Virus record (IMG/VR): IMGVR_UViG_3300013901_000014
Span: 14,875 to 78,874 of that record
Strand: one strand, 5' to 3'
DNA from: a virus
Lineage: Duplodnaviria; Caudoviricetes
DNA length: 64,000 nt
In this document: positions 1 through 64,000 of the stretch, piece by piece
Position numbering within the stretch: position 1 is the first letter of the stretch
How the letters are laid out: each line of letters opens with the position of its first letter
Made by a program: the position numbers and the translations under genes
The notes under the pieces: model-generated
Told to the model about the DNA's origin: nothing
Database searches by the model: none
The model's input: only the letters and a program-made list of their open reading frames with translations

Positions 1-3000
1 TTGAACGGCATTGTGAACGCCAAGTTGGCCGAGGAGAAGGGCAAAGGCGGTGAAGGCAGGAAGAAGGACTATGTGAAGATAGTGTTGTACACCGAGGACG
101 GGCGGACGTGGAAATACGGTGTTGTGCTGGATGACAAATATGCGCCCAAGAAGACTTCGACCGGCTCCATGCCGTTCTACCTTGGTGACGGCTTCGGCAC
201 GCGGAAGGAGGCGCAGGCATTTGTGGATAAGCACCGCGAGGAGTGGGACGCCAAAATAGCAGACATAGAGAAGGCGCGCCGCGACTTTGTGTATTTCAAA
301 GGCACCGGCGAGCGCACCGGCCAGGACTGGCGCAAGGGTGCTGACGTGAGTGCGGAGCAACTGATGGAGCAGTTCGGCTTCCGCGGCGTGCAGTTTGGCA
401 ACTGGACCAACCAGCGCGACCGGCAGGCTGCGGTGAACGGTGCCTTTGACGCCCTTATGGACTTGGCGCAGATATTGGGAGTGTCGCCGCGCGCGCTGAG
501 CCTGAACGGCGAGCTTGGCCTTGCGTTCGGCTCGCGCGGCGGCGGCAGCGCGAAGGCCCACTACGAGCCGGACGAGGTGGTGATTAACCTCACCAAGACA
601 CAGGGGGCGGGCTCGCTGGCCCACGAGTGGTGGCATGCGCTGGACAACTACTTCGCGCGCCACGGCAACGTGAAGGGCGGCATGGTGACCGAGTCGAAGG
701 GCATAGCGATGCGCGACGAGCTGCGGGAGGCGTTCAACGCCCTCATCGACAGCGTGGCGGGCAGCGACTACAACATCCGCTCGCGCCAGCGCGGCGCCAG
801 CTATTGGGGCCGGCCCGCTGAGGAGACCGCGAGGCTGTTTGCCGCGTGGGTGAGCGACGAGCTGCAGAAGCGCGGCTTGTCGAGTCCGTTCCTTTCTGAC
901 ACCGACCCCGGTGCTGCCGAGCGGTATGCCGAGATGATGTATCGCTTATACAAGGCGATGTATGAGAGTCGCAAGGCGGAGACCGGCGGCAAGGCGATGA
1001 CTTTTGAGGAGTTCAAGAAGACGCCGCTGGCTCTGAGCGGGTTTGTGTTTCCCGGCACGGAGGAGCTTGCGGCATTCGGCGGGCATCTGCGAAACATCTT
1101 CAACACAGTTCAGGAGAAGGTGGACGGGCAGACCGGCAAGACGCTGCTGTATCACCGCGGTCCGGTGGTGGCCGAGCCCAACGAGGCCGAGCAGGCTCTG
1201 CTGGAGGCGGTGAACGGTGTGCTGAAGGACACCGGCATCGAGGTGGTGACCGACACGGACGAGGGCCAGAAAGTGCTGGACGCGGCCAACGGGAATGATG
1301 TCAAGCTGGAGGCGAGCCACAGAAGCGGGGAAGCGGAGGAGCGCAACAAGATGTGGCGCCTCATAGACCGCGCAACGGCCATGTTTACAGGCAAAACAGA
1401 GAAGGAGGCGCGTGAGGCCCGCCGCAAGGAGATGCAAAAAATCACTGCTGAGAGGAAAGAAATGTACGACAGGGTTTTGTCGGGAAACTTCGATGAAGTA
1501 ACTTTGCGGCAGATAGACAACTACATCGATAATTTCTCACCCTACAACAATGAATGGAGACCAATTTCTAAACGACTTCCACAGAAGGCACTACGAGGCT
1601 TGCGAAAAGGAGAACGCGCGAGTGCGGTCGATGTACTTTTCTCACGAATATCTGAAAGCGCAGTCCCAAAGAATGAACGAGCTGGTGCAGAAGGAAAGAG
1701 AAGAATTGAGGAGAAAAAGAAAGAACTCCTCAAAAAGTGGGCAATAGCCACCGGCAACTGGCACACAAGTGTGTCGGACTTCACCGATGCCAAAGAGCCG
1801 CTTGGCAGCGGAAAAGACTCTGACGTATACCAGTCCAAAGACGGAAAGCACGTAATCAAAGTGTCGAAAGGCAAGGACGGCCTTAAGAAGTTCCGCCCCG
1901 ACATTGATGCTGTAACGCTGTTCAACTACATATTCCCTGAAAGTAGATACGAGATTCTGGGCTATGGCGAGGTTGACGGCAAGTTCGTGAAGTTCCTCAA
2001 GCAGCCAGTAGTGGACTTCACCGGCAGCAAACCGCTGTCGGCGGAGGAGCGTGTCGCCTATATGGCCGACATGGGCTTCAAGCCCGTCAACAAGGAGAAG
2101 ACCGCTTTCAGCAACGGCACTATCGTGGTTGCCGACCTGCAGGGCAACAACATCGTCAGAGACAAGTCGGGCAACATCCGCGTGATTGACGCAGACGTGA
2201 AGCTGCACACCAAGGACTTTGGCGGGCAGTACAGCTATCCGCCCGTTGAGGCCGACACCGCCCTGCCTCAAGCCAACAACGGCGGCAATGAAAAGCCGCG
2301 CATGCAGAAGGTGTACCACGGCAGTGGGGCGGACTTCGACGAGTTCGACAACTCGCACATGGGCGAGGGCGAAGGCGCGCAGGCATACGGCTGGGGCACA
2401 TACGTGACCGAGGTTGAGGGAATTGGCCGGACTTATGCGAAAGCGACTGCCCGTTATGATGACAACTCGTCGGAGGAAGTGCTGAATAGGGTCGAATCTT
2501 TGGCCGCAGATTTGATTAAAGACCGCTTCGGCTTTAGGCCGGGGCTTAGCGTTTCGGCCCGCGGTGACAACTACGACTTGGAAATTCCATCGGACAAAAA
2601 GACACTGGAGCAGATTAAATCATATTTCGACGAGTATCCGTATATGTGGAATGCGAAAGTCGACAGGGAATTGAGTTCGTTCAATCTGGACGATGCCGCT
2701 TCAAGAAGAGAGTTTGCCAACTGGGTTTATGAAATTGTTGAGCCGTTTGCGGCGGACGCCGTAGGCTATGCGCAGAAAGAAGAGACCGCCTCCCGCCACC
2801 TCTATACTGTTGAAATTCCCGATGACAACGGCGAGAACTATATTGATTATAATGGCAGGATAAGCGACATTCCATCACAGAAAATAGATGCAATATGCAC
2901 GGAGCTTGAAAAACTCGGATGGAAACGTAAGGACTTGCCGAGCATGGTAAGGCTCACGGATGGCTATGGCAATATAGTACTTAATCCCAATGCTGCGGGA

Positions 3001-6000
3001 GCAGACCTCTACGAGGAGATTAAGGTTGCGTTGAAGAGTCAGAAACTGGCGAGCGAACTGCTGTCAAGAGCCGGCTTTGCCGGCATAAAATACCCTGCTG
3101 AGTATATGAGCGGCGGGCGCAAGGACGGCGCCAAGAACTATGTGATTTTCAACGAGAAGGACGCAAGGATAACCGACCACGTGCGGTTTTTCCGCACGTC
3201 CGGCGGCGAGGCCTACGGCTTCACGGTGGGCGGCAAGATATACGTGGACCCGCGCATAGCCACTGCCGACACGCCGATACACGAGTACGCCCACCTGTGG
3301 GGCGACATGATGCGCCGCGTCAACCCCAAGGCGTGGGGCGACATCGTGCGCCTGATGAAGGGCAAGGGCGGCCTTTGGGACTGGGTGAAGAAGAACTACC
3401 CGGAGCTGGAGACCGACGACGAGGTGGCCGACGAGGTGCTGGCGCAGTTCTCGGGCAAGCGCGGAGCCGAGCGGCTGCGCGAGGAGATGCGCAAGACTGC
3501 CGAGGGCAGCGGCAGCATAACCGAAAAGGCCAAAGCCATAAGCGCGCTGCAGCGGGTGAAGGAGGCCCTTGGCAGGTTTTGGCGCGGAGTGGCCGAGCTG
3601 CTGCACATACGCTTCACCACGGCCGAGGAGGTGGCCGACCGCGTGATGGCCGACCTGCTGCACGGCGTGGACCCGCGCAAGGTCTCTAACGACAACAGAT
3701 ACAACGAGTTTGCCGAAAAACACAAAGTAGACGCAAACGAGGTGAAGGACTATGCCACTGCCATTAAGGATGGCAACCTGATGGCCGCCAATAGGGCATT
3801 AAGTGAAATTCGCCGCACTTTGCGAGTGGCGCACAGGGAAATGAACCTGCAAGAGTTCGGCAAATTCTTTCGGCCAATAAATCAAGAACTGGCAGAGCGG
3901 TTCGGCGATATTGAAAAATTGCGTCAAGAACACATTGCAGCTGCAGAGCGAGAGCACAACGCTATGGAGGCTGCACGCAAGAAAGCCGAAGAGGAGGAAG
4001 CAAAGAAGAGGAAGCGTCAGGAAGAATTGTCAATGCTCACTGCCGACGAGATAGACAAACGCTATGCGGAAGCCCTTGAAAGAGGCGACGAGGCGGCGGC
4101 AAGAGAGATGCTTGACGAGGCTGCACGCCGCAATGGATATGGCGACACGGAGAGCGACTACCAGGGCGTGGGCGCATGGGTGGCCCCTTCCAACCCAGGC
4201 TATGAGAGTGATGAGGCGCGACGCGCCGATGTTGAGGACAATGCGCCTGACGTGAATTTGGAGGACATGGCGTTAGGGTACAACCTACAGCCGGATGACT
4301 ATTTTACGCACCCGGAGCGTTACTCACAGGACACGCCGCACGGACGGGAGTCGACGCAAGCCATACACGCCGCACTCGAAGCGCTGAAGAGAGGCGACAA
4401 GGATGTGAAGGTGAAGGTGTACAGAGCCGTGCCGACATCGGTGAAAGAGGGAAGTCTGAGAAACGGCGACTGGGTGACCCCATCGAGAAAGTATGCCGAG
4501 ATGCACGGAAAGAGCAGGCTGGAAGGCAAATACCGCATCATAGAAGACGAAGTCCCGGCCAAAGACCTTTGGTGGGACGGCAACGATGCCAACGAGTTCG
4601 GATATGATGACGGCAGGGGGTACAAGTACAAGAACACCAAGAACAACAGAAAGCTGAACGACTTGGTGACGCGCGATGATGACGGCAACATCATTCCACC
4701 GTCAAAGCGTTTTAACGAGCGTGAGCAAGATGTGCGCTATTCGCTGCGCCACGTGTTTGGCGGCAACAGCGGCTATGTGGGCTACTCGATGAGCAAGCGC
4801 GCGGCGCAGGCGCGTGAGGACGGACGCTATCCGAAAACCGACTTCCGGAAGGAGTACAGCGTGACGCCGAAGACCTTTGACGCGCTTGTGGACGCTGGCG
4901 TGATTGACAGCGGCGAGTGGCACCACACCAGCATGTATGGCAACAAGACTCCGTTCTACGGGTGGAAGCCCATGTATGACGCAGTGTATGCCGCCAACAA
5001 AAAGGAAGTTGACAAGATGGCGCGGACCCTCAAGATGCAGCAGACTGAGGCTGAGTTTTCGGACTACCTTGACAACGACAACCCTTACCGCTACCGTCCC
5101 ACTTCGGAGGAGTACCAGAAGAAGATGGGCGATATAGACCGGCAAGAGAGTCATGCCGCCAGAGACATAAACCTGATGTATGACGATGCCTACAACCCTG
5201 AGACCGAGCGGAAGAGGATGCAAGAGCTTCAATCGCTACGCGAAAAGAGCGGCAAACTTAAAGACGAGGTGCGCCGCCAATACCCCGAGGACGCAGCGAT
5301 AGAGGCCGAAAACAGGAAAGGTGTCGACTGGCACGTTGAGCAGATTGAGAAGCGCAACAAGGAGAGAGAAGCCCTAAGGCAGAAATTCCATGATTACTTT
5401 GACGCGAAGCGCGACGAGCTCGTGTACGATGAGATGGAAAAGGCTGGCATACTCACTATGGGCGCGGACGGCCCGCATTGGAGCAAGCCTAAATATGCAG
5501 AGATATTCAACCATTATAAAGACGCGGCCATTGACACCATCGCAGAGGCAATGGCTGAAAGGCTGAAGAACCCCTACGACGAGGACTATGCCGAAGGGAT
5601 TTCCGAATACCGGAAAGACCTGCAAAAGGTCAAGGCTGACAAATGGGCTGAAGGCAACGCCTTGAATGCAAAGTATAGGGACAAGGAGTTCCGAAAGCAA
5701 CACCCTGACTACTACAAGCGAGAAAAAATGCTTGAAGAGGAAAAAGAGCGGCTCAGAGAGAAGTATGAGGCTCTTGAGGAAGATGTGCTCAAGCGTCACC
5801 CGGAGGAGTTGGAACGTAGGCAGAAAGCGTTTGAGTGGCCATCTGATGAGGAGGCGCAGCAACAAGCCCGAGAGAAACTACTTGCCGAACGCTTGCAACA
5901 GTTCTTTGAGGAAGACACCGCCGACCCGGACGAGGGGAAGAAGTTTCGTCTGCTGGACGATGACGACCCGCAGGCTCAGGAGCTGTCGCTGCCCGAAGGC

Positions 6001-9000
6001 GAGCCCAAGGAGACGCTTGCGCAGGCCATGGTGCGCCGCGTGAAGGAGCTGGCGGCGAAGCTTGGCGCGAAGGTGCGCATCGTCACCAGCGCCGATGATC
6101 TGCCCAAGACTCCGGGCAGCCGCCAGCGCAGGATGAAGGGCATGTATGACACCCGGACGGGCGAGGTGACAATAGTGATTGGCAACCACGAGAACCTTGC
6201 CGACGTGGAGAACACGGTGCTTCACGAGGCTGTGGGGCACAGGGGCTTTCGCGTGCTGTTTGACACCAAGGAGAAGTTCGACCACGCCATGGACGAGCTG
6301 TACCGCGTGTCGGGCGGGAAAATCAGGAAGTGGATAGACGACAAAGTGCGCAAGCTGTATGACGACGAGGTGGACCGCATAATGGAGCGCAAGCGCAAGG
6401 AGCGCCGCGCCAGGGGCGAGGGCCCGAGCGAGCACCATTTGGAGGACATGGCCGCGGCCGCCATCGAGGCGAGCAAGAAGAAGGACCAGTTCCGCCGCGA
6501 GGCCACCGAGGAATACGGCGCCCGCCTGGCTGGCCGCATAGGCGAGAAGGGCTTTGAGAAGCTGAGCGCGGAGGAGCAGACCTTCTGGGGCAGACTGAAG
6601 TCGATGCTGCAGAAGGCGCTGCAGCGATTGGCCGAGGGGCTGAACATCACCGGCAGGCACGAGTGGACCGACAAGGACTGGGCCTACGTGCTGCACGAGG
6701 CTTACAAGCGCGAGAAGAACGGCGGCAAGCCGAGCATCTTTGACGAGGCCGACACCATAGCCATGCGCATGCGCACCGGCTTCGGCGAGGGCAAAGAGGA
6801 AGGCCGCAAGATGACCACCCTATCAGGGGAAGAGGCCAAGCAGGCTCTTAATGAGATTTTCAGCGCGGAGTCACATACGGTCAAGCCAGAGAAGATTTCG
6901 TCTCTTGCAAAGTTTAGGGATATATTCAGTAAGCCGATACGCACGTTTTTGGGTGAAGTTATAAAGGTCAAGGATGCCGTGTGGAACAAGGTCCTCCGCG
7001 AAAACCGACAGAACATTTCCGGTGCAATACTGCCCACTTTGCAAAATGCGGACTTCGCCATCCGTGATACGGACGGAAGCATACTGTATGTGAAGCGGTT
7101 CTTGAACAGTACGGGAGAATCCACCTATAACGTGGCGGTTGTAAACAAACATGGCGAACTGGAGGACTACATCAGTTCTGTTCACATAAAAACAAATAAC
7201 AACCTGCTGAACAAAATAGGAAAAGGTGCCGAACTGCTAATACCGGAAAACCGGAATGGCTATGGGCACGAAGTCCCAAGCAGTTCAACACCCGATGCAA
7301 AGATAGACATAGAAAACGAAAGCGGCAACACTTTCGGCTCGAATAAGTACAAAAAATCTTCTGATGAGAACCCGGACGAGGGCATGATGTTCCGCGACGG
7401 TGACGATGACGACATTGGCGATGTGGACCTTGGCGACGCTGTGGACAAGATGCGCGATGCGGCAGTGGAGAGCAACGCCAACAACCTGCAGGCCAAGCGC
7501 GAGGCGATGAAGGCCATAGGCGGCAACCTGAGCAAGCTGCGTCAGGCTATGTCGCGGCAGAAGGTGTATGACAAGGGCACTGTGAAGAGCGTGACCGACA
7601 TGGCGCGCGAGATGCTGCAAAACGGCATGCTTGACAAGCTGAGCGGCTACGAGGCCAAGCGCATACTCTCGGCCGCGGCCAACGTGACGGGCGCGGAGAA
7701 CACGGCCAGACAGATTAACAAGCTGATGGACGTGATGGTGGACAACCAGCTGCGCAACGCCGGCGACACATTCGGCAAGCTGCTGCACTCCAAGGGCACG
7801 CGCGTGAACGCAAGCGGCGTGGAGGTGCAGGGCAAGCTCGACCCCGACGGCGCGGCCATAGTGGACGCCCTGAAGAAAGGCGTGCAGCTTGACAAGGAGG
7901 AGCTGAACGGGCGCATCGGCAAAGCGCTTGACAAAATCGGCAGCGAGGACAAGGTCATTGCCGACCAGGCCGCCAACGAGCTGGCCGGCCTGCAGCTGGC
8001 GTCCCGCTACGTGGAGGACATCAAGGGCAGCAAAGCCGAAGAGACAGAACTGCGCGAGAGCCTGAAAGAGGCCAAGGCGCAGAAAGACGCCGGCAAGATG
8101 AGCGCGGAGGCCTACAAGCAGTATTGCGAAGCCACCGAAGATGCCATACGACAGAACAAGATAGAGCGTGCCGACGCCTACCGACAGCTGATTGCACAGC
8201 TTGGCGGAGTGATGGGAGAAAGCGCAGAGCGCGCCAAAGCGTGGCGGGAGGCCGAAAAGCAGCGGGTGCAGGACATTCAGCACAACGCCAACTCGGACAT
8301 GCAGGGCAGGCCGTGTAACGAGCACCACAAACCATCATCACTACAGAAGTTGTGCAACAGCGACCTTATAAGGGGTCTCTTGATGCCACTTGCGACCTTT
8401 GAGCAGATGCTGCGAATGTTCGGCAACAAGAACGTGCACGGTGAGGGCTATCTGTGGAACCGCTTTGTGCGCGGCTGGCTCCGTGCTTCGGAAAACGAAT
8501 ACAGCGGTTACCGCGACGCGCTGAAAGAACTTGACGACAAAGTGAGCGAGATATTCGGCAAGAAGATGCGCTGGGGCGACATATTCAGCCTTGAGCGCAA
8601 GCTGCCCACCATGGAGGTGAAGTTTTGGGACGGCGGAGAGATGAAGCCGCACACGCTGACGCAGGGCAACCTTGCATACATCTACATGGTGGACAAGATG
8701 AGCGACGGGCGCATGAAGCTGCGCGCGATGGGCATCACCGAAGGAGATGTGGAGCAAATCGCAAAAGCACTTGACCCGAAACTGAAGAAACTTGCCGACT
8801 GGATGCAGGACGAGTTCCTGGTGCAGAGGCGCAACAAGTACAACGAGGTGCACAAGCGCATGTTTGGGGCATCGATGGCCGCCATTGAGAACTACTTCCC
8901 GCTGAAGATACTCTCGGGTGCACGCACGGAGAACGTGGATGTGGCGGACGATACCGGTGAGCCTACAATGACATCCACCACCACTGGCAGCATTGTCAAG

Positions 9001-10965
9001 CGCCGCCGCAACAACCTTGCGCTCGACATCACCAATGCAGACGCATTCTCGGTAATTCTTGAGCATTTGCAAGACATGGAGCACTGGGCCGCATACTCAG
9101 AGTTTAACCGCGACCTGAACACGCTGCTATCATACAGGCGGTTCAAGAACCAGGTGATGAACATGAGCAGCGCATACGGAGCCGGTGCAACACTGTGGAA
9201 AAACTTCCGCAATGTGTGCCAGCTGGCGGCTGGTTCATACCGCCCGCCGGTGGCGACACTTGACAAGACAATGGTAAACCTCGCCAAAGGCGTGACCGCT
9301 GCAAAGATTAGCTTCAGAATATTCACCGCCATCAAGCAGTTGCTTTCGTTCCCCGCTTATCTGCCTGACGCGAGCGCAAGGTATCTGCTTCAGAACCTTG
9401 CGAACCCAGTGGGCGCATGGAAATGGAGCATAGAGAACCTGCCGCTATTCCACAAACGATGGAACAGCCGCATGGCAGGCGACCCGCGACTGCTTAAAAC
9501 TGAAATGGACTGGAAGATGTGGCGCAGCCGCGTGGTGCAAATGGCGTCAAAATACGGCATGAGCCCCAACGCATTTGTGGATGCGGTTACCGTGGCAATG
9601 GGTGCGCACGCCATCTACAAGACCAAACTCGCCAAGTACCTCAAGCAGGGCTATGACAAGGACAAGGCCGAAGAGAAGGCGCGCCAAGACGCGGAGATTG
9701 CATACAACCAGACACAGCAGTCAAGCGAAGGTGCGTTCTTGTCGACAATGCAGGCCGACAGAACGTGGGGCAGCGTGCTGTTCACAGTGTTCCGCAACTC
9801 GGCAATGTCGTACACACGTCAGGAGTATGACGCGCTGCGCAACCTTGCGCGCAAGTTGACCACGAAGGGGTACAAGGAAAAGAGCATTGGGTTTATGGCA
9901 AAGCAGATGGTGCGTGACGGCCTTGACGAAAACACCGCATGGAGGAATGCAAAGCGCACATACAGCCGCTCAATATGGCGCGAGTTTGTGCGGGTGGCCA
10001 CGTTCGGCTACATATTGCAGCTTGCGTGGAACCTTGGCGCATACTTGCCGTATCTGTTGCTCGGAGACAACGACGACGACAAGAAGAAGATGCTCGAAGA
10101 CGCAGGACTTCACGCACTTGTTGGCAGCGTGGAGGGCTTGACTGGCGGTGACGTGCTGAGCACAGCCGGCCAGTATGCACTCACGGGCGAGGGCACTATT
10201 GGCAACTTAAAGAAGGAAATGCCACTTACCTCAGACTTGCATGCAATCTACCAGAGCTTCGACTACGATGCAGTGCAAGCCACCAACGACGTGCTGAATT
10301 TGCTTGTGCAGGCAGGCGTGGGCGTTAACCCGCAATCGCTGACCGATGCCGTGGTGGGCGTGATGGACTACTGCGAAAACAACCCGGCAGACGCGCGTGA
10401 GTGCGCATTGCTGATAGCGCGCATATTCAACACTCCGCAGAGCCAGCTCGACAAGATTTATTTCGACGAGATAGACCTTGACGGCAGCGACGCACGCAAA
10501 TTGTCGCCCAAGCAGATTGCCGAGCGCTACGCAAAATACAAACTAAGACGTAACACACCGCTCACTGCTTGGATGTATGGCGAGGACGGCAGAAAGGAGC
10601 GTGTCGCCAAGTATAAAAAAGCAGCCAACGATGTGGCAAAGGAAAGACTTTCGGCGTTGACCGACAGCCGCAGCGGTGAGGACTTCACAGACTGGCGCAA
10701 TGAGTACAAGCAGACATCTGAAGGTTGGGGCCGCATAAACGGGCTGAAGGATACAGACCCCGACCAATATGCGGCAGAAAGGAAGCAAATCGCGGGAACA
10801 CCGGCCGACACACGCTACCGCATAGAGAACCGCTACAAAGCACGCATCAACAAACTGACCGATGCGTGGCTTAAGGCCAAAACACCAGCAAGGCGGATGA
10901 AACTCGCCGATGCGATGGTTGCCCTGAAAAAGGACGAAGCCAAGCATCTTGCAGCGGGTAAGTAG
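1..10965 (+). CDS. Large polyvalent protein (5' truncated), probable virion-ejected protein
   Basis: 3654-aa open frame. LPD1-like zincin (FGFRGVQFGNW...HEWWH, nt ~367-640), polyvalent kinase (LGSGKDSDVY, VIK, DLQGNNI, VIDAD; ~1800-2200), ART-like (VYHGSGADFDEFD...YGWGTY; ~2310-3180), HEYAH (~3280) and HEAVGH (~6223) metallopeptidase motifs, second ART-like (VYRAVP...GDWVT; ~4415-4620), PBECR-like nuclease (~6900-7230), long helical C-terminal part. Confidence 0.9.
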   Translation: MNGIVNAKLAEEKGKGGEGRKKDYVKIVLYTEDGRTWKYGVVLDDKYAPKKTSTGSMPFYLGDGFGTRKEAQAFVDKHREEWDAKIADIEKARRDFVYFKGTGERTGQDWRKGADVSAEQLMEQFGFRGVQFGNWTNQRDRQAAVNGAFDALMDLAQILGVSPRALSLNGELGLAFGSRGGGSAKAHYEPDEVVINLTKTQGAGSLAHEWWHALDNYFARHGNVKGGMVTESKGIAMRDELREAFNALIDSVAGSDYNIRSRQRGASYWGRPAEETARLFAAWVSDELQKRGLSSPFLSDTDPGAAERYAEMMYRLYKAMYESRKAETGGKAMTFEEFKKTPLALSGFVFPGTEELAAFGGHLRNIFNTVQEKVDGQTGKTLLYHRGPVVAEPNEAEQALLEAVNGVLKDTGIEVVTDTDEGQKVLDAANGNDVKLEASHRSGEAEERNKMWRLIDRATAMFTGKTEKEAREARRKEMQKITAERKEMYDRVLSGNFDEVTLRQIDNYIDNFSPYNNEWRPISKRLPQKALRGLRKGERASAVDVLFSRISESAVPKNERAGAEGKRRIEEKKKELLKKWAIATGNWHTSVSDFTDAKEPLGSGKDSDVYQSKDGKHVIKVSKGKDGLKKFRPDIDAVTLFNYIFPESRYEILGYGEVDGKFVKFLKQPVVDFTGSKPLSAEERVAYMADMGFKPVNKEKTAFSNGTIVVADLQGNNIVRDKSGNIRVIDADVKLHTKDFGGQYSYPPVEADTALPQANNGGNEKPRMQKVYHGSGADFDEFDNSHMGEGEGAQAYGWGTYVTEVEGIGRTYAKATARYDDNSSEEVLNRVESLAADLIKDRFGFRPGLSVSARGDNYDLEIPSDKKTLEQIKSYFDEYPYMWNAKVDRELSSFNLDDAASRREFANWVYEIVEPFAADAVGYAQKEETASRHLYTVEIPDDNGENYIDYNGRISDIPSQKIDAICTELEKLGWKRKDLPSMVRLTDGYGNIVLNPNAAGADLYEEIKVALKSQKLASELLSRAGFAGIKYPAEYMSGGRKDGAKNYVIFNEKDARITDHVRFFRTSGGEAYGFTVGGKIYVDPRIATADTPIHEYAHLWGDMMRRVNPKAWGDIVRLMKGKGGLWDWVKKNYPELETDDEVADEVLAQFSGKRGAERLREEMRKTAEGSGSITEKAKAISALQRVKEALGRFWRGVAELLHIRFTTAEEVADRVMADLLHGVDPRKVSNDNRYNEFAEKHKVDANEVKDYATAIKDGNLMAANRALSEIRRTLRVAHREMNLQEFGKFFRPINQELAERFGDIEKLRQEHIAAAEREHNAMEAARKKAEEEEAKKRKRQEELSMLTADEIDKRYAEALERGDEAAAREMLDEAARRNGYGDTESDYQGVGAWVAPSNPGYESDEARRADVEDNAPDVNLEDMALGYNLQPDDYFTHPERYSQDTPHGRESTQAIHAALEALKRGDKDVKVKVYRAVPTSVKEGSLRNGDWVTPSRKYAEMHGKSRLEGKYRIIEDEVPAKDLWWDGNDANEFGYDDGRGYKYKNTKNNRKLNDLVTRDDDGNIIPPSKRFNEREQDVRYSLRHVFGGNSGYVGYSMSKRAAQAREDGRYPKTDFRKEYSVTPKTFDALVDAGVIDSGEWHHTSMYGNKTPFYGWKPMYDAVYAANKKEVDKMARTLKMQQTEAEFSDYLDNDNPYRYRPTSEEYQKKMGDIDRQESHAARDINLMYDDAYNPETERKRMQELQSLREKSGKLKDEVRRQYPEDAAIEAENRKGVDWHVEQIEKRNKEREALRQKFHDYFDAKRDELVYDEMEKAGILTMGADGPHWSKPKYAEIFNHYKDAAIDTIAEAMAERLKNPYDEDYAEGISEYRKDLQKVKADKWAEGNALNAKYRDKEFRKQHPDYYKREKMLEEEKERLREKYEALEEDVLKRHPEELERRQKAFEWPSDEEAQQQAREKLLAERLQQFFEEDTADPDEGKKFRLLDDDDPQAQELSLPEGEPKETLAQAMVRRVKELAAKLGAKVRIVTSADDLPKTPGSRQRRMKGMYDTRTGEVTIVIGNHENLADVENTVLHEAVGHRGFRVLFDTKEKFDHAMDELYRVSGGKIRKWIDDKVRKLYDDEVDRIMERKRKERRARGEGPSEHHLEDMAAAAIEASKKKDQFRREATEEYGARLAGRIGEKGFEKLSAEEQTFWGRLKSMLQKALQRLAEGLNITGRHEWTDKDWAYVLHEAYKREKNGGKPSIFDEADTIAMRMRTGFGEGKEEGRKMTTLSGEEAKQALNEIFSAESHTVKPEKISSLAKFRDIFSKPIRTFLGEVIKVKDAVWNKVLRENRQNISGAILPTLQNADFAIRDTDGSILYVKRFLNSTGESTYNVAVVNKHGELEDYISSVHIKTNNNLLNKIGKGAELLIPENRNGYGHEVPSSSTPDAKIDIENESGNTFGSNKYKKSSDENPDEGMMFRDGDDDDIGDVDLGDAVDKMRDAAVESNANNLQAKREAMKAIGGNLSKLRQAMSRQKVYDKGTVKSVTDMAREMLQNGMLDKLSGYEAKRILSAAANVTGAENTARQINKLMDVMVDNQLRNAGDTFGKLLHSKGTRVNASGVEVQGKLDPDGAAIVDALKKGVQLDKEELNGRIGKALDKIGSEDKVIADQAANELAGLQLASRYVEDIKGSKAEETELRESLKEAKAQKDAGKMSAEAYKQYCEATEDAIRQNKIERADAYRQLIAQLGGVMGESAERAKAWREAEKQRVQDIQHNANSDMQGRPCNEHHKPSSLQKLCNSDLIRGLLMPLATFEQMLRMFGNKNVHGEGYLWNRFVRGWLRASENEYSGYRDALKELDDKVSEIFGKKMRWGDIFSLERKLPTMEVKFWDGGEMKPHTLTQGNLAYIYMVDKMSDGRMKLRAMGITEGDVEQIAKALDPKLKKLADWMQDEFLVQRRNKYNEVHKRMFGASMAAIENYFPLKILSGARTENVDVADDTGEPTMTSTTTGSIVKRRRNNLALDITNADAFSVILEHLQDMEHWAAYSEFNRDLNTLLSYRRFKNQVMNMSSAYGAGATLWKNFRNVCQLAAGSYRPPVATLDKTMVNLAKGVTAAKISFRIFTAIKQLLSFPAYLPDASARYLLQNLANPVGAWKWSIENLPLFHKRWNSRMAGDPRLLKTEMDWKMWRSRVVQMASKYGMSPNAFVDAVTVAMGAHAIYKTKLAKYLKQGYDKDKAEEKARQDAEIAYNQTQQSSEGAFLSTMQADRTWGSVLFTVFRNSAMSYTRQEYDALRNLARKLTTKGYKEKSIGFMAKQMVRDGLDENTAWRNAKRTYSRSIWREFVRVATFGYILQLAWNLGAYLPYLLLGDNDDDKKKMLEDAGLHALVGSVEGLTGGDVLSTAGQYALTGEGTIGNLKKEMPLTSDLHAIYQSFDYDAVQATNDVLNLLVQAGVGVNPQSLTDAVVGVMDYCENNPADARECALLIARIFNTPQSQLDKIYFDEIDLDGSDARKLSPKQIAERYAKYKLRRNTPLTAWMYGEDGRKERVAKYKKAANDVAKERLSALTDSRSGEDFTDWRNEYKQTSEGWGRINGLKDTDPDQYAAERKQIAGTPADTRYRIENRYKARINKLTDAWLKAKTPARRMKLADAMVALKKDEAKHLAAGK
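1476..1506 (+). promoter_or_regulatory. Internal Bacteroidetes sigma-A promoter inside the polyvalent ORF
   Basis: TTTG (1476-1479), 19-nt spacer, TAACTTTG (1499-1506) = exact TTTG-N19-21-TAnnTTTG consensus. Confidence 0.7.
1550..1747 (+). CDS. Nested out-of-frame 65-aa ORF, candidate antitoxin of the downstream kinase domain
   Basis: ATG ~40 nt after a consensus promoter, A at -3 and -6, helical charged peptide; ends immediately before kinase motif I. Confidence 0.55.
   Translation: MNGDQFLNDFHRRHYEACEKENARVRSMYFSHEYLKAQSQRMNELVQKEREELRRKRKNSSKSGQ
7212..7292 (-). ncRNA. Candidate antisense three-way-junction RNA at the end of the PBECR-like domain
   Basis: 14-bp outer stem 7279-7292/7225-7238 (two G-U pairs only on minus strand), inner hairpins 7263-7278 and 7243-7254, U-tract at 7221-7224. 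Confidence 0.55.
7298..7328 (-). promoter_or_regulatory. Antisense promoter inside the polyvalent ORF
   Basis: CAAAGATA at 7298-7305 = TATCTTTG on minus; TTG element 20 nt upstream (7326-7328). Confidence 0.6.
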
Positions 10966-10987
10966 CAGCAAGTAAGTAGTTAAACAG

Positions 10988-11031
10988 AGAGTGGGTGCAA
11001 TAATGACTAATATTGCACCCACACTGTTTTT
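10988..11031 (+). terminator. Hairpin/intrinsic terminator between polyvalent gene and portal
   Basis: GTGGGTGCAATA (10991-11002) / TATTGCACCCAC (11011-11022) perfect 12-bp stem followed by TTTTT. Confidence 0.6.
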
Positions 11032-11039
11032 GCATACTT

Positions 11040-13025
11040 ATGATAACAAAGAACAACGATAAGGACACAGCCGTGGTGCTGCTCAGCCTGAGCCGCGTGA
11101 CACCCGAGCCCGAGCCGAGCAGCGAAGAGATGGACAGCGTGAAAGTCTCGCAGCTGCAGCAGGACAGGCGCGCGTTTGACGTGCTGATGGAGGCACAGTA
11201 CTACTGGAACCAGATGGATGACTTCCGCCGTGAGCGGCAGCGCAACAAGCGCTACGCCTACGGCAAGCAGTGGGACGACCTGATTACCGTGGACGGCTGC
11301 ACGATGACCGAGGAGGAATACATAAAGAAGCAGGGCAACGTGCCGCTGAAGAACAACCTCATCCGCCGCCTGATGCGCAACGTGATAGGTGTGTTCCGCA
11401 GCCAATCGAAAGAGCCGACATGCACCGCCCGCGACCGCGACGAGCAGCGGTTGGGCGAGGCGATGTCGACACTGCTGCAATGCAACATGCAGCTGAACCG
11501 CATGGACGAGTTGAATGCGCGCACTATGGAAGAGTTTCTGATAAGCGGCATAGCAGTGCAGCGCAAGAGCTATGGCTGGAGAAATGGGCGTGAGGACTGC
11601 TGGACCGATTATGTGCAGCCGAACAACTTCTTTATCGACAACAACATGCGCGACTTCCGCGGCTGGGACGTGGGCTTTCTTGGCGAAGTTCACGACATAT
11701 CGTTTGGACAGCTGTGCGAGCAGTTTGCCTCCACTCCCGACGACTACAGACGGCTGCGCGAGATATACCGCAACGCATCGCGCAAAGACTACATAGCATC
11801 GTACGCCGCCAGCTTCGGCTACAGCAAGCTCGACAACTACGACTTCCTGTTCACCAGCGAGCCGGGCCGCTGCCGCGTAGTGGAAGTGTGGCGCAAAGAG
11901 CAGAAGCCGCGATACCGCTGCCACGACTACCAGAACGGCGACATCTTCAAGGTGGACGAGGAAGACTACGCATCGCAGGTGCTTGCCGTGAACGAGCAGC
12001 GCATGCAGATGGGGCGCGAGTATGGCATGGAAGATGACGACATACCGCTAATCACCGCCGAGTGGTTTATGGACGATTACTGGTACTTTTACTACCTCAG
12101 TCCGTTTGGAGACATACTGAAAGAGGGCGAAACCCCGTTTGAGCACGGCTCCCACCCTTACGTGTTTAAGGTATATCCGTTCATTGACGGAGAGATACAC
12201 AGCTTTGTGGGGGACGTGATAGACCAGCAGCGGTACACCAACCGCCTGATAACACTCTACGACTGGGTGATAAGGAGCACCGCCAAGGGCGTGCTGCTTG
12301 TGCCCGAGGACTGCCTTCCCGACGGCGTGAGCATGGACGACATAGCCGAGCGGTGGTCGGAGGTGAACGGAGTGATAGCGTTCAAGCCGAGCAAGAGCGG
12401 GGCGGTGCCGAGCCAAGTAGCCAGCAACGCCACCAACATAGGCGTCGCCGAGCTGCTGAACATGCAGCTGAAGTTCTTTGAGGACATATCGGGCGTGAAC
12501 GGTGCTTTGCAGGGCAAGCCAGGCTACAGCGGCACAAGCGCGGCACTCTACAACCAGCAGACACAGAACGCCACCACATCGCTGCTTGACTTGCTCGAAG
12601 CGTTCAGCTACTTTGTGAAAGACGGAGCATACAAGGACGTGAAGAACATCCAGCAGTTCTATGACGAGAAGCGCGTGCTGAACATTGCCGGCAAGAGCGG
12701 CGCGGCAATACAGCTCGACCCACAGAGAATACGCGACACAGAGTTTGACTTGAGCATTACCGAGAGCACGAGCACGCCAGCATACCGCACGCTTGCCAAC
12801 GACATACTGATGCAGCTGTGGCAGGCTCAGGCAATCAGCGTGGAGCAGTTGCTTGAATACGGCAACTTCCCATTTGCCGACGACTTGCTGCAAAGCATTC
12901 AGTCGCAAAAAGAACAGATACAGAACGGCCAGACACCGGAGGGCATGTCGCCGCAGCTGCAACAGCAGGTGCAGGCACAAGCCAACCCACAGGCAATGGA
13001 ACGGCTACAACAATACATGCAGTGA
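11040..13025 (+). CDS. Portal protein, phage A
   Basis: ~660 aa, N-terminal RRERQRNKRYAYGKQW / NNLIRRLMRNVIG, Q-rich tail typical of podoviral portals; ATG at 11040 chosen over upstream TTG. Confidence 0.8.
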   Translation: MITKNNDKDTAVVLLSLSRVTPEPEPSSEEMDSVKVSQLQQDRRAFDVLMEAQYYWNQMDDFRRERQRNKRYAYGKQWDDLITVDGCTMTEEEYIKKQGNVPLKNNLIRRLMRNVIGVFRSQSKEPTCTARDRDEQRLGEAMSTLLQCNMQLNRMDELNARTMEEFLISGIAVQRKSYGWRNGREDCWTDYVQPNNFFIDNNMRDFRGWDVGFLGEVHDISFGQLCEQFASTPDDYRRLREIYRNASRKDYIASYAASFGYSKLDNYDFLFTSEPGRCRVVEVWRKEQKPRYRCHDYQNGDIFKVDEEDYASQVLAVNEQRMQMGREYGMEDDDIPLITAEWFMDDYWYFYYLSPFGDILKEGETPFEHGSHPYVFKVYPFIDGEIHSFVGDVIDQQRYTNRLITLYDWVIRSTAKGVLLVPEDCLPDGVSMDDIAERWSEVNGVIAFKPSKSGAVPSQVASNATNIGVAELLNMQLKFFEDISGVNGALQGKPGYSGTSAALYNQQTQNATTSLLDLLEAFSYFVKDGAYKDVKNIQQFYDEKRVLNIAGKSGAAIQLDPQRIRDTEFDLSITESTSTPAYRTLANDILMQLWQAQAISVEQLLEYGNFPFADDLLQSIQSQKEQIQNGQTPEGMSPQLQQQVQAQANPQAMERLQQYMQ

Positions 13026-13420
13026 TGAGGCTTATACTATTCTTGCTCAGGTACACGCCATTTGTGTTGACGCTGCTGATGATAGTCCACACGGCTCTGC
13101 TGCTGCGCGGAATTGATTGCAGCGTGCTGAACCATGCGTGCTTGTCGCCTTTGCCCTATGCGCTGTATATGGCGTTGAGCGTCAAGATGAAGTTCTGCGT
13201 GTTCCACCGCCTTGCACTGACATACACGTTTGTGTTGTATATTTGCATAACGTTGCAGAGCTACAACGCCTTTGATGCTGTCGGCATTAACCTGCAAAGC
13301 GCGCGGCTGGTGATGCTGATAGTGGGAGTGATATTACTCACGGCATTTTTCACGATTAAGTTCTATGAATGGAAGAGAGGAATTAAATGCGGTGCTTGCC
13401 GAAATTGCGGCAGCTGCTAA
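13025..13420 (+). CDS. Small multi-pass membrane protein
   Basis: ~131 aa with 3-4 hydrophobic segments; overlaps portal stop. Confidence 0.65.
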   Translation: MRLILFLLRYTPFVLTLLMIVHTALLLRGIDCSVLNHACLSPLPYALYMALSVKMKFCVFHRLALTYTFVLYICITLQSYNAFDAVGINLQSARLVMLIVGVILLTAFFTIKFYEWKRGIKCGACRNCGSC

Positions 13421-13667
13421 CGATAACATTTGTGGCATGGGTGATGAGACGCTGCACACGCTGGCCGGAGCATTGCGCACGATGTTCCGCGCCAAAGTGC
13501 CGCACACTTATTCGCGCGAGAGCGCGGCACGAGAGTTGGGCATCAGTGTGCGCCAGCTTCAGCGTGATGTACAGGCGAGCGGCGTGTGCTTCCGCAGAAA
13601 TGGTGAGAGCAAGGTGTGGTTGACCGAAGAAGACATTAAGCGATTACGGAAATATCGTGAGAAGTAG
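13365..13667 (+). CDS. HTH DNA-binding protein
   Basis: YSRESAARELGISVRQLQRDV helix-turn-helix. Confidence 0.75.
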   Translation: MNGREELNAVLAEIAAAANDNICGMGDETLHTLAGALRTMFRAKVPHTYSRESAARELGISVRQLQRDVQASGVCFRRNGESKVWLTEEDIKRLRKYREK

Positions 13668-13702
13668 ATTTCTTTGATTCTGGTTAGAATGTAAATTCAG
13701 GG

Positions 13703-13751
13703 AATGGCCCAGCTGTGAAGCCGGGCCATTTTATTGGCGGCAATAAAATGG
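13703..13751. terminator. Two overlapping hairpins at a convergent gene junction
   Basis: AATGGCCC...GGGCCATT (13703-13730) and CCATTTTATTG-GCGG-CAATAAAATGG (13726-13751). Confidence 0.65.
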
Positions 13752-13770
13752 TTTCCGCGCCAAAAAAAAC

Positions 13771-13816
13771 ATACAAGATTTCGGCAAAATTATATACAAG
13801 AATTTGGCAAAATTAT
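13771..13816. repeat. Two tandem imperfect 23-bp repeats
   Basis: ATACAAGATTTCGGCAAAATTAT / ATACAAGAATTTGGCAAAATTAT; each contains CAAAATTA (TAATTTTG on minus). Confidence 0.85.
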
Positions 13817-13824
13817 ATATCGGC

Positions 13825-15912
13825 CTAAAACGAAGCCTCGGAAATGGCCTTTGCGTGTGGTGCTGAATAGGTGGCGCGGGTGACAATCGCGGGCGGGTCC
13901 ATTTCGCGGAAACAGATATGCAGGCCAATGGCGCGCGTCATCAACAAGTCGTCGTGCTTGCCGATGATAGCGCCGAAAGCCCCATTCGGCTTGCGCTCGT
14001 AGGTAATGTACTCATCAAGACAGCGCGCGTCACGCTCAACATACATGCGCTCGCGAATGACCTTGACCAGCGTGGAGATAATCATAGGCTTGGTTGCGAC
14101 ATTGGTATGAAAGCCATACTTGCGCGGCAGCCCCTCGCGTATCTCCTCCTCAGACTGCTTGCGCTCGTAGAGGTTGGGATACACATCCTTTATCTGATTG
14201 AGGATATAACCAGACTGGTCGCCGTCGACCTGGCGCTGGCGGTCGTGCGTCTCAAGCGTGTTGCTCTCAATCACAAGCAGAGAGTTGTTGTAATAGGCCG
14301 CTATCTGCGCGGCTTTCCACGCCAGCAAGTCAATGTCGATATGCCCATACCATTGTGCGACAACCACCGGTTTGCCGCCGTCAGCCATGAACAAGCGGTC
14401 GAACACGACCACGACCGACCAGTCGGCCTTGTTGCTGCGGCCGCCAACATCGACCACAGTAAGATAGCGGTTGGTGACAATCTCTCTGCCGTCGGGCTCA
14501 GGGTCGGCCCATACCCACAGTTGCCCTTGCGAGTCGTCACGGAAGCGCAGCGACTTGAGGGCATCGCCGCCCTCGTCGCCATCGGCATACACATCGCCTA
14601 TGCGCTTGGGCGCGCGGCAAGCATCGCGGAACCGCTCGACAAGTCCGGCATCAAACACGTGCGCGCCAGAGTTAACAAACGCCTCCACATCATCGCTTGG
14701 GTACTCAGCCGCCATCTGGCCGTGGTCGGTGTACTTGGCGCGCTCGCCAACATACCAGTTAATGGCTTCAAGCGTGGCCCCCTTCTCCCACAGCCGCCAC
14801 AGATAGCGTCCGCTTTCCTCACGGCTCGACACCGCATTGTCGCGCTCACGGTTGAAGTAGAGCCATTGAGCGAACTCCACGGCATCGTCAAGCGGCTGCG
14901 AGTATGCCTCAATGTCGAACCACGAAACGAACATAGCCTCGAACTGCGAGCGCTTCTGCGGGTCCTTGGCGTCATCATACTCACGCTGAAAAAAGTTGCC
15001 CGTGCCGTTGGCAGTGCTTTCGTAGACAATCATAGTGTAAGGCTTGAGCAGAATACCAGAGCAGGCCGACCGCACAATATCCTCCGGCTTCTTTCCTTCG
15101 GTGGCTTTCCACAATCCCACCTCCGAAAGATGGACAAGGTTGTAGTCGCCGCCGCGGCAGGAGTCGGGCCGTTCAGCCGTACCGATTTTGATTTTGCAGT
15201 TGCGCTGCGGCACACGGAATATGGAGCCGGATCGTCCGACGCCCACAATCTTAGGCTCGTTCTCGTTGTACCGTTCGCCAAGTTGGTGCAGCATACTTAC
15301 CGGGTAAACCTTAATCATGCGGTCGAACATGTCCTTGATTTCGTCAGAGCCCGCACCCTGATGGGCAATGATGAGCGAGTTAAGGCCCACCTGGTGGACA
15401 AGCTGCAACCACGCCATATAGATTTGCGAAGTGGTAGAACCGCCCCACTGGCGTGCCTTGAGCAGCACTATGCGTATAGGCTTGCCCGCAAGACGCAGCG
15501 ACTCCAACCGCGCCACAAAGCGGCGCTGCGGGCGCGTGAGACGGAACAGCACATCATTGCCGCCGCCCTTGTTTTTGATGTAGACAAACATAGCCGCCCA
15601 AAAAGGGAAGTCGTGCTTGCAGCGCACGCGCACGAGCTGGTCTACAACCTTGTGCCGCTCCTCATCAGACGGCTCTACATTGAGCTTGGCAGACAGAAAC
15701 TCATCGACACTGCCGCACTCCACAACCTGCTTCACCAGCGGTACGGAAAGCATGGAGGCGGGCAGCCACTGCTCGGCCAGCGGGAAGTCGGGCAAGCGCA
15801 CAAGCGTGCGCTCGCCGACAGAGCCAAGGCCGGTAATAGGATTGAAAGGCGCATTAATCTCAGCGTTGCGCCGCTCATTCTCTTTGAGTATGTCTTCTAT
15901 CTCCTTTTCCAT
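13825..15912 (-). CDS. terL: Terminase large subunit, phage A
   Basis: IVLLKARQWGGST Walker A, IVYESTANG Walker B region, LTVVDVGG and KHDDLLM RNase H-like nuclease motifs; start set at MEKEIED. Confidence 0.9.
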   Translation of the reverse strand: MEKEIEDILKENERRNAEINAPFNPITGLGSVGERTLVRLPDFPLAEQWLPASMLSVPLVKQVVECGSVDEFLSAKLNVEPSDEERHKVVDQLVRVRCKHDFPFWAAMFVYIKNKGGGNDVLFRLTRPQRRFVARLESLRLAGKPIRIVLLKARQWGGSTTSQIYMAWLQLVHQVGLNSLIIAHQGAGSDEIKDMFDRMIKVYPVSMLHQLGERYNENEPKIVGVGRSGSIFRVPQRNCKIKIGTAERPDSCRGGDYNLVHLSEVGLWKATEGKKPEDIVRSACSGILLKPYTMIVYESTANGTGNFFQREYDDAKDPQKRSQFEAMFVSWFDIEAYSQPLDDAVEFAQWLYFNRERDNAVSSREESGRYLWRLWEKGATLEAINWYVGERAKYTDHGQMAAEYPSDDVEAFVNSGAHVFDAGLVERFRDACRAPKRIGDVYADGDEGGDALKSLRFRDDSQGQLWVWADPEPDGREIVTNRYLTVVDVGGRSNKADWSVVVVFDRLFMADGGKPVVVAQWYGHIDIDLLAWKAAQIAAYYNNSLLVIESNTLETHDRQRQVDGDQSGYILNQIKDVYPNLYERKQSEEEIREGLPRKYGFHTNVATKPMIISTLVKVIRERMYVERDARCLDEYITYERKPNGAFGAIIGKHDDLLMTRAIGLHICFREMDPPAIVTRATYSAPHAKAISEASF

Positions 15913-16412
15913 TTGCAGAACAAAAAGCGCACCGCAGCGCACAGCAGCCCCAACAAGTAGCACCAAAGGTGGACAGCCGCGCTTGAATTGGGCAGCGCAA
16001 AACCTATAGCCAGATACAGAGCCATGCAGCACTGATAGTACCAACGGCGGCGCACATCGAACGACAGCAGGCCGAACAAGGCGTAGACCATTCCCGACAG
16101 CCCTATGGTGGGCGTAAGCAGAGAAGCGAACCAAGCGCCAAGCCAGGCAGCCGGCACAGATGCCGCAATGGCAGCAGCCAGTAGCAGCCGCGGCCACCTG
16201 ACCTCATACAAGAACACGACAGAGAGCAGACACCAGCAATTGAGTGCGGCATGCAGCAGATTGGCGCGGAAGAACATGTAGGAGAGCCTCCCCCACCACG
16301 GGCCGCCGGCATACAAGCCGACCAAGAGCCAATCAACGTGAACAACAGCCACGCAAATCAGAATTAGAGACAGCCATAGAGCCGCAGCCTTTTCAGTTTT
16401 TCTTCCCTCCAT
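15897..16412 (-). CDS. Rhomboid-family intramembrane serine protease
   Basis: Highly hydrophobic; FFRANLLH (HxxxxH-like loop motif), GLSG catalytic Ser, AVHL catalytic His. Confidence 0.8.
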   Translation of the reverse strand: MEGRKTEKAAALWLSLILICVAVVHVDWLLVGLYAGGPWWGRLSYMFFRANLLHAALNCWCLLSVVFLYEVRWPRLLLAAAIAASVPAAWLGAWFASLLTPTIGLSGMVYALFGLLSFDVRRRWYYQCCMALYLAIGFALPNSSAAVHLWCYLLGLLCAAVRFLFCKWKRR

Positions 16413-16807
16413 TTCTTGCGGGCTTTGCAGATTATCAGTTTCGCACTGCCGGCCGACAGATAGAACCTTGGGGCGGGCTGCGCCACAACCTCGGCGCATA
16501 ACTCCGTTGTAGTCCAATCGGGGTGCAGCTCGCGCAGTTCCAGCACACGGCGGTATATCTCCATGAACATCTCACGCTTGAGCGGACGCATGCGCAAGTG
16601 CTTGCGCTCGCCGCGCATTATTGCGGCCACCACCACAGAGGCGCGTATGTCGGAGACCCAGAAGCGTTTGGCGGGCGACTCCACCACGGCCTGATAGATG
16701 TCGGGCATGCGGATTTGGGCGCACGCGGCGATGTGCCGGTCATACGTCCTCATAAGGTCGGCCACCCTTTCATCTGAATACTCCATCTTACTGCCAAAAT
16801 GCTTCAT
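16364..16807 (-). CDS. Conserved phage protein, possible small terminase or regulator
   Basis: 147-aa basic helical ORF heading the terminase operon (PAKRFWVS, PAPRFYLS repeats). Confidence 0.7.
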   Translation of the reverse strand: MKHFGSKMEYSDERVADLMRTYDRHIAACAQIRMPDIYQAVVESPAKRFWVSDIRASVVVAAIMRGERKHLRMRPLKREMFMEIYRRVLELRELHPDWTTTELCAEVVAQPAPRFYLSAGSAKLIICKARKKWREEKLKRLRLYGCL

Positions 16808-16885
16808 GCCTAACACGTTGATTTACCATAAAGTTAGCGATTTACAGCCGTAAGAAGATAAACAGACAGAGCCTATATGGGCGAT

Positions 16886-16893
16886 TAATTTTG
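16886..16893 (+). promoter_or_regulatory. -7 promoter box for the scaffold/capsid operon
   Basis: TAATTTTG 38 nt upstream of ATG 16931 in a divergent intergenic gap. Confidence 0.55.
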
Positions 16894-16930
16894 TGAAGAG
16901 AATTATTAACGCTACATACGAAATATAGAT

Positions 16931-17719
16931 ATGGCTGAAAATAAGGAAGTTAAGAGCAACCGCGACACGATGCTTGAGCGCATGCGCAACAAGTATCCCG
17001 ACGAGAACTTTGACGACGACGAAGCCTTGTACGGCAAAATCAATGCCGATTACGACGATTACGACAGCAAGCTGAAAGGCTACGAAAACGACAACAAAGT
17101 GTTGTCGGACATGTTCGCCGCGGACCCGAGAAGCGCGCAGTTCCTATCGTCGTGGCAGCAGGGCAAAGACCCCGCGATACAACTGGTGGAGCTGTTTGGC
17201 GATGACTTCGTAGACGAGTTGAAGAAGCCCGAGAAACAGGAGGAGCTTGCGCAGGCGAGCAAGGCGTTTGCCGAGCGCGTGGCGAAAGAGAAAGAGTACG
17301 AGCAGCAGTACAACGACAACATCGAGCAGACACGCAAAACCGTGGAGCAGATGCAGAAGGACGAAGGCCTGAGCGACGACGACATTGACCGCGCGATGGA
17401 GTTCCTCGTGAACGTGATGCAGGACGGCATTGTGGGCAAGTTCTCGCCCGAGAGCATACACATGGCGCTGAATGCGCTTGATCACGACAACGACGTGGAG
17501 CAGGCCGACCGCGAAGGAGAGGTGCGCGGACGCAACGCCAAGATTGAGGAGAAGCTGCGCAAGCCCAGAACCGGAGACGGCACAGCCGACCTTGCAGGCA
17601 AGAACGCAGGCGGCACAGGACTGCGGCAAGCGCCCGAACTTGGAGCGATAGGCCAGTACGGCGACGCCAACAAGAGCATTTGGGAGCGCGGAGGTTTCCG
17701 TCGCCGCTCAGGAAGATAA
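16931..17719 (+). CDS. Capsid scaffolding protein, phage A
   Basis: Acidic coiled-coil protein directly upstream of the capsid gene. Confidence 0.7.
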   Translation: MAENKEVKSNRDTMLERMRNKYPDENFDDDEALYGKINADYDDYDSKLKGYENDNKVLSDMFAADPRSAQFLSSWQQGKDPAIQLVELFGDDFVDELKKPEKQEELAQASKAFAERVAKEKEYEQQYNDNIEQTRKTVEQMQKDEGLSDDDIDRAMEFLVNVMQDGIVGKFSPESIHMALNALDHDNDVEQADREGEVRGRNAKIEEKLRKPRTGDGTADLAGKNAGGTGLRQAPELGAIGQYGDANKSIWERGGFRRRSGR

Positions 17720-17751
17720 CAACAATCACCATTTAAGAGAGACAGATAGAT

Positions 17752-19191
17752 ATGAACAAATTCAAGACAATTCTGAGCTTTATGCTCAACGGCCTGGCCA
17801 TGCTGGCCACGGCTGTAGTTAGCGCCTCGTGCGGAGTGATGATGGCCGATGCCACGGCACTGCCCGACGCAGGCAAGACAGAAGGCGGCAACGGCACCAC
17901 CGACCAGACCCCCGACGGCATTGCCACCGAGACCCGCGGACGCGCAGACGGCGACCCCGACTTCTACATGTCGGACGTAGACAAGCGCATTGTGAAAATC
18001 CGCCCCATGGCAACGCCCATCGACCAGATTTCGCGCTATGCGAAGTCGTCGAGCAGCAACAGCTTTGAGGTGAAGTATTACAGCGTGGGCACACGAGAAA
18101 TCAAGTGCAAGACCACCGCAGCCGTGGAGGAACAGACACAGGGCGCGAGTGTGAAGTTGAGCGTGGCCGACACCAACATGTTCACCCTCGACGACACAAT
18201 CCGCGTGGTTGGCGTCAAGGGCGTGACCAACGACAAGGGCGTGGCCTACAATCAGAAAGACCCCAACTGCCCCGACCTCGTGCTGTGCGTGTGCGGCAAG
18301 GACACCGAAACCAACATGCCCATCGTGTATGCCGTGAACGGCAACATGGACACTTCGAGCAAGCAGCCCATTCTTGTGCCCGCAATTCCCAACGGCACAA
18401 CACTGGTGCGCATGGGCAAGGCGTGTGGCGAGCTTGATGTGCAGACCGGCCGCTTCAACAACATACCCATGCCCGAGACCCAGTATTGCCAGAACTTCAT
18501 GATACAGGTGGAGCAGTCAACATTCGACAAGATTGCAGCCAAGGAGGTCAACTGGGGCTTCAGCGACGTGGAGGAAGACGGCATCTATGACATGCGTCTC
18601 GCAATGGAGAACAGCTTCCTCTTCGGTGTGAAGAACATGATTAAGCACGTGACCAAAGACGGCATGGCTACATGGTTCACCGGCGGCCTTTGGTGGATGG
18701 CCGGCAAGGACATTGAAGTGGGTACATGGGACGCCCAGAACAAGTGTGCCGTAATCAGCGACGACAACCTTGTGGACATCACAAAAGACCTGTTTGTGGG
18801 CACCGGCATCGGCAACAAGCAGAAGATTTTGTTCTGCGGTTCGGACATGCTTTCGGCATTCTCGAAAATCAAGAGCGAGAAATTCCGCCTCAAAGACACC
18901 GTGGAGGCATGGAACCTCAAGTTCAAAAGTTGGGATACCGACTTTGGCGAAGTGCTGACAATCCACCACGAGCTGTTTGACGTGAACGGAATGAGCGACT
19001 GCGGCTTTGCAATGGACCCCGAGTATTTATCGAAGAAGACCCACGTGAGCTGGGCGCGCAACGTGCTCGACCTGCAAAAGGCCGGCATCCGCCGCACCGA
19101 TGCAGTGGTGATTCAAGAGGTGTCGTGCCTCTATCTGCGATATGCCAAGGCCCATGCGCGCCTGAGACTTGCGCAGGCCCCCACAGAGTAG
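17752..19191 (+). CDS. Major capsid protein, phage A
   Basis: 479 aa, strong codon bias, position after scaffold and before a strong terminator; resembles DUF5309/SU10-type capsid proteins (YCQNFMIQVE, KSWDTDFG). Confidence 0.75.
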   Translation: MNKFKTILSFMLNGLAMLATAVVSASCGVMMADATALPDAGKTEGGNGTTDQTPDGIATETRGRADGDPDFYMSDVDKRIVKIRPMATPIDQISRYAKSSSSNSFEVKYYSVGTREIKCKTTAAVEEQTQGASVKLSVADTNMFTLDDTIRVVGVKGVTNDKGVAYNQKDPNCPDLVLCVCGKDTETNMPIVYAVNGNMDTSSKQPILVPAIPNGTTLVRMGKACGELDVQTGRFNNIPMPETQYCQNFMIQVEQSTFDKIAAKEVNWGFSDVEEDGIYDMRLAMENSFLFGVKNMIKHVTKDGMATWFTGGLWWMAGKDIEVGTWDAQNKCAVISDDNLVDITKDLFVGTGIGNKQKILFCGSDMLSAFSKIKSEKFRLKDTVEAWNLKFKSWDTDFGEVLTIHHELFDVNGMSDCGFAMDPEYLSKKTHVSWARNVLDLQKAGIRRTDAVVIQEVSCLYLRYAKAHARLRLAQAPTE

Positions 19192-19213
19192 CCTTCATAT
19201 AGAGTAAATAACC

Positions 19214-19259
19214 GACGCGTGGCGGACGGACAACGAGCCGCCGCCACGCGTCATTTTTT
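19214..19259 (+). terminator. Intrinsic terminator after capsid gene
   Basis: GACGCGTGGCGG / CCGCCACGCGTC 12-bp stem then ATTTTTT. Confidence 0.85.
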
Positions 19260-19270
19260 CAACAAGCGAT

Positions 19271-19648
19271 ATGATAAAGACATACAAATCAAATTCAAGC
19301 ATAAGCATCAGCGTGGTGCTGCCCGGTACCGGCAAGAGCCTGCATGTGGCGTTCTCACCGCTGAGCGACGGCAGCAGCACATTCGCGACCGCCGACGCCA
19401 ACATACAGAAAGCCATTGAGCGCCATTACAGATTTGGCTCAATGTTCTTTGAGATTGAGACCCCCAAGGAACCCGAGAGAGTGCAGCAAAAAAAAGAGCA
19501 GAAGCCGCTGACAGTGAAGGTTACAGACCTCGACTCCGCAAAAGACTACCTCGCCGAGACCTATGGCGTGAGCCGCACACAGCTACGCACGCAACGTGCC
19601 ATAGAAGCAGCGGCAGCGGCCAACGGAATTGTGTTTGAGGGCATTTAA
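19271..19648 (+). CDS. Hypothetical head-associated protein
   Basis: 125-aa ORF in structural operon with matching codon usage. Confidence 0.7.
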   Translation: MIKTYKSNSSISISVVLPGTGKSLHVAFSPLSDGSSTFATADANIQKAIERHYRFGSMFFEIETPKEPERVQQKKEQKPLTVKVTDLDSAKDYLAETYGVSRTQLRTQRAIEAAAAANGIVFEGI

Positions 19649-19662
19649 CGCACGGCCGCACT

Positions 19663-20298
19663 ATGGTGTACAAACTTGATGACGTGTTGCGCGATGTGCG
19701 CGTGGCCCTCGACCGCAACGGAGTTTCGGCCCCGCTGATAGAAGAGGGAGACATCGACACATTGTCGCTGAACGAAGTGATACGCAGCAAGGTGGTTGAA
19801 GCCGCGCGCCGCATAGAGTCGGAAGCCCCCGCGCACCTGCTGGAGGGCGGCCACACATTCGGAGATGCGGTGTATTGGGCCGACAAAGGCTGCGGCTGGG
19901 TGCTGCTGCCCGACGACTTCATGCGGCTTATAGTGTTTGAGATGAGCGACTGGGAGCGGCCCGTGTACAGCGCCCTATCGGCAGACGATGCGCGGTTTGC
20001 GCTGACACACAGCCGCTACAAAGGACTGCGCGGCACACCGCAGCGTCCCGTGTGCTCCATAGTGTACCGCCCCGAAGGCCGCGCACTTGAATTCTGCTCG
20101 TGCAAAGACGAGACAGCCCAAGTCGCGCAAGGCAACTATCTGCCCTATCCCAAGACAGACGACAATGGCGGAATAGACCTGTGTGAGCGCTGCTACACCG
20201 CAATCGTGTATCAGACCGCGGCGCTTGTGGCAATGACATACGAAGAGACCGACAAAGGTTCGGCGTTAAACGAATTAGCTAAATCAGCATTAATATGA
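19663..20298 (+). CDS. Putative head-tail adaptor/stabilisation protein
   Basis: 211 aa between capsid and tailspike; overlaps next start. Confidence 0.6.
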   Translation: MVYKLDDVLRDVRVALDRNGVSAPLIEEGDIDTLSLNEVIRSKVVEAARRIESEAPAHLLEGGHTFGDAVYWADKGCGWVLLPDDFMRLIVFEMSDWERPVYSALSADDARFALTHSRYKGLRGTPQRPVCSIVYRPEGRALEFCSCKDETAQVAQGNYLPYPKTDDNGGIDLCERCYTAIVYQTAALVAMTYEETDKGSALNELAKSALI

Positions 20299-23200
20299 GT
20301 TCCATACCTACAAAAGAATTGGCGGGCGACATCAGCGTGGGACGCAACGCCACAATGGGCGGTGACGCCACCGTGCGCGGCAAACTCACCATCGGGCATA
20401 ACCTGAAAGTGGAGGGGTGGCTTGACGCGGCCAACATCAAAGGGCCGTCGAAAGGGCTGTTCGCCACACTCGACAACCTGAAAGAGGCGTACCCACTACC
20501 AACGGCCGGCTGGTGGGCGCTGGTGGGCGACACACTGCCGGCAGCCGTCTACATTGTGAAAGACGGCGTGTGGACCGCCACCGGCAAGACCGGCGGCACA
20601 ACCACGATAAGCAGCGACGAGATAGACAAGCTGCGAACCGAAGCCAACAGCGCGCAGGCCATAGGAGAAGACAACGCCAAGGCCATCACAAAACTGCAAA
20701 CCGACTTCCAAAGCGGACAGGCCGAGCAGAATGTGAAGATAGCCAACAACGCCAGCGACATCACCGAGCTGAAAGAGACCACGGCAACGCACGGCACGGA
20801 GATAGCGGACATATACACCGACACAATCAAGCGGCCAGGCGACTTTGTGCTGACCGCAGCCAGCGCGGCTGTGCCCTCATCGGCCACGCGCGCATATATT
20901 GGGGCGGCAGTAAACCCGTCATCGGAGCTGAGCATAACCATTCCCGCAGGCGTGGAACTCGCATTCGGGCGCGACGGCAAACTCGGAGCCAACGTCAAAC
21001 TGAAACTGAACAGCACAAAGATAGTGGCGCGCCCCGACCAGCAGATATTTACGGCTGGCTGCAAAGTGAGCGGCCCGTTCAACTGCCCCTATATTCCCGT
21101 GGAGTGGTGGGGGGCCAAGGGCGACGGCGTGACAGACGACACAGAAGCCATCAACAACGCCATCAAGTACGCCGGCCGCACGACTGTGCTGCTCGCCGCA
21201 GAACGTTATTACGTGGCCGGCACGGTGCGCATAGTGGAGGGCGAGAGCGACAAGAGTTATTACGACGAGTCGGACGACCAGAACTATATGACCGACGGCA
21301 TGTATGGCCAGAACGTGCTGGTGCGCGGTTCGATATGGGGGGGCAAGGCAGCTTCGCCAGTTTTGTATATAGACCAAAGCAGCCTCACACTGGAAGTGCG
21401 TGGAGCCGTAGTGTGCCACAAAGATGCCGACTGCGCAGTGTGGGCCAACACCGAGCGCAGCACCGACATATACATTAACCGCATAGGGCGTGCGCGAGAC
21501 TACACACAAGGCGTGCAGTCGGAGGACGACATCACCAAGTACGGCTTTGGCAAAGGCACGGCATTCCGCCACTATGGAGGCCGCGGTGCGCGCATCTGCA
21601 TCAATACCATATTCGGCTTCAAGTATGGTTACAACGCTTCGACAGACGATGCCGACTACTACATAGGCTGGATGTGTAACGAGATAAAGCTTGGCAACGT
21701 GGTGTGCAGTTACCCGATATACGTGCATCTTGCCGAGAACGGCCCGAGCGTGAACCGCAACCAATCGTTCTTTAACAGCAACAGCATAAGGCTGCAAGCG
21801 TCGGTAGTTGGCTGGAAACCCAAAGTGCAGGCACAGATAGCCTCCGAGGACCACGACACCGCCGTGCTGACAATGGTAGACGAGACAGGGTGGCCAAGCG
21901 CAAAAATATCGGACTGCGATGTGGAGATAATGGCGCTGGACTGCGCATGCTACAAGGTGTGCCACGTGCAGCGCACAGCCATGCTGAGCATCACGGCCCG
22001 CGGAGCATACAACGACGTGGCCGGCATGGGTGGAGTGAACGGCGATGCAATGCGCGCGTGCTGCAACAACCAAGCCCCCTACTCCGACACGCGCAAAATC
22101 GTGGAGTTCATCGACAGCGAGCAGACCCGCTACATAGTGCAGGGCACCCCAACCCCACCCGAGGCAATGCTGGTGAAAGGCTGCCGAGACTTTCGCACCA
22201 ACATATTGCAGAACTACTACAACCTTGACCAATGGTTTATACTCGTCCCAGAAAACTTCTGGTATGCCGCGAGCTTCGAGCCGGCCTCACTGCTTGAAAC
22301 ACTTGGAGGCGACACAAGCAAGAACTCCCTTGCCGCCAACGGACAGGCAATGTTTATTGACAGCGGCTGTCTTGACAAGTGGAACGTAACCACAATATCG
22401 AGCGAAAAGGAAGCGACAAGCGACGGCTTATATCAACTGAAGCGCGACAGCAGCCGCGTGTGCGCCGTGCTTGAAGTGAAGTCGGGTGTCAAGCATTGGA
22501 TAGGCTATGTGATACCTAACGGTGAGCGCGGCCCGATGGGACCGCAAGGCCCCAAGGGAGACAAAGGAGATACCGGGCCGCAAGGCAGCACCGGCCCAAA
22601 GGGCGACACCGGCGCGCAAGGCCCGAAAGGTTCGCAAGGCGATAAGGGTGATACCGGAGCCAAAGGTGACCAAGGTGAAAAGGGTGACACTGGAGCGAAG
22701 GGTGACCCGGGCAACGATGCTGTGGTGTACAGGCTGCTGCCTGGGGCGCTTGTGTACAAGGCGGACACGACGGCAATCACCTTGTCGCTGCTGAAGACGG
22801 AGGGCGAGAGCACCACGACTGCGGAGCTGCCGAGCGGCTGGCGTGTGGTGGTCAGTTGGAATGCCACGGGTGGGCTGACGAAGAGCGCCACGCTGAGCAC
22901 GCTGGCGGCTGTAAACCCGAACTCGCTGGCTGGGGCGACGAGCGTGCAGTTGGCGCTGTTCACGGCCGACCCAGAGGCGAGCGGCAGCAGTGCGCAGCTC
23001 GTGGACAGCGCCACGATGCTGCTGGTGGCTGACGGCCTCAAGGGCGACAAAGGGGATGACGGCACGCTGACCAACTACCCGATTGAGGCGGTAAGCGGAG
23101 GCGAGATTGTGCTGAGCGACATTTATCCCAACCGCATCTACAAGGGCGGCACGTGTACGACAGTGAGCGTTGATGTGGTGCATTACAGCGATGGCACAAG

Positions 23201-23393
23201 CGGCAGCGACTTCAGCGCCCACGGGGGCGTGGCCGATGAATACGTGCTTGACTTCGTTGCGGGGGCGAGCTGCAACGTTTCGCTGCCCGCCTCGCTCAAG
23301 TGGGCGTTCACCCCCTCGTTTGACGAGGGCAAGCGCTACGTGATTAGCATAGTTGACAACCTCGCCATTGCGGCAGAGTTTAACGGGGAGTAG
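20295..23393 (+). CDS. Tailspike/tail fibre with pectate-lyase-3-like beta-helix and collagen-like repeats
   Basis: VEWWGAKGDGVTDDTEAINNAI motif; G-X-Y run at ~22522-22712; module shared with phage B fibre. Confidence 0.85.
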   Translation: MSSIPTKELAGDISVGRNATMGGDATVRGKLTIGHNLKVEGWLDAANIKGPSKGLFATLDNLKEAYPLPTAGWWALVGDTLPAAVYIVKDGVWTATGKTGGTTTISSDEIDKLRTEANSAQAIGEDNAKAITKLQTDFQSGQAEQNVKIANNASDITELKETTATHGTEIADIYTDTIKRPGDFVLTAASAAVPSSATRAYIGAAVNPSSELSITIPAGVELAFGRDGKLGANVKLKLNSTKIVARPDQQIFTAGCKVSGPFNCPYIPVEWWGAKGDGVTDDTEAINNAIKYAGRTTVLLAAERYYVAGTVRIVEGESDKSYYDESDDQNYMTDGMYGQNVLVRGSIWGGKAASPVLYIDQSSLTLEVRGAVVCHKDADCAVWANTERSTDIYINRIGRARDYTQGVQSEDDITKYGFGKGTAFRHYGGRGARICINTIFGFKYGYNASTDDADYYIGWMCNEIKLGNVVCSYPIYVHLAENGPSVNRNQSFFNSNSIRLQASVVGWKPKVQAQIASEDHDTAVLTMVDETGWPSAKISDCDVEIMALDCACYKVCHVQRTAMLSITARGAYNDVAGMGGVNGDAMRACCNNQAPYSDTRKIVEFIDSEQTRYIVQGTPTPPEAMLVKGCRDFRTNILQNYYNLDQWFILVPENFWYAASFEPASLLETLGGDTSKNSLAANGQAMFIDSGCLDKWNVTTISSEKEATSDGLYQLKRDSSRVCAVLEVKSGVKHWIGYVIPNGERGPMGPQGPKGDKGDTGPQGSTGPKGDTGAQGPKGSQGDKGDTGAKGDQGEKGDTGAKGDPGNDAVVYRLLPGALVYKADTTAITLSLLKTEGESTTTAELPSGWRVVVSWNATGGLTKSATLSTLAAVNPNSLAGATSVQLALFTADPEASGSSAQLVDSATMLLVADGLKGDKGDDGTLTNYPIEAVSGGEIVLSDIYPNRIYKGGTCTTVSVDVVHYSDGTSGSDFSAHGGVADEYVLDFVAGASCNVSLPASLKWAFTPSFDEGKRYVISIVDNLAIAAEFNGE
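22716..23057 (+). repeat. ~340-bp direct repeat, copy 1 (shared fibre module)
   Basis: Aligns ungapped to 62648-62989 (offset 39932); about 25 mismatches in the first ~320 bp by manual count. Confidence 0.95.
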
Positions 23394-23396
23394 CCT

Positions 23397-24104
23397 ATGA
23401 GCCAGCTAAGGAGATTTTTAATGAGCAAGCCGCTACCGAGCGTGATAGACGGCTACGTGCGTGACGGCCTCGTGCTGTGCTTTGACGGATACCAGCCGCC
23501 CAGCGGTGGCGTGTGGAAAGACCTCAGCGGCAGCGGAAATGATATGATACAAGGGAGCGCAACGGCCTATGACGAGGTTAACCACTGCTGCGCCTTTACA
23601 ACGTCAGACAACTATACCACGGGCGTTGTGCCGCACCCGCTGCTTGTAACCGTAGAGGTAGTTGTGAGTATGACGGGTTATTGCATCATTTACAGGTCGA
23701 AAACTGCACCGTGGCCGTATCAGCCGGAATTGTTTTTCGGCAATTTTTTGTATTTAGCATACAACAAGGCGTCAGGTAGCGGCATTGCATACGTCAATCT
23801 GCCCACGTTGGTATCTGTTGTGCCGACCGATGACGCCAGCCAGCCGAGCATTTATCAGATTTGGCAGAATGACACGCAGAGCGGGGCGTGGTCATATCGC
23901 TATGACGAAAAAAAGGCTTGGCAGAGCGGGCCTGGGGCCCGAAACGCAGATATGGCCGAGACGGACGGACAAATCCTATTTGGCGACGTGTCGAGCGGCA
24001 ACACGCTGCGCATTTATGCCCTGCGCATATACAACCGCTGCCTCTCGCAAGACGAGATGGCGGCAAATCGAGAACTCGACATTAAAAGATTTAACATAAT
24101 ATGA
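23397..24104 (+). CDS. LamG/concanavalin-A-like lectin-fold tail accessory protein
   Basis: GLVLCFDG...WKDLSGSGND N-terminus and IYALRIYNRCLSQDEMAAN C-terminus; lower GC. Confidence 0.75.
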   Translation: MSQLRRFLMSKPLPSVIDGYVRDGLVLCFDGYQPPSGGVWKDLSGSGNDMIQGSATAYDEVNHCCAFTTSDNYTTGVVPHPLLVTVEVVVSMTGYCIIYRSKTAPWPYQPELFFGNFLYLAYNKASGSGIAYVNLPTLVSVVPTDDASQPSIYQIWQNDTQSGAWSYRYDEKKAWQSGPGARNADMAETDGQILFGDVSSGNTLRIYALRIYNRCLSQDEMAANRELDIKRFNII

Positions 24105-24433
24105 CACACTACGAGAGAGAGGGCGAGCGGTTCACGCAGCCGCTCATCACCGCCAACGGGCGGCAGATTTTCAACCCCACGGCCGAGCAGATGGCCGCTG
24201 AGGGGTGGGTGCTAACAGAGGACACGGCCACCGAGCCGACAGCCGAGGACAAGGCACGGCAGCGCATTGCCGAGCTGGAGGAGCAGTTGAGGGCGAACGA
24301 CTACAAGGTCATCAAGTGCTTTGAGGCGCAGGCCACGGGCGGCACAATGCCATACGACATTGCCGCACTGCACGCTGAGAGAGAGGCGGCACGCAGCGAG
24401 ATTAACGAGCTGCAACAGAAGTTTAACGTTTAA
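24101..24433 (+). CDS. Small tail-associated protein (C-terminus shared with 63767 gene)
   Basis: RIAELEEQLRANDYKVIKCFEAQATGGTMPYDIAALHAER. Confidence 0.8.
   Translation: MTHYEREGERFTQPLITANGRQIFNPTAEQMAAEGWVLTEDTATEPTAEDKARQRIAELEEQLRANDYKVIKCFEAQATGGTMPYDIAALHAEREAARSEINELQQKFNV
24262..24388 (+). repeat. >=127-bp direct repeat, copy 1
   Basis: Matches 63874-64000 (offset 39612) with 4 mismatches, last ~69 bp identical. Confidence 0.95.
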
Positions 24434-24446
24434 CAAGGAGGTTCCT

Positions 24447-24755
24447 ATGTACATTGTATTATCGGTATTGGGCCTCGCCGTGGTAGCCTTCGGGTTTGCA
24501 TTCGCGGCGGAGCGGCAAAACAAACTCGCAGCCATTAGCGAGATCATGCGCAAGCGGCACATCATCGAGGCGCAGCGCGAGCAACTCGAGAGCATCAAGG
24601 AGATGCTCAAGAACGCACGCAGCCAGGAGGACGAGGCGAGCGCCGAGGCGGCCGCACTGAAGGCAAAGCTCTCACGCAAGAGCTGTGGCACATCGAAATC
24701 AAAGAAGGCCAGAGGCGGTGCACAGCCGAGGGCCATTAATTCACATATTGTTTAA
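24447..24755 (+). CDS. N-terminally anchored coiled-coil membrane protein (spanin-like topology)
   Basis: MYIVLSVLGLAVVAFGFAFA TM helix followed by coiled coil; ATG 24447. Confidence 0.6.
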   Translation: MYIVLSVLGLAVVAFGFAFAAERQNKLAAISEIMRKRHIIEAQREQLESIKEMLKNARSQEDEASAEAAALKAKLSRKSCGTSKSKKARGGAQPRAINSHIV

Positions 24756-24772
24756 TTCTTAAATTTTTTCTT

Positions 24773-25603
24773 ATGGACTCTGAAAAAATCTATTGCACCG
24801 ATTGCAGAAGCAACGACGCGCTGTGAGCAGCCACAATGGCCAACAGCAGGAACAACAACGACCCGATGGCCATGGCGGCCATGATGAACGGCGGAATGGG
24901 CAACCAGTGGAACAACCCCTTCATCTACCTCGTGTGGATGATGTTTGCCCGCCGGATGTGGGGCGACGAGGGCGGCAACGTCCAGAACGCCGAAATCCAG
25001 GGGCAGCTCAACGCGCTGCGCACCCAGATGAGCGACAACCAGAACGCGAGCAACATCATCGACGCGGTGAAGGGCGTGGGCTGCAACGTAAGCCAGCTGG
25101 CCGCGAACCTGAACTGCGACTTCAACACGCTGAATGCAGCCATTTGCGACGTCCGCGGCGGCATCGACCGCCTCGGCGGGGCTGTGGGCATGAGCGCCGA
25201 GCGCGTAATCAACGCCATCGGCACGGGCAACCTCAACCTCGTGCAACAGCTGAAGGACTGCTGCTGCACCACACAGCAGAACATCACGCGCATGGGCTAT
25301 GAGAACCAGCTCGGCCAGAAGGACATCATCAACACGATGCAGTCGGGCTTCGACCGCACCAACACCGGCCTCGAGCGTGGCTTCTCGGCCCTGGGCTATC
25401 AGATGGCCACAGACAAGTGCGACATTCTGCGCAGCAACCAAGACAGCACGCAGCGCATCATCGACACGCTGAACCAGCACTGGCAGGCCGACCTCCAGCA
25501 GCGCTACAACGACGCGCGCCTGGAACTGAGCCAGCAGCGCCAGAACGCGACGCTGATCGCAGCGCTCAAGACCACCACGACGACGGCAGCCGCGGGCGCA
25601 TGA
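24773..25603 (+). CDS. Conserved gut-phage coiled-coil protein (DCCC motif) with in-frame TGA at 24824
   Basis: MDSEKIYCTDCRSNDAL*AATMANS...; ORF track starts at ATG 24836, upstream ATG 24773 is in frame. Confidence 0.7.
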
Positions 25604-25631
25604 CGCACCCGGCCGCCACGGCTGAATGAAT

Positions 25632-25684
25632 AAAAACGCCCGCGCTCACGAGCGCATGGCTCAGAACGCGGGCGTGTTTTTTTA
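25632..25684. terminator. Bidirectional-type intrinsic terminator
   Basis: AAAAACGCCCGCG ... CGCGGGCGTGTTTTTTT. Confidence 0.7.
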
Positions 25685-25711
25685 TGGACTCTAAAAAACA
25701 TTTGCGAAGTT

Positions 25712-26221
25712 ATGAATTTCAAAGATATTCGACAAGGCTACCCGGTCTATATTTTAGACAAACAGGCATTATCCCTCAGCGAAGGCAAGGTCACCGCCGT
25801 GGGCTTCCCGTATTTCCCGACCCAGACGCCGGGACCGGCCGCCCCGGGGGCGCAGCCGCTCGGCATGAGCGTTGACGTTACCATCGAAGCCGGGGGCAAG
25901 GCCGCCACCTACACAATACCCGAGCAGTTGTCGGTGACCTTCGCGGGCAACCTCGTGCTGAGCACCGACCGCGCCGGGCTTGCCGCAGAGGTGGAGGCGA
26001 TGCGCACAGCCGCCCGCCAGGCCCTCGAAGGAATGGAGCGGCAGAAGGAAATCGTGGCCGCGGCCGACGGGCTGCTGGCCCAGCTCAAACCTGAGTATCG
26101 CGAGCGGGCCGAAACCGAGAAGCGCTTCAGCGTACTCGAGGGCGCGATGGCCGACGTTAAGAGCCTGCTGCGGGAGATGGCCGACGAGCTGAAGAACAAC
26201 AGAACGCAAAACAACACATAA
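25712..26221 (+). CDS. Conserved hypothetical phage protein
   Basis: 169 aa, MNFKDIRQGYPVYILDK N-terminus, coiled-coil C-terminus. Confidence 0.75.
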   Translation: MNFKDIRQGYPVYILDKQALSLSEGKVTAVGFPYFPTQTPGPAAPGAQPLGMSVDVTIEAGGKAATYTIPEQLSVTFAGNLVLSTDRAGLAAEVEAMRTAARQALEGMERQKEIVAAADGLLAQLKPEYRERAETEKRFSVLEGAMADVKSLLREMADELKNNRTQNNT

Positions 26222-26223
26222 AT

Positions 26224-26835
26224 TTGACAAAGACAATTAAAACGATTACAAGCATGCTCAAGACCCTCGCATTCAACCTCGGCCCCGTTTTGCTCATCAG
26301 CACACTCGGCACCGAGCTGGCCGCCGTATTGTTCGATTTAAGATATATCGCCCTGTTCATCGCGGCGCTGTTGATGATGGATTTTTGGTTCGGCAAAAGC
26401 GAGAGCAACATGCGCTACAAGGCCGCCGAGGCCCGGCACGACACGGCGGCGATGATACTTTATGAGTTTCATTTATCGAGGGCCACGCGGCGCACCGCCG
26501 TCAAGGCCGTCGATTACACGGGCGTGCTGGCGCTTTTCGTGCTGGCGGGGCTGATACTCGAGCAGTGCAAAATCGGGGTGACGCACGTCCAGATGGCCGC
26601 CATATCGCTGATTTGGGCGGCATGCGCCGAGGGCTGGAGCATTCTCACCCACATCCTCGTGCTGCGCGGCCACCATATCGACCGCAGCAGCCTGGGCACA
26701 ACGCTCCGCAGCGTTGCCCGCGCCGTGGCCGTGAGCTGGCTCAGGAGTAAGAGCGAGAGCCTGGGCAACGCGGTGGACAAGGCGCTCGACGGGCTGCCGC
26801 AAAGCACCGGCGGCGATGGCGACAAAGACGACTAA
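26224..26835 (+). CDS. Holin-like membrane protein
   Basis: Several TM segments with SRATRRTAVKAVDY motif typical of Bacteroidales phage holins; start may be ATG 26254. Confidence 0.65.
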   Translation: MTKTIKTITSMLKTLAFNLGPVLLISTLGTELAAVLFDLRYIALFIAALLMMDFWFGKSESNMRYKAAEARHDTAAMILYEFHLSRATRRTAVKAVDYTGVLALFVLAGLILEQCKIGVTHVQMAAISLIWAACAEGWSILTHILVLRGHHIDRSSLGTTLRSVARAVAVSWLRSKSESLGNAVDKALDGLPQSTGGDGDKDD

Positions 26836-26867
26836 CCAATTTTGTTTAACATTCAAATATTTTCATC

Positions 26868-27131
26868 ATGGACATGGACAAAGTTCTTCATTTTGCAGTT
26901 TGCGCGGTGGTAAGCGCGGTTTTTGGCACACTGGCAATGCTATGCGGGGGCAATTTCGGAGCCGGAGCGATAGCAGCCATCGGCACGGGCCTGGGCGCGG
27001 GTCTCGGCAAGGAGTTTGGCGACGCGGCAGCGGCAGACAACCGCTGGGATTGGTATGACGTGGCAGCCGACGCCGTCGGCGTTGTCCTCGGCGTAGCCTG
27101 GTGCGCGATGTTCTACTATTGCAAGGGCTAA
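26868..27131 (+). CDS. Small membrane protein (DKVLHF...KEFGD...WDWYDVAAD; VanZ/YfiM-like)
   Basis: 87 aa, glycine-rich TM helices with conserved acidic motif. Confidence 0.7.
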   Translation: MDMDKVLHFAVCAVVSAVFGTLAMLCGGNFGAGAIAAIGTGLGAGLGKEFGDAAAADNRWDWYDVAADAVGVVLGVAWCAMFYYCKG

Positions 27132-27149
27132 GACAACCACACAACGGAG

Positions 27150-27173
27150 AGGCGGCCAAGTGCCGCCTTTTTT
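27150..27173 (+). terminator. Intrinsic terminator ending the late operon
   Basis: AGGCGGC-CAAGT-GCCGCCT then TTTTT. Confidence 0.85.
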
Positions 27174-27256
27174 GCTATATAAAAGATGAGCCGCGGCAAT
27201 GAAGCCACGGCCCAAAGGTGTTATAAGAGCAAAAAATAATTGCTTGTACAAAGATA
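27168..27256 (-). ncRNA. Candidate minus-strand rod-shaped RNA with own -7 box, directly downstream of int
   Basis: CAAAGATA 27249-27256 (TATCTTTG on minus); 9-bp IR 27168-27176/27228-27236; inner 10-bp stem with two minus-strand G-U pairs. Confidence 0.4.
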
Positions 27257-27284
27257 GCACGAAGAACTGACAGCGGCAAATCAT

Positions 27285-28454
27285 TTAACGATTTTCGGAA
27301 CCCGGGCCAACCACGGCATCAATGACGCGGCGGTTGGCGATGTCGACCTTCGAGCGGTCGAAGCGGATGTAAATGTCCGTAACCGAGCCGCTGGAGTGGC
27401 CCAGGCCCTCGGCGATGACCTCCTTCGGCACATCAAGCTCGGCCGCCGCCGTGGCCCAGGAATGCCGTGCCCAGTAGGTGGTGAGCTGGCCAAAGCCAGG
27501 CAGCCGGTGAAGCCCGGCGTTTATTTGCATATTCGCGCTGCGCAAATCGGAATAGCGCTCATGCAGGTCGAGGAGCCACACACCGCCGGGCGAGCGGTAG
27601 CGCTCAATGAGTGCCGCTGCCTCGGGCTCCACCTTTATATCGTAGAGGTGGCCCGTTTTGGCGCGCCGGTAGCTGAGACGGCCGCCGCTGTAGTCCTCGG
27701 CCCGGAGGCTGAAGAGGTCCGTTGCGTTGATGCCCATCAGCAGGAAGATGAGGCGGAACATGTCGAGGGCAAAGGCCTCCAGCGCGCCAGCGGGCTGAAG
27801 CGTCCACAACGAGCGCAAGGCTAACAGCTCAAGCGACCGCTTCGCGGTTGGCTCTTTCTTGAGCTTATAGCGGCGGAACGGATACGCGGTTGTCGCCTCA
27901 TCATCGATGGCGGCATTGAACACCGCCCGGAGGCATCGAAGATAAAGCCCGCATGTGTTAAGGCAGTTGCCGCGCGCAAGGTTCCATGACACAAACCCGT
28001 CCAGCCATTGCCGGTTGACCTCGTCGAAAGTAACCGAGGCGAACCCGGGGCACCAGGCGCGCAGGGCCGACAGCGCCGTGGCGTAAGCGTGCCGGGAATT
28101 GGCGCTGCGGCGCGAGTTCATCACACGCTCGAAGTAGGGCAGGAGGAGGTTTGCCTTCGCCGGCTTCTCGGGCTCATAGAAGCGGGCCAGGAGCGCGGTG
28201 CGGATGTCGGCAAGCGGCATGCCCTGCATATCGAGCAGCGCGGCCTCGATGTCGAGGTAACGGCGCATCAGGTAGTTGTTATAAGCGGCGCGGCTGGGGT
28301 GCTTCACCACGCGCTGGGCGCGGGCGTCCCACTGCCCCGGGGCGAGGCTGATGTTAGTAGGCAGATAGACCGCGGAGTTCTTTTTGCGGATTGCGAATTT
28401 AAGCGGCGAGAGGTCCTTGCCGTGACGGGTATCGAGATAAAGCGAAAGTTTCAT
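27285..28454 (-). CDS. int: Tyrosine integrase (Bacteroidales arm-binding + SAM-like + catalytic domains)
   Basis: GINATDL, YRRAKTG, YWARHSWATAA, LGHS...VTDIYIR catalytic motifs; start MKLSLYLD at 28454. Confidence 0.92.
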   Translation of the reverse strand: MKLSLYLDTRHGKDLSPLKFAIRKKNSAVYLPTNISLAPGQWDARAQRVVKHPSRAAYNNYLMRRYLDIEAALLDMQGMPLADIRTALLARFYEPEKPAKANLLLPYFERVMNSRRSANSRHAYATALSALRAWCPGFASVTFDEVNRQWLDGFVSWNLARGNCLNTCGLYLRCLRAVFNAAIDDEATTAYPFRRYKLKKEPTAKRSLELLALRSLWTLQPAGALEAFALDMFRLIFLLMGINATDLFSLRAEDYSGGRLSYRRAKTGHLYDIKVEPEAAALIERYRSPGGVWLLDLHERYSDLRSANMQINAGLHRLPGFGQLTTYWARHSWATAAAELDVPKEVIAEGLGHSSGSVTDIYIRFDRSKVDIANRRVIDAVVGPGSENR

Positions 28455-28699
28455 TTTTGGTGCATTGTTTTGAACATTGTCGGCGCTGCAAAGGGCAGCA
28501 GCCGCGGGCGGAAAAGTGCGAAAATAATGCACCCCGGAAGCGCCCGGGAGCATTGCCGGCAAACGAATGCCGCATAAATAAAGGGCCGGCGGCTTTGCGC
28601 GCACAACTCTTATTACTTATTTATAGCGCTTTCGCAATTATTTTATTTTCAGACAGTTGTGATTTGGCCGCGAAATCGGTGCATTGTTGTTGCACTTTT
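28455..28699. other. Putative intact attP
   Basis: 22-bp inverted arm-like sites AAAAGTGC-N6-AATGCACC at 28512-28533 and 28678-28699, third GGTGCATTGTT at 28459-28469, AT-rich centre. Confidence 0.6.
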
Positions 28700-28983
28700 A
28701 GGTGGCGTTTTACGCGCTCGGCGTCCCACCCGGGGGCATAGAAGCGGCCGTGCCCCGAGAGCAGCCAGGAGGGGCTCACGCCGAAGTCGCGGGCCAGCAG
28801 CTCGAGCCACGACAGCTGGAACATGTCGCGCCAGGGCTCGCGCCGCTGGGTGGCGAAGTTCCACTTGTTGAACCCGTAGATGCGGGCAAACGCGCTCACG
28901 CCGCGGATGGCCCCGTCGGCCGCAAGGCGGTCGAGGGCGCGGTAAAAGCGGAGGACGATTTGCTGGCTTTGTCCGTTTTGCAT
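28621..28983 (-). CDS. XRE-like HTH regulator
   Basis: LELLARDFGVSPSWLLSGHG motif; 3' end overlaps attP arm site. Confidence 0.75.
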   Translation of the reverse strand: MQNGQSQQIVLRFYRALDRLAADGAIRGVSAFARIYGFNKWNFATQRREPWRDMFQLSWLELLARDFGVSPSWLLSGHGRFYAPGWDAERVKRHLKVQQQCTDFAAKSQLSENKIIAKAL

Positions 28984-28991
28984 TTTCAAAT

Positions 28992-29366
28992 TCAGTGTGA
29001 CACGTTTATGTGATTTTCAGCCGCCGCGCCCTGGGGCATGGCGAGGAGGCGGTTTGTCAAATCGGTGTTGCGGCGGCGCTCGTTTTCAAGCAGCCGCGTG
29101 AGGTTCTCGATTTCGCCCATCAGGCGGGCGCGGCATTTCGTGAGGCTTTCGATGTGTGTCATGTAATTGCCGCTGATGTATTCAGCCAGACGGGTGAGGC
29201 CGCCCACGATTTCATTTGTGCGGTCGATGCGGTTCTCGCTCGCGGCGAGGAGTTCGCAGAATTGCCGCATTTGCATTGCCATGCAGCCCATGTCGCAGGC
29301 CGGGCCGTGGGCGCGGCGGGCGGGACGGCTGGCCGCGCGGGATTGTTCATTGTGTTTGTTTTTCAT
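28992..29366 (-). CDS. Hypothetical coiled-coil protein
   Basis: 124-aa ORF in the repressor operon. Confidence 0.55.
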   Translation of the reverse strand: MKNKHNEQSRAASRPARRAHGPACDMGCMAMQMRQFCELLAASENRIDRTNEIVGGLTRLAEYISGNYMTHIESLTKCRARLMGEIENLTRLLENERRRNTDLTNRLLAMPQGAAAENHINVSH

Positions 29367-29378
29367 ACTACTTTTTAA

Positions 29379-29822
29379 TTATTGATTGTTTTTATAGCTC
29401 GCGGCCAGGAGGTCGATGAGCTTTTTGTTCTGCTCTATCAGCTGCGCGTTTTGGTCGAGCAGCTGGGCCACGGTGGCCGCATCGCCGCCGGCGGGCGTAA
29501 CGGAGGAGCCGCCAACGGCCTGGACCGCCGTGGCACTGCCGGAGGCGTTCACGCGGTTGCCGCGCGCGTCGATGTTGATCGTGTTGACCGCCGCCGCGCC
29601 CCGGGCCATCATATCGCCCTCGCCCGTGAGGAGCCAAGCGACCGAGAAGCCGTAGGCGTCATGCAGCTTCTGCGCAGTCTGGCGGCCGAGGCTACATTTG
29701 CCATTAAGCATCAAATTAACGTAAGCTTGGGTCGTGCCTAATGTTTCGCCAACTTGCTGTTGAGTAATGCCTTGTGCCTTGAAGAATTTTTTCAGTTGTA
29801 TGTAAAATTTTTCGCTCTGCAT
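29379..29822 (-). CDS. CI-like repressor (XRE HTH)
   Basis: GITQQQVGETLGTTQAYVNLMLNG...GFSVAWLLTGEG; divergent from early operon. Confidence 0.85.
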   Translation of the reverse strand: MQSEKFYIQLKKFFKAQGITQQQVGETLGTTQAYVNLMLNGKCSLGRQTAQKLHDAYGFSVAWLLTGEGDMMARGAAAVNTINIDARGNRVNASGSATAVQAVGGSSVTPAGGDAATVAQLLDQNAQLIEQNKKLIDLLAASYKNNQ

Positions 29823-29889
29823 AATCAATTGAATATTAACGATTTATAAAATAATAAACAAAATATTTATAAAATAACCCATGATTCAC

Positions 29890-29920
29890 TTGCATTATAA
29901 ATATAATGCTTATATCTTTG
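29890..29920 (+). promoter_or_regulatory. Early rightward promoter with palindromic operator
   Basis: TTG 29890-29892, TATCTTTG 29913-29920; perfect IR GCATTATA-AA-TATAATGC at 29892-29909. Confidence 0.75.
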
Positions 29921-29943
29921 CAGCGTAGTTAAAAATAACGATA

Positions 29944-29974
29944 CAAATATAATTAGAAACTAAATATAAAACAA
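29944..29974 (-). promoter_or_regulatory. Leftward (repressor) promoter
   Basis: CAAATATA 29944-29951 (TATATTTG on minus), TTG 20 nt upstream at 29972-29974. Confidence 0.65.
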
Positions 29975-29975
29975 G

Positions 29976-30380
29976 ATGAAGACGATTAAGACGAATGACA
30001 TTAAGGCGATGACGAAGCTCTTCAAGCTGAGCGACCTCGAGGCCATCTACCTGCAGGGGTTTGCAGACAGCATCAACGCAGAGAAGAGCGATACCTGCGG
30101 CGACCTTCAATTCTACCTGATCCACGGGACGAGCGACAACGCAGAGCGCCGCGCAGCCATCAACGCCCTGCTGATCTACGAGGCAGCGAAGGCGCAGGCG
30201 GACAACGACCTCCACATGGCGCTCGACAAGACCTCATGGGTGGTGGCCGATACGCTGAAATGCAGCTGCTACCAGCTAATGCTTTGGTACAAGGGCCTGC
30301 CCCTGAAGCGCGACCGCTTCGGCGAGCACGTCGAATGCAGCGACACATTCGGGCTGAATTATCTGGAGGTAACACTTTAG
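29976..30380 (+). CDS. Hypothetical early protein
   Basis: 134-aa ORF, first gene after early promoter. Confidence 0.7.
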   Translation: MKTIKTNDIKAMTKLFKLSDLEAIYLQGFADSINAEKSDTCGDLQFYLIHGTSDNAERRAAINALLIYEAAKAQADNDLHMALDKTSWVVADTLKCSCYQLMLWYKGLPLKRDRFGEHVECSDTFGLNYLEVTL

Positions 30381-30401
30381 CGACTAAAAGGAGGAGAAGA
30401 A

Positions 30402-30668
30402 ATGAAAAATAATGCATACACAAGCAAGCACACGCTCAGCAGCAGCGACTTCGATTTAACCTTCAAGGGCCGCGGAGCCTACGAGATAACCTACACCACG
30501 CCGCGCCGCGGCGACTACTGGCGGGCATACATCACCGACATGGAACTGGTGAACGACACCCTGCACGAGGACGAGCCGACGCAGGCAGCCTGGAAGCGGC
30601 TGCGCGACAAAGTGAAGATGAACGGCACGCATTACAGCAAGTGCGGCGAAAGGATTTACAACGACTAA
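30402..30668 (+). CDS. Hypothetical early protein
   Basis: 88-aa ORF, good codon usage. Confidence 0.7.
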   Translation: MKNNAYTSKHTLSSSDFDLTFKGRGAYEITYTTPRRGDYWRAYITDMELVNDTLHEDEPTQAAWKRLRDKVKMNGTHYSKCGERIYND

Positions 30669-30682
30669 TCGGAGGAAAATAA

Positions 30683-30904
30683 ATGAGATATCACGGCAAT
30701 TACATCACCAACCAGGGCACCCAGATGGCTGCCCCTGTATACGACACCAACAAGGCGCGGCTTGCCCGCGACCTGCGCGAGATGCTGCGCGGCAACACCG
30801 AGAGAGGCGGCAGCGGCTGCTGGTATATCAACGACGAGCACGAGCGCCACATTGACGGAGGCTCAATGATTTGCGGCAAATGGTACAAATGGGACAACGA
30901 CTAA
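30683..30904 (+). CDS. Hypothetical early protein
   Basis: 73-aa ORF tiling the operon. Confidence 0.65.
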   Translation: MRYHGNYITNQGTQMAAPVYDTNKARLARDLREMLRGNTERGGSGCWYINDEHERHIDGGSMICGKWYKWDND

Positions 30905-30915
30905 TAAATTCAGAT

Positions 30916-31137
30916 ATGGAGATTAACGACTACATGACCAGCACCCAGCTGGAGCGCGCAAGGCGCCACAGCGAGATTTGTGAGGCATACCGCAGCCTCG
31001 CGGGTATAGGGCTGAAGCCCTACGGGGCTATGAGAGTGGTTGCGGGCAGATACAATATGACGGTGCCCGGAGTGAACCGCATCATCACGGCGGCCGGGCT
31101 TTATACGCCGAAGACGAGAAAGGGGGCGGAGTTATGA
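30916..31137 (+). CDS. Cro-like small HTH protein
   Basis: AMRVVAGRYNMTVPGVNRII HTH-like; ATG 30916. Confidence 0.65.
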   Translation: MEINDYMTSTQLERARRHSEICEAYRSLAGIGLKPYGAMRVVAGRYNMTVPGVNRIITAAGLYTPKTRKGAEL

Positions 31138-31322
31138 TCAAGGCATTGAAATTATCGGTATTCATCGCGATGCTCACTGTGGCATTCGGGAGCATATACC
31201 TCGGCGGCCGCGCGCTGATAGTGGGCGGAAACGTATTCGCCGCCGTCCTGTGGGGCGGCGTGGCACTGATAAGCGGGCTGCTGGCCCGCGAGCAGGCCCT
31301 CGAGGAGGAGGACGAGCCATGA
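31134..31322 (+). CDS. Small two-TM membrane protein
   Basis: Two hydrophobic helices, ATGA overlaps on both ends. Confidence 0.7.
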   Translation: MIKALKLSVFIAMLTVAFGSIYLGGRALIVGGNVFAAVLWGGVALISGLLAREQALEEEDEP

Positions 31323-31516
31323 CACCGCACGAGCCGAAGGTGGCGGCCAGCGACCGCTACACCATCACCCAGGCGGCCGAGCTGCTGGGCATGCACCGCA
31401 ACACGCTGTGCGATTATTGGAGGCGCGGACTCATCAAGTGCGGCTTCAGGCGGCCCACGGGGCGGAAGTTCTTCACAGGGCGCGAGATTGTCCGGTTTTG
31501 GAACGCGCAGCTCTGA
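31319..31516 (+). CDS. Excisionase-like HTH protein
   Basis: YTITQAAELLGMHRNTLCDYWRRG winged HTH; ATG 31319. Confidence 0.75.
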   Translation: MTPHEPKVAASDRYTITQAAELLGMHRNTLCDYWRRGLIKCGFRRPTGRKFFTGREIVRFWNAQL

Positions 31517-31642
31517 CAAGGCACAGGGCGCCGGGAGGGCGCTCCCGATTAAAAACATATTATCTAACTTGACACATTTTCATTTGTGTATTAGTGTTTT
31601 TACACACGCCCCGCCCGCGCTGTGAAGCGCAGCGGGAAACAA

Positions 31643-31736
31643 GCCGGGCGCAGCGCCGCCGCCTCCGCTGGGACAAGGGCCTCGGGAGCTGGAGGGACGC
31701 GCGGGCGGTGCGGGTTCGACCCCCACACCCGGCACA
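31643..31736 (+). ncRNA. tRNA-like element 1 (acceptor stem + T arm)
   Basis: GCCGGG/CCCGGC stem, GGTTCGACCCC T-loop, ends GGCACA; no canonical D or anticodon arm. Confidence 0.55.
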
Positions 31737-31889
31737 AGAGACAAGGGCGCAGCGGCGCCCACGGGGCAATCGCAATTCAGTCAATAGTTTTAGGAATAAA
31801 TAGTAACGCGCGCCGCCGCCCCGCGGCGCACACACAGCGCGGGCGCAAGTAGTCAACATTATTAGTCCTATTTTGCACCCTCCCAAAAA

Positions 31890-31982
31890 TGCCCGCGCCG
31901 GGAGGTGGAGCCCATGGCCAATGGCCGGGGTAAGTCAGGCAGCGGCCTGGCGGGTGCGGTTCGACTCCGCGCATGGGCACAC
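31890..31982 (+). ncRNA. tRNA-like element 2 (acceptor stem + T arm)
   Basis: TGCCCG/TGGGCA stem, GTGCGG-TTCGACT-CCGCGC T arm, ends GGCACA. Confidence 0.6.
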
Positions 31983-32018
31983 AGTTAACTCAATAAAACA
32001 TAAAAAAACAAAGACATC

Positions 32019-32858
32019 ATGAACGAAGTTCAAATCATCAACACCAACGACGCTCTGCAGGCCATCAACCGTGCGGAGATTGACATTCAAGTCAACACAG
32101 CCAAGCAGTTCCCCCGCGAGCTGCCCGTGGTTCTCAACAAGATAGCCACGTTCGCCACTATGGACACAGAGACGGCTGCCGACTGCTTCTACGTGCTGCG
32201 CCGCGGTGGCGCGCACGGCTCGCAGACCATTGAGGGCCTTTCGGTGCGCATGGCTGAAATCATCGCCAGCGCCTGGGGCAACCTCCGCGTGCAGACGCGC
32301 ATCATCGGCAACGACGGCCGCACCATCACTGCTCAGGGCGTGTGCCACGACCTGGAAACCAACGTGGCAGTGTCGGTCGAGGTCAAGCGCCGCATCACCG
32401 ACAAGCAGGGCCGCACGTTCAGCGACGACATGCAGGTGGTCACCGGCAATGCGGCCAGCGCCATTGCATTCCGCAACGCCGTCCTAAAGGTCGTGCCCAA
32501 GGCCGTGACAAAAAAGGTTATTGCCGAAGTCAAGAAGGTGGCCATGGGCCAGAGCCTCGACCTCGAAACAAGCCGTCAGAACATGATTGCCTACTTCGCC
32601 AAGTTGGGCGTAACCGAGCAGATGCTGCTCGACTATCTCGACATCACCAAGCGCGAGGAAATCGATAAGGAGATGGTGTTCGAGCTCAAGGCCACAGCCA
32701 ACGCCATCAAGGAGGGCACGACCACCGTGCAAGAGAGCTTCATCAAACCACTTGAGGAGAAGAAGAAGGCAATTGAGGCCAAGAGCCAGGCCGACGCAAT
32801 CAAGGAAAAAGCGGCAGCCGCCATCGCAGCCGCAACCAAGAAGGAGGATAAGCAATGA
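32019..32858 (+). CDS. Single-strand annealing recombinase (Rad52/Erf-like fold, inferred)
   Basis: IEGLSVRMAE...AWGNL motif; directly upstream of lambda-type exonuclease. Confidence 0.7.
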   Translation: MNEVQIINTNDALQAINRAEIDIQVNTAKQFPRELPVVLNKIATFATMDTETAADCFYVLRRGGAHGSQTIEGLSVRMAEIIASAWGNLRVQTRIIGNDGRTITAQGVCHDLETNVAVSVEVKRRITDKQGRTFSDDMQVVTGNAASAIAFRNAVLKVVPKAVTKKVIAEVKKVAMGQSLDLETSRQNMIAYFAKLGVTEQMLLDYLDITKREEIDKEMVFELKATANAIKEGTTTVQESFIKPLEEKKKAIEAKSQADAIKEKAAAAIAAATKKEDKQ

Positions 32859-33817
32859 AGCCCGCAGTCCCCTACGAGATTATCCGCCCCGCCACTCAGG
32901 CCGAGTGGCTCGAAGTGCGCAAGCACGGCATAGGCTCCAGCGAGGCTGGGGCGGTCATGGGCCTCAATCCGTGGCAAAGCGCCTACCAGTTGTGGCGGCA
33001 CAAGCTGGGCATCGACCCGCCCGTGCAAGAGAACTTCGCAATGCGTGCGGGGCACTATCTGGAGGGCGTGGTGGCGCACTTCTACGCCGACGCCACTGGC
33101 GCAACCATCATCAAGTCCAGTGCGGGCGACTGGATTGCGCGCGACCGCAAGCAGCCGTGGCTGCAGGTGTCGCCCGACCGCCTGGCGTGGCCCGCTGGCG
33201 TTAGCCACTCCCCCGCAAACCGCATGATAGTGGAGTGCAAGACCACGCAGCGCACCATCGACCCCGACCACGTGCCTATGTCGTGGTTCGTCCAACTGCA
33301 ATACCAGCTGATGGTGATGCGCCTCAACCGCGGCGCGCTGGCATGGCTCACCGCCGGGCGCGACTTCGGCTATCTCAACGTTGAGCGCGACCCCACGCTC
33401 TGCGAAATGATAGAGACAGCCCTGGCCGCATTCTGGTGGGATAACATCGTCGGGCGCAAGGAGCCCGCGTGTATCACCGGTGACGATGCCGAGCTGCACT
33501 GGCCGCGTCAGGCCGACGGCAAGACAGCCGAGGCCGACGGCAATCTGCTTGATGTGGTGGCCAACCTGCGCTACATCAAGGCGCGCATCGCCGAACTCAC
33601 CACCGCCAAAGCCGAGCTTGAGGGCCGCATAAAGGCCGCCATGGCCGATGCCGAGCTGCTCGTCGACGACTTCGGCAACACGCTGGCCACATGGCGCACG
33701 CCCAAGCGCGACCCCGCGCCCAAGTTCGACGCCAAGCGCTTCCAGGCCGAGCACCCCGACGAGTGCGCGCCCTACATGGTTTCTCAGCCCCCTACTCGGC
33801 GGCTGCTGATAAAATGA
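32855..33817 (+). CDS. YqaJ/lambda-type exonuclease
   Basis: WLEVRKHGIGSSE, SPDR, VECKT, QLQYQL motifs. Confidence 0.9.
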   Translation: MKPAVPYEIIRPATQAEWLEVRKHGIGSSEAGAVMGLNPWQSAYQLWRHKLGIDPPVQENFAMRAGHYLEGVVAHFYADATGATIIKSSAGDWIARDRKQPWLQVSPDRLAWPAGVSHSPANRMIVECKTTQRTIDPDHVPMSWFVQLQYQLMVMRLNRGALAWLTAGRDFGYLNVERDPTLCEMIETALAAFWWDNIVGRKEPACITGDDAELHWPRQADGKTAEADGNLLDVVANLRYIKARIAELTTAKAELEGRIKAAMADAELLVDDFGNTLATWRTPKRDPAPKFDAKRFQAEHPDECAPYMVSQPPTRRLLIK

Positions 33818-33824
33818 GCGGGTC

Positions 33825-34001
33825 ATGAGGTATCTGCTCACCAAGACGGACAAGGCCGCGGTTGAGCGTCTTCTTCAGGCGCTCAGCCGTAGGCGGGCCG
33901 TCACCACACGCGAGCTCAACGAGAACCGCATGGCGCGGCTCATGCTCACGAAATTAACGAAGTTGAAAACCACCGGTAATGAGTTGGATAAAGCTACATA
34001 G
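33825..34001 (+). CDS. Small basic protein (58 aa)
   Basis: MRYLLTKTDKAAVERLL... translated by hand; fills gap between exonuclease and replication gene. Confidence 0.55.
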   Translation: MRYLLTKTDKAAVERLLQALSRRRAVTTRELNENRMARLMLTKLTKLKTTGNELDKAT

Positions 34002-34860
34002 GAAGTTTATGGCTTGGCAGTGGTACACCGATGCCAACATGGTGCGTGTGTTCATTCACCTGCTCCTGAGTGCCGCCCACGAGGATGGCATGAAGCAGCG
34101 CGGCATCGAGGTTCGGCGCGGCCAGGCGGTAATCGACACCACCGATCTTGCCGAAGCTCTGATGATAGGCCGGCACGCTGTGCGCATCTGCTTGGACAAA
34201 CTCAAGGAGACCGGCGAGATAACCATCACGACTACGCGCGGCCGCATGGGTTACACGGTCGTGACGATTTGTAATTATGACAACTATCAATCTGTAAGCA
34301 AATCAAACTCGGGCCAATTTAGGGCCAATTTAACGGCCAATTTAGCGGCCAATTTAACAAGTAATTCAACTTCCGATAAATCAATAGTTTACAAAGAGCA
34401 AGAAAAAGAAACGGGCCAATTTAGCGACCAATTTAAAAACCGTAACGCGGCCATTCTATATAATAATAAGGTAAAAGAAGAACAAGAATATATCGTCGTA
34501 GCAGACGCGCGCGCACGCGAGGAGGCGATTAAAAAGCTGCGCTGCGAGTTGCAGTCATCGCCGCTGAAAATCGAGGCCGCCATGCGGGCTACAAGAATTA
34601 CCGATGCCGCCCGCCTCTTCGACCTGTGCGAAGAAGTCTTCGCCGAGTGGTCGCTGCGTACCGATGGTTCTATCGATTGGCCGCACCTGCTCAACCAGGT
34701 GCGCATAAAGGCCGAGGCGCAGCGGCGCGACGCCAAGCGCCTGGCCGCAATCCCCGAATCCAAGAAAGACGTCCAGCAATGGCGCCGCGACTTCATGACC
34801 GACTACACGGCCTATATCAACAATCAACTTAACTCAAAAAAGAACAATGGAACTGAATAA
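33979..34860 (+). CDS. Phage replication initiator (lambda O-like)
   Basis: MSWIKLHRKFMAWQWY...FIHLLLSA N-terminus, VTICNYDNYQ, internal iterons. Confidence 0.85.
   Translation: MSWIKLHRKFMAWQWYTDANMVRVFIHLLLSAAHEDGMKQRGIEVRRGQAVIDTTDLAEALMIGRHAVRICLDKLKETGEITITTTRGRMGYTVVTICNYDNYQSVSKSNSGQFRANLTANLAANLTSNSTSDKSIVYKEQEKETGQFSDQFKNRNAAILYNNKVKEEQEYIVVADARAREEAIKKLRCELQSSPLKIEAAMRATRITDAARLFDLCEEVFAEWSLRTDGSIDWPHLLNQVRIKAEAQRRDAKRLAAIPESKKDVQQWRRDFMTDYTAYINNQLNSKKNNGTE
34312..34435 (+). repeat. Iteron array, putative replication origin
   Basis: GGCCAATTTA at 34312, 34323, 34335, 34347, 34414 and GACCAATTTA at 34426, in an AT-rich island. Confidence 0.8.
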
Positions 34861-35503
34861 CTCAATCACCCGCGCCCAAAGCGCACTGCCAGCAGCCGCC
34901 AGCCGCGAGCCGTGGGCGCTCGCCCTCCGTGCCTGCTATGGCGCCGACGGCCAGATGCTGCGCGCGTGGTCGCCCGACAAGCGCGACTACTGCCTGGCCA
35001 ACATCGCCGGCGCAGCCATGTCGCCATCGGTTGTGCGCATGCTCAAAAGCTACCCTGAGGCGTGGCCCGTGGCCGTGAGCAACGCCGTGGCCGCCACACT
35101 CGTAGAGACCACCGATGCCGAAGCCGCGCCCACCGCGCCCGCCGACATCACCCGCATGGTCGGCCGGCTGCTATCCGACGACCGCTTGCGCACGCTGCCC
35201 GCCGGTATGCTCTGGGCGTTCTTCGCCCGCCTTGGCGCACGCCGCTACACCATCTACGGCAAGCACGCCACCCCAGGCCGCATGCTCGACACCCTTCAGC
35301 GCGAATACCCCAACCTCCGCGCCGAGGTGCAGCGCGCGCAGGCCGAAGCCGAGAGCCGCGACAAGGCCGAGCGCGAGGCCCGCCACAGGGCCGATGCGAT
35401 GAATTGGCAGCAGTACGCCCGCAGCCGCGGCCTTGATCCCCGCAACAACCCACTCGAAAAGTTCAACCCCTCAAACGATACACGACATGGCAACAACGAC
35501 TGA
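34847..35503 (+). CDS. Replication accessory protein (helicase-loader position)
   Basis: 218 aa overlapping the initiator gene end; function by position only. Confidence 0.6.
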   Translation: MELNNSITRAQSALPAAASREPWALALRACYGADGQMLRAWSPDKRDYCLANIAGAAMSPSVVRMLKSYPEAWPVAVSNAVAATLVETTDAEAAPTAPADITRMVGRLLSDDRLRTLPAGMLWAFFARLGARRYTIYGKHATPGRMLDTLQREYPNLRAEVQRAQAEAESRDKAEREARHRADAMNWQQYARSRGLDPRNNPLEKFNPSNDTRHGNND

Positions 35504-35840
35504 CACTCCCATAATCCCCGCCCCTCATGCGGTCATTACCGAAATGCTGCTCACTATGAGCCGCAGCTACGCCAACCGCGAGCCGCTCCTTGAGAGCGAC
35601 AACGAGGCCAGCGTGTGCGGCTGGGCCGACGGCATCGAAATCGGAGGCCTGCACTACTACGCCGACATCGAGGCCACCGCCGTCATCGACGGCGAGGACG
35701 ACACCTACGACTGCCCCGGCTGGTCGGAGGCCACCGTGGAATACATCGACTACCTTGACGGCAACGTGCGCGACGATGACGATAACATCGTGGCCACTCT
35801 CGACTTCGATGTGCGGGACTTCATAGGGGAGCGTCTTTAA
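35487..35840 (+). CDS. Hypothetical acidic protein
   Basis: ATG 35487, 117 aa. Confidence 0.65.
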   Translation: MATTTDTPIIPAPHAVITEMLLTMSRSYANREPLLESDNEASVCGWADGIEIGGLHYYADIEATAVIDGEDDTYDCPGWSEATVEYIDYLDGNVRDDDDNIVATLDFDVRDFIGERL

Positions 35841-35918
35841 CGTAGAGCCACCAAAGAGCCGCGCTGACGGCATTAAATTACTCAGACGATAACTTACCCA
35901 TTTAAGAAAATTAAAGCG

Positions 35919-36500
35919 ATGAGAAAGCGAAAACGATACAACATTACCGCCGCGCAAAAACGCTGCAAGTGCCAAGCGATTGATTGGGCAAAGGTGGACG
36001 GCATAGTTGCCGCAATTAAAGAAACCGAAACAATACGCGACAATATGCTGCGCATCTACAACGACCGCAAGCTGCAAGACCAATTTGAGGACAAGATTGC
36101 TGTGCTGCGCAAGGAGCGCGATGAACTGCTGGCACAGATAGAGGCCGACCGCCAGCGCATGGCCCGCGCCCTCATCACTTCACTCGCCTGCTGCGACCTT
36201 GCGGCCACCATGGCCGAGCGGTTCAGCGACATAGTGAAGCGCGTGAGCAAGATTGACTTCGCAGGCAACGCCTACACGCAGAGCGTCAAGGAGGCCCGGA
36301 CGCACACAAACAACCTCCTGAAGAAGGTACTCGAGAGCGAGCGCCTCTGGGAGGGCCTTGTGAGTTCCATCGACGGACCCGGCGACAACACCACCTCACT
36401 GCGCTATGCCGACATCAGCGAGCGTTTTGCGCAAGCCGTTCAGCCTATCGTGGAGAAGTTCGAGCGAGAGATGGAAGATAAGTATACGGAACAATTTTAA
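35919..36500 (+). CDS. Hypothetical coiled-coil protein
   Basis: 193-aa ORF. Confidence 0.7.
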   Translation: MRKRKRYNITAAQKRCKCQAIDWAKVDGIVAAIKETETIRDNMLRIYNDRKLQDQFEDKIAVLRKERDELLAQIEADRQRMARALITSLACCDLAATMAERFSDIVKRVSKIDFAGNAYTQSVKEARTHTNNLLKKVLESERLWEGLVSSIDGPGDNTTSLRYADISERFAQAVQPIVEKFEREMEDKYTEQF

Positions 36501-36513
36501 CCCAATAAACGAT

Positions 36514-36705
36514 ATGGAATACAACGAATTATGCGACCTATGCAACAGGCTGAAGAACGACATCAAGCAGCTCAGCGATTACGTGTTCGAGCTGCGCGAG
36601 GATAACGAGAGCGACACGCTACGCTCCATCAGTGATTATGACCTGATTGCAGAACTTGAAGACCGCGGCTATGACGTGGTTAAACACAAGGAGGACGAGC
36701 AATGA
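36514..36705 (+). CDS. Hypothetical protein
   Basis: ATG 36514, ISDYDLIAELEDRGY motif, ATGA overlap with next gene. Confidence 0.65.
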   Translation: MEYNELCDLCNRLKNDIKQLSDYVFELREDNESDTLRSISDYDLIAELEDRGYDVVKHKEDEQ

Positions 36706-37124
36706 AGAGGACTAAGCGATTAATTGTTGAGAACTGCTTCTCATTTACGAGCGCCCACGGCTGGGGCAACGGCTACGTTGCCGTGCCTCCCGGGCATCCG
36801 CTGTGGGGCAAAGCGTATAACGACGACGATTATCCTGATATGGACGTACACGGCGGCGTGACCCTCACCGAGCCTGTGCTGCTTGGCGAGTGCATGGCCG
36901 CAAGCAAATGCAAGGTGCACCCCGAATATGTGGGCAAGCGGCAGCCGCTGTTTGACTTTGCCGAGTGCCTCGACGGAGATATTCCCGACAACTGGTGGCT
37001 CATCGGCTTCGACACCTGTCATGCGGATGACAGCGCGGACGTATGGCCGAAAGACAGGGTTGTCGAAGAGACAACTAAGCTGCAGGAGGAAATTGAAACG
37101 CTGGAACAACAGAGTCATGAGTAA
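36702..37124 (+). CDS. Conserved phage protein (GYVAVP...VHGGVT...IGFDTCH)
   Basis: Recognisable small-phage-protein motifs. Confidence 0.75.
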   Translation: MKRTKRLIVENCFSFTSAHGWGNGYVAVPPGHPLWGKAYNDDDYPDMDVHGGVTLTEPVLLGECMAASKCKVHPEYVGKRQPLFDFAECLDGDIPDNWWLIGFDTCHADDSADVWPKDRVVEETTKLQEEIETLEQQSHE

Positions 37125-37647
37125 TCGCATAATCATAGGCATCGACCCCGACGTGAAGGACAGCGGGGTGGCGCGCCTTGACTGCTCGACAAGGCAGGTC
37201 AGAATCGCATCGCTGCCCTTCCCGGACCTGCTCGACTACCTGCGCAGGGCGAAATTGACCGCCACGGCCGCAAATACGCCCTGTGTGGTGGTCATCGAGG
37301 CGGGGTGGATGAACAAGACGCATTGGCACATCAGCCCCCGCGACAGCCGCCAGGCAGCGGCCGCAAAGGGCAACCAGGTGGGGCGCAACCACGAGACGGG
37401 CCGGAAGATTGCCGAAATGTGCCGGCACTGGCAAATCCCCTTCGTACTGCAGCGCCCGCTCCCGCTCCGTGCCGGAGGACGCCCGCTGTGGAGCGGCAAG
37501 GACGGCAAGGCCTCGCAGGCCGACATCGAGGCGTTCATGGCTTTCACCCCGTCACGGACCAACCAGGAAGGGCGCGACGCTGCCCTGCTTGCATGGCATC
37601 ACGCAGGGCTCCCGATAGTGATAAACAGACAAAGCAAACAGAAATGA
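37117..37647 (+). CDS. RuvC-like Holliday junction resolvase
   Basis: IIGIDPD, VVIEAG, NQEGRDAALLA motifs; ATG 37117. Confidence 0.8.
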   Translation: MSNRIIIGIDPDVKDSGVARLDCSTRQVRIASLPFPDLLDYLRRAKLTATAANTPCVVVIEAGWMNKTHWHISPRDSRQAAAAKGNQVGRNHETGRKIAEMCRHWQIPFVLQRPLPLRAGGRPLWSGKDGKASQADIEAFMAFTPSRTNQEGRDAALLAWHHAGLPIVINRQSKQK

Positions 37648-38338
37648 GAGACATCACATTCAACTACGACATAACGGACCTTGTGACTCCCGAACAGCCT
37701 AAGAAACGCCGCTGGCGGCGCATCAAACAACGCCAAATTGACATCGTTGTGGCCAACGCCGACAAGGTGCCCCACAGCCGGCTTGGGGCGCTGGCGGGCA
37801 TAAGCCAATCGGGAGTTGCCCGCATTTTGAGGGATAACGGATGCCGCATATTCGATCAGGCGGCGGCCAGACAGCGCGCTGAGGAGGCCGCCCGCAACGG
37901 GTACAAGACAAAATCACTGCGCGAGATGGCCGAAGAGCCGGCGTGGGCAAGTCCACGATCAAGCGCGCTATGGCCCGCCTTGGGCTTGAGCGCCCCGAGG
38001 GGTATGCCGAGAAGGTGCGCGCACGCAACGTGGAGCGCCTGGCCGCTGGCCGCGGCAACGTGGACAGAAATCGCTTCGGTTCCCGGAGGCGGCTGCTCGT
38101 GCGCCGCGAATACGAACGCCAGGCGATGGGGATGCCGCAACGCACCGCCGTGCGGCTAAGGCCCGCCTGCCTTACCGCCCGCAGCTACAAGGCGCGGTGG
38201 TCGCTGTGCAAGCGCTACGGATACAGGATTGACCCGGAGCACCCCATCCGCCTGCTTTATTCCCCTGGTCAGCGCCGGTCCCCGCGCGAGGACCATTACA
38301 CTGCGAAATACGGCTTTGAGTTTACTGAGGTTCAATAG
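37644..38338 (+). pseudogene. Double-HTH protein split by a 1-nt deletion at ~37937
   Basis: Restoring one G joins SLREMAEE to AGVGKSTIKRAMARLG, completing an HTH. Confidence 0.7.
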
Positions 38339-38370
38339 GCTGAACAGCTGATAGAAAACTGAAATATCTA

Positions 38371-38402
38371 TTTGTGTTGCAAATATATTTTGTGTAACTT
38401 TG
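38371..38402 (+). promoter_or_regulatory. Putative late promoter
   Basis: TTTG 38371-38374, 20-nt spacer, TAACTTTG 38395-38402. Confidence 0.75.
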
Positions 38403-38511
38403 CCCAAAGGGCACGCACATTATGAGACCCTGGCGTACGCGGGCTCTTGGACATCTGCCTCCAAGGGCCCGCAAACGCTTATGATACAAACAAATCAATC
38501 CGCACACAGAT

Positions 38512-40128
38512 ATGACGACAAAACAGGTTAAATTATCCCAAGTCAAGGTCAATAAGGAGAACCCTCGCACGATCACAAAGGACAAGTTCCAGAAGCTTGT
38601 AAACTCGCTGCTGGTGTTTCCTGACATGCTCGAACTCCGTCCCGTCGTGGTTGACGCCCGCATGGTGGCGCTCGGCGGCAATATGCGCCTTAACGCCCTC
38701 AAGGAGATCTCCAAGATGGCCGGGGCCGAAATCGAGCGGCGGCTTGGGGATATGCCGGAGTACAGGGTGCTGACAGAGGCCGAGCGCCAGCGTCTCGTTG
38801 AGCGATGGACGGGCTGGCTCGGCAACCCCTCGGTACCGGTAATCGACGCCCGCGCGCTGACAGAGGCCGAGCGCCGGCAGTTCATCATCAAGGACAATGT
38901 CAGCTTTGGTGCCTGGGACTACGATGAGCTTGCGAACAACTGGGAAGACACGCAGCTTGAGCAATGGGGCATGGACGTGTGGAGCTGGAACGACAGCCCG
39001 GCAGGGGGCGAGCCCGGCAATGCGTCATCCTCTCCTTCCGATGCTCCGCTTGACGACGGGGAGGTCTACGATGTACAGGCTGAGGAGCCGAAAAAGACAG
39101 GCACCATCGAGAAGCGATTCCTAATACCCCCGTTCTCGGTGCTGAACAGCAACAGCGGGAGGTGGAAAAAGCGCAGAAACTATTGGCTTTCGCTTGGAAT
39201 AAAGAGCGAGATAGGACGGCACAAAGGACTCACATTTGCGTTGTCGGCGCAGCCTCCGGGGGCCTATGAGAAGAAGAGTAAACTCGAGGCGGAGCTTGGC
39301 CGAACCTTGGGCTGGGACGAGTTCGCCCAAATGTCCCCAGACGCCATCACTATGACTGGGACGTCAATATTCGATCCTGTAGTGTGCGAGCTGGCCTACC
39401 GATGGTTCATGCCGTCGGGCGACGGCCTTGTGATAGACCCGTTCTGCGGCGGCAGCGTGCGCGGCATAGTGGCCGCCCTCGTGGGCAAGCGGTATTGGGG
39501 TAATGACCTTCGCCAGGAGCAGGTGGACGCTAACATTGCCAATGCCGGTGAGGTTTGCCACGGCAACATGATGCCCGCATTCTCATGCGGCGATAGCTGT
39601 GACATTAAAGTCCTGTATGACAACGGAGGCAAGGCCGATCTCATCTTCTCGTGCCCGCCATACGCAGACCTTGAGCGATACAGCGATGACGCGCGCGACA
39701 TCTCAACGATGAAGTATCCCGATTTCTTGCAGAAATACAATGAGATCATCGCACAGGCCTGCTCCCTTCTCAAGGACGGCAGATTCGCGGTATGGGTCGT
39801 TGGGGAGGTGCGCGGCAAGGACGGCGAATACTATAACTTCGTTGGTGACACGATAGCGGCGTTCAAGGCCGCCGGGCTAAAATACTACAATTGCTTCGTG
39901 CTCTACAACAGCACTTGCAGTATAGCCATGCGCATAACACGGACATTTAAGACGCGTAAATGCGGCCCCTGCCATCAGTACGTTCTCGTGTTCTACAAAG
40001 GAGATCTTGCCAACATCAAGGACGAGTTCGAACCCGTCGACCTGTCATATTTGACCGAGACCGAGGGCGGTGACGATTTAAATGCTGAAGACGATGATGA
40101 AACAGACGAAACCAATGCGGATGAGTGA
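38512..40128 (+). CDS. ParB-like domain + DNA amino-methyltransferase fusion
   Basis: VKVNKENPRTI/RPVVVD/LGGNMRL N-terminus; IDPFCGG SAM motif and SCPPY catalytic motif. Confidence 0.85.
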   Translation: MTTKQVKLSQVKVNKENPRTITKDKFQKLVNSLLVFPDMLELRPVVVDARMVALGGNMRLNALKEISKMAGAEIERRLGDMPEYRVLTEAERQRLVERWTGWLGNPSVPVIDARALTEAERRQFIIKDNVSFGAWDYDELANNWEDTQLEQWGMDVWSWNDSPAGGEPGNASSSPSDAPLDDGEVYDVQAEEPKKTGTIEKRFLIPPFSVLNSNSGRWKKRRNYWLSLGIKSEIGRHKGLTFALSAQPPGAYEKKSKLEAELGRTLGWDEFAQMSPDAITMTGTSIFDPVVCELAYRWFMPSGDGLVIDPFCGGSVRGIVAALVGKRYWGNDLRQEQVDANIANAGEVCHGNMMPAFSCGDSCDIKVLYDNGGKADLIFSCPPYADLERYSDDARDISTMKYPDFLQKYNEIIAQACSLLKDGRFAVWVVGEVRGKDGEYYNFVGDTIAAFKAAGLKYYNCFVLYNSTCSIAMRITRTFKTRKCGPCHQYVLVFYKGDLANIKDEFEPVDLSYLTETEGGDDLNAEDDDETDETNADE

Positions 40129-40687
40129 TTATCGCCGCGCGCAGATCCTGCGCCTTGACATAATCAGCGAGCTCTACAAGCGCGGCTACACGTACCGAGC
40201 CATTCGCGAGGAGGTGATGGCGCGGCTCGACCTCGACGCATACTCACTGCAGACCGTACACAAGGATGTGCAGCGCCTGCTGGCCGAGTGGCGAGCAACG
40301 CGCATCGAAAACGTTGACCTGAACATGCAGCTCGAGCTGCAGCGTCTCGACGACCTCATTCGCGAGGCATGGGCGGCTTGGGACAAGAGCAAGATTGACT
40401 ACGAGCACGAGCGCACACGGCAAACGGGCGTTCCCGGGGCTGGCGGCAGCGGGCAGCAGGGCGCATCTGTTGAGACCGTCAAGATAGAGAAGACGAGGGA
40501 AAACGTTAATGCATGCGGTGACCCCCGGTTCCTTGAGATGGTTCACAAACTGCTCATCGAGCGCCGCAAGATTCTCGGCCTCTACTCGCCAGAGAAGAAG
40601 GAGGTCACGGGAGGGATAGCAATCAGCAAAGAGATAACGATGGACGAGGCGCGAGGCCTGATAGCGGACCTCGAGGCCAACACTTAA
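40115..40687 (+). CDS. Putative terminase small subunit (HTH)
   Basis: LYKRGYTYRAIREE...TVHKDVQ HTH directly upstream of terL; start uncertain (40082/40115/40121). Confidence 0.65.
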   Translation: MRMSDYRRAQILRLDIISELYKRGYTYRAIREEVMARLDLDAYSLQTVHKDVQRLLAEWRATRIENVDLNMQLELQRLDDLIREAWAAWDKSKIDYEHERTRQTGVPGAGGSGQQGASVETVKIEKTRENVNACGDPRFLEMVHKLLIERRKILGLYSPEKKEVTGGIAISKEITMDEARGLIADLEANT

Positions 40688-40702
40688 CTAACGACAACGG
40701 CG

Positions 40703-42139
40703 ATGGCGGCAACAGCGACAACGGCAATAACCCATGAGGGCGTGACGAGGGCGTGGACAATGCAGTCCATGCTCAACTTCACGCGCTATTTTTTCGCTGC
40801 GGCCAACCCCGGCAAGAGATACGTGGTAGGTGACCACCACCGCGCCATTTGCGCAAAGCTCGACGACGTGTTCCAGGGTCGATGCCGCCGCCTGATCATC
40901 AACATCGCGCCCCGATATGGCAAGACCCTCCTGGCCGTTCACAGCTTCATTGCCATGGGCCTCGCGCTCAACCCGCGGGCTCGGTTTATCCATTTGAGCT
41001 ATTCGGGCGCGCTGGCCCAGGACAACAGCATGGCCATCAAGGACATCATCAACAGCGACAAGTATCGCGCGCTCTTCGACACTCGCATCAAGTATGGCAG
41101 CGACACCAAGAGCTGGTGGGACACCGAGCAGGGCGGCGGCGTTTACGCAACCTCCACCCTTGGCCAGATTACCGGCTTCGGAGCCGGCCTTGTGCCCAAG
41201 CCTGGCGAGCCATACCGCTTCGGCGGGGCAATCGTGATAGACGACCCCATCAAGCCCGAGGATGCCCTGAGCGATGTGGTGCGCGAGCGCGTGAACCGCC
41301 GCTTCGAGACCACAATCCGAAACCGCGTGAACGACCGCAACACGCCCATCATAATCATCATGCAGCGCCTCCACGAGCACGACCTTTGCGGTTACCTCGA
41401 AGGCCTCGAGCCGGACGGATGGGAGGTCCTCTCGCTGCCATGCATCAAGGAGGATGGGCAGCCGCTATGGCCATTCAAGCACAGCCTCGAGGAGCTGCGG
41501 GGCATAGAGGCGGCGAACGCATTTGTATTTGAAACGCAGTACATGCAGAACCCGCGCCCGCTCGAGGGCCTGATGTATTCGGGCTTCAAGACATACGACA
41601 CCCTGCCCACCGAGCCAATGCGCCGCTGCAATTATACCGACACGGCCGACACGGGCGCCGACTATTTGTGCAGCATCTGCTACAGCCGCACGGCTGCGGG
41701 CGAGATATACGTGACCGACGTGCTCTATACCCAGAAGCCGATGGAGTACACCGAGCCCGAGACCGCCCGACTGCTGATGCGCAACGACACCGACCAGGCC
41801 GTGATCGAGGGCAATAACGGCGGCCGCGGCTTCGCCCGCAACGTGGAGCGGCTCGTGCGCCAGACGGGCAACACCTGGATGCGCATATCCACATTCACGC
41901 AGACGGCCAACAAGGCCGTGCGCATATTCACCCACAGCGCCGATGTCCAGAACATGGTGCGCTTCCCCGTGGGCTGGGAGACGCGCTGGCCCGCGTTCTA
42001 CAACGCCCTGACCAGTTACCGCAAGGAGGGCGGCAACGCCCACGACGACGCCCCGGACGCGCTCACGGGGGCATTCGAGCGCTCCAGCGGCCGCGCCACT
42101 CTCGACGTCGGGCGCATCGCCGCCAGGATAAACCGATAA
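40703..42139 (+). CDS. terL: Terminase large subunit, phage B
   Basis: IINIAPRYGKT Walker A, IVIDDP Walker B, YTDTADTGADY and AHDDAPDALT nuclease motifs. Confidence 0.92.
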   Translation: MAATATTAITHEGVTRAWTMQSMLNFTRYFFAAANPGKRYVVGDHHRAICAKLDDVFQGRCRRLIINIAPRYGKTLLAVHSFIAMGLALNPRARFIHLSYSGALAQDNSMAIKDIINSDKYRALFDTRIKYGSDTKSWWDTEQGGGVYATSTLGQITGFGAGLVPKPGEPYRFGGAIVIDDPIKPEDALSDVVRERVNRRFETTIRNRVNDRNTPIIIIMQRLHEHDLCGYLEGLEPDGWEVLSLPCIKEDGQPLWPFKHSLEELRGIEAANAFVFETQYMQNPRPLEGLMYSGFKTYDTLPTEPMRRCNYTDTADTGADYLCSICYSRTAAGEIYVTDVLYTQKPMEYTEPETARLLMRNDTDQAVIEGNNGGRGFARNVERLVRQTGNTWMRISTFTQTANKAVRIFTHSADVQNMVRFPVGWETRWPAFYNALTSYRKEGGNAHDDAPDALTGAFERSSGRATLDVGRIAARINR

Positions 42140-42172
42140 CACCGATTTTCACTTTTTACGCACATTAGACAC

Positions 42173-43561
42173 ATGACTGTAGATGAGATTTTGAACAGCG
42201 GCGGCACAATAGAGGAAATCATCGCCGCCTTGAAGAACAAGACGCTGGCCGTGCCCCTGTGGACGGGGCCGAAGGGACTGCAATCCGAATACGACCCGCG
42301 GCTGCACCCGGTAATGGACCGGGCCAAATACCCCGATATCGTGACCGCCGACGGCGTGACACGGGTAACGCGCATCCCGTGCGACCTCCAGCGCCTGGCC
42401 ACCAAGCGAATGACGGAGCTCGTTTGTGGCATCCCCGTGAAGCGGGTTTACAAGGCCGAGAGCGAGCGCCAGAACGAGATTGCCGGCTACATCGAGGCCG
42501 TGCTCCAGCGCAACCGCATTGACAGCGTGAATGTCGAGCGCTGCAACATGCTTTTTGCCGGCTGCGAGGTAGTAACGCTCTGGTTTGCGGCCGCCCAGCC
42601 GAACACCGATTACGGGTTTGGCAGCCCCCTGAAGCTGCGATGCCGCAATTTCAGCCCCATGCTGGGCGACAGCCTCTATCCGCTATTTGACGAGTATGGC
42701 GACATGATAGCGCTGAGCGTTGGCTACGCCCGCAAGGTAAACGGCAACCGCGTGGAGTATTTCGACTGCTACACGGCCGACCGCCACATCAAGTGGAGCG
42801 ACGCATCGGGGCAATGGGCCGAGGAGGAGCACGAGCTGACCACCGTGGGGAAGATACCCGCGGTTTACGCCTGGCGCCCCGCGCCTGTTTGGGAGCAGTC
42901 ATCGCCAATCGTCTACGAAATCGAGTGGTCGCTCAGCCGCAACGGCAACTATTTGCGCGAGAACAGCAAGCCGCTTTTTGTCGTGTTTGCAGACGAGGCC
43001 ATCGCATACGGCGACGAGAAGGACGTGGACAAGGAGTTCAGGGCTGTTATGCAATACCCCAAGGGCAGCACCGCCCAGTACATCACCTGGCAGCAGGCCG
43101 TCGACAACCTCAAATTTTACGTAAGCGAGCTGCGCTCGCAGTTTTTCACGCAGCTCCAGCTCCCCGATTGGAGCTACGAGAAGATGAGCAGCATCGCCCT
43201 GAGCGGAGAGAGCCGCAAGCAGTTGTTCATCGACGCCCAGATGAAGGTGAAGGACGAGAGCGGCCGCCTGCTGGAGTTTTTCGACCGCGAGGTTAACGTG
43301 ATAAAGGCATTTCTCAAAATCGCCCTGGGGGCCGCGTACGAGGCCGACATCGACGCCCTGCGCGTGGAGACGGTCATCACCCCGTTCACCATCACCGATG
43401 AGACGGACACCGTCAACCGCCTGACCGCGGCGACGGGCGGCAAGGCCATCATGAGTCAGCGCGAAGCCATCCAGGAGTTCGGCCACAGCAGCGACCCCGA
43501 CAAGACGCTGCAGGAGATAGCCGAGGAGGGCCGCCTCGACGCAATGGACATGGCCATGTGA
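42173..43561 (+). CDS. SPP1-like portal protein, phage B
   Basis: 462 aa after terL; LSGESRKQLF...K, IMSQREAIQ motifs. Confidence 0.85.
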   Translation: MTVDEILNSGGTIEEIIAALKNKTLAVPLWTGPKGLQSEYDPRLHPVMDRAKYPDIVTADGVTRVTRIPCDLQRLATKRMTELVCGIPVKRVYKAESERQNEIAGYIEAVLQRNRIDSVNVERCNMLFAGCEVVTLWFAAAQPNTDYGFGSPLKLRCRNFSPMLGDSLYPLFDEYGDMIALSVGYARKVNGNRVEYFDCYTADRHIKWSDASGQWAEEEHELTTVGKIPAVYAWRPAPVWEQSSPIVYEIEWSLSRNGNYLRENSKPLFVVFADEAIAYGDEKDVDKEFRAVMQYPKGSTAQYITWQQAVDNLKFYVSELRSQFFTQLQLPDWSYEKMSSIALSGESRKQLFIDAQMKVKDESGRLLEFFDREVNVIKAFLKIALGAAYEADIDALRVETVITPFTITDETDTVNRLTAATGGKAIMSQREAIQEFGHSSDPDKTLQEIAEEGRLDAMDMAM

Positions 43562-43851
43562 TGATGAGAAGGAGCACAAACAACCGCAAGCCGATAGGCG
43601 CCGTCCCCGCCCGGCAGGAGGCACCTGTCCGCCATTGCTGGGATTGCGATCTCGTGGCTGACACCTATGGCGTGAACCGGGCGGGCGCTCCGATCCTTTG
43701 CCAATGCCCGCATGGGGGCAAGCACTATCACTTTTTGTCCGATACCGCCTGTGCGCATTTTAGGGCCGCAGACGCAACCAAGCAACAGCAACAGACAGCA
43801 CATGACCGAGGAGGAAAGACGCGCGCAGCGGGCGCGCATTGCAGCGATTGA
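43558..43851 (+). CDS. Small Cys-rich protein
   Basis: CWDC...CQCP...C motif; fills gap between portal and MuF. Confidence 0.5.
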   Translation: MMMRRSTNNRKPIGAVPARQEAPVRHCWDCDLVADTYGVNRAGAPILCQCPHGGKHYHFLSDTACAHFRAADATKQQQQTAHDRGGKTRAAGAHCSD

Positions 43852-46156
43852 GCGCAAGTATAACCAAACCCATCTGCGCAACCTCGCGCAATATCAGGCG
43901 GAGATTACGCGCATATTCGAGGACGTGGCCCAGGAGGCCGCGCGCCTCGGCGTGACCCTTGACGCCCCCGGTGGGCGGATGCTTTCCTTCAACGACCTGC
44001 CCGCTGCCAAGCGCCGCGTCAACGCCATGCTTAAGGCCATGCGCAAGCGGCTGGAGGCGGCGGTGGTCAACGGCATAGACGCGGAGTGGGCGCTCGCCAA
44101 CGGCAAGAACGATGCCGTCGTCGAGCAGATAGCGGCTGCGGGGCTGACGAAGGGCGACACGAAGGTCTACTTCAACAGCCACGCTGCCGCCCTCAAGGCG
44201 TTCAAGGCACGCAAGACGGCGGGCATAGGGCTGAGCCGCCGCGTGTGGAACCTTACGCAGCAGTACAAGAGCGAGCTCGAGATGGCGCTCGACTGCGGCA
44301 TCCGCGACGGGCTGTCGGCACAGGAGATGGCCCGGCAGCTGAAGCAGTACCTGAATTATCCCGACAAGCTGTTCAGGCGGGTGAGGGACGAGCACGGGGT
44401 GCTCCAGCTGAGCAAGGCGGCTGCGGCGTTCCACCCGGGCCGCGGCGTGTACCGCAGCAGCCACAAGAATGCGCTGCGTCTGGCCGGCACCGAGACGAAC
44501 ATCGCCTACCGCACGGCCGACCACGAGCGCGTCCAGGCCCTCGATTTCGTCCTCGGCATAAAAATCGTACTGAGCAACAACCACACCATCCGCAACAGCA
44601 AGGGCCAGCGGGTGCCGCTGACCGACATCTGCGACGAGCTGGCGGGCAGCTACCCCAAGGGCTTCAAGTTCACGGGGTGGCATCCGAACTGCCGCTGCCA
44701 TACCGAGACAATCCTCCTGAGCGGTGCGGACTTCGAGAACTTCATCAAGGCCAAGCGCGAGGGGCGGGCCTACGACATCACCAAGGCCAGGGGCTACGTG
44801 GCCGAGCCACCCGCGGCATTCAAGGCCTGGGTGAAGGGCAACGCGGGGCGCATTGCCGCAGCGGCCAAGGCGGGCACCACGCCCTACTTCATCAAGGACA
44901 ACCAGGGGGCCGTGGACGCGCTGCTCGGCCAGTCCAAGGCGGCATCGAAGCCCGCGGCGTCGACCCAACCCGCACAGGTTGCAAAGGAGCCAACCGAGAT
45001 TGAGGCATTGGCCAAGAGGCTGGGCATCGAGGCAGGCGAGCCGATGACGCATGAGCAGGCAAACACCATGAGGCCGAACCCCCACTTCCAGGAGGATGAG
45101 CAATATCAAATCAACTGCCAAAGCGCGGTCGTGACATACGAGCTGCGCCGCCGCGGCCTGGATATTGAGGCGTTCGGAAATCCGGGCTCACCGGATTACG
45201 CACCCAGATGGCTGTCATACAACACGCGCGCCGCATGGCTTACGGACGATGGCAAGCTCCCCGAATGGATATATCGCGTGAGAGAAGTGAAGGGGTGGAC
45301 CGCGGACAAACTTGGACGGGCGCGGCGCACATACGAGAAGCCCGATGAGGTATGGCTGGACTTCGCAGATAAGACTAAGGCGCCGGGGCGCTATCACATC
45401 AGCTGGACCTGGAAAAATGAAAGAGCGGGTCACATAATAACGATGGAAGTCAGCGAGAAAGGCCGCCGAAGTTTTTATGACCCGCAGACGGGCCAAAACT
45501 CAAGGACCATCATCACGTGGCTCATGGATGGCCGCAAATGCCGGATTGACCTGGACAAAGGCATCTGGGGCTACCGGGTAGACAACGCCCACCCGAATGC
45601 CGAGATTGTAAGGGGCGTTGTCAAGAAGGCGGGGTCGAAGGCGAAGACGCCAAAGATCAGCGCCGAGGCGAAGGACGCATTCCTCAAGCTCCAAAACGGG
45701 AAGAACTGGACGCAGGCGGGGGCAACATCGCAAGTTGGGGCAGGAAGGGATCCGGGTATATTTCAGAAACAAAAAGAGGTCAGAAAAGACAGAAGCAAAT
45801 TTGTGACTTCTGTATTAAAAGATTGTCCAGGTACAAAAACGGGTAAACTTTGGCATAATGGCCAGTCAAGAAAAGCCGTTATCGCACATTTGCGCCACGA
45901 GGAGGAAATCCCCGCGGCGGAATATGCGTGGAGCAATCCGCAAGAGCTGCATTTCGTCAAAAAAAGTCCATTAGGAGAGGGAAAAGACATGTCGACAGAG
46001 AAAGCGCAAAATAACATTGCACGAAAAACAGCACGCGGGGTGCAATATTATAACTTGTACGAATTTGAGTTCAACGGGAAAACATGGCACATGAAAATGG
46101 AGGTCATACAAAAAGGGGCGGCTCTTTTTGAGCAGTTTTACAGTTTAGTCCCATAG
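43802..46156 (+). CDS. MuF-like minor head protein with papain-fold toxin domain and C-terminal BECR/LPD3-like domain
   Basis: WHPNCRCHTE (MuF); NCQSAVVTYELRRRG...GHII...YDPQTG (Cys-His-Asp papain fold); AT-richer last ~150 aa with YNLYEFEF...MKME; ATG 43802. Confidence 0.85.
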   Translation: MTEEERRAQRARIAAIERKYNQTHLRNLAQYQAEITRIFEDVAQEAARLGVTLDAPGGRMLSFNDLPAAKRRVNAMLKAMRKRLEAAVVNGIDAEWALANGKNDAVVEQIAAAGLTKGDTKVYFNSHAAALKAFKARKTAGIGLSRRVWNLTQQYKSELEMALDCGIRDGLSAQEMARQLKQYLNYPDKLFRRVRDEHGVLQLSKAAAAFHPGRGVYRSSHKNALRLAGTETNIAYRTADHERVQALDFVLGIKIVLSNNHTIRNSKGQRVPLTDICDELAGSYPKGFKFTGWHPNCRCHTETILLSGADFENFIKAKREGRAYDITKARGYVAEPPAAFKAWVKGNAGRIAAAAKAGTTPYFIKDNQGAVDALLGQSKAASKPAASTQPAQVAKEPTEIEALAKRLGIEAGEPMTHEQANTMRPNPHFQEDEQYQINCQSAVVTYELRRRGLDIEAFGNPGSPDYAPRWLSYNTRAAWLTDDGKLPEWIYRVREVKGWTADKLGRARRTYEKPDEVWLDFADKTKAPGRYHISWTWKNERAGHIITMEVSEKGRRSFYDPQTGQNSRTIITWLMDGRKCRIDLDKGIWGYRVDNAHPNAEIVRGVVKKAGSKAKTPKISAEAKDAFLKLQNGKNWTQAGATSQVGAGRDPGIFQKQKEVRKDRSKFVTSVLKDCPGTKTGKLWHNGQSRKAVIAHLRHEEEIPAAEYAWSNPQELHFVKKSPLGEGKDMSTEKAQNNIARKTARGVQYYNLYEFEFNGKTWHMKMEVIQKGAALFEQFYSLVP

Positions 46157-46158
46157 GC

Positions 46159-46227
46159 ATAAAAAATCCCAGTCCCTGCCCACTTAAGAGCCGGCGCGTT
46201 CATACCCACGCCTTGCGACTGAGATTC
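46159..46227 (-). ncRNA. Candidate antisense three-way-junction RNA after the MuF toxin gene
   Basis: 10-bp outer stem 46217-46226/46165-46174 (G-U only on minus), two inner hairpins, U-tract 46161-46166. Confidence 0.6.
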
Positions 46228-46233
46228 TCAGTG

Positions 46234-46241
46234 CAAAAGTA
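46234..46241 (-). promoter_or_regulatory. -7 box of antisense promoter
   Basis: CAAAAGTA = TACTTTTG on minus, 7 nt from the start of the structured element. Confidence 0.6.
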
Positions 46242-46286
46242 GTACTTTTTTTCGACCCACGAAACAATCAGTATCAAAAAAAGTAT

Positions 46287-46294
46287 TAAATTTG
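46287..46294 (+). promoter_or_regulatory. -7 box for a two-gene moron
   Basis: TAAATTTG 33 nt before ATG 46327. Confidence 0.55.
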
Positions 46295-46326
46295 CCCTGC
46301 TATAAAACATTTAACAACATTTTGGC

Positions 46327-46473
46327 ATGGAAGATTTTAAGAACAAAGTGGCGGAGCTGGCCGAAATCCTGCTCCAGATGAAATGGGCGTATCCCAACGG
46401 GTATCAACAGCTGCTGCGTGAGGCCCAAAGGCTTTTCGAGGAATTGTCCGACCCCAGCGGCTGGGAGGAGTAA
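46327..46473 (+). CDS. 48-aa protein (AYPNGYQQLL motif)
   Basis: Translated by hand: MEDFKNKVAELAEILLQMKWAYPNGYQQLLREAQRLFEELSDPSGWEE; not in ORF track. Confidence 0.65.
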   Translation: MEDFKNKVAELAEILLQMKWAYPNGYQQLLREAQRLFEELSDPSGWEE

Positions 46474-46499
46474 AGCCACCACGAACACGGCAAACAAAA

Positions 46500-46727
46500 A
46501 TGGAAGAAGAAAAAACAATCATGCGCGAGCGCCTGGAGGATTTAAGGCTCGCAATTTCATGGCGCGACATTGCAAACCGATATTTTAGCAAATCGGCCTC
46601 CTGGCTGTACCACAAGCTCGACGGCATCGATAGCAAAGGCGGTTTTACCGAGGAGGAGGCGGAGCAGCTGAAGCGCGCGCTTTACGACCTTTCGGACCGG
46701 ATAAGAGCCGCCGCCGATAAGATATGA
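46500..46727 (+). CDS. DUF5053-like HTH protein
   Basis: ISWRDIANRYFSKSASWLYHKLDGID...FTEEEAEQLKRALYDLSDRI. Confidence 0.8.
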   Translation: MEEEKTIMRERLEDLRLAISWRDIANRYFSKSASWLYHKLDGIDSKGGFTEEEAEQLKRALYDLSDRIRAAADKI

Positions 46728-46768
46728 CAACATCGCCCACCGGTGGGCAAAATAAAAAAAAACACATT

Positions 46769-47185
46769 ATGAGAAAAATCAGAGAAATCATCGTCCACTG
46801 CTCGGCCACACCCGAGGGCAAGGACTTCACCACGGCCGACATCGACCGCTGGCACAAGGCCCGCGGCTTCCGCTGCATCGGCTACCATTATGTGATTTAC
46901 AGAGACGGCAGCGTCCACCGCGGCCGCCCGGAGGCCGATGTCGGCGCGCATTGCACCGGGCACAACGCCGCGAGCATCGGCGTTTGCTACATAGGCGGCT
47001 GCGCGGCCGACGGCAGGACACCGAAGGACACCAGGACGGCAGCCCAGAAGGCCGCGCTGCTGAAACTCCTCACCGAACTCAAGCACCGCTATCCGTTAGC
47101 AACGATCCACGGGCACCGCGACTTCGCGGCCAAGGCCTGCCCGAGCTTTGACGCCACAACCGAGTATCGCTGCATAAAGGCATGA
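46769..47185 (+). CDS. N-acetylmuramoyl-L-alanine amidase endolysin (T7 lysozyme-like)
   Basis: IIVHCSAT, IGYHYVI, GAHCTGHN, HGHRDF...KACP; ATG 46769. Confidence 0.93.
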   Translation: MRKIREIIVHCSATPEGKDFTTADIDRWHKARGFRCIGYHYVIYRDGSVHRGRPEADVGAHCTGHNAASIGVCYIGGCAADGRTPKDTRTAAQKAALLKLLTELKHRYPLATIHGHRDFAAKACPSFDATTEYRCIKA

Positions 47186-47676
47186 AGAAGACAATGATTG
47201 CGGCCGTGATTGCCGCGGCCTGGGCCGGATGGTGGCTGGCCGAACGGAGGGCGGCCAGCCAAGGCGAAACCCTCGTGCGCGTTGACACCATCACACGCAC
47301 CGACACGATTATCGCCCGCGCCCCCGCGGCGCGCGGATGCACGCTGGTGAGATACATCACCGTGCGGGCGCCCGCAGTGCGCGGGGACACCGCCACAGGC
47401 GCCCACGAGGCTACGGGGGACACCGCCGAGGTGGCCCTGCCGATAACGCAGCTGCGCTACACCGACGACAGCACCTACACGGCGTGGGTGAGCGGCTACC
47501 AGCCGCGGCTCGACAGCATACGCACCTACAGGCGCACGGCCACCATCACGCGTGAAATCACGCGCCAGGCACCGCGCAGCCGCTGGGGCCTCGGCGTGCA
47601 AGCCGGCTACGGCCTGACCCCGCACGGGTTCCAGCCGTATATCGGTCTGGGTATAAATTATCGAATCGGAAAATAA
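47182..47676 (+). CDS. Rz/spanin-like envelope protein
   Basis: N-terminal hydrophobic anchor, VDTITRTDT repeats, C-terminal WGLGVQAGYG...YIGLGINY beta strands; follows endolysin. Confidence 0.65.
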   Translation: MKKTMIAAVIAAAWAGWWLAERRAASQGETLVRVDTITRTDTIIARAPAARGCTLVRYITVRAPAVRGDTATGAHEATGDTAEVALPITQLRYTDDSTYTAWVSGYQPRLDSIRTYRRTATITREITRQAPRSRWGLGVQAGYGLTPHGFQPYIGLGINYRIGK

Positions 47677-47687
47677 AAAAGAGAAAA

Positions 47688-47915
47688 ATGAAGCAGAAAT
47701 ATTTGCAAGAAGCAAAAAAGATGGCCCGGAATTTGGGCTATCACGACGCGGTGCGCCGCGGCACCTGGAACGGCTACGAAGTGGTCGCTCCGGTATTCAC
47801 CGACAACGAGATGCACATCATCGGCCTGCCGCAATACATCCTTTACAAGGACGGCAAGCTGAACTGGACCAAAGGCATGGAGGGGCTCAAAATCATGAGT
47901 GCGCTGATGGGTTAA
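47688..47915 (+). CDS. Small protein, candidate immunity protein for the papain-fold toxin
   Basis: GTWNGYEVVAPVF...GLPQYILYKDG resembles small genes seen beside papain-toxin MuF genes (recall, unverified). Confidence 0.55.
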   Translation: MKQKYLQEAKKMARNLGYHDAVRRGTWNGYEVVAPVFTDNEMHIIGLPQYILYKDGKLNWTKGMEGLKIMSALMG

Positions 47916-47968
47916 CCACATTATTAACAACGTAGCAATGTAAAAGTTATGAAAATTATGTATTTGCA

Positions 47969-47998
47969 TTGAAAATCGAAAAATTATCTGTATATTTG
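47969..47998 (+). promoter_or_regulatory. Promoter for scaffold/capsid operon
   Basis: TTG 47969-47971, 19-nt spacer, TATATTTG 47991-47998. Confidence 0.6.
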
Positions 47999-48021
47999 CC
48001 GAAAACAAACGTTTGCACAAA

Positions 48022-48726
48022 ATGAGATACCGACAACTAATCATCGACACGCTCAAAGCCAATTTCAAGGGGGTGAGCGACAAGATCATCGGCAGACTTG
48101 CCGACAAGCTGGCCGCGAAGGCCGCGACCGAGGAAGACGCGAAAGCAGCCGCCGAGGCGGTGACATTCCAGCAGGTGCTGGACAGCTATGGCGACAGCCG
48201 CGCCACCGAGGCCAGCATTACCGCGGTCAAGAACTATGAAAGCAAGTACGGCCTCAAGGACGGGGTCTCAACGGCCAATGAGGGGGACGGCAAAGAGGAC
48301 CCCGCCAGCACCATCAAGAAGGATAAGCAGCCCAAGGGAGCGGACGACATGCCCGCATGGGCGCAGGCCCTCATCGACAGCAACAAGAAGCTGAGCGAGG
48401 ACCTCGCGAACATGAAGCGTGGCAAGGTAACCGAGACCAGACAGGCACAGCTCGCAGAGATAACCTCGAAGCTGCCCGAGAACCTGCGCAAGGCATACGC
48501 GCGCACACCCCTCGACAAGCTCACAGACGAGGAGTTCGAGACACTCAAGGGCGACATCACCACCGAGGTGAGCGGCCTGCAGACCGAGCTCGCAGCGAAG
48601 GGCGCGATCTTCGGAAAGCCCGCAGCCAACCACGGAGGCGGCGGAGGCGCCGAGCTGACCAAGGAGCAGCAGGCGGCAATCGCACACCGCGAGGGCCTGC
48701 CCACGGCCGACAACCAGCCCTTCTGA
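48022..48726 (+). CDS. Capsid scaffolding protein, phage B
   Basis: DDMPAWAQALID motif, coiled coil, upstream of head genes; ATG 48022. Confidence 0.75.
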   Translation: MRYRQLIIDTLKANFKGVSDKIIGRLADKLAAKAATEEDAKAAAEAVTFQQVLDSYGDSRATEASITAVKNYESKYGLKDGVSTANEGDGKEDPASTIKKDKQPKGADDMPAWAQALIDSNKKLSEDLANMKRGKVTETRQAQLAEITSKLPENLRKAYARTPLDKLTDEEFETLKGDITTEVSGLQTELAAKGAIFGKPAANHGGGGGAELTKEQQAAIAHREGLPTADNQPF

Positions 48727-48766
48727 GAAATCCACAATTCGTTTAACCCAAAAAACAATCATCAAC

Positions 48767-49354
48767 ATGGCAATGACTGTGAAGCGCAGAAAGGACTCGG
48801 CAACGAGACCGATTTTTGTGCACAAGATAGCAGACGTGCGCGGCGGCGTTTCTGTCGCCACCAGCGACCTCGCGGGCAACTACCTCGCCGAGGGCGCGCC
48901 GCTGTATTACGCCGATGGCAAATGGCACGCTCTGAAGTATGCCCGCGTAATCGAAAAATCGACTACGACCGACGTCAAGGTCGAGAAGACGCACAACCTC
49001 AAGACGGGCGATGTGCTTTTGGCTACCATCGACAATGGCAGCAGCGGCAGCGTCACCAAGATAGACACCAGCAAATCGGCCTACGACACCATCACGTTGT
49101 CGGCGGCCCTCGGTACGCTTGAGGCAGGCGCGGTGCTGCTTGAGGCAGGCGCGGTGCTGCTTGAGGCAGGCAATGCGCAGGAACAAGCAGAGCTCTCCAC
49201 CCTGAAGCACACCATCGACGCCCTGAACGGCACCGGCAACTTTTTCCCACCCAACAGCAACGTCATCACCGACGCATGGCTCATCGGCGTAATCAAAGAC
49301 CCCGGCTTCCCTGCCGATGCCCTGCCAAAGGGTATCACCAAGTATCCATTCTAA
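48767..49354 (+). CDS. Head decoration-like protein
   Basis: 195 aa between scaffold and capsid. Confidence 0.65.
   Translation: MAMTVKRRKDSATRPIFVHKIADVRGGVSVATSDLAGNYLAEGAPLYYADGKWHALKYARVIEKSTTTDVKVEKTHNLKTGDVLLATIDNGSSGSVTKIDTSKSAYDTITLSAALGTLEAGAVLLEAGAVLLEAGNAQEQAELSTLKHTIDALNGTGNFFPPNSNVITDAWLIGVIKDPGFPADALPKGITKYPF
49117..49171 (+). repeat. Perfect 21-bp tandem repeat, 2.6 copies
   Basis: GCTTGAGGCAGGCGCGGTGCT x2 + 13-bp partial; encodes LEAGAVL repeats. Confidence 0.95.
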
Positions 49355-49369
49355 AAATCCGATTTTGAC

Positions 49370-50464
49370 ATGGAAGGAACAGTTATTAACACCCTCATAC
49401 ACGGGCTCTCGCAGCAGATGGTCCAGGCGCGCCTGAACACCGCCGACGCGAAGCCCTTCCTGTTTGGCACCCACTTCCCGGTGAAGAAGGTGAACGGCTT
49501 CAATTGGCGCACCCTCGAGAACCAGGTGGGCCGCGCCCACGTAGCCGCCGACCTGCACGCCGACAACGGCACCATCGTGCGCAAACACCGCCCTCTGTTC
49601 GCCAGCGCCAAGGGCGACATCCCCTTTATTGCCATCAGCCGCGAGATGAAGCGCTCGGAGCTGAAAGAGTATCAGACCGCCCTCGCATTCGCCCAGGACA
49701 GCGACGCGACCGCCCTCGTGGAGTACTGGGGCAATGACATCGATTTCTGCTTTGACGGCGTTCAGAGCGAGCTCGAATTCATCGCCTGGCAGGTATTCAG
49801 CAAGGCCGGCAAGCTGCATTTCACCACCTCGAACAACGCGACCTTCGCCAACGAGTTCGACCTCGACTACGACGTCGACTCCGAGTTCAAGGTGAAGGCC
49901 GCCACCAAATGGAGCGAAGCAGCCAACGCCGACGTGATAGGCGACCTCGTGAAAATCATCAAGAACGGCAAGGCCGCGGGGCTCAACCCCAAGTTTGCAT
50001 TTGTCAGCCTTGACGAGTTCTACAAGATAGCCAGCAGCGACCAGATCATCAAGGCCTGCGCCAGCTACCTCACCAACGCGGTGGGTATTTCGCAGACCCC
50101 GGACCTCGCCAGCGTCAACTCGATGCTTGCGCGCCAGGCATGGCTCAACGGCCTCCAGCTCCGCGTGATTGACCAGAGCATCACCCGCGAGCTCCTCGAC
50201 GGCTCCGTGTCAAGCGGCAACCCATTCGAGGATAACGTGATTGTGCTCACCGAGAGCGAGCAGCTGGGCCGCACGCAGTACGACATCCTGACCGAGGACA
50301 ACCCGGCGGTTATCCGCGCCGAGCGCGCCCACACGGTCATCAAGAAGTATGGCACGACCGAGCCCACGGCTGAGATCACCATCGGCCAGGCCGATGCGAT
50401 ACCCGTGCTTGACACAGCCTACCGCAACATCTATGTGCGCACCGACGGCACGGAATGGCAATAA
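49370..50464 (+). CDS. Major capsid protein, phage B (lambda gpE-like)
   Basis: 364 aa, very strong codon bias, GDIPFIAISREM, KWSEAANADVIGDL. Confidence 0.85.
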   Translation: MEGTVINTLIHGLSQQMVQARLNTADAKPFLFGTHFPVKKVNGFNWRTLENQVGRAHVAADLHADNGTIVRKHRPLFASAKGDIPFIAISREMKRSELKEYQTALAFAQDSDATALVEYWGNDIDFCFDGVQSELEFIAWQVFSKAGKLHFTTSNNATFANEFDLDYDVDSEFKVKAATKWSEAANADVIGDLVKIIKNGKAAGLNPKFAFVSLDEFYKIASSDQIIKACASYLTNAVGISQTPDLASVNSMLARQAWLNGLQLRVIDQSITRELLDGSVSSGNPFEDNVIVLTESEQLGRTQYDILTEDNPAVIRAERAHTVIKKYGTTEPTAEITIGQADAIPVLDTAYRNIYVRTDGTEWQ

Positions 50465-50493
50465 TTAAGCATTAACCGGCAAAGCAGCGAGCA

Positions 50494-50823
50494 ATGACCA
50501 TTATCAGCGCAATCCAAAGTCTCACGGCATACCCGGTGCCCCACGAGCTGCTGGCGGCGATAGCCCTCAGGCACGGCTTCAGCCCAACGACCGAAGCCAG
50601 CGAGGAGGACCTCGCCAGTAGCCGCATGAGGCTCGCCACAGCGGACCTGTACCTATGGCTCGCCAAGGCCCCGAATGTGAGCCAGGGCGGCCAGTCGTAC
50701 AGCTTCAGCGACGAGCAGCGGGCCGACTTCCGCCGATGGGCGCAAGCCATCTATTCAGAGCTTGCCCCGGAGGAGAAGATGGCCGCGGGCATTGTGTACG
50801 GCTACAAAGGCAGCAGACTATGA
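50494..50823 (+). CDS. Head-tail connector
   Basis: APNVSQGGQSYSFS motif, position after capsid. Confidence 0.7.
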   Translation: MTIISAIQSLTAYPVPHELLAAIALRHGFSPTTEASEEDLASSRMRLATADLYLWLAKAPNVSQGGQSYSFSDEQRADFRRWAQAIYSELAPEEKMAAGIVYGYKGSRL

Positions 50824-51218
50824 TCATCGCGAACGGGCATATCGAGGTATTGCAGACCACCGGCGCGGCAGTGGCCAACGGCGGCAGCGCCCTGACCATT
50901 GACGGCCGCCCGGTAACCGCGACAGGCGCCGGCGCCCTCGACGGGGACGGCTACCCGGTGGCCGTGCCGGCCGCATACGGCGAGCCGATACCATGCCAAA
51001 TTGTCCCCGTAAAAGTCGACAGGCTGGCCAAGAATGACGGCGAGCGCGTGAAGGCGGAGGCATACGAGCTATATGTGGCCATGGGCGACATGCCCGGTGA
51101 CATACGCATTTTGCGCCTGACGTGGCACGGCCGCGACCTCGGCAAGTTCAGCGTCACCAGCATCGAGCCGCTGGCCGCAGTCCAGCAGGTTAAAATCCAG
51201 GTAAGCCATGCCGATTAA
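50820..51218 (+). CDS. Head closure/stopper protein
   Basis: ATG 50820 overlapping previous stop; position. Confidence 0.6.
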   Translation: MIIANGHIEVLQTTGAAVANGGSALTIDGRPVTATGAGALDGDGYPVAVPAAYGEPIPCQIVPVKVDRLAKNDGERVKAEAYELYVAMGDMPGDIRILRLTWHGRDLGKFSVTSIEPLAAVQQVKIQVSHAD

Positions 51219-51675
51219 GATGACCACACCGAGAGATGCCGTCAAAGAGAGCATCAACCGCTTCCTCCAGGCGGCGCGGCAAGAGTTGATCACCAGACTC
51301 GCGCACATCGGGGAGCAGGTAGTGAACGAGGCGAGGTCATACAACGGCAAAGCCTACCAGGATCAGACTGGCAACCTTCGAAGCTCGACGGGCTACGTTA
51401 TCGTGGAGGACGGGCGCGTGATAGACATCAGCGGATTCTCCCAGATACCGCCCAAGAGCGACCCGAAGGGCGAGGCCGGCAAAGGCTCGGCCACGGGCGA
51501 GGCGTATGCGAGGAGTCTCGCTGCCGGATACCCGCAGGGCATCACCCTGATCGTGGTGGCGGGCATGCAATATGCGGCTTATGTAAGCGCGCGCGGGTAC
51601 AACGTGCTCGACAGCGCGGAGGTGCTGGCCAGGCGGCTCGTGCCGGAAATGCTTAAAAAACTGACAAGCGAATGA
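51208..51675 (+). CDS. HK97 gp10-like neck protein
   Basis: YQDQTGNLRSSTGY and AGMQYAAYVSARG motifs. Confidence 0.8.
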   Translation: MPIKMTTPRDAVKESINRFLQAARQELITRLAHIGEQVVNEARSYNGKAYQDQTGNLRSSTGYVIVEDGRVIDISGFSQIPPKSDPKGEAGKGSATGEAYARSLAAGYPQGITLIVVAGMQYAAYVSARGYNVLDSAEVLARRLVPEMLKKLTSE

Positions 51676-52091
51676 GAACGGCATCACAGATAACAGGCGA
51701 CTTCTACAAGGCCCTGCGCAACGGGGCCTTGGCAAAGGAGCTGAACGGCGGAGTTTACCGCGAAGGGCTGCGGCCCGTAAGCAGCCGCCAGGAGGACGCG
51801 GTGCTGGTATTCACCCAGGGCACGGCGGGACAGCTCGACACGGGCACCATAACGGTGCTGGTTTTCGTCCCCGACATCGATAACGACGGCACCGGCTCGC
51901 TGGTGGAGGACAAGCGCCGCACCGCCGAGATTGAGGCCGCGGCCCTGAGCTGGGTGAAGGAGCTGCAGAGCGGCCTCACCGGCTACAAGACGGAGCTCGC
52001 GCAAACGATTTTAACGCTGCCCGACATTGCCATTAAGCAGCATTTCGTCAGCGTCAAAATCAATTACGAGAGCCTCGATGAATCCGATTAA
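51672..52091 (+). CDS. Tail terminator protein
   Basis: 139 aa upstream of tail tube gene. Confidence 0.65.
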   Translation: MRTASQITGDFYKALRNGALAKELNGGVYREGLRPVSSRQEDAVLVFTQGTAGQLDTGTITVLVFVPDIDNDGTGSLVEDKRRTAEIEAAALSWVKELQSGLTGYKTELAQTILTLPDIAIKQHFVSVKINYESLDESD

Positions 52092-52113
52092 TAACTAAAA
52101 AATTTCACCACAC

Positions 52114-52620
52114 ATGGCAAAGAAAGTAATAATGGCCTGGAGCAAATGTAAGCTCCAAATTGGCAAGATGGGCAGCGACGAGGCGATGGGCACGACCCTC
52201 ACCGAGATTGGCCCGCTGAAGTATCAGAGCACCGAGCTCACAGCCGACGACGGCGACACCCTCCAGATGCAGGAGGAGGGTGCGGGACAGGTGGGTTATG
52301 AGCAGCTGCCTGGCGCGTATTCGCTCACCACGCGCGTGATTGAACCCGACGACGCGCTCTATACCCTGCTCGGCCTCGGCAAGGCCGGCAGCGGCTCGGG
52401 CGCGGGCTTTCAGGTATCGACCCACGTCGTGGCCGACTACTTCAGCATTCAGGTTGACCCGCTCCACACCGGCGCGCGCGGCATCAAGGCCCCGAAGTGC
52501 TCGGTGAGCGTGAAGCCCGGCTTCAGCACCCAGGACGGCAACTACATGGACATCACCTTCGGCATCCTTAACGGTGCCGCCGGCTATTGGTACGAGCGCA
52601 CCACCAAGGCTGCCGAGTAG
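52114..52620 (+). CDS. Major tail (tube) protein
   Basis: 168 aa, strong codon bias, position before chaperone and tape measure. Confidence 0.75.
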   Translation: MAKKVIMAWSKCKLQIGKMGSDEAMGTTLTEIGPLKYQSTELTADDGDTLQMQEEGAGQVGYEQLPGAYSLTTRVIEPDDALYTLLGLGKAGSGSGAGFQVSTHVVADYFSIQVDPLHTGARGIKAPKCSVSVKPGFSTQDGNYMDITFGILNGAAGYWYERTTKAAE

Positions 52621-52689
52621 GCATCCTTTCTTTTTAGATTTTCATCTCTTTTCTTCAGCCAGCCGCGGGCGGGAATACGCGGCATATAT

Positions 52690-52761
52690 CGCGGGGTGGA
52701 GCAGCGGCAGCTCGTCAGGGTCATGACCTGAAGGTCGTCGGTTCGAGTCCGGCCCCCGCCA
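52690..52761 (+). tRNA. tRNA-Met (CAT), initiator-like, no encoded CCA
   Basis: Full cloverleaf: CGCGGGG/CCCCGCC acceptor (C1:C72 mismatch), GAGC/GCTC D stem, TCAGG/CCTGA anticodon stem with loop GTCATGA, GTCGG-TTCGAGT-CCGGC T arm. Confidence 0.9.
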
Positions 52762-52785
52762 CAAAAGACCAAAAACGCGCACATT

Positions 52786-53376
52786 ATGAGCAAAGAACCA
52801 CAGAAGCCCAAGGGCCAAAGCACCATCGAGGCGGCAGCCGCCGACACCATACTCCAGCAGCCGCGCGAGGTGGAGATCGCGGGAAAGCGTTATCAGATAG
52901 CGCCACCCACGCCCGCCACGCTATTTCTCGTGAGCAAGCAAATCAGTTACCTCCCGCCCATCAACCAGGGCGCGAAGAACGTGCTGGCCGAGGTGCTCAG
53001 CAAGGCGAAGGACTGCCGGCCGGTCACACGGATTGCGGCCATTCTCGTTCTTGGCGCAAAGCGCATCAACGAGAAGCGCGAGGTGGAGGTGACCCGCCGA
53101 GAGCTCACCGAGCAGGAGCCGCCCAAAGGGCTGCGGCGCTTGTTTCGCAGGCGCAAGGCGCAGCGCGTGACGGAGCACAGGCGCGCGATGCTCGAAATCG
53201 ACTGGCTGTCGGCGCAGATCGCCGAAAACATGACCATTCAGGAGCTAAGCCAGCTGGTCATCACCGAGCTCGGAGGGCTCGGCATCGGCGATTTTTTCGG
53301 GCTTACCGCTTCCCTGAGCGCGGGCAATCTGCTCAGGCCGAAGGCGGCCGAGACCCCGCAAGCCCCTGGGGCCTGA
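52786..53376 (+). CDS. Tail assembly chaperone G
   Basis: Between tube and tape measure; ends with slippery site. Confidence 0.8.
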   Translation: MSKEPQKPKGQSTIEAAAADTILQQPREVEIAGKRYQIAPPTPATLFLVSKQISYLPPINQGAKNVLAEVLSKAKDCRPVTRIAAILVLGAKRINEKREVEVTRRELTEQEPPKGLRRLFRRRKAQRVTEHRRAMLEIDWLSAQIAENMTIQELSQLVITELGGLGIGDFFGLTASLSAGNLLRPKAAETPQAPGA

Positions 53377-53564
53377 TAGCCGGCTGGGCCGCGGCGCTGC
53401 ACATGACCATCGACACGGTGCTATACGACACGAGTCTGGCCAACCTCATGCTTTACACCGCCGCGCTGCCCCGCTATGGCGACGAGGAGGACAAGCCCTT
53501 TAACCCCGCGCTCGACGCGGACAACCCCGACAATTTCGACGACCAGCCCGACGGCTTCGTCTAA
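53292..53564 (+). CDS. Tail chaperone GT extension via -1 programmed frameshift
   Basis: T-TTT-TTC slippery heptamer 53292-53298 in G frame; -1 frame open to TAA 53562-53564 (SPWGLIAGW...YDTSLANLMLY). Confidence 0.75.
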   Translation, partial: FFRAYRFPERGQSAQAEGGRDPASPWGLIAGWAAALHMTIDTVLYDTSLANLMLYTAALPRYGDEEDKPFNPALDADNPDNFDDQPDGFV

Positions 53565-53585
53565 TCCATAAACGCATCACCACTC

Positions 53586-56500
53586 ATGGCACAATCAAGC
53601 GACAACGGAGCACTCAATTACAGCATCAGCCTTGACACCGACGGGCTGTGGGAAAGCGCGCGCCGCACGCAGGAGGCCTTCGACCAGATAGGCCAGGCCG
53701 CAACGAATGCGGGCCGGCAGATGGACGAGGGCATCGGCGACGGGGCAAGTGCCGCGGGCGACAAGGTCAAAGATTTTGCCGATGACGCCAAGGACGGCCT
53801 CGGGGGCGTGGAGGACATCATCGGCCGCGTGAAGAAGGCCGCCGCAGGCATGGCCGCCGCCTTTGGCGCGCGCGAGCTGATTAGCAAGGTCATCGATGTA
53901 AGGGGCGAGATGCAGCAGCTCGATGTGGCCTTCACCACGATGCTGGGCAACGCGCAGGCGTCATCGGCGCTTATGCAGCAGCTCGTGCAGACGGCAGCAA
54001 CAACGCCATTCGGCCTGACCGATGTGGCCAACGGCGCAAAGCAGCTGCTCGCATACGGCACGGCGGCCGAGGACGTGAACGAGACGCTTGTCCGGCTGGG
54101 CGATATAGCGGCCGGCCTGAGCATACCGCTCAACGACCTTGTATATTTGTACGGCACCACAATGGCCCAGGGCCGCCTTTACACACAAGACCTCAACCAG
54201 TTCACCGGTCGAGGCATTCCGATGCTGGGCGAATTGGCCAAGCAGTTCGGAGTGGCCCAGAGCGAGGTCAAAGGGCTTGTCGAGGCGGGCAAAGTGGGCT
54301 TCCCGGAGGTGCAGAAGGTGATCGAAAGCCTGACCGAGCAGGGCGGCAAATTCGGCGGTCTGATGGCGGCCCAGAGCAAGACCATCACCGGCCAGATTTC
54401 CAACATCGAGGATGCCCTTGATATGATGTTCAACGACATCGGCCAGCAGAGCGAGGGTGTAATCAACACAGCCCTCGGTGCGGTAAGCACGCTCATCGAG
54501 AACTACGAGCGCGCAGGTCGCGTGATAGCCGGCCTTGTGACCGCATACGGCCTTTATCGCACCGCGCTGCTGATTGCCACCGCGGCCGAGAACGGGGCCA
54601 CTATTGCCACTGTCGCACACGCAGCTGCATCCAGGGCCGCGGCCATCGCCATGAAGCTGCTGAACGCGTCAATGCTCAGCAACCCATTTGTGGCCGTAGC
54701 CGCCGCGATTGGCGCGGTAGTCGTAGCCCTGGCGAGCATGAAGACGGAAGCCGAATATGCCAAGGAGGCAACCGACAACTACGAAGAGAGCAAGCAGCGG
54801 ATTATCGACGCGGAGGCGGAGCACAAGCAGAAAATCGATGAACTTTGTGCCACCGCAGGCGACGAGAGCCAGGCGACATCGCTGCGCCGCCAGGCACTGC
54901 TTGAGCTTGAAAAGCAGTATCCGTCAATTTTTGCAAAATACGACACCGAGGCCGAGAAGTTGCGCAATATCGCCAACATCAAGCGCGAAATCGCCGCACT
55001 TGATGGCAAGAACGCTTTCAATGAGGAGAAGTGGAACAACAAACGCATCGAGGAACTGAAAAAGAAAAAAAATCGAAAACAGGTTATCGTATATGATGCC
55101 GAGGGCAAGGCGCACACTCAAACTATTGAGAACACAGGCCCGGCAACGTCAGAAGAGGCTGCTGAGCTCAAAGTGCGCCTTAAGAAGCAAAAAGAACTTT
55201 ATAAGCAGACGCAAACCCAGCGCACCGATGCATATTTTTTGAACCTCCAAAACACCAGCGACAACGTGCTGCGATATCGCAAGAAGCAGCTCGACCGAAT
55301 GATGGGCAAGGCCATGCGTGCGGGCGGTGAAAAGGGCGCGGTCAGCAGCACCGACACGGCGCTGTTTGGTACCATAGCCTACGACCTGCCAACGCTTCAA
55401 GCATACTACAACAAGGTGACTGACGAGCAGAATCGTCGTGCCGGAAAAGGCGGTGGTAAGACAACTCCCACTACCCCTGCCACGCCAAAAAGTGGCGGCA
55501 AGGGCGGAGGCAAAGGCGGCCGCACAGGCGAAAAGACAACCCCGGACAAGGCAGAGACCGATGAGGCGGCGAAGAACGCCGACACGGCCTACAAGCTGCA
55601 GCAGGATGCGCTGAAACGTGAGCAGGAGCTCGACGAGCAAAAAGACAAGGTCGAGCAAGCGCGCATCGACACTATCACCGACAACGGGGAAAAGCAGCGC
55701 GCCCAGCTGGAACTCAACCACAAGAAGGAGCTGCGGGAGCTTGAGCAGGAGCGCCGCGACTACCTCAACCAAAAGGTCGAGAGCGCCAAGGCCGCATTCG
55801 ATGCCAACCCGAAGAACAAGGGCAAGGCATTCAACTATTCAGCCGTGACGCTCACCAGCGAGGAGGAGAAATTATTTGACGGCCGCCGCAGCCTGCTTCT
55901 GCAGAAGCAGCAAATCGAGAACAGCGCCCTCCTGGAAGCCGAGCGCCAGGCACACAACGAGTATTTGAAGCAGTACGGCTCCTACATGGAGAAGCGCGCC
56001 GCAATGACGGCCCTTGCCCAGAAGCAGCAGGCCCAGGCGGCCACACAGGGCGAGAAGGACAGCATCGCAGCCCAGCTGAAGAAGGACCTCGAGGCGCTCG
56101 ACTTCGAGCAGTTCAAGAAGCAAATGAATTGGGAGCAGGTATTCGGCGACCTCGGCACCATCGGCACCGAAGCCTTGGAAAGCCTCCGCGACCAGCTGAC
56201 CCGCTTCATCAGCGTCAACAAGGACCTCGATCCGACGAACATCAAAACCATCACTGACGCAATCAAGAACATCGATGACACGCTGGCCACGCGAGACCCA
56301 TTTGGCAAACTCGTGAGCGGGATCAAGGAGTATGCCGCACTGACCGGACGGCTCAAGCGGGCGAACGAGGACCTGAAGTCGGCGGGCAAGGTGACCGCCG
56401 TGGGCGGCAATGGCGAAAGCCTTGCCGAGGCATACCGCAATGCCGTGGCCAGCGGCGACCAGCTGAGGGCTGAGCAACTGAAGGAACAGGAGGTGACGAT

Positions 56501-57959
56501 GGTCACCGCCAATGCCAACGGCGAGCTCACGGCGAAGCTGATGACCTATGGCGAGGCCCTCGAATATGTAACCAAGCTGCAGAACGATGCCAGCAGCAGC
56601 GGCTCGAAGCTCGCGGGGGCATTCAGGGCCGCGGGTGGCAACCTCAGAAGCATCGCATCCGTCGGCAAGAACGCCAGCGAACTGCTGGGCGAGTTCGGGG
56701 TGAAGGTACACGAGGGCATCGGCAAGGCGCTGAGCGGCCTCGGAGACATGGGCGACGCCCTGGAGGCATTCGACGTGACCAAGCCCGGCTCATTCCTGAA
56801 TATCAACAACTACATCAACTTCGCCAAGGGCGCGGTTCAGGCGGTGAAGGGCATATTCACGGGCATAGCCGGCATTTTCGGTGGCGGCTACGACTGGGAC
56901 GCATACAACGAGATGGTCGAGAAGTACAAGGCCCTGAACGCCCAGTGGGACGAGCTTATCAAGAAAAAGCGCGAATATATCGCCGAAAGCTGGGGCCAGG
57001 AAGCCGCGGCGGCGGGCGAAGCGGCCAACGAGATGGTGCGCTCGCAGACCGAGGCGGCCCGCAACATGGCGAGGACATGGACCGAGGCCGGCAAGGATTG
57101 GAGACACCACAGCCAGGGCTACAACCTGAACAAGGCCCTGAGCGACGAGGCCAAGAGCGAGGCACAGAAGTTCATCGGCTCGAATTGGCAGCAGGAGGTG
57201 CTTTATAACCTCACCCCCGACCAGCTGAAAAAGCTGATGGAGGATCCCCAGATGGCGACATTCTGGGCCGAGGTGAAAGCCAACGCGGGCGACTTCTACG
57301 AATACCTGCAGCAGATAGCCGCTGAGAGCGAAAACCTCAAGACCAACACCGAGGCCACCTACAAAGCGCTAACATTCACCGATTACGACAGCCTTGAAGA
57401 CAGCTTTGCATCGATGCTCACCGATATGAGCAAGAGCGCGAAGGACTTCTCGGAGGACCTCGAGAAGCAGTTCAGGAACGCAGTGCTCCGCGGCCTGATT
57501 AATCAAAAATATACGAGCCAGCTCAAGGCGATTTATGAGAAGTGGGCAAAGCTGACCGAGAGCGGCAACGAACTGACCGCCGACGAGGCCGCGGGGCTTA
57601 AAAAGGAGTATGAGTCCATCGTGAACAGCGCGCTCAAGGACCGCGACCAGCTGGCCACCTCGATGGGCTGGAGCAAGGACGCCACGAGCCAAAGCAGCAG
57701 CACAAGCGGCTTCGAGGCGATGAGTCAGGACACGGCCAGCGAACTCAACGGGCGCTTCACCGCCCTGCAGATGGACACCGCCGCAATACGCGCGGAGGCA
57801 GCCGCAAATTTCGCCACGCTGAACCAGAGCGTTGGCGAGATACAGAGCATCGCCCTCCTCGGCCTCGGGCACCTCGAGGACATCAGCCGAAACACCCGGC
57901 AGCTCTATGAGATTAAGGACGCATTAACGGACATCAAAAAGCATACGCAGCGATTATGA
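53586..57959 (+). CDS. Tape measure protein
   Basis: 1457 aa helical; TAATTPFGLTDVANGAKQLLAYG...GRLYTQDLNQFTGRGIP tape-measure domain. Confidence 0.92.
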   Translation: MAQSSDNGALNYSISLDTDGLWESARRTQEAFDQIGQAATNAGRQMDEGIGDGASAAGDKVKDFADDAKDGLGGVEDIIGRVKKAAAGMAAAFGARELISKVIDVRGEMQQLDVAFTTMLGNAQASSALMQQLVQTAATTPFGLTDVANGAKQLLAYGTAAEDVNETLVRLGDIAAGLSIPLNDLVYLYGTTMAQGRLYTQDLNQFTGRGIPMLGELAKQFGVAQSEVKGLVEAGKVGFPEVQKVIESLTEQGGKFGGLMAAQSKTITGQISNIEDALDMMFNDIGQQSEGVINTALGAVSTLIENYERAGRVIAGLVTAYGLYRTALLIATAAENGATIATVAHAAASRAAAIAMKLLNASMLSNPFVAVAAAIGAVVVALASMKTEAEYAKEATDNYEESKQRIIDAEAEHKQKIDELCATAGDESQATSLRRQALLELEKQYPSIFAKYDTEAEKLRNIANIKREIAALDGKNAFNEEKWNNKRIEELKKKKNRKQVIVYDAEGKAHTQTIENTGPATSEEAAELKVRLKKQKELYKQTQTQRTDAYFLNLQNTSDNVLRYRKKQLDRMMGKAMRAGGEKGAVSSTDTALFGTIAYDLPTLQAYYNKVTDEQNRRAGKGGGKTTPTTPATPKSGGKGGGKGGRTGEKTTPDKAETDEAAKNADTAYKLQQDALKREQELDEQKDKVEQARIDTITDNGEKQRAQLELNHKKELRELEQERRDYLNQKVESAKAAFDANPKNKGKAFNYSAVTLTSEEEKLFDGRRSLLLQKQQIENSALLEAERQAHNEYLKQYGSYMEKRAAMTALAQKQQAQAATQGEKDSIAAQLKKDLEALDFEQFKKQMNWEQVFGDLGTIGTEALESLRDQLTRFISVNKDLDPTNIKTITDAIKNIDDTLATRDPFGKLVSGIKEYAALTGRLKRANEDLKSAGKVTAVGGNGESLAEAYRNAVASGDQLRAEQLKEQEVTMVTANANGELTAKLMTYGEALEYVTKLQNDASSSGSKLAGAFRAAGGNLRSIASVGKNASELLGEFGVKVHEGIGKALSGLGDMGDALEAFDVTKPGSFLNINNYINFAKGAVQAVKGIFTGIAGIFGGGYDWDAYNEMVEKYKALNAQWDELIKKKREYIAESWGQEAAAAGEAANEMVRSQTEAARNMARTWTEAGKDWRHHSQGYNLNKALSDEAKSEAQKFIGSNWQQEVLYNLTPDQLKKLMEDPQMATFWAEVKANAGDFYEYLQQIAAESENLKTNTEATYKALTFTDYDSLEDSFASMLTDMSKSAKDFSEDLEKQFRNAVLRGLINQKYTSQLKAIYEKWAKLTESGNELTADEAAGLKKEYESIVNSALKDRDQLATSMGWSKDATSQSSSTSGFEAMSQDTASELNGRFTALQMDTAAIRAEAAANFATLNQSVGEIQSIALLGLGHLEDISRNTRQLYEIKDALTDIKKHTQRL

Positions 57960-58396
57960 AGTATCGGTTATATATCAACGGCAAGCTCGCCTCGGCCCAG
58001 GGCATAATCCTCGGCCAGGGCTCCGTGGCCGCGCTCCGCCAGCACGGGGGGCTTAAGGATTGGCCCTCGAACGAGAACGCGGGCATCGACGGGAAACGCG
58101 TATTGCCCGGCTTCACGCCAAAGGCAGCCGCCCGCGACGTGCAGCTGACGCTCGGCCTTCAGGCCGCGAGCTTCGCGCAGTTCATCGAGCGCTACAACAA
58201 GTTTGTGGACACCCTCGAGGCCGGAGCTGTGGACATGCGCATCGACGCCTCGGCGGACAACGGCGCAACGTGGACCACGGGTGAGACCTATCACCTGCTT
58301 TATGTGAGCTGCGCGCAGTATAGCGAGTTCAACGGCCGCCTGGCGAAATTTGTCGCCAAGTTCAACGAGCCAAATCCGAAAAACAGAAAGGCATGA
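57956..58396 (+). CDS. Distal tail protein (putative)
   Basis: 146 aa after tape measure, ends FNEPNP. Confidence 0.65.
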   Translation: MKYRLYINGKLASAQGIILGQGSVAALRQHGGLKDWPSNENAGIDGKRVLPGFTPKAAARDVQLTLGLQAASFAQFIERYNKFVDTLEAGAVDMRIDASADNGATWTTGETYHLLYVSCAQYSEFNGRLAKFVAKFNEPNPKNRKA

Positions 58397-61300
58397 ACGG
58401 CATCGAGCATATAACGATCTACACCCAGACGGGCGGGGTGAGGGCTGAAGTGATACCCAACGACGGCAGCACCTACTCGGCCGAGCTGATGAAGAAGGAG
58501 GAGCTGGCGCTGAAGTTCACGCTGGCCGAGCCGGTATTGTTCCAGCTGGGCGATTGGTGCGAATGCCGAGGGGGACGCTTCGAGGTGACGCAGCCGCAGC
58601 GGCCCACGGCCAACAGCGCGGGCGGCTGGCGCTACGAGTTGACGATGCCCGCCCACTATTGGAAATGGGCGAACAAAATCCTCTATTACGACCGCCAGCA
58701 CGCCCGCGAGTGCAGCTTCACGCTCACGCACGACATCGCCCACCACGCGGCGCTGATATTGAGCAACCTCGCGGCGCTCGGCTACCAGTACGAGGGCAAG
58801 GACTACACAACGAGCATCGGCAGCGATGTGACCGCTGAGCTGCGGCTCGTGAGCTACTCGAACACGAGCATCACCGACGCGCTCACGGCCATCGCCGACG
58901 CCTTCGAATGCGAATGGTGGGTGACGGGCAACGTTATCCATTTCGGCCGCTGCGAACTTGGCACGGAGGTCGAGCTGGCCGAGGGCGACGAGGTGCAGGG
59001 CATGAGCGCCAGCGACAGCAGCCAGAGCTATGCCACGCGCCTTATCGCCTTCGGCTCAACGCGAAACCTTACGCAGGCATACCGCCCGGACACCGAGGAG
59101 GTGGTCGTGGGCAGCATACGCGAGAAGCGGCTGATGCTTCCGGCTGGCACGCCCTACATTGACACCGAGGAGGGGCTCAGCACCGAGCGCGCAGTAGAGA
59201 AGGTACTCGTTTTTGACGACATCTATCCACGCCGCGTCGGCACCATCGCCGCCGTGACGACGAAGACCTACACCGACGAGGACACCAACACGGGCGAGAA
59301 GACCGACTGGCAGGCATACCGCTTCACCGACGAGGGCATCAACTTTTCAAGCGATTACAGGCTCAAGGACAGCACCGAGGCGTTGAAGGTGATATTCCAG
59401 AGCGGCAGCCTCGCGGGCATGACGTTCGACGTGAACTTCAACCCCGACGGCCTGGCCGAAAAGGACGGCGCGGGGGCATGGAACAAGGCCGCACAGGTTT
59501 ACGAGATTGTGCGCAACGACACCTATGGCATCAAGCTGCCCAATGACACGCTGAAGCCCGCGGCGGGGGATAAGTATGTATTGTTTAATTTCGACATCAG
59601 CTATCTCAGCGCAGACCTCGGGGGCAAGAGCAATTACATCGGGCTGGCCGAGCAGGAGCTGCTCGAAGCCGCCAAGAAGGAGGCCGAGAAGTTGAAGGTG
59701 GACAGCAAGAGCTACTCATGCCCGATGAACATCGTGCGCTATTACGGCTACACCGAGGGCGCCGATGGCAAGCTCACCCACGCCACCGCCGACGAGCTCG
59801 ACTTCAGCCTCGGTCAGAAGATAAAGCTCGTGAACCCCGCCTTCTTCAAGAGCGGGCGCTCATCGCGGGTTTACGGCTTCGAGAAGTACCTCGACGGCAC
59901 GAAGGTGACCTACACGGTGAGCGGCAACAGAGAGTATTCGCGGCTGCAGGAATTGAGCGACAGCATCAGCACGCTTGCCTACAACGGCTACACCTACAAG
60001 GGAGCAGCGGGCGGCCAGGGCGGTGGGGCAAGCATATACCTCATCACCACGCACGACGCGACCACGCCAAGCGATAACAACGCCTACTCGGCCGCCCGCG
60101 CCTTGGCGCAGTTCGCCGACAAGGACGCGGCATATAACGACTTCCTGCGCAAGAACACAGGCGACAAGGCGACGGGGTATATCACCTTTGAGGGCGGCGC
60201 GAGCGTGACCGAGCTGGCGGTGACAACGCTGGCCGATATCGCGCGGGCCATCATCGCCAAGGCAGGCAGCGAGCGCTTCAGCGACGGCTTCACCGGCGAG
60301 GGCTGGCAGATATGGCAGCAGAACGGGGAGAGCAGCATGACGCTCGACCGCATCACCGTGCGCAAGGCCATGACCGTGCTCGAGCTGCTCATCGAGCGCA
60401 TCCGCGCCATCGGCGGCCAGCTGATAGTGAGCGCCGCCAACGGCAAAATTAAAGAAGTGAAGAAGGGCGGCGGATATTACAACCTCACCCTCGAGGAGGG
60501 GCACGGCACGTTCACCGCCAACGATTATGTGCGCTGCCAGGCATTCACCGGCGGTGCTGTAAAAAGCTACTGGGCGCGCGTCAGGGCCGTGAGCGGCGAC
60601 ACAATATCGGTCGACGCGGCCGACATCACAGAGGGCAACGACCCCGCAGCGGGCGACGAGCTGGTGCTGCTGGGCAACGCCACCGATGAGGCAAGGCAGA
60701 GCGCGGTGAGCATCAGCGCCACCGAGGACGGCAAGCCGCGCATCGATGTGCTCAACGGCATCACCGGCCCGACGCTTGAGGGCTGCCTGCGCGCCCGCCT
60801 GGGCGATTTGTCGGGCATCAGCGACAGCTACTTCCCGGCAAACGTGCAACCCCAGGGACACGGCCTTTATAGCGATAACGCCTACCTTCATGGCACGTTC
60901 GTGCTCAAGGACGGGCGCGAGGTGAGCCAGCTATTCAGCATCATGGACGGCAAATTGCAGAGCGTGATCAGCGAGGACTGGAACAGGCACAACCTGCTCG
61001 CAAACGGCTGGTTTCTCAACGGCCCGCTGGGCTGGCAGAACGGGTCGGGTGGCATACCGCAGCCAGGCGGCACGGCAATCGGCGTTACCGCAGACGGGGT
61101 GCTCACGAATATCGGCTACCCGGTAGTTACCGGCAAGACGGCATCCGAGTGGGCCGTCAAGGCCGAGGGCGGAATAACTTATCTCGCCATCACAGGTAAC
61201 GACGGCACGCTGCAAACGATGTACTTCAACAATATGCCGGCAGAGGCGGGCGCGTTGACGCTGAGCCTGAAAGTACGCACTGCCAACACCAGCGTTGGCA

Positions 61301-62424
61301 CGAGCCTCACCGTGCTGCTGCTGTACAACGACGGCGAAACATTCATGCCGGATGCCGAGGTGCCCGCGGGCACGGAATGGACAACGCTCAGCTTCGACCT
61401 CAACGCGGAGGTGAAATCGATAACAGGCCTGATGTTCATGGCGGGCATCAGCGACGACGTCGAGATGGACTTTGCCCAGATAACGCTCGCGGCAAAGCAG
61501 ATCACGCGCAGCGAGATCAAGCAAACGGCCAAGAGCATCAGCCTGAGCGTGACGGAGGACAACAACGGCAAGCTGAAGAAGGCGGGAATCGACATCGACA
61601 AGGAAACCGTCACAATCAGCGCGGCTCACACGCTCATCGAGGACGAAAACGGCAACCCCGTTGCGGCCTTCGAGGGCGGCAAACTGAAGACCGCATTCCT
61701 CGACCTGGGCTCTCTAAATCTCAGCAGCGACGACATTCCGATGATTGGCGAGCTCACTCCCTCGATCAACAACGAGGCGGTGACGGCTGCGACGAAATCG
61801 GTTGCCCTGAGCGGCACAAACGGCACAAAATCGACCGAGACGCTGACGTTCAGCGTGGCCTCGTTCGTCAACGACACCGCGAGCAAGCGCATCTACTTCA
61901 GCGCGCGGGCAAGCGCAAACGACAGCCTCTGGCTGCGCATAACGGAGACAGAGGTTGTCGTCGAGTACGAGAGCAGGATATCGGACGACCTTTACAAGAC
62001 CGAGAGCTGCACGCCGACCTATCGCGGCGGCGGCAACTGGAGTTTCGAAACCGACAAGCCGATAAGGAACCTGAAGGTGACGCTGACCGCGAAGACGCTC
62101 ATCAGCACGGCATCGAGTATGGAGGTTGCCGGGCGGCTCACGCTCAGCATCGGCGGCTATCAGGGCGGCGACGCAATAGCCATTGTGCCGCTCAGCAGCA
62201 CCAGCATGCTCACCGAGACCATCATCGGAGCCAACGGCTTCGCAAGCATTTGGCAGTCATCATTCATATTTCACCTGCAGTCTAACAGCAAGACCTACAT
62301 CGACGGCAACGGAGTGGCGCATGATCAGCCGGCCGGCTGCACCATCATGGCGGGTGATTACGGCTGGCGCATCACCGCGGGTGGCATACAGACGACAGCC
62401 GACCGCGGGCTGAATTGGAAATAA
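58393..62424 (+). CDS. Tail tip/baseplate hub protein with C-terminal host-specificity region
   Basis: 1343 aa; YATRLIAFGSTRNL, FDDIYPRR, LIVSAANG, carbohydrate-binding-like segment near aa 870-1030. Confidence 0.8.
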   Translation: MNGIEHITIYTQTGGVRAEVIPNDGSTYSAELMKKEELALKFTLAEPVLFQLGDWCECRGGRFEVTQPQRPTANSAGGWRYELTMPAHYWKWANKILYYDRQHARECSFTLTHDIAHHAALILSNLAALGYQYEGKDYTTSIGSDVTAELRLVSYSNTSITDALTAIADAFECEWWVTGNVIHFGRCELGTEVELAEGDEVQGMSASDSSQSYATRLIAFGSTRNLTQAYRPDTEEVVVGSIREKRLMLPAGTPYIDTEEGLSTERAVEKVLVFDDIYPRRVGTIAAVTTKTYTDEDTNTGEKTDWQAYRFTDEGINFSSDYRLKDSTEALKVIFQSGSLAGMTFDVNFNPDGLAEKDGAGAWNKAAQVYEIVRNDTYGIKLPNDTLKPAAGDKYVLFNFDISYLSADLGGKSNYIGLAEQELLEAAKKEAEKLKVDSKSYSCPMNIVRYYGYTEGADGKLTHATADELDFSLGQKIKLVNPAFFKSGRSSRVYGFEKYLDGTKVTYTVSGNREYSRLQELSDSISTLAYNGYTYKGAAGGQGGGASIYLITTHDATTPSDNNAYSAARALAQFADKDAAYNDFLRKNTGDKATGYITFEGGASVTELAVTTLADIARAIIAKAGSERFSDGFTGEGWQIWQQNGESSMTLDRITVRKAMTVLELLIERIRAIGGQLIVSAANGKIKEVKKGGGYYNLTLEEGHGTFTANDYVRCQAFTGGAVKSYWARVRAVSGDTISVDAADITEGNDPAAGDELVLLGNATDEARQSAVSISATEDGKPRIDVLNGITGPTLEGCLRARLGDLSGISDSYFPANVQPQGHGLYSDNAYLHGTFVLKDGREVSQLFSIMDGKLQSVISEDWNRHNLLANGWFLNGPLGWQNGSGGIPQPGGTAIGVTADGVLTNIGYPVVTGKTASEWAVKAEGGITYLAITGNDGTLQTMYFNNMPAEAGALTLSLKVRTANTSVGTSLTVLLLYNDGETFMPDAEVPAGTEWTTLSFDLNAEVKSITGLMFMAGISDDVEMDFAQITLAAKQITRSEIKQTAKSISLSVTEDNNGKLKKAGIDIDKETVTISAAHTLIEDENGNPVAAFEGGKLKTAFLDLGSLNLSSDDIPMIGELTPSINNEAVTAATKSVALSGTNGTKSTETLTFSVASFVNDTASKRIYFSARASANDSLWLRITETEVVVEYESRISDDLYKTESCTPTYRGGGNWSFETDKPIRNLKVTLTAKTLISTASSMEVAGRLTLSIGGYQGGDAIAIVPLSSTSMLTETIIGANGFASIWQSSFIFHLQSNSKTYIDGNGVAHDQPAGCTIMAGDYGWRITAGGIQTTADRGLNWK

Positions 62425-62443
62425 CATTTAATACTTATAAATC

Positions 62444-63760
62444 ATGGCAATAGACATCAACGAATTAACACAGGCGGTGGCCGCGGAGCTCCGAAACGGG
62501 GCGACGGACCTGGGGAATGTGCCCGTGGCATCGTCGGTAACCGACGACGATATGCTGCTGGGCCAGAGCGGCTCATCGCTGAAGAAGATAAAGGTCGCCG
62601 CCATTGCGGCGAAGGGCAAGCCCGGCGACCCCGGCACACCGGGAGCGGATGCTGTGGTGTACAGGCTGCTGCCTGGTGCGCTTGTGTACAAGGCCGATAC
62701 GACGGCCATCGCGCTGAGCCTGCTGAAGACGGAGGGCGAGAGCACCACGACTGCGGAGCTGCCGAGCGGCTGGCGTGTGGTGGTCAGTTGGAATGCGGCG
62801 GGCGGACTGACGAAGAGCGCAACGCAGAGCACGCTGGCGAGCGTGAACCCGAACTCGCTGGCAGGGGCGACGAGCGTGCAGTTGGCGCTGTTCACGGCCG
62901 ACCCAGAGGCGAGCGGCAGCAGTGCAAAGCTCGTGGACAGTGCCACGCTGCTGCTGGTGGCTGACGGCAAGAAGGGCGACAAGGGGGATAAAGGCGATAA
63001 GGGCGACACTGGACCGAAAGGCGCAGACGGCAGCGGAGCAGGCTCGCTGGTGCTGCACCCCTACAACGATTTGGCGCATTTCCGCCTGTCGGCAATGGAT
63101 TACGAAACGGGCATTGCCACGCTCCAGGCTGCCCCCGAGGGTGTGAGCGTGGGCGACTTCTGCGCAATCGCCTATGACGTGGCCGACGCCATAGGCAGGT
63201 ACAACCGCTTGCCCGACAGCAAGTCAACAACCGTGCCGAGTAACAGCAGCCGTGCTAATGCAATTGCTTATGGCTACATCACCGCCATCAGCGGCACAAG
63301 TGTGACAACTACGTTCATTTACACGGGCAAGGGCACGCTGGCCACCCCCACAAACTATATGCTCGTGTGCTTTGGCGCCAGCGAGCCAACAACAGACTTG
63401 CAGATTACGCTGCCGAGCGGTTTTCAAGGGAAGCCGCTGAAGGTGGAGCTGTGGGGCCAGGCGATGAATAAGAATGGCCAATGGGACACTTGGAGCGTCA
63501 AGGCTGGCAACCAGAGCACTCTTAGTGATGTCGGGGGCGATAATGGCCACGGCAGCTATGTACACGAGGTTTATGAGTTCAACGGCCACACCGTCGGCTA
63601 CACCGATTTGGCCTATGCGACAGGAGCTTGGACGGCTGGAAGTTATCGGCAGAAGGACATTCTCATTAAGTGGAATTACAACGTTGCGGAGATGACGAGA
63701 GTCGTTGTGCCGTGGCAGTTTGGCATGTACGGTAACGTGGTTATTATTAGTTTATTATAG
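62444..63760 (+). CDS. Tail fibre protein, phage B
   Basis: Collagen-like G-X-Y joints around the shared module; AT-richer C-terminal domain. Confidence 0.8.
   Translation: MAIDINELTQAVAAELRNGATDLGNVPVASSVTDDDMLLGQSGSSLKKIKVAAIAAKGKPGDPGTPGADAVVYRLLPGALVYKADTTAIALSLLKTEGESTTTAELPSGWRVVVSWNAAGGLTKSATQSTLASVNPNSLAGATSVQLALFTADPEASGSSAKLVDSATLLLVADGKKGDKGDKGDKGDTGPKGADGSGAGSLVLHPYNDLAHFRLSAMDYETGIATLQAAPEGVSVGDFCAIAYDVADAIGRYNRLPDSKSTTVPSNSSRANAIAYGYITAISGTSVTTTFIYTGKGTLATPTNYMLVCFGASEPTTDLQITLPSGFQGKPLKVELWGQAMNKNGQWDTWSVKAGNQSTLSDVGGDNGHGSYVHEVYEFNGHTVGYTDLAYATGAWTAGSYRQKDILIKWNYNVAEMTRVVVPWQFGMYGNVVIISLL
62648..62989 (+). repeat. ~340-bp direct repeat, copy 2
   Basis: Matches 22716-23057. 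Confidence 0.95.
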
Positions 63761-63766
63761 CAAAAT

Positions 63767-64000
63767 ATGCAAGAATTATATCAAGACGAGAGCGGCAAGT
63801 GGTGCAAGCGCACAATTGCCGACACTGAGAAGAGCAGCGAGCAGCAGCCGAGCGAGGCATCGCAGGCGAGATGGCGCATTGCCGAGCTGGAGGAGGCGTT
63901 GAGGGCCAACGACTACAAGGTCATCAAATGCTTTGAGGCGCAGGCCACGGGCGGCACAATGCCATACGACATTGCCGCACTGCACGCTGAGAGAGAGGCG
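63767..64000 (+). CDS. Small tail-associated protein (3' truncated), paralogue of 24101 gene
   Basis: MQELYQDESGKW...RIAELEEALRANDYKVIKCFEAQATGGTMPYDIAALHAEREA, translated by hand. Confidence 0.75.
   Translation, partial: MQELYQDESGKWCKRTIADTEKSSEQQPSEASQARWRIAELEEALRANDYKVIKCFEAQATGGTMPYDIAALHAEREA
63874..64000 (+). repeat. >=127-bp direct repeat, copy 2 (runs off window)
   Basis: Matches 24262-24388. Confidence 0.95.

Follow-up and report, generated by a model that had tools for sequence, protein, structure and literature searches.

The window analysed here, a stretch of 64,000 nt, contains a small RNA element on the minus strand directly behind the stop codon of a MuF-type head-morphogenesis gene. 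This element is very probably a real RNA gene, coupled to the exchangeable C-terminal domain of the MuF protein (hereafter the tail). We put the probability that the RNA neutralises the tail, either by direct binding or by antisense pairing, at roughly 0.6, and "antitoxin" may reasonably be inferred as its role. The main evidence is a strand-specific fold that covaries across 14 loci, a promoter box found at every one of them, and the joint replacement of tail and RNA in three independent comparisons of related loci.

A predicted antisense RNA behind the MuF stop codon

The element consists of the following parts.

46161-46229, minus strand: predicted Y-shaped small RNA of about 70 nt with a three-way junction, recognised from folds, the covariance models R1 and R2 and a 14-locus alignment
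46226-46217 with 46174-46165, minus strand: outer stem, in which AAUCUCAGUC pairs with GACUGGGAUU
46212-46193, minus strand: hairpin 2, 6 bp, loop GGUAUGAA
46191-46178, minus strand: hairpin 3, GCUC/GGGC, loop UUAAGU
46166-46161, minus strand: U6 tract, ending 5 nt from the MuF stop codon (46154-46156)
46241-46234, minus strand: Bacteroidetes-type -7 promoter box TACTTTTG, upstream of the RNA
46264-46261, minus strand: near-consensus -33 element TTTC, 19 nt upstream of the TACTTTTG box

Both ends of the RNA are predictions, based on the promoter box for the 5' end and on the U-tract for the 3' end. An earlier note on this DNA had described the box, stem, hairpins and U6 tract as an antisense RNA, and all of them were found on the minus strand at the positions given above. 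The consensus of the Bacteroides -7 element is TAnnTTTG (PMC4747536), and 26 such boxes were counted in the 128 kb of strand that the window comprises. A generic scan for sigma-70 promoters and simple hairpins did not pick up the element, which is no surprise for a Bacteroidetes promoter combined with a branched terminator. One pair in the outer stem is U-G on the minus strand and would be a C-A mismatch if the plus strand were the RNA. When the sequence is folded by itself, the minus strand reaches -29.1 kcal/mol (z -2.75; 4 of 200 shuffles equally good) and -33.6 with a 5' extension, compared to -13.6 kcal/mol (z -0.56) for the plus strand. These single-sequence statistics are only moderate and alone are suggestive; it is the comparative evidence, rather than single-sequence folding, that places the element above chance. 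No Rfam 15 family reached its gathering score, the strongest match below it having 9.9 bits and an E value of 8.5, and ARAGORN called neither a tRNA nor a tmRNA at the locus.

The covariance model R1, built from five close copies, found new antisense copies right after the stop codon with E values of 1e-6 to 1e-12 at L009, L010, L015, L017 and L019, where the tails have 42-52% amino-acid identity. The second model, R2, added two further copies (L028 and L029). The resulting set consists of the window and 13 other loci, one of which keeps a stub of the tail only. The earlier note had staked its reading on conservation downstream of homologous domains, and the RNA was indeed found behind 13 homologous C-terminal domains, down to about 42% identity, and behind the one stub.

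In the 14-locus alignment, 93.1% of the pair cells are paired compared to 35-45% when the partners are slid, and both sides have changed in 22 of the 23 pairs, which none of 500 shuffles matched; because the sequences were aligned by fitting them to the model, these figures are biased towards pairing, but the difference remains large. G-U cells outnumber A-C cells by 50 to 4 in a test of the strand, and the minus strand gives the better fold in each of the 14 sequences, with a mean of -29.9 kcal/mol against -17.4 kcal/mol on the plus strand. Additionally, the start of the model is preceded at every locus (14/14), at a distance of 0-7 nt, by a TAnnTTTG box, with about 0.003 expected per 10-nt window, and at many of these loci TTTG is found 19-22 nt upstream of the box. 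The distance from the U-tract to the stop codon is 0-5 nt across the loci. While the stems vary, certain unpaired letters are kept, namely UUA..U in loop 3, GAA in loop 2 and an A in the junction. On this comparison of sequences, the element is a strand-specific, structurally conserved RNA gene.

Among approximately 300 Bacteroidales genomes, the RNA model matches only beside the domain or its stub, although such counts of absence are soft, as genome-wide RNA searches lose divergent copies that are known to be present. At L022 (1426-1582) an orphan RNA gene (47 bits, TATTTTTG box) sits beside a frameshifted tail stub of 23 aa, and the 75-aa gene described below is missing from this locus.

The MuF tail, its exchange and the genes that follow

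The MuF gene, with portal and terminase genes upstream of it, and its surroundings are organised as follows.

43712-46156, plus strand: MuF-type head-morphogenesis gene, longest ORF 814 aa, with matches to PHROG head-morphogenesis/MuF families including the Bxa type
45110-45493, plus strand: papain-fold glutamine deamidase toxin domain, aa 467-594 (Pfam PF15644, E 1.4e-9)
45749-46153, plus strand: C-terminal domain (the tail), aa 680-814, about 135 aa, of an unnamed family
45662-46231: variable cassette, comprising the C-terminal domain and the putatively transcribed part of the RNA gene; similarity to a phage with another tail type is lost exactly here
46287-46294, plus strand: TAAATTTG box, the likely promoter of the lysis cassette, divergent from the promoter of the RNA
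46327-47676, plus strand: separable lysis cassette with a 48-aa ORF, DUF5053, an N-acetylmuramoyl-L-alanine amidase and DUF6808 (Pfam and PHROGs)
47688-47915, plus strand: conserved 75-aa protein beginning MKQKYL, the first ORF after MuF and RNA where the lysis cassette is missing

The true start of the MuF gene is likely at 43802, giving a protein of 784 aa, because the database protein P0002 has this length and nucleotide homology to the relatives begins there. The first 30 codons of the longest ORF (43712-43801) are probably not translated. The glutamine deamidase domain was present in all seven MuF homologues scanned, regardless of their tail, and is thus the constant toxin domain of this MuF group.

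The tail itself matched no Pfam family at E values up to 10 and no NCBIfam entry, and 51 members of its family likewise matched no Pfam family at E values up to 0.01, stray single matches aside. The family comprises 161 representative clusters, and where a range is listed, the domain is mostly at or near the C-terminal end. H726, K758, N768, K772, Y783, E807 and Y810 fall at invariant or nearly invariant columns of the family. The AF2 model of the tail has a pLDDT of 96.8. VIA aligned this model with CdiA-CT, BrnT, RelE, MqsR, YoeB, HigB and colicin D, with Z scores of only 5.0-2.9, and the best alignments from the full VIA library were almost all to BECR-type RNase toxins. The BFVD matches were models annotated as LPD3 or polyvalent proteins (TM 0.53-0.60, E 0.007-0.05), and the protein atlas gave weak LPD3 leads only (0.78). 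Foldseek against the PDB returned nothing clear, and a sequence profile search of the PDB gave no match. "RNase-like" is therefore to be read as a reasonable lead from the structural model, and fold matches of this weakness could reflect a common alpha/beta arrangement.

Comparison of related loci shows that tail and RNA are replaced together. The window and L012, which has a different tail, are 83% identical up to 45661, share no similarity through 46231 and are 79.5% identical from 46232, so that similarity resumes at the promoter of the RNA. Similarity between L003 and L011 is likewise lost over tail and RNA. L007 and L032 cannot be aligned over a segment of about 560 nt that holds the tail, the RNA and the promoter, but on either side of it, over 2.6 kb upstream and 1.4 kb downstream, their identity is 98-99%. 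In all three independent comparisons, similarity returns at or just past the promoter, that is, beyond the RNA. This co-exchange could be plain linkage of adjacent DNA.

The segments of L007 (3001-5364) and L032 (1501-3883) are chromosomal prophage remnants located between tsaD and a DUF4421 gene. Each consists of an N-terminally truncated MuF gene (deamidase and tail), the antisense RNA, the 75-aa protein and an ORF of about 122 aa, and looks like a retained or domesticated toxin module.

In L011 and L012 the last approximately 150 aa of the MuF protein are unrelated to those of the window, while trunk and linker are common. The alternative tails have a weak resemblance to CdiA_C, below threshold, and carry antisense RNAs of their own with the same layout of box, structure and U-tract. 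One such RNA is shared by L011, L031 and L032, where the changes in the terminator stem are wobble-compatible. L012 has another, and the terminator there, as well as in L027, overlaps the last codons of the gene. The same layout is seen at L024-L027, which are distant members of the tail family of the window (z -3.4 to -6.0), and the model does not recognise these RNAs, which are not recognisably homologous to that of the window. The earlier note had proposed a family of RNA antitoxins; same-layout antisense RNAs do accompany other tail types, but "one family" is too strong a term for RNAs of unrelated sequence.

No plausible ORF was found inside the cassette, which thus holds no protein gene specific to the C-terminal domain. 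A hidden small protein gene in the gap was considered and rejected, since the only ORFs there are 23-36 aa long and none of them is conserved.

The earlier note had also named the ORFs at 46327 and 46500 as possible neutralisers of the tail. They are poor candidates, as they belong to the separable lysis cassette, which is absent from seven loci that all have tail and RNA (L003, L007, L009, L010, L015, L017 and L019). L012, with its different tail, carries the lysis cassette in a form that lacks DUF5053 and has a stop codon within the 48-aa ORF. The spacer with the TAAATTTG box is kept wherever the lysis cassette occurs, L012 included, and the cassette has the appearance of an insertion that brings its own box.

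Possible roles of the RNA

We propose that a Bacteroidetes sigma-A-type promoter of its own would drive the RNA of about 70 nt against the direction of the late operon, with the outer stem and U-tract serving as its terminator just short of the MuF stop codon. The RNA and the variable, RNase-like MuF domain would form one exchangeable cassette in which the RNA is the cognate partner of the domain and serves as an RNA "immunity" factor. In this role it would keep the virion-delivered and presumably toxic domain harmless in the producing cell or lysogen, and it would be expressed from the prophage like a moron, independently of the late genes. The mechanism would most likely be direct RNA-protein binding through the conserved loops, as in type III systems, because cis-antisense action needs no conserved loops. 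For neutralisation by direct binding taken separately, our confidence lies somewhat below even odds.

Against an antidote made of RNA, the known MuF toxins, Bacteroides Bxa included, use protein immunity (PMC5576092, PMC11699363), and the conserved 75-aa protein that is always nearby may be the protein antidote of the tail. In the literature we searched, polymorphic toxins, MuF toxins among them, pair with small immunity proteins, and a description of an RNA in the immunity slot of such a toxin was not found.

The proposed pair resembles type III toxin-antitoxin systems (ToxIN, CptIN, TenpIN; PMC8860590, PMC5086642) in that a structured non-coding RNA would bind and neutralise an RNase-type protein, in the specificity of the RNA for its cognate protein and in the link to phages. 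However, the RNA antitoxins of the reviewed type III systems are tandem-repeat arrays paired with ToxN-like RNases, located upstream of the toxin and co-transcribed with it, while the RNA described here is downstream, antisense and equipped with its own promoter. It is also single-copy, the covariance model giving one match per locus, and apart from an unrelated 9-nt unit no tandem repeats were found in 45500-47000. The type III toxin is a ToxN/AbiQ, CptN or TenpN endoribonuclease that processes the RNA, whereas here the candidate toxin forms the C-terminal end of a virion protein of 814 aa, weakly RelE/LPD3-like in its predicted structure, and no sign of processing is seen.

The arrangement is also close to the MuF polymorphic toxin cassettes (Jamet et al., 2017, PMC5576092; Bxa with Bsi and BAH, Alexei et al., 2024, PMC11699363), which share the constant MuF trunk and variable C-terminal domain, the exchange of this domain together with the adjacent downstream element (three swaps here) and the occurrence in Bacteroidales prophages, where a glutamine deamidase variant has been described (PMC11699363). 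The difference is that those cassettes exchange a small protein ORF, while this one exchanges a non-coding RNA on the opposite strand and has two stacked effector domains.

Prophage antisense RNAs that converge on the 3' end of their target are found in the type I pairs txpA/RatA, bsrG/SR4 and RalR/RalA, and lambda OOP is a further example. Like the txpA/RatA-type RNAs and OOP, the RNA in the window would be encoded by a prophage and run from a promoter of its own towards the 3' end of its target gene. Type I antisense RNAs are complementary to the mRNA. The RNA in the window can pair with the 70 nt that follow the stop codon, and these would be in the mRNA only upon read-through. Overlap with the coding sequence is nil in the window and amounts to a few codons in L012 and L027, and the junction and loops of the RNA are conserved. 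The toxins differ as well, being small hydrophobic peptides in type I systems and an 814-aa MuF head protein here. The RalR/RalA pair is cited in the study of MuF toxins (PMC5576092).

PBECR and LPD3 domains (Iyer et al., 2017, PMC5512222) are comparable in that they are small alpha/beta domains at the end of MuF proteins, predicted to be packaged and injected, and in the fold-level resemblance of the modelled tail to LPD3-annotated models and BECR toxins. Unlike them, the tail is not recognised by any of the Pfam profiles for PBECR or LPD domains. The same paper describes neither an RNA partner nor an immunity factor for PBECR/LPD3 domains.

Several other explanations have to be weighed against neutralisation by direct binding. 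The action of the RNA might be confined to pairing at the 3' end of the late muF transcript, in the manner of type I antisense RNAs, triggering cleavage or decay that silences a leaky toxic protein in lysogens. The RNA is prophage-borne, convergent with muF, independently promoted and terminated at the stop codon, and the terminators of L012 and L027 overlap the last codons of the gene; moreover, perfect complementarity to a read-through transcript is automatic, which would explain the co-exchange trivially. Nevertheless, the RNA lies wholly outside the coding sequence in the window and in most relatives. The junction and loop letters are kept across 42-90% protein identity, while an antisense target co-varies by definition, and the orphan RNA of L022 persists with nearly all of the target gene gone. 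The protein to be silenced would also be an 814-aa structural component that the phage needs and not a small membrane peptide. We therefore consider it unlikely that antisense pairing is the whole explanation. A role that is independent of the tail would make the RNA a terminator or insulator, or a moron small RNA that regulates host genes and varies because it lies at a recombination-prone spot. The outer stem and U-tract do look like a terminator, promoter-plus-terminator units are typical of morons, and any target or partner of the RNA in trans is putative only. However, the plus strand has no U-tract after the stem, so it is not the terminator of muF, and the inner hairpins and loops covary, which a terminator does not need. 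The right-hand breakpoint lies beyond the RNA in three independent swaps, the model matches nowhere else in about 300 genomes, and sites complementary to the two loops are absent elsewhere in the window. All of this makes a tail-independent role distinctly improbable.

The evidence for a partnership between RNA and tail would serve equally well if the RNA were a cofactor or cargo, carried into the capsid and the next host by an RNA-binding or RNA-guided PBECR/LPD3-like tail, with the complex acting early in infection. The C-terminal PBECR domains of MuF proteins are predicted to be packaged and injected, the inactive version in Mu F may act through RNA binding (PMC5512222), and the tail resembles phage LPD3 domains of unknown function. 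Against this, packaging of the RNA is a proposal, and a constitutive antisense promoter is not an obvious means of supplying cargo at a late stage. The near-invariant His, Lys, Tyr and Glu also look more like an active site than a binding surface, and we give the cargo explanation correspondingly little credence. It is very unlikely, finally, that the 75-aa protein (47688-47915) neutralises the C-terminal domain and the RNA does something else. This protein is the first ORF after MuF at the 8 loci without the lysis cassette and is also present in the window, L002, L004 and L013, and a small ORF follows 89% of MuF toxin genes (PMC5576092). But it recurs in L011 (88% identity) and, as the next gene called (75 aa), in L032, both of which have unrelated tails. 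Because it lies beyond the exchanged stretch and does not change with the tail, it tracks the constant deamidase domain, and small-ORF immunity has been predicted for Bacteroidales MuF-glutamine deamidase toxins (PMC11699363). By sequence, the 75-aa protein is thus a candidate immunity factor, more likely for the deamidase domain.

Two further ideas about the RNA were rejected. A dimer through kissing loops was considered from the palindromic CUUAAG in the window (loop and closing bases), which is not conserved (UUAAAU and UUAGAU variants occur), and a packaging RNA similar to the pRNA of phi29, considered from a three-way junction near packaging genes, found no support.

If the RNA does neutralise the tail, the concepts of polymorphic toxins and RNA antitoxins would meet in a single-copy, self-promoted structured RNA exchanged along with a toxin-like domain. 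It would explain phage effector domains that lack a visible immunity gene, and would allow cognate pairs to be predicted from sequence alone. A broader generalisation, in which one kind of RNA per tail type provides the immunity factors of virion-delivered RNase-like MuF domains, and perhaps of polyvalent proteins, in Bacteroidales phages, is rather doubtful. Were it true, each prophage-expressed RNA would protect producing cells and lysogens by binding to its cognate domain, and polymorphic toxin systems would have an RNA-based layer of immunity exchanged as toxin-RNA cassettes. In practical terms, a family absent from Rfam 15 with covariation that is unusually clean for 70 nt is a good target for structural and binding studies, and annotators should not treat the gap behind MuF genes as empty.

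The companion element and the genomic setting

The window covers bases 14875-78874 of a 78.9-kb IMG/VR virus record and holds two sets of structural genes, with portal genes at 11013 and 42173.

1-10965: giant polyvalent-protein ORF of the first module, 3654 aa, with Kinase-PolyVal, LPD1, LPD5 and ART-PolyVal
11013 and 17752: portal gene and head protein gene of the first module
27285-28604, minus strand: integrase gene, located between both structural modules
40703, 42173 and 43712-46156: terminase, portal and MuF genes of the second phage

The earlier note had pointed to a similar element at 7212-7305 and assigned the two to different phages, which is a fair description given the two portal genes and the integrase gene between the modules. 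The record may consist of two adjacent prophages or of a joined assembly (1-28604 and 28605-64000), though it is rated as one 100% complete virus.

The companion has the same type of box and a strong fold on the minus strand, and its sequence is unrelated, as the model of the RNA behind MuF gives no match to it. The companion is at 7205-7305 on the minus strand with a TATCTTTG box at 7305-7298, and folds with -33.5 kcal/mol (z -4.2) on this strand; the z score of the plus strand is -3.2. It sits inside the uninterrupted 3654-aa polyvalent-protein frame and not in a gap, and would thus be an antisense RNA gene within a protein-coding region. Sequence similarity between the tail and the region of the giant ORF before 7212 is absent.

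The MAGs that contain relatives of the second phage carry the labels Muribaculaceae, Muribaculum and Tidjanibacter. A host from the Bacteroidales is therefore probable, in agreement with the TAnnTTTG type of promoter. Bacteroidales-type phage contigs with TAnnTTTG promoters were also found in MAGs labelled Wujia chipingensis and Lachnospiraceae (L014/L003 and L016/L010), and these labels probably reflect mis-binned phage contigs. Scans of IMG/VR with the tail or the RNA as query did not find relatives. In a search of phage GenBank records the DUF5053 gene alone was matched, to Porphyromonas phages. ARAGORN calls a 90-nt tRNA-Ile (aat) at 31891-31980, which Rfam does not confirm, and both programs agree on a tRNA-Met at 52690-52762, among the tail genes of the second phage.
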